A stretch of DNA of 17,383 bases from Okeania sp. (lineage in GTDB: Bacteria; Cyanobacteriota; Cyanobacteriia; Cyanobacteriales; Microcoleaceae). Numbering within the stretch: position 1 is the first letter of the stretch; each line of letters begins with the position of its first letter. Positions 1 through 17,383 of the stretch are shown piece after piece. The position numbers were made by a program, and so were the translations under genes. The stretch is from assembly GCF_035285525.1 (NCBI RefSeq), contig NZ_JAYKGW010000055.1, positions 1-17,383 of the forward strand, given 5' to 3'. The notes beneath the pieces were generated by a model that was given only the letters and a program-made list of their open reading frames with translations, made no database searches and was not told the origin of the DNA.

Positions 1-42
1 GCGTTCCCATTGGTCATCCCGTAAGGCATAACGTCTAGTCAT
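1..42 (-). CDS. 5' end of an IS-type DDE transposase gene (partial; continues beyond the left window edge)
   Basis: The reverse complement of 1..42 reads ATG ACT AGA CGT TAT GCC TTA CGG GAT GAC CAA TGG GAA CGC = MTRRYALRDDQWER. I recognise this RRY-x-L-x-D-x-QWE opening from the N-terminal (DUF4096-type) domain of IS5/IS4-superfamily transposases. Only 14 codons are visible, so the family and the element ends cannot be fixed. Confidence 0.45.
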   Translation of the reverse strand, partial: MTRRYALRDDQWER

Positions 43-414
43 TTAGAACATTCCTACTTATGTTATTCTTCATAAGCATATTATACTTTTAATGTCAACC
101 TCTATAATTGATGACACGCCCTAGGAACCGCATAAAATAATTAGGCAATGTGTGAGGAATATGGGAGGCGTGGGAGAAAAGTTCTGATTAAAATAAATAT
201 CGGGAAAAGAGGGAGTAGGGAGTAGGGGAAAAGAGGTGATAATTTATATACTAGAATTGATTTGATTTTTGATGATCGCCAGATTTCTAATAGAAGTCTC
301 CAAAAATCAAATTAATGATAAAATTATATAATGTCTGTTGGTATCAAACCGTACAAATGCTAGGGAAGTATCTACTGTTTATAAGGTTTTTCCTTTTTCC
401 TTCTTCTTTCTTCG

Positions 415-921
415 TTACCCTTGGAGTTGCAAAACTAAGTGAACTAATTCTGGTAAGATTAACTTTTCTGTAGCCAGCTTGACAGCATTACTAGAACCTG
501 GTACTGAAAATACTAATTTACCTTGATAACTACCAGCAATGGCACGAGAAGCGATCGCCCTGGAACCAATTTCTTGATAACTTAACCACCGAAATAATTC
601 TCCAAAACCGGGTAAAGTTTTTTCCAATAAGTGTTGAATAGCATCATAAGTAGTATCTTTGGGTGCTATTCCGGTTCCACCATTAAAAATTACAGCATCT
701 ATATCTTCTTTTTGACATAGAGTTTCTATTTGGGCGACGACTGCTAATTTTTCATCTTTGATAATCAAATATTCTGTGATAGAATGACCAGCGCTTCTCA
801 AAATTTTCTGAAGTAACTGACCACTTTTATCTGTTTCTTGGGTGCGGGTATCACTAACTGTAATTACAGCACAACGGACAATAATATTTGGAGGAGCAGG
901 ATGAGGAATTTGTTGATCCAT
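415..921 (-). CDS. moaB: Molybdenum cofactor biosynthesis protein B (MoaB/MogA-fold)
   Basis: 168-aa ORF with the MoaB/MogA layout: VITVSDTR near the N-terminus, FNGGTGIAPKDTT (the GGTG motif), PGFGELFR, and a SVPGSSNAV tail. The length is typical of MoaB. Confidence 0.85.
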   Translation of the reverse strand: MDQQIPHPAPPNIIVRCAVITVSDTRTQETDKSGQLLQKILRSAGHSITEYLIIKDEKLAVVAQIETLCQKEDIDAVIFNGGTGIAPKDTTYDAIQHLLEKTLPGFGELFRWLSYQEIGSRAIASRAIAGSYQGKLVFSVPGSSNAVKLATEKLILPELVHLVLQLQG

Positions 922-1666
922 ATTTATTTGGGGAGTAGGGAACTAGAATAAATAGGGCTTGGTGAAAAAAGTATAGGGTTAGTTAATTGTTCGTTATTGA
1001 TTTGCTAACGTTTATTGATATAAGTTCACATAAATTGAGTGAATCAATTTATTTATACAAATTGTGTTAAGATGCAGCCAAAAGAAAAGTTTGTGGTGTG
1101 AAACCAGGCCACTAAGTAACCGCTATACTGATAAGTTGCCTAGCATGGTCAAGTAATTTCAACTTCTGTGAACGCTAATAACCAAGACAACATAAGTTTT
1201 GAAAGCGTCTACAGGTTTTTTTGTAGACTTTGGGAGATACCCTCTCAGTAATTAGATTACTGTGCATTGTTAGCTTTTGTGAGCAATGCAGAGTATCGGT
1301 AGCAAGTGTAAGGAGATTAAATATTTTTTCCTCAAAATACCTGCTTTTTGAGCTTCAAGTACCGAAAACTTCTTAGGGTTTGCTCATGGAAAGTCTTTTG
1401 GTTGAGGTAGGGAGTAGTTAGGACTTAATATTTAGGGGAGTTACAGAGTAAAATGAGCGGAAAAATAGTAAGAGTAATTTTTCTGTCATAGTGAGCAAAA
1501 AATGCTCAATTTTTGAATCTCAGTCCCCTAAAAGCTAACATTTTTTGATACCTAAAAATCCTAAAATCTTCTTCAGATAACTTAAGCTATTAGCCAAGAA
1601 TTTCAATCCTTGGCTTGGCTAGCTATTAGGTATAAAGTTTTGTCTTTTTCAGCATTTCCTGATATA

Positions 1667-2002
1667 TCAAGACTTGTTAAGTTCTAAACCGTACTTTTCA
1701 GCATAACGCTCCATAAACCGCATGAAGCGATCCCATTCTGGTTTAGACTTCATAACATAAAATCCTTCAAGGAATTTAGGCTCACCATTAACAAATCTGG
1801 CCTTAACTTCACGACTTACCATTTGGCCTTCTTCATCAATCATATACATACCTGTAATTTCTTGAGTAATATCTTGGCCTAAAGCTTTGGGATTTTCAAA
1901 AATAAATGTAGCTGTTCCCTGATTACCACTAGCAGAACGAGTTAGACGTACTTGTTCAGTACCTTCTTCATCAAGACCTTGAATAAATTGAATTACGGTC
2001 AT
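1667..2002 (-). CDS. psb28: Photosystem II assembly/reaction-centre protein Psb28
   Basis: 111-aa ORF. IQF..G..E....VRLTRS..G..GTA.F.F, ITGMYMIDEEG, and especially PEWDRFMRFMERYAE match the Psb28 family consensus as I remember it. The length is typical (~110 aa). Confidence 0.92.
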   Translation of the reverse strand: MTVIQFIQGLDEEGTEQVRLTRSASGNQGTATFIFENPKALGQDITQEITGMYMIDEEGQMVSREVKARFVNGEPKFLEGFYVMKSKPEWDRFMRFMERYAEKYGLELNKS

Positions 2003-2635
2003 TAATTTCTTTAATCCTTAATAAATTATTAAGATATCATTATATAGTAGGGAACAGGGAACGGGAAATAGGTAACAGTTAGAAAAACATTTTCCCTATT
2101 CTCTCTCAACGAGGAAGTTATAGCGGTTTTCAGAAAGGTAGACTACAAAACTTCTACCTCTATTGGTCGATTTATGCTTGGTTAAAAATCTTTATCAAAT
2201 AAAAATTGACAAAATTGATTAGTTATGGTATGACTAACGATCCAGTTATTAGTATCAACTACTGAAGTTCTATAGTTGCTTGAAATCTTGAGACCTCATC
2301 TGAAAAACTTGACATATTAAAGATTTGAGCATTTTTTTGTTTGGAAAAAGTGCAACTTTTTGGATAGCTTTGGTTCCTCAAGGAGTCTATTTTGGGGAAA
2401 AGTTGGGTAACAAAATTACTCTCCATCCCCCCATCACCCTATCACCCTATCTCATTAAAAAGACTTTTTCAGCAAACCCTATTTAGGACTACTATAGTAT
2501 CTGGAAAAATTTTGGTTAAGACAATGGTAAGCATTCAGCTCTCAGCTCTGATATCTCAGCTTTATTAAGTTCAAAAGAGGAAAAAGCAATAAGCTGGATT
2601 TCCAAGAATTATAAATTATGGTTCATTAATGGATA

Positions 2636-2749
2636 ATGGATAATTACGTCATTTGTTCAAAAGCTGAATGGGATAACATCCTACAGGAAATGCTTACAGA
2701 CAATGTTGATAGTAAGCTTGAGGTTGACCCTGAAAAATACACACTATAA
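2636..2749 (+). CDS. Possible 37-aa small ORF (MDNYVICSKAEWDNILQEMLTDNVDSKLEVDPEKYTL) or the body of a small RNA
   Basis: Hand-translated ORF ATG(2636)..TAA(2747-2749). Its stop lies inside the left arm of a strong intrinsic terminator. No clear Shine-Dalgarno sequence is present, and the start lies inside a GGATAAT heptamer tract. Confidence 0.2.
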   Translation: MDNYVICSKAEWDNILQEMLTDNVDSKLEVDPEKYTL

Positions 2750-2786
2750 AAAATCAAGGTAATTATATTATAGGTGTGTTTTTTTT
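2739..2786 (+). terminator. Rho-independent terminator
   Basis: The left arm acacactataa (2739-2749) pairs with the right arm ttataggtgtgt (2768-2779). This gives 11 bp with one bulged base and an 18-nt loop. It is followed directly by seven more T (2780-2786). Confidence 0.6.
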
Positions 2787-3002
2787 GTCAAATTAAGTGA
2801 TCAGTTATCAGTTTCTCAGATATATCTATAAATTTTCCACTATGGGTTGACAATTCAAACTTGTCGTTTTTGTACTTCAATTTTCTGACTGAAAATGTGT
2901 TATAAATTAAAAGAATAATTGCTTGATTCATAATTATAGCTGAGAGCTGAATGCTAGCTAAGAGCTGAATGCTTCTGAGATTTTTAGGAGGATAAAATCA
3001 TA

Positions 3003-4067
3003 ATGATTGAAGTTGAGAAGTTAAGCAAAATTTATGGTTCAACCTCAGCACTAAAGGAAGTATCTTTTGCGGTAAAACAAGGAGAAATATTGGGATTTTT
3101 AGGTCCTAATGGTGCTGGTAAAACTACAACAATGCGCATTTTAGCTGGATATTTACCTGCTACAACTGGCACTGCTAAAATTGCTGGTTATGATGTACAT
3201 GAAGATTCGATGGCAGTACGACAATTAATTGGTTATTTGCCAGAAATACCGCCTTTATATCCAGAAATGACGGTGGAAGGATTTCTATTTTTTGTAACTA
3301 GAATTAAGCGAGTTTCTGCGGGCGATCGCTCGGCTAGAGTTAAGTTGGCGATGGAAAGATGTGGGTTATTAGAAAAGCAAAAAGTTTTGATTAAAAAATT
3401 ATCGAAAGGATATAAACAAAGGGTTGGTATTGCTCAAGCTTTGGTACACGATCCCCAGGTAATTATATTAGATGAACCGACTGTTGGTCTTGACCCTAGA
3501 CAAATTATTGAAGTAAGAAATTTAATTAAGAGTTTAGCTGAAGAACATACTATTATTTTATCTACTCATATTTTGCCGGAGGTTAGTATGACTTGTAATC
3601 GAGTGGCGATTATTAATTATGGTGAAATTGTGGCGACGGGTAGTCCGGAAGAAATGAGTAATAGGTTAGTAAGTGGATGGGGATATGAAGTGGAAATTGA
3701 GGGAGAAACTGAGCAGATAGAAACGGGGTTAAAGTTATTAGCTGAAGTTCCAGGAATTGAATCTTTAGAACAAATTAAATCAGATGATGAAAATCGTTTT
3801 AGACTACAAATAAAATCTCAACCGGAAATGGAGGTAGGAAAAGAAATTTCTCATACTATAGTTACTGCTGGTTTGAGTTTATGTGAGTTACGTCGAACTC
3901 GTGCTAGTTTGGAAGATGTTTTCTTGGGTTTAACTACTGGTGAAGTTGCTAACAATTCTATGGTTGAAGTGTCTACAAATTCTCTTCTAGATCAGGAAAA
4001 GTCTGAGGAAGATATTAATGTGATAAAGGATAAAAATCAATTACCTGACCCTTGGGAAGATGGATAA
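3003..4067 (+). CDS. ABC transporter ATP-binding protein (ABC-2 / CcmA-GldA-like subfamily)
   Basis: Walker A GPNGAGKTT, Q-loop region, ABC signature LSKGYKQRV, Walker B IIILDEPTVGLD and H-loop STHIL. AGGAGG at 2986-2991 lies 11 nt upstream of the ATG. There is a ~110-aa C-terminal extension beyond the nucleotide-binding domain. Confidence 0.9.
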   Translation: MIEVEKLSKIYGSTSALKEVSFAVKQGEILGFLGPNGAGKTTTMRILAGYLPATTGTAKIAGYDVHEDSMAVRQLIGYLPEIPPLYPEMTVEGFLFFVTRIKRVSAGDRSARVKLAMERCGLLEKQKVLIKKLSKGYKQRVGIAQALVHDPQVIILDEPTVGLDPRQIIEVRNLIKSLAEEHTIILSTHILPEVSMTCNRVAIINYGEIVATGSPEEMSNRLVSGWGYEVEIEGETEQIETGLKLLAEVPGIESLEQIKSDDENRFRLQIKSQPEMEVGKEISHTIVTAGLSLCELRRTRASLEDVFLGLTTGEVANNSMVEVSTNSLLDQEKSEEDINVIKDKNQLPDPWEDG

Positions 4068-4201
4068 TTAATAATTAATAATTACCTCTGGTTAAAATCG
4101 AGAAGATTTAATAGAGCCATCCTGAAATTAATTGATCATGGATAATTAATAATTAATAATTACCTCTGGTTAAAACCGAGAAGATTTAATAGAGCCATCC
4201 T
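4061..4201. repeat. Tandem direct duplication (two 63-bp copies, period 78 bp) spanning the ABC ATPase stop codon
   Basis: tggataattaataattaataattacctctggttaaaa(t/c)cgagaagatttaatagagccatcct occurs at 4061-4123 and 4139-4201 with one mismatch. Copy 1 contains the final GGA codon and the TAA stop of the upstream CDS. Confidence 0.9.
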
Positions 4202-4343
4202 AAATAGGTTGTAATATTTTATCTAACGGGGTTTGGAGAGAACCCCTACAAAAATGGAATTTTCAAACCAATACTTCCTTCTTCCTTTTTCCTTCTTCAT
4301 TCTAAATAATTTGAACTCTATTGTAATATTAAAAAATTAAGAA

Positions 4344-5144
4344 ATGCTAATAGTAATAAGTAATATTATCGCAATTTACAGAAAAGAATTACAAGGATAT
4401 TTTTCCTCACCATTAGCTTATGCAATTACAGGAATATTTTGGCTTTTGGGAGGATATTTTTTAGTAGCTATTTTGTTAGGAGCAGATGGAATTATTCAAC
4501 AAATTGCTACTAGAGACCAACTCGGAATTACTGAACCACCAGTCGATGCAGCATACGAATTTTTGAAAGCTTATCTAGGTATTATGGGTTCTCTTTCTTT
4601 ATTTTTACTGCCTATGTTATCCATGAATTTATATGCGGAAGAAAGAAAACGAGGTACTTTAGAATTATTAGCAACTTCACCCTTAACAAATTGGTCAGTT
4701 GCAACAGGAAAATTATTAGCTGTATTAACATTTTATATTTCGATGGTACTGCCATTATTGGGGTTGGAAGCTATTGCTATTAATGCAGCGAAACCTGCTA
4801 TTTCACCAGTGTTACTTTTGTTAGGACACGGGGGTTTAATATTACTGGCTGGGGCAGTATTATCATTAGGAATGTTTGTTTCTTCTTTGACAGATAGTGC
4901 AATTTTATCTGCTATTTTGACATTTACTTTAGTATTATTTCTCTGGGTAATTGATGTAGTGGCAAATAATGTTAGTGGTGTTTTAGCGGAGGCATTAAAA
5001 CATTTATCAATGTTGACACATTACACTAATATGATTCAGGGACTTGTAGATACTAGCAGCATTATTATGTTGTTGAGTTATGTGGTTTTAGGAGTATTTT
5101 TAACTGCTCAATCAATTGATGCTTTACGGTTCCAACGTTCTTAA
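4344..5144 (+). CDS. ABC-2 family transporter permease
   Basis: 266-aa protein with about six hydrophobic helices. There is one N-terminal TM, a loop, then five clustered TMs, as in ABC-2/GldF/NosY-like permeases. It lies directly downstream of, and co-oriented with, the ABC ATPase. Confidence 0.85.
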   Translation: MLIVISNIIAIYRKELQGYFSSPLAYAITGIFWLLGGYFLVAILLGADGIIQQIATRDQLGITEPPVDAAYEFLKAYLGIMGSLSLFLLPMLSMNLYAEERKRGTLELLATSPLTNWSVATGKLLAVLTFYISMVLPLLGLEAIAINAAKPAISPVLLLLGHGGLILLAGAVLSLGMFVSSLTDSAILSAILTFTLVLFLWVIDVVANNVSGVLAEALKHLSMLTHYTNMIQGLVDTSSIIMLLSYVVLGVFLTAQSIDALRFQRS

Positions 5145-5374
5145 AATGAAGGAAGAAGCAAGTTCATTAATGGATAATGGATAATGGATAATTGATAATT
5201 ACTTCTTTCTAAAAGGGAGAAGCTTTTAACTTGAATTATTTAATTAGATATGATATCTAAATGCTGACAGAGGAAGCAGGAAAATAAAAGTTTATAGGGG
5301 AAAAGGTTTTTTTATAACTGATGACAAGAGATGATATACAATATATGTAGAATGAAATTTACAGTATATTTAAA

Positions 5375-5462
5375 CTTGGTGAGATACACCCATAGCGGGC
5401 AAGATTCCCACACTAAAAATGTTTAATTATTAATATCTGTATTTCATATATTTGGAATCTAC
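5375..5462. repeat. Left arm of an imperfect inverted repeat flanking the 5551-6168 gene
   Basis: The reverse complement of 5375-5462 aligns without gaps to 6178-6263. In my hand alignment, 50 of 65 positions match in the inner part and 21 of 26 in the outer part, e.g. gattccaa...tacagat.ttaata.ttaaa..ttt.tagtgtgg...gggtgta.ct. Confidence 0.75.
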
Positions 5463-5550
5463 TTTTCTTCCCTACATTACTACATTATATTCCAGAAGTT
5501 ACTAATAATTGATAATTGATAATTAATAACTGAGTTAATGGAGTCTCACA

Positions 5551-6168
5551 ATGTCTAAGACAAAAATATTACAAGAGGGTCAGTCTTATACTTTTCGGTC
5601 TTATTTTGAACTGTCTTATGAAGCTGATGAAATTCTAGCAGAGTTAAATTATTCATTAGTTAAATCTCGTTTATCTTTGCCGAAAACAACAAAAAAATTA
5701 GAAAGTTTATCCGAAATACAGAATAAACTAGATGATATTTTACCTTTTGTTAGTTTAAGTAATGAAACTGCTAGAAGAGAAATTTTAGTGTCTCCAATTT
5801 TATTGGAAATTGTTCATTATTGTCATTGTCAGTTAAGAATTGAATATTATTTGAAAGTTAATGACTGGTTAAAAGGTAGTTTGGATTATTTATTACGTTC
5901 GACTAATAATTTATTAGTTATTGAAGCGAAAAATGATGATTTAACTAGAGGTTTTACTCAGCTAGCTGTAGAGTTAATTGCATTAGCTGAAGTTGAAGAA
6001 AATAATATTTTTTATGGTGCAGTGACAATGGGGGATGTGTGGCGTTTTGGTAAATTAAATAAAGCTGAAAAGCAAATTACACAAGATATCAATTTATTTA
6101 AAATTCCAGATGATATAAAGGATTTGGGTGCAGTTTTAGTGGGTATTTTGGAAGGAGTAGAAAATTAA
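5551..6168 (+). CDS. Hypothetical protein with a PD-(D/E)xK nuclease-fold signature (HsdR-N-like / restriction-endonuclease-like)
   Basis: 205-aa ORF. E86 (ILLEIV), D112 (SLDYLL), then E125-A-K127 (LLVIEAKNDD) and Q137 have the spacing expected of a PD-(D/E)xK active site. A decayed paralogue at 14509-15127 has lost exactly these residues. Confidence 0.6.
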   Translation: MSKTKILQEGQSYTFRSYFELSYEADEILAELNYSLVKSRLSLPKTTKKLESLSEIQNKLDDILPFVSLSNETARREILVSPILLEIVHYCHCQLRIEYYLKVNDWLKGSLDYLLRSTNNLLVIEAKNDDLTRGFTQLAVELIALAEVEENNIFYGAVTMGDVWRFGKLNKAEKQITQDINLFKIPDDIKDLGAVLVGILEGVEN

Positions 6169-6177
6169 AATAATACA

Positions 6178-6263
6178 GCAGATTCCAAGTTTCTGAAGTA
6201 CAGATTTTAATAGTTAAATGTTTCTAGTGTGGACATTTTGTCGGTGATGGGTGTACCTGATCA
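6178..6263. repeat. Right arm of the inverted repeat flanking the 5551-6168 gene
   Basis: See the 5375-5462 entry. It starts 10 nt after the stop codon. A third copy in the same orientation follows the pseudogene (15128-15228). Confidence 0.75.
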
Positions 6264-6343
6264 TAACAGGAAGCGCTCTCAAACCTATTTTGGTATCTTT
6301 TGAATTGATCTTCTTTCTAGAAAATTTGTCATCCCTGGGAAAC

Positions 6344-6565
6344 TTAATGATTTTTAGTTGAATAAAAAATCATGCGCATAGACGAGTAAGGGCAGTCAAA
6401 ATCTAACATATCACAATTTTGAGCAGGATGCAACCATAAATCTTTGGCAGCGCATTTTTTTTCGGGGTGCTTCATAAAATGAAAATGTGAATGATTTTCC
6501 ACTGAGGAAGTTATGGATGGAAAGATTTCATCATGGGAAAAACCGGATTCTATATTATTTATCAT
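6344..6565 (-). pseudogene. Small ORF, copy A; possible degenerate C-terminal remnant of a RAYT/IS200-like tyrosine transposase
   Basis: The 73-aa ORF shares ...VENHSHFHFMKHPEKKCAAKDLWLHPAQN.DMLD....YSS.RM.FYSTKNH with copy B. The substitutions between copies are clustered, and every one I checked was nonsynonymous, which suggests no purifying selection. See the findings for the tentative RAYT resemblance. Confidence 0.3.
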
Positions 6566-6593
6566 TATAATGAAGCGATCGCTTCATTATAAT
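6564..6593. repeat. Perfect 30-bp palindrome centred on a HIP1 site
   Basis: attataatgaagcgatcgcttcattataat. I checked base by base that 15 of 15 positions pair around the centre between 6578 and 6579 (GCGA|TCGC). Confidence 0.95.
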
Positions 6594-6805
6594 TTTATCA
6601 CTACATATACAGGACTACCCCACTGAGGAAGTTATGGATGGAAAGATTTCATCATGGGAAAAATCTGATTTTCATCTTTATTTCTCCTGAGCGAGTATCT
6701 TGCGGAGGATGGGTGTACCTGATCATAAAAGGAAGCGCTCTTAAACTTATTTTGGTATCTTTTGAATTGATCTTCTTTCTAGAAAATTTGTCATCCCTGG
6801 GAAAC

Positions 6806-6991
6806 TTAATGATTTTTAGTTGAATAAAAAGTCATGCGTATAGACGAATAAATCCAGTTAACATCTAACATATCACTATTTTGAGCAGGATGCAACCATA
6901 AATCTTTGGCAGCGCATTTTTTTTCGGGGTGCTTCATAAAATGAAAATGTGAATGATTTTCCACTAGACATCTCCAAAAATTATCAAGCAC
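6806..6991 (-). pseudogene. Small ORF, copy B; possible degenerate C-terminal remnant of a RAYT/IS200-like tyrosine transposase
   Basis: 61-aa ORF with a GTG start immediately preceded by an in-frame TAA. NFWRCLVEN..HFHFMKHPEKK...VNWIYSS loosely parallels the RAYT C-terminus pattern (R)FWEH.hR......H.DYIh.NPVK......DWP(Y/F)SS that I recall. Confidence 0.3.
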
Positions 6992-7176
6992 TTACTGTAA
7001 CTATCTTTGAGGAAGCGATCGCGAGTTCGTCCAGATAGTCATTTTTTATGGGACTTATAGTATTACAGATAGTTATTGTTAATTATTAACCATTTTTATG
7101 TAATTATTTCTTGCTTTTCACTAAACCTAAAGTCATAATTTATGTTGACATTAATGCTCCTATTCTTAATGCTGAT

Positions 7177-7222
7177 AGCTAAATGCTTACTCATAAAGAA
7201 ATTTCATCGTAAGCATTCAGCT
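7177..7222. repeat. Hairpin-forming copy of the AGCTGAATGCTTAC dispersed repeat
   Basis: agctaaatgcttac (7177-7190) and gtaagcattcagct (7209-7222) are reverse complements with one mismatch, separated by an 18-nt loop. The hairpin lies ~260 nt downstream of the 487-aa gene stop. There is no U-tract, so it is not called a terminator. Confidence 0.7.
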
Positions 7223-7482
7223 ATTAACTTTCAGATATTCCTACGGAATGCACTCGGATTCAACAACAAGACTTTTCGTTCTTAAATAGTGTTTAAATGA
7301 ATCAATATTTAAGGTCAAATAAACCTGCTTTGGTAGGAATATTTATAAAGCTTTGATCGCGACATAATAGCTAATAGCTAAATGCTTACATTTCATCCAA
7401 GCTCCCTACTATTATCTAAAACCATCAATCAATATTATGTACTTCATCAAATATAAAACCCTTGTATTTTGTAGCTTACCTG

Positions 7483-8946
7483 TCATTCCCTAACATCATC
7501 ATCAGGCAAATAGAATGTCACATTATTGCTATTATTTTTCTCATCATCTTGGATTAACCTTTCACCTTCCTTAATCACCCAATCTGTAAACCTTTCTTCC
7601 TCATATATAACCCATTGGTTGTTCTCATTTTTAACAATCCATCTTGTCTCATTAGATAATCTTTGAAGTAACTTGTAATATTCTATTTTATTTTCTTGAG
7701 ACAGTTCCTCTTGGGTGATTAAAAGTTCTTGTTCAATACTACTCCACTTATTATTATCAATCACTTCTAATAATTTATCCAAAAATTTGGTTCCTGCTCC
7801 TTCTATTGGTAAAGTTATTGTTTTAGCAGCTTTTTTAGGTTTACGAGGGGGAGGAATTTCAATTCCTATTCCTAATAAAATAATAAAACCATCAACAAGT
7901 AGAGCCATAAAAGCTGCTCCAATAGCTGCTTCTTCACCCTTTTCAATTTTCAGAAAAGGTTCAATAATTCTAACTCTAGCATCTTCATCAAAATACTTTG
8001 CTTGGAGTTCTTTATATTTGGGATTTAAAGGGTCTAAACTACCATTATATTTTTCTGGCAAACAAACAAATTCTGGTTCTGTTGGTAAACATTTTGGTTT
8101 AACTTCAGCTAAAGCTTTACGACCTGCATCAAAAATTTCTTGTGGTTCTTTTCCTTCTAATTCATATTCAAAAAAAGGTCTTAGTTCATCAGCTACTCGC
8201 TTAACTCCATTGAATCTAATTTGCAGTTGATTTTTTTCTCTGGTTAGTTGTTGAAATTTAGGTCCTTCTCCTTCTCTGAAAGTGCCTCCTGTTCCACCTA
8301 CTTCATCTTTTATTTGTTTATTTTTGGCGTTAATTTCATCTTCTAATTGTTGAGCTTTTTCTTCAATAGGAGTAAAAATTTCATTGACTAAATTTTGATG
8401 AGCAGATATTGCTCTATTTAAGCCATCTTTTTCTCGTGTTTCTGACACTAAAGTATCATAATAAGCAAAGAAACTTGTATAAACACTGACTATAGAAAAG
8501 GAACCTACAGCCATCCATTTTAACCAACGAGCGTGTTTGAGAGTGGAGCCTGAAGTTAATAGAAATAATAATGCTTGAATAGTGGCACCACCAGACCAAC
8601 CTACATATTTAGGTAAAATTTGTGCTGCTCCATACATGGTTGTAAATCCACTGGTAATGTTGAGGATAATTAATGCTATAAATAGTTTAAAATCTTTTTT
8701 GGGTTTTGGCTCGGTGTATATTTTATTGTTTTCGTTATAAGTTATTATATTGTTTCTATTATTTCGGTTATTATCTATCAAGTAGGAATCGGTTTTTACA
8801 ACATCTTTTGTGTTTCTTTGGTAAGGTTTTTTTCTGTTACATCCTGGTTCGCGACACTCGTTTTCGTCTGGTGACATTTTTTGTAGGATATGGCGATTAT
8901 TTGGATATCCGGTGCATTCCCAAAATCCATTTTCTTGATTGTTCAT
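7483..8946 (-). CDS. Membrane protein: N-terminal Cys/His knuckle, 3 TM helices, coiled coil, 4th TM helix, C-terminal soluble domain. Putative effector of the GTPase cluster
   Basis: 487-aa ORF. C11, H19, C31 and C36 lie in WECTGYPNNRHILQKMSPDENECREPGC, followed by an N/R-rich linker. Hydrophobic helices are at about 86-108, 119-136, 141-163 and 340-364. Residues 165-260 are charged and heptad-like (EEKAQQLEDEINAKNKQIKDE..., REKNQLQIRF). After PPPRKPKK comes a ~120-aa C-terminal domain. No enzyme motif was recognised. Confidence 0.85.
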   Translation of the reverse strand: MNNQENGFWECTGYPNNRHILQKMSPDENECREPGCNRKKPYQRNTKDVVKTDSYLIDNNRNNRNNIITYNENNKIYTEPKPKKDFKLFIALIILNITSGFTTMYGAAQILPKYVGWSGGATIQALLFLLTSGSTLKHARWLKWMAVGSFSIVSVYTSFFAYYDTLVSETREKDGLNRAISAHQNLVNEIFTPIEEKAQQLEDEINAKNKQIKDEVGGTGGTFREGEGPKFQQLTREKNQLQIRFNGVKRVADELRPFFEYELEGKEPQEIFDAGRKALAEVKPKCLPTEPEFVCLPEKYNGSLDPLNPKYKELQAKYFDEDARVRIIEPFLKIEKGEEAAIGAAFMALLVDGFIILLGIGIEIPPPRKPKKAAKTITLPIEGAGTKFLDKLLEVIDNNKWSSIEQELLITQEELSQENKIEYYKLLQRLSNETRWIVKNENNQWVIYEEERFTDWVIKEGERLIQDDEKNNSNNVTFYLPDDDVRE

Positions 8947-8995
8947 AACAAAAAGAGTCTATTAATTTAACTAAGTTTTTCTTGGCTGATGGTGA

Positions 8996-9117
8996 GCTAA
9001 GAAGCATTTAAAGTGCTTTTTAGGAATTCAGAATTCAGAATCCAGACTTCATAAGAAATAAGGGTTACATTCTTAACTAGGTAGAGAAGAAATATGGGGT
9101 TTAAACGTTGAACAGCT
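8996..9117 (-). repeat. 122-bp element, copy A, located 50-170 nt upstream of the 487-aa gene start
   Basis: It aligns without gaps to 14066-14187 at roughly 80% identity by eye. Identical runs include aaagtgctttttaggaatt, attacattcttaactag and aaatatggggtttaaa. Confidence 0.8.
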
Positions 9118-9348
9118 TAATTGTAAAATTTGCCAATAAATTTCATTATAGCAAATATAGTAATCTTATTTGATTCGTGTAAAAAATTCAAAAGCTTTTA
9201 GGGAATAGGGAAGAAAGAATAGGCAATAGACAAGAGTTTCAGTTCTTTTTATTTACTTTTTGATTTGTCACAACCTATTTAATATTTCTATACTAAATTT
9301 AGATTTAATTTCTGTGTAAAATATCTAAGATATTTCTCAAGGCATTTT

Positions 9349-9561
9349 AAGCATTCATTCGTCAGCTATCAGCTATTAGATGTAGCTTCTAGTCCCTGAT
9401 AAAAACTTTATTAATTGAGCCAAAAAAATCTTACTACAAAATCCAGTTTACTTAACATTAGAGTTCATATTAATTGAAATTATGTCCTTAAGCACAGATT
9501 CTTTTTGCTGATAGCTGACTGCTAATAGCTGTTTGCGCAGCATGACCCAGGAAATGCTTAC
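9349..9561. repeat. Palindromic MITE-like dispersed element abutting the stop codon of the 909-aa gene
   Basis: In the left arm aagcattcattcgtcagctatcagc, gtcagctatcagc (9361-9373) pairs perfectly with gctgatagctgac (9507-9519). The outer aagcatt pairs with aatgctt. The terminal 27 nt, gcgcagcatgacccaggaaatgcttac (9535-9561), are identical to 14382-14408. Confidence 0.6.
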
Positions 9562-12290
9562 TAAGGCATTACTTCATTATATGATATCTCACTTTTAACA
9601 TTATGCTCGGCGTAACGCATAATTTCTAATAGCTTTGAATAATCGTAGAAAAGCCAACATTTTTTCAGGAAATTTTTCAGACTTTGAAGGTCTTTAAATT
9701 GACTGATTATTTCTTTAGCACATTCTATCAAATACTTCTTTTCTTCCTCAAAAAAATTCTTGGCTCTCTCAGACAAATTAGTTAAGGTTAAGGATAATGA
9801 ATCTGCACTTAAACGCCAGTGAATATTTATTAATTCTAGACAATCTTTATTGCTTAATTTTGATAAGATAACTTCAGATGTTAGCAAATTCCATAATTTT
9901 TCATCAATTGATTTTTGCTGATGCCAAATTTCAGTAATGTACTCTATAAGTTCTCCACTAATTAATTCGATAGGAGTATCATTACTTAAATCTAACTTTT
10001 CATGTTTATTTGCCCAATAAATAAATTTAGGTACATATTTATGGTAAGTACTTGTTAAATGTTCTCGCATTTTTCTCAATGTTTTGCGATTCAGTAATTC
10101 CCAAGCTTTACTAGCTATAAATTCTGCTTCTATCTCTTTATTTTCTGGATAAGTATCTAATAATTGTAGCCATGTTTCTAGCATCTCAACAGGAAAACCT
10201 TTTCCTACAGTTTTATCCAGAAAATTTGTTCTGTCTATATCATTATTACAAAGAAAATTTGAGAGATTTTGCCAATTTATCCAGCGATTAGAATTACTAG
10301 CTCTAATTAATTTACTTAAAATTGAAATCAAGTCAACTTTGTCTAAAGATTTTTCTGGAGAATTATCTTGAAAATATTGGGAATTAAACCATTCATAAAC
10401 TGCCATGAAATAATTTGTCTGAAACTGTACTCTTTGTTCTGAAAAAGTAACACTCTTTTGAATTGCAGACTCCAATAATGGTAAAGTTTTTTGATAAGTT
10501 ACTAAGTGTGACTGTAGACAAATAAGATAAAGTTTATTAGCTTCAGAATTAGTAAGCTTTAAATCATTAGCAATCTCAGGAATATGGAAAATACCTTTGT
10601 CTTTTTCCAATAAATAGAAAGTTAAATAATCTAATGTATCAGGAAAATTTTTCTGCCAAGATTTCTTTAAATGACTTTGGGCAAAAGTTTCTTTATCTAA
10701 AAGAGGAAAAAGTCGTTCAATAAACAAATGTTTAAAATTATCTCTGGTAATTCTAACTAATGCTAAATCCCATAAGTGGAATTTCTCTTTTTCAGAACGA
10801 AATATCTTTTCACAACCAATTATTAGTTCTTCCAGTTCTTGATAATCTGAATAATTTTTAGAACGTTTTTCTATTAGTTGAAAGCAATCATTTTGTAGCT
10901 CTTGTAAAATATCATCTCTAATATTTTTATCCGTAAACCAATCTATAAACTTATTGGCAATGAGAATTTCTAGAGAATCAAAAAATTTATGATCTGCTTT
11001 TACTATCTCTAAAAATTTATCTGGCAAAAAACGATAGATTGTAAATAACAAACTCAGTATTAAACTGCCATTATTTCCAGATATTGGCAATGCTTTCCAG
11101 AGAAGTTCTAAAAGTTTTAAATTATTTCTATTTTGGGCTGATGAATTTTCCCAAAACTTATGCACCAGAAAATTTTGTACCTTATCTTCCATTCGAGAAA
11201 TATACTTGCCCAAAGTTTCAATTTTGTCTGGTTTCTCTGGTAGGTATTTAAAGATAAAATCTAGTGATGGATTATTTAACTTCAACCAACCATCTACTTC
11301 CTCAAACTCCCAAACTAAATCATCAGAATTATCCTTAGTATTCTTGTCAAGGTACTCACATATAGTAATTAAATCTTCATATTTATCTTTGTTCGGAGCA
11401 ATAAAATATTGAACATATTCATGGTTGAGAAATTCCTCTTTATCAAACTCATATTTATTAAAATCTAGCCACACCATATTTTCAGGTAAAGAACCTATTC
11501 CAGAACCATCTAAATTAACTATTATTTGTGCCCACTTACAATATTTAGGCTCAACCGAACCTATAGCTAAAGATATTTGATTACGCATATTAGTAGGCAA
11601 AAAAAGCAAAATATTATCTAGTAGTTTAAGGGCTAAATTTTTTGCCTTTTGTTCAGCAGTAAGCAATAATCTTTTACCGTTCAAAATTACTGATAATGCT
11701 TGAAGTAAAATATCTTTCCCATTTTCGGGAAGTCTTTTCCATGTTTCTCTTATTGTATTCTTGACTTTTTCATCTGTACCTTCTTCTGCTGGTAATAAAT
11801 TAAGAAAACTTTCTTTTCCTAAAAGCCAAGAATTTTTCTCAGAATCATAAGGTAAATTCACATCACTAAAACTTGGTATTGTCAGATCGCTAAGAGTTCT
11901 TAATAACCAAAAAATTCGGTTGTTAAATGCAGCCATTTCTGCTTCAGAAACAAAAACATAACGGTGCTGAAAAAATGACCGACTGCCACTTCTCAAAAAG
12001 AAATTTTTATCTTTATTAAAAGCAGGAGCGGTTTGAATAAGTATAATTTTTTTGCTAGATAAAACTTGAGTATTATTTCGACAAATTCCTACAGCTTGAG
12101 GATTTTGTTCACCACTTTGACTGCCCCAAAAAGAATAATTTGTTTCTGCAATATCTGCCAAATCTGATAAATTATTGTTTAAATTTTCACTGTAAGAAAC
12201 TATGCGGTATCCACTTTCTTTTCCGACAAACTTACCGTAGATAAACTGGTCAAACTTAGATGTTTGTGACATGATATATTTCTCCTTCAT
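9561..12290 (-). CDS. Large (903-909 aa) predominantly alpha-helical protein with a GAP1-like (GTPase-associated protein 1) N-terminal signature; function unknown
   Basis: Uninterrupted 909-codon ORF. The likely true start is the ATG at 12272 (M7), because a perfect AAGGAG (12287-12282) lies 9 nt upstream of it. The N-terminus FDQFIYGKFVGKESGYRIVSYSENL fits the pattern hydrophobic-Q-h-h-Y/H-G-...-G-[YHF]-R-h-h-x-x-S that I recall from GAP1 N-domains. The remaining ~650 aa are L/K/E/N/F-rich with a helical-repeat character and no catalytic motif. Confidence 0.9.
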   Translation of the reverse strand: MKEKYIMSQTSKFDQFIYGKFVGKESGYRIVSYSENLNNNLSDLADIAETNYSFWGSQSGEQNPQAVGICRNNTQVLSSKKIILIQTAPAFNKDKNFFLRSGSRSFFQHRYVFVSEAEMAAFNNRIFWLLRTLSDLTIPSFSDVNLPYDSEKNSWLLGKESFLNLLPAEEGTDEKVKNTIRETWKRLPENGKDILLQALSVILNGKRLLLTAEQKAKNLALKLLDNILLFLPTNMRNQISLAIGSVEPKYCKWAQIIVNLDGSGIGSLPENMVWLDFNKYEFDKEEFLNHEYVQYFIAPNKDKYEDLITICEYLDKNTKDNSDDLVWEFEEVDGWLKLNNPSLDFIFKYLPEKPDKIETLGKYISRMEDKVQNFLVHKFWENSSAQNRNNLKLLELLWKALPISGNNGSLILSLLFTIYRFLPDKFLEIVKADHKFFDSLEILIANKFIDWFTDKNIRDDILQELQNDCFQLIEKRSKNYSDYQELEELIIGCEKIFRSEKEKFHLWDLALVRITRDNFKHLFIERLFPLLDKETFAQSHLKKSWQKNFPDTLDYLTFYLLEKDKGIFHIPEIANDLKLTNSEANKLYLICLQSHLVTYQKTLPLLESAIQKSVTFSEQRVQFQTNYFMAVYEWFNSQYFQDNSPEKSLDKVDLISILSKLIRASNSNRWINWQNLSNFLCNNDIDRTNFLDKTVGKGFPVEMLETWLQLLDTYPENKEIEAEFIASKAWELLNRKTLRKMREHLTSTYHKYVPKFIYWANKHEKLDLSNDTPIELISGELIEYITEIWHQQKSIDEKLWNLLTSEVILSKLSNKDCLELINIHWRLSADSLSLTLTNLSERAKNFFEEEKKYLIECAKEIISQFKDLQSLKNFLKKCWLFYDYSKLLEIMRYAEHNVKSEISYNEVMP

Positions 12291-12312
12291 TAATTGATAA
12301 TTAGAGTTCGCT

Positions 12313-12363
12313 AAAAAAGTCTTTTTTCCTATTTCCTATTTTCTCCATACCTGTTCCCTAAAT
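12313..12363. repeat. Direct repeat copy 1 in the GTPase / 909-aa gene spacer
   Basis: aaaaaagtcttttttcctatttcctattttctccatacctgttccctaaa resembles the copy at 12497-12544. On the minus strand it reads TTTAGGGAACAGGTATGGAG.AATAGGAAATAGGAAAAAAG, which belongs to the GGGA(A/G)(T/C)AGG repeat class. Confidence 0.8.
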
Positions 12364-12496
12364 CAGTAAACCCTAATTATCTTTGTTTAAATCCTGACTT
12401 AGACTTAATTGAATATCAGGAAATATTCTCGCGCTTTTTTTATCCTGAAAAAGAGAGGTTTTATAACTTTATTTTTCGGTGTATTTCAGATTTGCC

Positions 12497-12544
12497 AAAA
12501 TACTTTTTTCTTATTTCCTATTCCCTCCATACCTATTCCCTAAA
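12497..12544. repeat. Direct repeat copy 2 in the GTPase / 909-aa gene spacer
   Basis: aaaatacttttttcttatttcctattccctccatacctattccctaaa lies ~183 bp from copy 1 in the same orientation. Confidence 0.8.
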
Positions 12545-12586
12545 AGAGATAAATTTTTGGCTTTATTCAAAATTGAAATGCACTCA

Positions 12587-13717
12587 CTAAAATTGTATTT
12601 CAGTATGAGAATTTGTTGAAGAAGTATTAGGAATATTTGGAGGTTGTTCCTTAATTCCTTGTATTAGCCATTCAATAGGTGAATACATATTTATTGGATT
12701 GAAAGGAACTGTCATCTCAATTCTATATTTGTTTTTAGAGTTGTTTGATTTAAACTTTTCTGTATTATTATTTTTATTGCCAAAATTTTCCACGTCTACA
12801 TCCTCTATATCCTCTGTCGAAAATATAGAATCTTCTTCAATTTTATATGTGTTATCTTTAGGTTTTTCTTCTTCGTTAGGTATCACAGGTGATTTGACAT
12901 TATTACCATCTTTATAAGTTCCAAAAGCAGAAATATAGAAGAATTGACAGCGATTTTCTAAACTAGGATTTATGTTCAATTTAGGCAAATTTTTAGAACC
13001 TTCTATTTTTAGATGAAAATAGTTTTTTAACCATGTCAACTTAGCATTTTTACCTCTTCCCAAAATATCTAGAAACATCTGTTCAGCATACTTATATTGT
13101 TCTTCATAAACCTGGAGCTTTTGATTAACTTTAGGATGATCTATTTTAGTAATGCCAAAAGCTACATATTGCTCTAATCTATTTTTATTGCTCTTGATTC
13201 GCATCAGATTAAATAATTTCATTAGTAAGATATAATAAGAATCTTCAAAACTCTGTATATCTTCCTCTAGAGGACTTAATAAAAATAAAATTCCATGACA
13301 TCCAAGAAGATAATCAACTACATTTAATTCGCGATTATTCTCTTCATAAAAGTGCTTTTCTGGATTCTCAAAAACTTCTCCAGGAAGGTCAAAGAATGTT
13401 AATTCAATGTTGGTATTGTCGCTGTTTTCAATTGTGTAAGAATATTTACTATATTCTCCTTTTTGGGTAGGATTTACAAACTCTCCTTTCTCTAAAAGTT
13501 TTGTACCTTCATAAATATAATTTGCTGTAATTTCATCAGTTGGTGTAATTCTTCCTAAATCGGATAATTCTTGATATAATCTGAGCATATAAACAGATTT
13601 TCCGGCGTTGGGAAAACCCCAAATTCCTAAACGAATTTGTGAAGGAAGAATTCGTGTTTTGGGAATTGGTTCATTGATAGATTGATTGAAAGTTTCGTTG
13701 ATTTTGGTGTTAGACAT
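12587..13717 (-). CDS. TRAFAC-class P-loop GTPase (Era/MMR_HSR1-like P-loop) with a low-complexity linker and a conserved-looking C-terminal tail
   Basis: 376-aa ORF. G1 is GFPNAGKS (aa 34-41). The candidate G2 is T84 (VNPTQ). G3 is DLPG (110-113) after the hydrophobic strand IELTFF. G4 is TKID (190-193) after YVAFGI. G5 is SAF (263-265). AAGGGGTG lies just upstream of the ATG. Residues ~280-345 are an acidic, N/K-rich low-complexity stretch, followed by YRIEMTVPFNPINMYSPIEWLIQGI. Confidence 0.85.
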   Translation of the reverse strand: MSNTKINETFNQSINEPIPKTRILPSQIRLGIWGFPNAGKSVYMLRLYQELSDLGRITPTDEITANYIYEGTKLLEKGEFVNPTQKGEYSKYSYTIENSDNTNIELTFFDLPGEVFENPEKHFYEENNRELNVVDYLLGCHGILFLLSPLEEDIQSFEDSYYILLMKLFNLMRIKSNKNRLEQYVAFGITKIDHPKVNQKLQVYEEQYKYAEQMFLDILGRGKNAKLTWLKNYFHLKIEGSKNLPKLNINPSLENRCQFFYISAFGTYKDGNNVKSPVIPNEEEKPKDNTYKIEEDSIFSTEDIEDVDVENFGNKNNNTEKFKSNNSKNKYRIEMTVPFNPINMYSPIEWLIQGIKEQPPNIPNTSSTNSHTEIQF

Positions 13718-13797
13718 AAACTCAATTCACCCCTTGGATAATTAGCTTTACTTCAATATAAATTTACCGCTAATTTAGCAGTGTAAGTATTTCGTGA

Positions 13798-13986
13798 GGA
13801 ATGCTGCGCAAACAGCTATTAGCTATTAGCTATCAGCTATCAGCTATCATTTTTTGTAAGAATTAAGCAAATTTAAGGTTGAATAATCGGCAATTTCATT
13901 TATTAGTTTTAATTTTTATTAGAGATTAATTCCTACTGCGGTTTGACAGTGAGTTAATAACTCATAGCTGACGGCTGAATGCTTAC
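13798..13986. repeat. Inverted-orientation member of the palindromic dispersed repeat family, containing five tandem heptamers
   Basis: The reverse complement of aatgctgcgcaaacagc (13800-13816), gctgtttgcgcagcatt, is an exact match to 9528-9543 (gctgtttgcgcagcat). (C/T)AGCTAT is repeated five times at 13813-13847. The partner arm is catagctgacggctgaatgcttac (13963-13986). The element lies 80-270 nt upstream of the GTPase start. Confidence 0.55.
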
Positions 13987-14065
13987 TTAGCAGTAAAGAA
14001 AAACTATAACTGGACATTCATGGAACGCCCAAATATGTTTATTATAATTGCTCTTGGTAAAATAA

Positions 14066-14187
14066 GCTAAGACAAATTTAAAGTGCTTTTTAGGAATTAA
14101 TAATTCAGAATCCATAATTAATAAGCAATAAGGATTACATTCTTAACTAGATATAAAACAAATATGGGGTTTAAATACTTAACGGCT
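14066..14187 (-). repeat. 122-bp element, copy B, located 350-470 nt upstream of the GTPase gene start
   Basis: Gap-free alignment to 8996-9117 in the same orientation. Like copy A, it is followed by a GGGA.TAGG tract and then a palindromic element ending in the identical 27-mer. Confidence 0.8.
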
Positions 14188-14301
14188 GATAGTATCATCT
14201 ATCAAAGTTAACCATTGTTTTTCTAATTCTGGTTATTCCTTTAATTCTTAAAAAGGAGTAGGGAAAGTAGGTATAATATCAAGGATGAAAAAATAACTTA
14301 T

Positions 14302-14408
14302 GTAAGCATTCAGCTATTAGTCGTCAGCTCAATCAGAATAATACTTAAACTTGAAGAAGTGCTGACAGCTCATAGCTGTTGGCGCAGCATGACCCAGGAA
14401 ATGCTTAC
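14302..14408. repeat. Short palindromic MITE-like element of the same family as 9349-9561
   Basis: gtaagcatt (14302-14310) pairs with aatgcttac (14400-14408), and gtcagc pairs with gctgac. The right arm ends with the 27-mer gcgcagcatgacccaggaaatgcttac. Confidence 0.6.
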
Positions 14409-14508
14409 CTTTTATCTAACACTAAAACAAATAGCTAATAGCTGACTGTTAAATGCTGAATGCTTATTAACTTGCTAATAACTGATAATTGATTGAATGG
14501 AGTCTCAC

Positions 14509-15127
14509 AATGCCTAAAACAAAAATATTACAAGAGGGTAAATCTTATGCTTTTCAGTCTTATTTTGAACTATCTTATGAAGCTGATGAAATTCTAGGAG
14601 AGTTAAATTATTCATTAATTAAATCTGATTGATCTTTGCCCTAGACAACAAAAAAATTAGAAAGTTTATCCGAAGTACAGAATAAACTAGAGAAGATTTT
14701 ACCGTTTGTTAATTTAAGTAATGAAACTGCTAGAAGATAAATTTTAGTGTCTCCAATTTTATTGGAAACTGTTAATTATTGTCATTGCCAGTTAAGAATT
14801 GAATATTATTTAAAAGTCAATAATTGGTTGAAAGGTAATTGAGAATATTTATTATGTTCCACGAATAATTTATTAGTTATTGGAGCCAAAAATGATGATT
14901 TAACTAGAGGTTTTACTCAAATAGATGTAGAATTAATTCCATTAGCTGAAGTTGAAGAAAAAAATATTTTCTATGGTGGAGTGACAATAGGGAATGTGTC
15001 GCATTTTGGTAAATTAAATAAAGCCGAAAAGTAAATTATACAAGATATCAATTTATTGAAAATTCCAGACGATATAAAAGATTTAGGTGCAATTTTGGTG
15101 GGTATTTGGGAAGGAGTAGAAAATTAA
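14509..15127 (+). pseudogene. Decayed paralogue of the PD-(D/E)xK gene at 5551-6168
   Basis: It is colinear with 5551-6168 at roughly 85-90% nt identity by eye. It carries one extra A in the A-run after codon 4 (619 nt versus 618 nt), which causes a frameshift. In the homologous frame there are five nonsense codons (TGA, TAG, TAA, TGA, TAA). The active-site equivalents are altered: LDYLL becomes *EYLL and VIEAK becomes VIGAK. Confidence 0.85.
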
Positions 15128-15228
15128 AATAATAGAGCAAGCAAATTATAAGTATCTGAAGTACAGATATTAATAATTAAATGTTTTTAGTGCAGACATA
15201 TTGCCCGCGTGAGTGTATCTCACCAAGG
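15128..15228. repeat. Third copy of the inverted-repeat-arm sequence (same orientation as 6178-6263)
   Basis: tacagatattaataattaaatgtttttagtgcagacatattgcccgcgtgagtgtatctcaccaag (15162-15227) matches the reverse complement of 5375-5441 more closely than 6199-6263 does. Confidence 0.75.
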
Positions 15229-15486
15229 AAGAATCTGCTGTATATTCAGTTGAATAATTATAAATAGGTTTTGGTGGTTGAAAATCTAGTTGTTGAGGTA
15301 GTAAGTAGGGAGGTAAAGAAGTTCATACAAGTCCCTACTATTAGACACAATGTATATTACAATTTATTCAGGATTACCATAATTTATAGCTAACTGTTTA
15401 AAGCAATATTTGTAATAATAGTTTGCTAGCTTGATATTCGTATTTATGTTAAAAAGTTAAATAGTCTAAAAATAAGGATTTTAACC

Positions 15487-16953
15487 ATGACAAATTTACA
15501 AACTCAAAAACCTAAATATACTCTTCAAGATTGGCAAAGAGGATATGAGTCTCAACCCAATGAATATGATTATTGGATTGATAATATAGAAGGAGAAATA
15601 CCAAAAGATTTAAACGGTACATTTTTCCGTAACGGACCTGGTTTATTAGATATTAATGGTCAATCTATTGCTCATCCTTTTGATGGGGATGGAATGGTTT
15701 GTTCAATAAGCTTTAAAAATGGTCGTGCTTTCTTCCGAAATAGATTTGTAAAAACAGAAGGTTATGTGGCAGAAAAAGCAGCCGGAAAAATTCTTTATCG
15801 AGGTGTTTTTGGTACTCAAAGACCAGGTGGTTGGTTAGCTAATATTTTCGATTTAAAAAGTAAAAATATTGCCAATACTGGTATTCTTTATTGGGGCGAT
15901 AAACTTTTGGCTTTGTGGGAAGGAGCGCAACCTCATCGTTTAAATCCTCAGAATTTAGAAACTATTGGAATTGAAGATTTAGATGGAATTTTACGATCAG
16001 GTCAAACTTTTTCTGCTCACCCAAGAATTGAGAAAGGAAAGGATGGAAAAGGAGATATTTTAGTTAATTTTTCTGTCAAAACTGGTCTATCAAGTATCAT
16101 CACTATTTTTGAATTTAATAGTCAAGGAAAATTACTTAAACGTTACTCTCATTCGATTCCTGGTTTTGCCTTTTTACATGATATGGTAATTACACCAAAC
16201 TACTGTATCTTTTTCCAAAATCCTGTTAGTTTAAATCCTCTTCCTTTTTTGCTAGGATTCAAAGGTGCTGGTCAATGTTTAAAGTTTTTACCTAATAAGT
16301 CAACCCAGGTAATTTTAATTCCTCGTGATGGTAGTAAAGAGATGAAAGTTTTGCCAACTCAACCTTGTTTTGTCTTTCATCATGCTAATGCTTGGGAAGA
16401 AAATGGAGAGATTTATGTAGATTCTATTTGTTATGAATCTTTCTCACAAGGAGACTTAGCTGGTGATTTTCGGGAAGTAAATTTTGATGCTATTCCAGAA
16501 GGTCAGTTATGGCGATTTAAGATTAATTTATCAGAGAATAATGTAGAACATAAATTAGTGGAAAGTCGTTGTTGTGAATTTCCAACTTTAAATCCAAATA
16601 ATGTAGGAAAAGCTAATAGATATTTGTTTATGGGAGTTGCTGAACAACTAAGTGGAAATGCTCCTTTACAAGCAATATTAAAAATCGATTGGCTAACAGG
16701 AAAACGTCAAGTTTTTAGTGTTGCGCCGCGAGGTTTTACAGGAGAACCTTTATTTGTTCCTTTTCCAAATGGGGTGAATGAGGATGATGGTTGGTTATTA
16801 ATGTTGATGTATGATGCAGCCGAAAATCGGTCGGATGTTGTGATTTTGGATGCTCGTGATTTGGAGAAAGAACCTGTGGCAAGATTACATTTAAAGAATC
16901 ATATTCCTTATGGTTTGCATGGCAGTTTTACATCTCATTATTTTGGGGAATAA
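15487..16953 (+). CDS. Carotenoid cleavage oxygenase (RPE65/CCD family; apocarotenoid-15,15'-oxygenase-like)
   Basis: 488-aa ORF with family hallmarks: FRNGPG, HPFDGDGMV, and the four iron-ligand His contexts FSAHPR, FLHDMV, FHHANAWE and YGLHGSF. The length is typical of cyanobacterial ACO/Diox1-type enzymes. Confidence 0.9.
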   Translation: MTNLQTQKPKYTLQDWQRGYESQPNEYDYWIDNIEGEIPKDLNGTFFRNGPGLLDINGQSIAHPFDGDGMVCSISFKNGRAFFRNRFVKTEGYVAEKAAGKILYRGVFGTQRPGGWLANIFDLKSKNIANTGILYWGDKLLALWEGAQPHRLNPQNLETIGIEDLDGILRSGQTFSAHPRIEKGKDGKGDILVNFSVKTGLSSIITIFEFNSQGKLLKRYSHSIPGFAFLHDMVITPNYCIFFQNPVSLNPLPFLLGFKGAGQCLKFLPNKSTQVILIPRDGSKEMKVLPTQPCFVFHHANAWEENGEIYVDSICYESFSQGDLAGDFREVNFDAIPEGQLWRFKINLSENNVEHKLVESRCCEFPTLNPNNVGKANRYLFMGVAEQLSGNAPLQAILKIDWLTGKRQVFSVAPRGFTGEPLFVPFPNGVNEDDGWLLMLMYDAAENRSDVVILDARDLEKEPVARLHLKNHIPYGLHGSFTSHYFGE

Positions 16954-17260
16954 ACAATAATGGATAATAGATAATTGATAATGGATAATGAAAATTATAG
17001 CAATCCGTGCTTATGTTGCCGGATTTATGACGGGAATCAAATAGGTATTTTATATCTATAATTATCAATTATCTATTATTTATTCTGTCTTAATAGGAGA
17101 AGAAACTACTAATATTTTTAGTGAAAGTAAACGACTTTATTACGATTTTTATGATGTTTTTAACAGGCTATAACTAGAGGATAACTATCAAGATAAGTCT
17201 GCTTTAAAGATTAATTTTACTCTAAATATTGTTTGATTTAGCGGTTCTACGGCAGACGTG

Positions 17261-17383
17261 GAAATAAGAATTTTTAACTATTGCGATATACGCAATAGGA
17301 ATTTTTACTCAGATTCACAAACTTCATAGAATCTCTGAGAAATAAGAACTTTTAACTATTGCGATATACGCAATAGGAATTTT
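17261..17383. repeat. Two copies of a >=45-bp repeat with an internal 8-bp stem, separated by a unique 33-bp spacer; possibly the first units of a CRISPR array, cut by the window edge
   Basis: gaaataagaa(t/c)ttttaactattgcgatatacgcaataggaatttt occurs at 17261-17305 and 17339-17383 (period 78 bp, one mismatch). The internal palindrome is ctattgcg-atata-cgcaatag. The 33 nt between the copies are unrelated to the 33 nt before copy 1. Confidence 0.6.

What the first reader, a model, noticed from the sequence alone, without database searches (positions are those of the whole stretch)
7483..14408. Three-gene GTPase / giant helical protein / 4-TM coiled-coil protein cluster: candidate uncharacterised conflict (anti-phage) system
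Three long co-oriented minus-strand genes form the core of a repeat-rich accessory segment set between housekeeping genes: a 376-aa GTPase, a 909-aa helical protein and a 487-aa membrane protein. None carries a metabolic or housekeeping signature. The combination looks like an NTP-dependent switch (intact G1-G5), a very large repeat-rich scaffold or sensor, and a membrane-inserted protein that could act as an effector. That is the logic of NTPase-regulated abortive-infection or conflict systems. The N-terminus of the large protein (FDQFIYGKF..GYRIVSYS) resembles, from memory, the GTPase-associated protein 1 (GAP1) N-domain. That domain comes from GTPase-centred conflict systems predicted purely computationally in multicellular bacteria (Aravind-group comparative genomics, 2020). 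As far as I know these systems have no experimental characterisation. A single-domain GTPase paired with this Cys-knuckle/4-TM/coiled-coil partner is not an arrangement I can place in a described defence family. The nearby PD-(D/E)xK gene (5551-6168) might be a further component, but I do not assume so.
Basis: partly seen in the sequence, partly recalled or inferred. Interest (0 to 1): 0.88.

Follow-up and report, generated by a model that had tools for sequence, protein, structure and literature searches.

The report
Eroded dynamin-linked GTPase membrane cassette
The three genes are real and belong together, but they are a cut-down copy of a larger, previously undescribed four-to-five-gene cassette that moves between cyanobacterial chromosomes and plasmids and probably acts at the cell envelope, perhaps against phages, though nobody has tested this.

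Summary
Three intact, co-oriented minus-strand genes lie in an Okeania sp. contig: a GTPase (12587-13717), a large helical protein (9561-12272, 903 aa from the corrected start) and a membrane protein (7483-8946).

- **GTPase family:** the GTPase is a DO-GTPase (Pfam PF19975, 41.5 bits against a cut-off of 27).
- **GAP1 recollection:** it is not supported. None of 50 family members, nor the family consensus, matched any GAP1 or GASH model.
- **Link to the GTPase:** the large protein's first ~310 residues form a new domain. Nine metagenomic proteins fuse this domain directly to a DO-type GTPase.
- **Full cassette:** the trio is part of a conserved cassette of dynamin-like protein, DO-GTPase, one or two large proteins, and the membrane protein. 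It occurs in Okeania, Trichodesmium erythraeum IMS101, Nostoc, Chroococcales, on a Stanieria plasmid and on a contig with relaxase genes.
- **State in the window:** the dynamin gene has been deleted and repeats fill the gaps between genes.
- **Hotspot:** the chromosomal site carries a different DO-GTPase/membrane cluster in other Okeania strains.
- **Known defence systems:** none matches in PADLOC 2023.

My reading is an accessory, envelope-associated GTPase machine. A conflict or defence role is plausible but unproven. I class it as a new variant of the computationally predicted DO-GTPase systems.

The parts
12587..13717 (-). DO-family (TRAFAC) GTPase, 376 aa. It has a G domain, an acidic low-complexity linker and a conserved C-terminal motif (KYxI..F.P.N..PIEWLI.GI..PP).
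   Evidence: Pfam DO-GTPase1 scores 41.5 bits against a cut-off of 27, and DO-GTPase2 scores 23.8. The G1, Walker B DxxGE and TKxD motifs are conserved in 36 homologues.
9561..12272 (-). Large protein, 903 aa from the corrected start. It has a conserved N-module of ~310 aa (a new GTPase-associated domain) followed by a ~600-aa alpha-solenoid.
   Evidence: No Pfam family matches it. The family has 102 representatives among 1.84 billion proteins, and the N-module is the conserved part. Nine representatives fuse the N-module to a DO-GTPase. In the AF2 model, residues 170-310 are alpha/beta and 320-900 are helical repeats. Foldseek finds only generic solenoids.
7483..8946 (-). Membrane protein, 487 aa. 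In order: cytoplasmic zinc knuckle, TM1-3, a ~175-aa coiled-coil hairpin predicted to be periplasmic with paired cysteines, TM4, and a cytoplasmic alpha/beta C-domain.
   Evidence: Alignment of 24 homologues. AF2 model with pLDDT 73.7. Positive-inside charge counts and cysteine pairing. DUF4407 matches only below threshold, in 13 of 24 members. No PDB relative.
13718..14478 (.). Deletion scar. About 0.7 kb of repeat-rich non-coding DNA replaces ~3.5 kb that in sister genomes holds the dynamin-like gene and its upstream region.
   Evidence: tblastn with three cassette DLPs finds nothing in the window. blastn synteny with L045, L046 and L001 jumps from the PD-DExK copy straight to the GTPase. 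Repeat copies D3, D6, D7 and I2 lie here, as does a CAGCTAT heptamer array.
12273..12586 (.). Expanded GTPase-to-large intergenic gap of 314 nt, against ~30 nt in intact cassettes. It contains two copies of a ~38-nt GGGAAyAGGTATGGAG..AATAGGAAATA motif.
   Evidence: Sequence read.
8947..9560 (.). Expanded large-to-membrane intergenic gap of 614 nt, against ~30-130 nt in intact cassettes. It carries small dispersed repeats that are also present upstream of the GTPase.
   Evidence: Repeats D3 (8995-9117 ~ 14065-14187), D6 (9514-9561 ~ 14361-14408) and I2.
5551..6168 (+). Intact PD-(D/E)xK nuclease-fold gene (205 aa). It is the usual boundary gene of this hotspot, here duplicated to the far side of the cluster.
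   Evidence: PADLOC PD_DExK (CRISPR-associated model) at 6e-28. The same gene flanks the cassette in L001, L045 and L046, and flanks the alternative cluster in L022 and L024.
14510..15124 (+). Pseudogene copy of the PD-(D/E)xK gene, in the ancestral position next to where the dynamin gene used to be.
   Evidence: 82% amino-acid identity over 205 codons. Six in-frame stops. It aligns to the PD-DExK gene of L045, L046 and L001 in the syntenic position.

Best explanation
The three genes are the surviving part of a conserved, horizontally mobile cassette found mainly in filamentous and colonial cyanobacteria.

**Cassette order**
1. A bacterial dynamin-like protein (DLP, ~720-780 aa).
2. A DO-family GTPase (~370-400 aa).
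3. One or two 'N-module + alpha-solenoid' proteins (~900-1050 aa).
4. A membrane protein made of a zinc knuckle, three TM helices, a periplasmic coiled-coil, a fourth TM helix and a cytoplasmic domain (~460-510 aa).

**Shown**
- The gene order is conserved.
- The four proteins diverge in step with each other across loci.
- The large protein's N-module is fused to the DO-GTPase in some relatives, so the two very probably bind each other.
- The GTPase and membrane-protein families also pair up in a second, different cluster type.
- The cassette lies on plasmids and in a replaceable chromosomal hotspot.

**Inferred**
- The membrane protein anchors the machine in the inner membrane and reports the state of the envelope through its periplasmic helical hairpin.
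- The DO-GTPase is the switch, read or controlled by the N-module.
- The fast-evolving solenoid is a scaffold or recognition surface.
- The DLP is the output that remodels or seals membrane.
- The biological role is most likely conflict-related: defence against phage or other invaders, or controlled cell sacrifice in a filament.

**In this window** the DLP gene has been deleted and small repeats have inserted between the genes. The copy is either a DLP-less variant, like the intact three-gene form in Nostoc UHCC 0252, or on its way to decay.
For: **Family assignment**
- Pfam assigns the GTPase to DO-GTPase1.

**Synteny**
- The order DLP, GTPase, large, membrane is seen in L002/L016, L004/L015, L009/L046, L010, L013/L045, L014, L017, L018 (T. 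erythraeum IMS101), L044 (Stanieria plasmid pSTA7437.02), L049 and L050.
- All three loci from the GTPase-anchored metagenome scan were syntenic.
- DLP-less forms with intact genes exist: L020 (GTPase, large, membrane) and L005/L006 (GTPase, membrane).

**Functional coupling**
- Nine representatives are N-module::DO-GTPase fusions.
- L047 reads DLP, GTPase, fusion protein, large protein.
- Pairwise identities of the four proteins correlate across loci (r = 0.90-0.96). The DLP is the most conserved (56%) and the large protein the least (34%).
- A second cluster type pairs a distant membrane homologue with a DO-GTPase2-type GTPase.

**Mobility and turnover**
- It lies on a plasmid next to IS4 and NB-ARC genes.
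- It lies on a contig with relaxase, T4CP and ParA-like genes, followed by EAD1-trypsin genes.
- The Okeania site between the PD-DExK gene and ABC2_membrane holds the full cassette, eroded cassettes or the alternative cluster. DLP remnants sit beside the alternative cluster in KiyG1.

**State of the window copy**
- DLP deletion is shown at protein level and DNA level.

**Topology**
- K+R are enriched before TM1, in loop 2 and after TM4. Loop cysteines come as pairs or not at all.

**Precedent**
- Dynamin-like proteins act in phage defence: Eleos/LeoA-LeoBC (bioRxiv 10.1101/2022.05.11.491447) and DynA (cited there).
Against: - No experiment exists for any member.
- No PADLOC model matches the three proteins or their orthologues.
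- The neighbourhood survey is mixed. T. erythraeum has GyrA next door, Nostoc has AlaRS, and L005 sits among zapA, pepP and biosynthetic genes. Extra LeoA/LeoBC-like genes occur in only one locus.
- Nothing was found in phage or viral collections either way.
- The roles assigned to each protein are inferences from architecture. The first 165 residues of the N-module could not be modelled (pLDDT ~30).
- The identity correlations are partly explained by shared species phylogeny.
- Several Okeania copies are broken (L001, L008, L010). Some of this could be assembly error in MAGs.
Confidence: 0.55

Rival explanations
1. It is a true, highly divergent GAP1-type DO-GTPase conflict system as defined by Kaur et al. 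2020. On this view the large protein is a GAP1 orthologue whose N, M and C domains have drifted beyond the reach of the Pfam models, and the membrane protein is the variable effector.
For: - The GTPase is in the DO-GTPase family.
- The large gene lies directly downstream of the GTPase and is sometimes fused to it. Kaur et al. describe exactly this for GAP1 (PMC7159879).
- EAD1- or EAD8-trypsin genes follow the cassette in L004 and L020.
- Those authors also note zinc ribbons and TM segments as typical of these systems.
Against: - No GAP1-N1, GAP1-N2, GAP1-M, GAP1-C, GASH or GAAD hit in 14 + 36 members, in nine fusion or distant proteins, or in the N-module consensus, at E up to 10.
- The cassette has no FNIII-repeat or GASH gene.
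- The paper never mentions dynamin and does not list cyanobacteria among the hosts of GTPase-centric systems.
- In the fusions the N-module comes before the GTPase.
Confidence: 0.2
2. It is an accessory physiological module for membrane dynamics or envelope-stress repair, not a conflict system. A DLP would be regulated by a small GTPase and anchored by a membrane protein, for thylakoid or plasma-membrane maintenance, cell-cell junctions or filament fragmentation.
For: - Cyanobacterial DLPs are proposed membrane-remodelling factors. One described clade ('HSR1') is defined by a GTPase gene downstream of the DLP (PMC5827413).
- DO-GTPases next to psp operons were predicted to act in membrane stress (PMC11237479).
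- Some flanks are housekeeping.
- No toxin-like enzymatic effector is present in the core cassette.
Against: - The distribution is patchy even within Okeania.
- It occurs on a plasmid and on a conjugative-element contig.
- At the same site it is replaced by a different cluster.
- Gene decay is frequent.
- The large protein evolves fast.
- EAD-linked protease genes lie alongside in two loci.
Confidence: 0.25
3. In this particular genome the cluster is a non-functional relic. Loss of the dynamin gene and its promoter region, together with repeat insertions, has silenced or uncoupled the three remaining genes, which have simply not yet accumulated stop codons.
For: - The DLP and the upstream region are deleted.
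- The intergenic gaps have grown from ~30-130 nt to 314 and 614 nt and contain dispersed repeats.
- The adjacent PD-DExK copy is a pseudogene.
- The same site in Okeania SIO1I7 shows advanced decay.
Against: - All three ORFs are full length, with every conserved motif intact.
- Natural DLP-less versions with intact genes exist in Nostoc and in L005/L006.
- The Shine-Dalgarno sequence is retained before the large gene.
Confidence: 0.3

Closest known systems
DO-GTPase / GAP1 'GTPase-centric' conflict systems (Kaur, Burroughs, Iyer, Aravind 2020, eLife; predicted computationally only)
   Same: - Same GTPase family (Pfam DO-GTPase1/2, Walker B DxxGE).
- A large partner protein is encoded immediately downstream and occasionally fused to the GTPase.
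- Zinc ribbons and TM components are present.
- Enriched in multicellular or social bacteria (cyanobacteria, and Myxococcota for the distant membrane homologues).
- EAD-tagged proteases lie nearby in some loci.
   Different: - The partner is not detectably GAP1, and there is no GASH or FNIII component.
- A dynamin-like protein is the first gene, which that paper does not mention.
- The zinc knuckle sits on a separate DUF4407-like membrane protein rather than on the GTPase.
- The hosts are cyanobacteria, which are not among the phyla listed for those systems.
Eleos (LeoA / LeoBC) dynamin-like anti-phage system (Millman et al. 2022) and B. subtilis DynA
   Same: A bacterial dynamin-like GTPase is the likely membrane-acting output. 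Experiments show that such proteins can protect against phage.
   Different: - Eleos is a pair of DLPs with no DO-GTPase, no N-module protein and no membrane partner.
- The cassette DLP matches the LeoA model only weakly (E = 6.6e-5, C-terminal helical part).
- The window itself has no DLP at all.
Cyanobacterial BDLP 'HSR1 clade' (Jilly et al. 2018, Front Plant Sci)
   Same: It is defined by a small GTP-binding protein gene directly downstream of a cyanobacterial DLP gene. The window GTPase also gives a weak MMR_HSR1 hit.
   Different: That work describes only the two-gene adjacency and proposes membrane dynamics. It does not describe the large protein or the membrane protein. I could not verify that the loci are the same.
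Pfam DUF4407 membrane proteins
   Same: The architecture is similar (TM helices, long coiled-coil, further TM). There are repeated weak matches, in 13 of 24 members, best E = 2e-4.
   Different: All scores fall below the gathering threshold. The match covers only the coiled-coil stretch, so it may reflect composition alone. DUF4407 itself has no known function.

Membership tests
DO-GTPase (Pfam PF19975 / PF19993) | Score above the Pfam gathering threshold | tested here: met
   DO-GTPase1 scores 41.5 bits against a cut-off of 27. Most homologues carry PF19975 and/or PF19993.
DO-GTPase (Pfam PF19975 / PF19993) | TRAFAC-type G motifs with a conserved Glu in Walker B (DxxGE) | tested here: met
   GFPNAGKS, FFDLPGE and TKID are present. 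D110, G113, T190, K191 and D193 are invariant in 36 sequences. The feature definition comes from PMC7159879.
DO-GTPase (Pfam PF19975 / PF19993) | Two paralogous GTPase copies (present in 38% of described systems, so not obligatory) | tested here: not met
   The window and most cassettes have a single DO-GTPase. Two DO-type domains occur only in L047.
GAP1-type GTPase-centric system (Kaur et al. 2020) | Partner protein with a GAP1-N1 or GAP1-N2 domain | tested here: not met
   No such Pfam hit in 14 close members (E <= 1), in 36 distant members (E <= 0.01), or in the consensus plus 7 further proteins (E <= 10). A profile-profile test against the Pfam models could not be run.
GAP1-type GTPase-centric system (Kaur et al. 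2020) | GAP1-M and GAP1-C domains | tested here: not met
   Same searches.
GAP1-type GTPase-centric system (Kaur et al. 2020) | GASH-domain protein (N1 type) or FNIII-repeat protein (N2 type) in the operon | tested here: not met
   No GASH or FNIII hit in any cassette protein. The cassette genes are fully accounted for by DLP, GTPase, large and membrane.
GAP1-type GTPase-centric system (Kaur et al. 2020) | Partner gene immediately downstream of the GTPase, sometimes fused to it | tested here: met
   Gene order holds in all loci. There are nine fusion representatives. This shows an analogous role, not homology.
GAP1-type GTPase-centric system (Kaur et al. 2020) | Variable effector fused to the partner or linked through EAD or GAAD domains | tested here: inconclusive
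   EAD1-trypsin and EAD1 genes follow the cassette in L004, and EAD8-like trypsin genes follow it in L020. No EAD was found on a core protein, and none is present in the window.
DUF4407 (PF14362) | Score above the gathering threshold | tested here: not met
   16.2 bits against a cut-off of 31.3. Thirteen of 24 members match weakly, best E = 2e-4, and only in the coiled-coil region.
Eleos / dynamin defence system (LeoA, LeoBC) | Two adjacent dynamin-like genes matching the LeoA and LeoBC models | tested here: not met
   The window has no DLP. The cassette DLP gives LeoA E = 6.6e-5 and LeoBC E = 0.024, and there is only one DLP per cassette.
Any system in PADLOC-DB v2.0.0 | Match of a core protein to a system model | tested here: not met
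   No hits for the GTPase, the large protein or the membrane protein, from the window or from L002. DefenseFinder and post-2023 models were not available.

The most novel reading that the evidence does not exclude
The full cassette is a new family of envelope-surveillance immune machine in multicellular cyanobacteria. A periplasm-spanning coiled-coil sensor is coupled through a DO-type GTPase, and a previously unrecognised GTPase-binding N-module on a fast-evolving solenoid, to a dynamin-like protein. That protein either seals the membrane at the site of phage attack or sacrifices the cell. On this reading the large-protein N-module would be a new class of bacterial GTPase regulator (GAP, GEF or effector).
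Probability: 0.3. Interest if true: 0.8.

Novelty: new variant of a known kind. Interest (0 to 1): 0.6.

Why it matters
DO-GTPase systems are so far only a computational prediction, and bacterial dynamins in immunity are poorly understood.

- **A defined system to test.** The cassette physically links the two. It offers cultured sources (Stanieria PCC 7437 plasmid, Trichodesmium erythraeum IMS101) for asking how a small GTPase switch controls a dynamin at the bacterial envelope.
- **A new protein module.** The work defines a ~310-residue domain whose fusion to the GTPase predicts a direct interaction.
- **A cyanobacterial hotspot.** It documents a chromosomal site where alternative GTPase/membrane clusters replace one another. 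This is the kind of site used to discover defence genes.
- **Ecological relevance.** For bloom-forming marine cyanobacteria (Trichodesmium, Okeania), any new phage-resistance or cell-death mechanism matters ecologically.

Tried and rejected
- **GAP1 homology of the large protein.** Three Pfam rounds were run, including distant relatives, fusion proteins and a family consensus. There were no hits, so it is rejected at HMM-to-sequence sensitivity.
- **N-domain shared with the 344-aa TM protein of the second cluster type.** Both begin with a similar-looking YG(R/K)...YR motif. hhalign gave probability 0.3%, so this is rejected.
- **Structure route.**
  - The AF2 model of the large protein is mediocre (pLDDT 68; first 165 residues unmodelled). 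Foldseek against PDB gives only generic HEAT/ARM/karyopherin solenoids with TM <= 0.22.
  - For the membrane protein the best match is the TorS sensor helical bundle at E = 0.1, which is not significant.
- **PDB sequence searches for all four families.** Nothing significant. YcjX was the top hit for the GTPase at E = 0.27.
- **Remnant of the DLP gene in the window.** None at protein or DNA level.
- **Phage or viral carriage.** No match in 50,697 phage records or in IMG/VR.
- **Defence-island enrichment.** The survey of 72 flanking proteins was mixed. It found TnpB, Uma2, NB-ARC, EAD-trypsin and one locus with LeoA/LeoBC-like genes, but also gyrase, AlaRS and biosynthetic genes. I do not claim enrichment.
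- **Other scans.** The promoter scan was no better than shuffles. There are no tRNA or Rfam elements.
- **Supplement of Kaur et al.** It held no alignments from which GAP1 sequences could be taken.
- **T. erythraeum locus tag.** I could not link it to the 'HSR1 clade' entry Tery_1654.


Full report
**What is in the window**

The contig comes from Okeania sp., a filamentous marine cyanobacterium; the database protein P0001 is 100% identical and sits on a 17,383-bp contig.
- a 376-aa GTPase (12587-13717);
- a large protein (9561-12290 as listed);
- a 487-aa membrane protein (7483-8946).

The large gene most probably starts at the second ATG (12272), giving 903 aa. An AAGGAG ribosome-binding site lies inside the first six codons, and all homologues begin MSQxSKF.

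The flanks are housekeeping genes: a MoaB-like protein, Psb28, an ABC transporter ATPase and permease, and an RPE65-type carotenoid oxygenase. The segment between them is full of dispersed and tandem repeats.

**What the proteins are**

*GTPase.* It scores 41.5 bits on Pfam DO-GTPase1 (cut-off 27) and 23.8 on DO-GTPase2. An alignment of 36 homologues shows several conserved features:
- the P-loop;
- an invariant Thr;
- the DxxGE Walker B, which Kaur et al. give as the hallmark of the family (PMC7159879);
- a TKxD specificity motif;
- after an acidic low-complexity linker, a conserved C-terminal motif.

*Large protein.* It has no Pfam, NCBIfam or PADLOC match. An exhaustive profile search of 1.84 billion cluster representatives found only 102 relatives. 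The first ~310 residues are the part shared by the most distant ones.

The AF2 model (pLDDT 68) leaves residues 1-165 unmodelled. It shows an alpha/beta unit at 170-310 and helical repeats from 320 to 900. Foldseek returns only generic solenoids.

*Membrane protein.* From N- to C-terminus it has:
- a W-x-C...H...C-x2-C zinc knuckle;
- three TM helices, the third running on into a ~75-residue helix;
- a helical hairpin;
- a fourth TM helix;
- a ~110-residue alpha/beta C-domain.

Lys and Arg are enriched before TM1, in the TM2-TM3 loop and after TM4. The loop cysteines occur as pairs or not at all. I therefore infer that the coiled-coil hairpin faces the periplasm. The DUF4407 resemblance is repeated but always below threshold, and it is confined to the coiled-coil. 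None of the families has a solved structure.

**The real unit is larger**

Relatives of all three proteins occur together and in the same order. In most loci a fourth gene stands in front, encoding a ~720-780-aa dynamin-like protein (Pfam Dynamin_N 27.4 bits; weak LeoA match). The order dynamin-like protein, DO-GTPase, large protein, membrane protein is found in:
- an uncultured bacterium (L002);
- a Coleofasciculaceae MAG (L004);
- Okeania SIO2B3 and SIO2C9, and a related MAG;
- a Trichodesmium MAG and T. erythraeum IMS101;
- a Chroococcales MAG;
- two metagenome contigs;
- plasmid pSTA7437.02 of Stanieria cyanosphaera PCC 7437, where RefSeq annotates 'dynamin family protein' followed by three hypothetical proteins.

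Okeania carries two tandem paralogues of the large gene. Shorter natural forms also exist. Nostoc UHCC 0252 has GTPase, large and membrane genes. A contig with gammaproteobacterial-looking neighbours has only the GTPase and membrane genes.

Pairwise identities of the four proteins track each other across loci (r = 0.90-0.96). The dynamin-like protein is the most conserved and the large protein the least. This is compatible with inheritance as a unit, although shared species phylogeny contributes to the correlation.

**A direct link between the GTPase and the large protein**

Nine cluster representatives of 580-723 aa consist of the N-module followed by a complete DO-type GTPase. One of them sits in the order dynamin-like protein, GTPase, fusion protein, large protein. 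Such fusions are the classical sign of interacting partners.

The large protein therefore plays the role Kaur et al. gave to GAP1, which they describe as encoded downstream of the GTPase and sometimes fused to it. It is nevertheless not detectably GAP1. No GAP1-N1/N2/M/C or GASH model matched 14 close members, 36 distant members, the fusion proteins or the family consensus, at E up to 10. That paper also never mentions dynamin, and it does not list cyanobacteria among the hosts of GTPase-centric systems.

**The window copy is eroded**

No trace of the dynamin gene remains at protein level. DNA alignment with three sister loci shows that ~0.7 kb of repeat-rich DNA (13782-14475) replaces ~3.5 kb that includes it.

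The gaps between the remaining genes have grown from ~30-130 nt to 314 and 614 nt and hold small repeats. The PD-(D/E)xK gene that normally bounds the cassette is present twice:
- a pseudogene with six stop codons in the ancestral position (14510-15124);
- an intact copy on the other side (5551-6168).

The same site in Okeania SIO1I7 shows a split dynamin gene, fragments of the second large gene and an internally deleted membrane gene.

**The site is a hotspot**

In intact Okeania genomes the cassette is inserted between the permease gene and the auxiliary-component gene of an ABC transporter operon.

In Okeania SIO3B5, SIO3I5 and KiyG1 a different cluster sits next to the same permease gene (92-96% identical), bounded on its other side by the PD-(D/E)xK gene in SIO3B5 and SIO3I5. 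That cluster holds:
- a zinc-ribbon coiled-coil protein;
- a DO-GTPase2-type GTPase;
- a small TM protein;
- a distant homologue of the membrane protein.

In KiyG1 it lies next to leftover dynamin-gene fragments. In T. erythraeum the second cluster type is accompanied by Hsp70-like and AAA+ genes, which recalls one GAP1-N2 theme in Kaur et al. Elsewhere the cassette lies beside IS elements and an NB-ARC gene. It also lies on a contig with relaxase, coupling-protein and ParA-like genes, followed by EAD1-trypsin genes and further dynamin-like genes.

**How it probably works**

Shown:
- the gene order is conserved;
- the N-module is fused to the GTPase in some relatives;
- GTPase and membrane families pair up in two cluster types;
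- the cassette is mobile and turns over.

Inferred:
- The membrane protein anchors the complex and senses the envelope through its periplasmic hairpin.
- The DO-GTPase is the switch.
- The N-module reads or regulates the switch.
- The rapidly diverging solenoid is a scaffold or recognition surface.
- The dynamin-like protein remodels membrane as the output.

Dynamin-like proteins do protect bacteria from phage (Eleos and DynA). Together with the accessory, patchy, decaying distribution, this makes a conflict role the best guess, at about even odds. A non-immune role in membrane dynamics or envelope stress is the main alternative.

The flanking-gene survey was mixed and does not show defence-island enrichment. 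No viral carriage was found.

**Verdict**

The GTPase family assignment, the co-occurrence and the accessory nature are right. The GAP1 recollection and the three-gene boundary are wrong, and the defence function is unproven.
- The cassette is best classed as a new variant of the computationally predicted DO-GTPase systems. It is distinguished by a dynamin-like first gene, a new GTPase-associated N-module and a DUF4407-like membrane partner carrying a zinc knuckle.
- In the literature available here I found no description of it beyond a possible two-gene mention as the 'HSR1 clade' of cyanobacterial dynamins.
- Interest is moderate to high for the cassette as a whole. It is lower for this window, which holds a truncated copy.

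Noticed in passing
window 5551-6168 and 14510-15124: A PD-(D/E)xK nuclease-fold gene (PADLOC 'PD_DExK, CRISPR-associated' model, 6e-28) is duplicated in direct orientation on both sides of the cluster. The copy in the ancestral position is a pseudogene with six stops, and the displaced copy is intact. The same 205-aa gene marks the hotspot boundary in most Okeania genomes examined.
   Followed up: partly
window 6235-6503 and 6697-6965: A 269-nt direct repeat (94% identical) lies 462 nt apart between the PD-DExK gene and the membrane gene. Each copy carries a short ORF with the shared peptide ENHSHFHFMKHPEKKCAAKDLWLHPAQN. Its nature is unknown.
   Followed up: no
window 9507-9561, 13783-13837 (inverted), 14361-14408; also 8995-9117 ~ 14065-14187: A family of small dispersed repeats (GCTGAyWGCTnATAGCTG...CATGACCCAGGAAATGCTTAC) looks like MITEs. 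There are also heptamer arrays (CAGCTAT x5 at 13813-13849; TAATGGA x4.6 at 5168-5199). They occupy the enlarged gaps of the cluster.
   Followed up: partly
window 15487-16953 versus L045 1850-3592: In sister genomes the far side of the cassette continues with the ABC_transp_aux and DUF4340 genes of the ABC transporter operon. In the window an RPE65-type oxygenase follows instead, so a further rearrangement has separated the operon halves.
   Followed up: no
L020 13621-14751 (Nostoc sp. UHCC 0252): A ParA/MinD-like ATPase (KGGVGR-type P-loop) ends in a zinc knuckle, W-x-C-x-G...H...C-x2-CG-x-x-RP. This is the same type as the N-terminus of the membrane protein. It lies three genes downstream of the cassette, after two EAD8-like genes, one of them fused to trypsin. 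It may be a shared adaptor or ligand-binding module.
   Followed up: no
L028 2717-15960 (Trichodesmium erythraeum IMS101, ~6.55 Mb) and L022, L024, L026, L031, L033, L034: A second conserved cluster has these genes: zinc-ribbon coiled-coil protein, DO-GTPase2-type GTPase, ~340-aa protein with C-terminal TM helices, and a distant membrane-protein homologue. In Trichodesmium it also has an Hsp70-like protein, coiled-coil proteins, a double AAA+ protein and a radical-SAM-activase-like gene. As far as I could find it is uncharacterised.
   Followed up: partly
P0026 and P0043: Two database proteins join part of the membrane protein (64-73% identity over 26-56% of its length) to a DUF1822 domain. 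A DUF1822 gene also lies ~10 kb from the cassette on the Stanieria plasmid. This may reflect recombination chimeras or a real association.
   Followed up: no
L046 9796-10017 and L009 6655-6876: A 73-aa fragment matching the GTPase C-terminus lies between the two tandem large genes. The second large gene therefore probably arose by duplication of a GTPase-plus-large unit, followed by loss of the GTPase copy.
   Followed up: no
L032, L037-L043 (Myxococcota and related MAGs): Distant homologues of the membrane protein (23-33% identity) occur in Myxococcota. They lack the cyanobacterial GTPase and large genes by my profiles. They are sometimes preceded by, or fused to, proteins of ~1000-1350 aa. 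Their partners were not examined.
   Followed up: no
window 4060-4205: A 78-nt unit is repeated 1.9 times (97% identical) in the spacer between the ABC ATPase and permease genes.
   Followed up: no

Follow-up and report, generated by a model that had tools for sequence, protein, structure and literature searches.

A conserved four-pass membrane protein with a zinc-ribbon-type head in an undescribed GTPase cassette of cyanobacteria

What does the 487-amino-acid protein encoded on the minus strand at positions 7483 to 8946 of this Okeania sp. DNA do, and what do the genes that accompany it say about its role? The whole stretch of DNA that was analysed, 17,383 nucleotides long, is called the window here, and the protein is called Mem. 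According to the list of open reading frames and their translations, its gene runs without interruption to a stop codon at 7483-7485. The frame is a genuine protein-coding gene and not a chance opening, because it has 28 close homologues and 202 representative clusters of homologues, and because dN/dS against orthologues is 0.29-0.44, a pairwise value in which the window's own branch is not isolated.

No name has yet been given to the family, which at 50% identity falls into about 200 clusters. Searches of the Pfam, NCBIfam, PADLOC and PHROG libraries with Mem returned nothing except a sub-threshold match to DUF4407. A Mem profile searched by sequence against the PDB gave only bZIP coiled-coil noise, and word-indexed searches with the diverse alignments A2 and A3 gained almost nothing beyond the close relatives. 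Foldseek found nothing significant in the PDB for the whole Mem model, the best match being the periplasmic sensor TorS (E 0.1). A phage origin was rejected because phage records and IMG/VR hold no relatives of Mem. Promoter and terminator scans around the gene gave counts at the level of shuffled sequence, and the Rfam and tRNA scans of the window were empty.

Mem is conserved and spans the membrane four times, with a zinc-ribbon head and, on what is predicted to be the cytoplasmic side, a small tail domain. The order of parts given in a preliminary description, namely a Cys/His knuckle, three transmembrane (TM) helices, a helical segment, a further TM helix and a C-terminal domain, is indeed present, and all of the parts below are encoded on the minus strand. 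The head comprises residues 9-40 (8827..8922; W9, C11, H19, C31 and C36) and is predicted to be cytoplasmic. Its proposed Cys/His pattern is exact (C11-x7-H19-x11-C31-x4-C36), and the four ligand columns are kept in 20/20 aligned relatives that have the Mem N-terminus, with a single change of H to K. The second knuckle in the relatives is usually a classic CPxCG. With its two knuckles and four ligands, the N-terminal segment can be read as a conserved motif of the zinc-ribbon type. In the AF2 model this module contains short beta hairpins, at low confidence, and it is missing from P0027, from P0028 and from most distant family members. There follows a low-complexity linker rich in N, R and K (residues 41-84; 8695..8826), which is predicted to be disordered (pLDDT 29-38). 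The linker contains the distinctive NNRNNRNN stretch already pointed out for this protein (residues 59-66), and it is poorly conserved: its identity to orthologues is 46-49%, where the TM region of the same orthologues reaches about 90%, and its dN/dS is 0.4-1.3.

Hydropathy and AF2 agree on four hydrophobic helices, as had been anticipated: TM1 (86-108), TM2 (113-131), TM3 (144-163) and TM4 (340-362). The best 17-residue Kyte-Doolittle means across the family are 1.6-2.5, and TM4 reaches 2.4-2.5. The bundle formed by TM1 to TM3 (residues 85-164; 8455..8694) holds the majority of the invariant columns of alignment A1, with a dN/dS of 0.14-0.20, and carries the signature polar motifs LN..SG.TT..GA.QI.P, IQ.LLFLL.SGS and S.YTSFFAYY. 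TM4 and the basic stop-transfer sequence behind it (residues 339-372; 7831..7932) were delimited by Kyte-Doolittle values and invariant columns. They include the motif LLVDG.II.LG, with D352, I355, L358 and G359 invariant, and the PPPRKPKK stretch at residues 365-372. This second stretch is also present as first described, but what is kept after TM4 across the family is only positive charge (mean 4.3 K/R).

The segment between TM3 and TM4 has two parts. The first (residues 165-260; 8167..8454) had been taken for a coiled coil of about 100 residues. A helical segment is present there, but it is a hairpin of about 95 residues in which the AF2 helices 140-216 and 229-259 are broken by a Gly-rich turn. 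A heptad pattern is strong in the second arm only (p about 0.0005, versus 0.05 in the first). The hairpin is the most variable folded part of Mem (dN/dS 0.41-0.74), and its tip carries a CGxxC motif in 15/22 relatives, where the window's Mem has GEGP instead. The second part is a juxtamembrane region of about 75 conserved residues around C286 and C295 (residues 261-338; 7933..8166), which did not figure in the preliminary description. Its columns are near-invariant (NCLP.EP.FVCLP..Y...DP..PKY...YFDED), the two cysteines are kept in 20/22 relatives, and its dN/dS of 0.06-0.14 is the lowest in Mem. The protein ends in an alpha/beta domain of about 115 residues (residues 373-487; 7486..7830), predicted to be cytoplasmic and delimited by an AF2 domain model (pLDDT 75.5, pTM 0.69). 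The domain is weakly winged-helix-like, its secondary-structure order is beta-alpha-beta-alpha-beta-beta-alpha-beta, and F388, W436, W445 and W456 are invariant.

Positive-inside counts show an excess of K/R in the TM2-TM3 loop (+2.9) and after TM4 (+2.6) and about 0 after TM3, while the stretch before TM4 is mildly positive too (+1.4). From hydropathy and these charge counts we infer an N-in/C-in topology, in which the zinc ribbon, the TM2-TM3 loop and the tail would be cytoplasmic and the hairpin and Cys region would face the periplasm or the thylakoid lumen. By the positive-inside rule the hairpin most likely lies outside the cytoplasm, and it would therefore be out of reach of a GTPase.

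A layout like that of DUF4407 (PF14362) had been proposed for this protein, and the general order is shared: TM helices clustered near the N-terminus, then charged helices and one TM helix late in the chain. Membership did not hold up. The window's Mem reaches 16.2 bits (E 0.0065), where the gathering score is 31.3. Among some 60 relatives scanned, weak matches occur in 12/22 close and 11/39 diverse ones, the best at 21.1 bits (E 1e-4 to 2e-4), and the matches are collinear in about half of the relatives (E 1e-4 to 0.03). The aligned part is always the first helical arm, after TM3 (residues 180-264, profile positions about 116-232 of 297), and never includes the TM helices that are the conserved signature of the Mem family. 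Mem also has three parts that DUF4407 lacks, namely the zinc ribbon, the Cys region and the C-terminal domain. Mem is at most a very distant superfamily relative of DUF4407, and the match may reflect coiled-coil composition only.

The two genes directly upstream of mem in the window encode a large protein and a GTPase. The large protein, Big (9561..12290, minus strand, 909 amino acids, recognized by synteny), probably starts at M7 (position 12272). Ten homologues of Big match nothing in Pfam, NCBIfam, PADLOC, PHROG or the PDB, and a profile search finds only cyanobacterial orphan 'hypothetical proteins'. The idea that Big is a GAP1 protein was discarded, as none of the 10 homologues matches a GAP1 Pfam domain at E<=1. 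The GTPase (12587..13717, minus strand, 376 amino acids) exceeds the gathering score of PF19975, DO-GTPase1 (41.5 bits versus 27), and matches PF19993 at 23.8 bits. Its motifs G1 (GFPNAGKS, 34-41), G3 (DLPGE, 110-114) and G4 (TKID, 190-193) are intact, and both the PF19975-type match and these motifs are conserved in its orthologues. On profile score and motifs, it is a bona fide DO-GTPase1.

In related genomes the usual fourth partner, which the preliminary description had not recorded, is a dynamin-like protein (DLP) of about 720 amino acids. PDB searches by sequence with DO-GTPase and DLP queries gave nothing. The full order is DLP, DO-GTPase, Big (about 900-1000 amino acids) and finally Mem, and this cassette is intact at nine distinct loci in Okeania, Trichodesmium (including T. 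erythraeum IMS101), Coleofasciculaceae, Chroococcales, uncultured cyanobacteria and plasmid pSTA7437.02 of Stanieria PCC 7437, at 92988-100894. The Mem proteins at these loci are only 37-80% identical to that of the window. The predicted link of Mem to the GTPase and the large protein is borne out, as both lie directly upstream in nearly all cyanobacterial relatives with enough upstream sequence. The exceptions are L010 (Dapis), which has only a large protein upstream of Mem, and L039. In the latter and in L021, both from Leptolyngbyales, Mem is followed by DLP and then by a NACHT-like NTPase, and DO-GTPase and Big are absent. The DLP gene has been deleted from the window, which leaves a three-gene form there. 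A three-gene form also occurs independently at a Nostoc locus (L019), where DO-GTPase, Big and Mem are present and the surrounding 6-8 kb contain no DLP. Mem is thus linked to each type of GTPase separately, because L019 has only the DO-GTPase and L021 and L039 only the DLP. All loci were found by searching with Mem as the query, so the view of Mem as the common element is partly circular. Reciprocal look-ups from Big returned only the same chromosomal site.

The cassette occurs mainly in morphologically complex cyanobacteria and has a patchy distribution. Around the plasmid copy in Stanieria lie IS4, IS630 and an NB-ARC gene, and locus L002 contains relaxase and T4CP genes. Directly downstream of Mem lie EAD1-trypsin and EAD1 genes in L002 and EAD8-trypsin and EAD8 genes in L019, the EAD8 matches being sub-threshold (22-23 bits versus 27). 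BLAST detected no EAD on a core protein in either locus. The window contains no EAD. The cassette genes have a dN/dS of 0.29-0.51, compared with 0.13-0.26 for flanking housekeeping genes, and at one chromosomal site the cassette has decayed repeatedly. PADLOC models do not match any cassette component. These genes form an undescribed, mobile, accessory cassette built around two kinds of GTPase, and it looks like a defence-type system. No homologue of Mem was found in a transport or biogenesis operon, an association that would have told against the proposed link to the GTPase and large-protein pair. The ABC transporter that adjoins the cassette in the window is on the opposite strand, and in every Okeania relative it borders the place of insertion regardless of how much of the cassette is present there, so an operon of that kind was rejected.

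The closest known systems are the DO-GTPase-centric conflict systems of the GAP1-N1 and GAP1-N2 types (Kaur, Burroughs, Iyer & Aravind 2020; PMC7159879), of which EADs are hallmarks and which were reported to be nearly absent from cyanobacteria. Like the present cassette, they pair a DO-GTPase1-family GTPase with a large conserved protein encoded after it, often include zinc ribbons and TM components, and are mobile, with an enrichment among filamentous or multicellular bacteria. They also have EAD-coupled trypsin effectors, of which the EAD-trypsin genes downstream of Mem in L002 and L019 may be counterparts. The cassette differs from them in that Big has no detectable GAP1-N, GAP1-M or GAP1-C, in that DLP and the four-TM Mem are core parts, and in that the zinc ribbon is on the membrane protein and not on the GTPase. 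Also, no GASH or FNIII partner appears among the Pfam matches of the window's cassette genes or of the related loci.

Two other comparisons concern the dynamin-like partner. A two-gene LeoA/LeoBC 'dynamin' defence system was reportedly described by Millman et al. in 2022. Like the cassette, LeoA/LeoBC and DynA of B. subtilis have a dynamin-family GTPase, occur in accessory, defence-island-like contexts and are thought to act on membranes. Unlike it, they have no DO-GTPase, Big or dedicated polytopic membrane partner, and the window for its part lacks DLP. The only match between PADLOC LeoA/LeoBC models and the cassette DLPs is one of 21 bits to LeoBC, by the L021 DLP. In E. coli, the dynamin-like GTPase and accessory protein RdcA/RdcB act directly on the MASE1 domain of DgcE and need GTP hydrolysis to do so (Pfiffer et al. 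2019; PMC6510439). This is a precedent by analogy only, in which a pair built on a dynamin-like GTPase targets a polytopic membrane domain; the proteins are unrelated in sequence to the cassette, and DgcE has a GGDEF output whereas Mem has none that is recognisable.

Beyond architecture and synteny, the steps that follow are what we infer. Our leading, though tentative, reading is that, within a new conflict-type cassette of DO-GTPase and dynamin, Mem serves as hub or transducer at the membrane. The zinc ribbon and tail would dock the DO-GTPase and Big, with DLP where it is present, onto the membrane. The polar TM bundle (N96, Q124, S154, T157, S158, Y162, Y163 and D352) and the ectodomain would couple this GTPase machinery to the state of the envelope, perhaps as a sensor and transducer, or perhaps as the place where the membrane is acted upon by the system. 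Taken together, the cassette genes most likely form an anti-phage or anti-mobile-element conflict module, one related to the DO-GTPase-centric systems that Kaur et al. 2020 described.

A possible, if somewhat unlikely, alternative is that Mem is itself the lethal output, a GTPase-gated channel or pore that oligomerises and causes depolarisation and abortive infection, with the soluble proteins serving as sensor and switch only. The TM helices are the most conserved part and contain invariant polar or acidic residues (N96, Q124, S154, T157, S158 and D352), which would be unusual for a simple anchor. There is mostly no other obvious effector in the three-gene forms of the window and of Nostoc or beside the stand-alone relatives. 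Those relatives are distant family members from Myxococcota-like high-GC contigs and other cyanobacteria. They have no GTPase nearby and adjoin integrase, HNH/TnpB, BrnT toxin and AAA_35/HTH_VMAP-M9 genes. Because they stand alone, the core fold would have a GTPase-independent activity that pure docking does not explain. TM effectors such as SLATT recur in DO-GTPase systems, and as predicted membrane effectors of DO-GTPase/GAP1 systems they would be the counterparts of Mem. However, SLATT proteins are small and variable and have two TM helices, whereas Mem has four and an ectodomain, and no SLATT match to Mem was found in Pfam. Effectors in such systems are variable but Mem is constant, and at two loci EAD-trypsin effectors follow it. 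Its large ectodomain, so strongly constrained in the Cys region, would be needless for a pore, and Mem has no similarity to known pore formers or PADLOC effectors. The role of membrane-disrupting effector proposed at the outset is unproven.

It is distinctly improbable that the window's Mem is a non-functional or decaying remnant whose frame is still open but whose original job went with its dynamin partner. The state of the locus gives this idea its appeal. In the window the DLP site (13718..14477, from locus comparison) is occupied by MITE-like repeats, similarity to Okeania loci stops at 13782, and tblastn with DLP finds no remnants of the gene. Between Big and Mem there is a spacer of 614 bp (8947..9560), where related loci have a gap of 30-130 bp or a second large-protein paralogue. 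It too contains MITE-like repeats, and those at 8995-9117 and 9507-9561 recur at 14065-14187, 13783-13837 and 14361-14408. The window's cassette may be decaying because DLP is missing and this spacer is filled with repeats. The cassette also decays repeatedly at the same chromosomal site in close relatives, by internal deletion of Mem, by splitting of the DLP and DO-GTPase genes or by loss of both GTPases. Against the idea, the three remaining frames are full length relative to their homologues and keep the invariant residues and GTPase motifs. The pairwise dN/dS is below 0.45 (the window's own branch not being isolated), and the independent, deeply diverged three-gene form in Nostoc suggests that DLP is dispensable.

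Very improbable is a housekeeping or developmental role in membrane remodelling, in which Mem would be the receptor that brings DLP to the thylakoid, the septum or the plasma membrane to carry out fusion, fission or repair, and the cassette would have no part in conflict. Bacterial DLPs do remodel and repair membranes, and one consistently adjoins Mem. The preference for morphologically complex hosts would fit this role, as would the surroundings in T. erythraeum, where the cassette has housekeeping genes around it, gyrA and a glycogen-branching-type amylase among them. However, the patchy distribution, the plasmid-borne and IS-flanked copy, the repeated pseudogenisation at one locus in close relatives and the loss in the window's lineage while flanking genes were retained all speak against it; EAD-trypsin and NACHT neighbours point to conflict, and variants without DLP occur. 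Finally, it is scarcely credible that Mem is a membrane-tethered, ToxR-type regulator or sensor whose zinc ribbon and tail bind phage or promoter DNA: zinc ribbons often bind nucleic acids, and the top Foldseek matches of the tail are all winged-helix DNA-binding regulators (Sso10a, IclR, MntR, MarR, GntR and DtxR), but at E 0.7-3 and TM-scores of 0.35-0.45 the fold assignment is not significant and the tail is only weakly winged-helix-like, Pfam gives no HTH family match, and the conserved tail residues are mostly Trp and Phe, with no basic recognition helix.

The hub reading can be carried further, to a version that we regard as unlikely. Mem would then found a new class of membrane protein, a transmembrane receptor or effector for both DLP and DO-GTPase, and DLP, DO-GTPase, Big and Mem would form an unrecognized cyanobacterial immune system that acts at the membrane. 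Perhaps the ectodomain would sense a breach of the envelope, and GTP hydrolysis would drive sealing or killing through the polar TM bundle. If true, this would extend DO-GTPase conflict systems into cyanobacteria and would be the first case in which such systems are tied to a dynamin-like protein and have a dedicated membrane partner that is polytopic. We know of no bacterial dynamin with a known integral-membrane receptor. A genetically defined pair of DLP and membrane protein would make the targeting of a bacterial dynamin, and its role in defence, testable, and such a pair is available in cultured strains, in Stanieria cyanosphaera PCC 7437 (on a plasmid) and in Trichodesmium erythraeum IMS101. 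Whatever function emerges, the Mem family merits a family definition of its own, because it is unnamed, spans about 200 clusters (50% identity) and stands apart from all Pfam, NCBIfam and PDB entries.

There is only one long open reading frame (ORF) at positions 7483-8946; it lies on the minus strand and encodes a 487 amino acid membrane protein, hereafter called Mem. The corresponding plus-strand frame is riddled with stop codons. This gene is real, as is evident from 28 close homologues (27-80% identity), from the 202 clusters that its profile matches at E<=1e-3 among 1.84 billion representatives, and from dN/dS values of 0.29-0.44 against three orthologues. Three sequence elements that had been read from the DNA in the preliminary description are present in the protein, namely a Cys/His motif (C11-x7-H19-x11-C31-x4-C36), an NNRNNRNN linker (residues 59-66) and a PPPRKPKK stop-transfer sequence (residues 365-372). 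Hydrophobic helices are located at residues 86-108 (TM1), 113-131 (TM2), 144-163 (TM3) and 340-362 (TM4). All four are backed by Kyte-Doolittle scans, by family-wide best 17-mer hydropathy means of 1.6-2.5, and by an AlphaFold2 model built with 22 homologues as input (mean pLDDT 73.7).

The segment previously described as a coiled coil of about 100 amino acids is indeed helical, but it forms a hairpin rather than a single coil. TM3 continues as a helix up to residue 216 to form the first arm, which is followed by a Gly-rich turn (GGTGGTFREGEGP) and a second arm at residues 229-259. Tested against shuffled sequences, the second arm shows strong heptad periodicity (p about 0.0005) and the first arm a marginal signal (p about 0.05). 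The best-conserved soluble stretch, absent from the preliminary description, spans residues 261-338 and includes C286 and C295.

The Mem family is unnamed and uncharacterised, given that no Pfam, NCBIfam, PADLOC, PHROGs or PDB assignment was obtained (the last by sequence and by fold) and that the Stanieria orthologue is annotated in RefSeq as a 'hypothetical protein'. The only Pfam match to the Mem of the window is DUF4407, at 16.2 bits versus a gathering score of 31.3. Weak matches of this kind occur in roughly a third to a half of the approximately 60 relatives scanned (best 21.1 bits), always at profile positions of about 116-232, which correspond to the first helical arm, and in none of these relatives do they cover a TM helix. 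Mem thus resembles DUF4407 in layout, as suggested, but the searches do not support placing it in that family.

Invariant columns in the family alignment are concentrated in three places: the TM helices (N96, S99, T103, G106, Q124, S154, T157, S158, F159, F160, Y162 and D352), the Cys region next to the membrane, and a handful of aromatic positions in the tail (F388, W436, W445 and W456). This clustering agrees with domain-wise dN/dS values, which are 0.14-0.20 for TM1-3, 0.06-0.14 for the Cys region, 0.41-0.74 for the hairpin and 0.4-1.3 for the linker. The zinc-ribbon ligands are kept in every aligned sequence that possesses the N terminus, and the second knuckle is usually a canonical CPxCG. 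The module is absent from two individual relatives (P0027 and P0028) and from most of the wider family, in which matches begin at profile position 50-60. A CGxxC motif is found at the hairpin tip in 15 of 22 relatives; in the window protein and its nearest relatives it is replaced by G.GP.

Across the family, net K/R is +2.9 between TM2 and TM3 and +2.6 beyond TM4, against +0.6 between TM1 and TM2 and 0.0 following TM3. Apart from the segment preceding TM4, which is mildly positive as well, these counts together with the N-terminal zinc ribbon favour an N-in/C-in topology, which would probably place the hairpin and the Cys region outside the cytoplasm. Modelled alone, the tail forms a beta-alpha-beta-alpha-beta-beta-alpha-beta domain (pLDDT 75.5, pTM 0.69) whose top Foldseek matches are all winged-helix proteins, at non-significant scores (E 0.7-3).

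Mem is linked in an operon to a conserved set of genes. Upstream of it in the window are a 909 amino acid orphan protein, termed Big (9561-12290), and a 376 amino acid member of the DO-GTPase1 family (12587-13717; 41.5 bits versus 27) with intact and conserved G1, G3 and G4 motifs. The start of Big is probably the second methionine, M7 (nucleotide 12272, against 12290 for the first), which is invariant in the alignment; the public gene call is 903 amino acids. Related loci were gathered by looking up exact proteins, by scanning species-representative genomes and metagenomes, and by searching plasmids, every one being reached by way of Mem; their ORFs were then searched with phmmer and hmmsearch. 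The conserved order is a dynamin-like protein (DLP, about 720 amino acids), DO-GTPase (about 370), Big (910-1030) and then Mem. This four-gene cassette is found in Okeania, Trichodesmium (including T. erythraeum IMS101), a Coleofasciculaceae MAG, Chroococcales, uncultured cyanobacteria, and plasmid pSTA7437.02 of Stanieria cyanosphaera PCC 7437. Nostoc UHCC 0252 carries DO-GTPase, Big and Mem without DLP. Leptolyngbyales loci (L039 5255-11567, also L021) carry Mem, DLP and a 731 amino acid NACHT-like STAND NTPase (GGPGAGKST ... LLDGLDE) without DO-GTPase or Big. Some Okeania-like genomes encode tandem Big paralogues of 907 and 1056 or 908 and 1003 amino acids (L001 3816-9871; L008 3819-9871), and the single Big of the window aligns with both. 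In some Okeania contigs DUF1822 (PF08852) is fused to the TM part of Mem (P0009 and P0026; L035 6661-8803 and L036 9038-11180); the same loci are rearranged and carry pieces of Big and DLP on the other strand.

The copy in the window is a reduced form of the cassette. Its surroundings are syntenic with Okeania loci (ABC transporter, Psb28, MoCF), and nucleotide similarity to them ends at 13782, 65 bp upstream of the DO-GTPase start. The DLP gene, which precedes DO-GTPase in at least nine related loci (cf. L001 42-2207, L008 272-2437), is missing at 13718-14477, and tblastn found no remnant of it in the window. The vacated space and the 614-bp spacer between Big and Mem are occupied by MITE-like repeats (9507-9561, 13783-13837 and 14361-14408; 8995-9117 and 14065-14187). 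These copies are 85-94% identical, direct and inverted, and intergenic on either side of the Big and DO-GTPase genes, and they may have mediated the DLP deletion. Repeated decay is seen at the same chromosomal site among relatives. In Okeania sp. SIO1I7 (L046 4390-12926) Mem residues 148-419 are deleted and DLP is split; in a metagenomic contig (L047 3081-5186) an insertion of about 760 bp splits Mem between the zinc ribbon and the remainder of the protein; both GTPases are gone from the Dapis locus (L010); and DO-GTPase is frameshifted in L009 and L005. Whichever function Mem serves, it is unlikely that the window copy is already functionally dead following DLP loss.

An intact PD-(D/E)xK nuclease-like gene lies at 5551-6168 on the plus strand (PADLOC PDLC01472 'Cas-associated PD_DExK', 95.6 bits), and a second, partial copy that is about 90% identical lies across the cassette at 14478-15131, so that direct repeats bracket the three genes. 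The relatives L007 and L009 have a single copy, upstream of the DLP gene. A 269-nt repeat (6235-6503 and 6697-6965; 94% identical, 462 nt apart) matches no Rfam family and bears small minus-strand ORFs (6344-6565 and 6806-6991) that have the peptide ENHSHFHFMKHPEKKCAAKDLWLHPAQN in common.

Several observations speak for a role in biological conflict. The cassette is mobile: in Stanieria it is plasmid-borne, with IS4, IS630 and an NB-ARC gene at its flanks, and in the Coleofasciculaceae locus L002 relaxase and T4CP genes lie upstream. Two deeply diverged loci have, after Mem and on the same strand, an EAD-trypsin gene and another gene whose product bears an EAD of the same type (EAD1 in L002, 11607-13227; sub-threshold EAD8 in the Nostoc locus L019, 11201-13620). 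In each locus the two EADs share 39-49% identity, and neither locus has a detectable EAD on its core cassette proteins. GTPase-centric conflict systems are typified by DO-GTPases and by trypsin effectors coupled through EADs (Kaur et al. 2020, PMC7159879). Cassette genes also evolve non-synonymously about twice as fast as flanking housekeeping genes, and stand-alone relatives from the wider Mem family adjoin integrase, HNH/TnpB, BrnT toxin or AAA_35/HTH_VMAP-M9 genes. Weighing against such a role, or missing from the case for it, are the following: PADLOC models match none of the cassette components, Big has no GAP1 domains, no phage-borne copies of Mem were found, and high-GC (Myxococcota-like) relatives are surrounded by ordinary genes, among them those for DNA polymerase III alpha, GH3 and a radical SAM enzyme. 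Directly downstream of the L002 cassette, on the opposite strand (13224-20668), are three more dynamin-family genes and a gene for a 352 amino acid protein.

We tentatively favour Mem as the membrane hub of the cassette, at slightly less than even odds. Perhaps the zinc ribbon and the tail, on the cytoplasmic side, serve as docking sites for the DO-GTPase/Big complex, plus DLP where present, and the polar TM bundle and the constrained ectodomain would couple the GTPase machinery to the envelope. This reading fits the linkage of Mem solely to DLP in one lineage, solely to DO-GTPase and Big in another, and to all three in most lineages, with the caveat that all loci were found via Mem. It is rather doubtful that Mem is itself the pore or effector, as proposed in the preliminary description: the polar and acidic TM residues, and three-gene and stand-alone forms that mostly show no other obvious effector, support the proposal, but Mem is the constant component, its ectodomain is elaborate, and EAD-trypsin effectors occur elsewhere. 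Less likely than either are a dynamin receptor with a housekeeping role, which seems improbable, and a membrane-tethered nucleic-acid binder, which seems highly improbable.

Among described systems, those closest to the cassette are the DO-GTPase/GAP1 conflict systems. Both have the same GTPase family and a large protein encoded downstream, both include zinc ribbons and lie close to the membrane, and EAD-trypsin effectors occur occasionally in both. However, the cassette lacks the GAP1 and GASH/FNIII features of those systems, adds DLP and a new four-TM protein, and occurs in cyanobacteria, from which they are reported to be nearly absent (PMC7159879). The likeness to dynamin-based defence (Millman et al. 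2022; DynA) is purely one of functional analogy, and the same holds for the RdcA/RdcB-DgcE pathway (PMC6510439). Our comparative analysis points to the cassette as a well-supported candidate system, for which the cultured hosts should be tractable.
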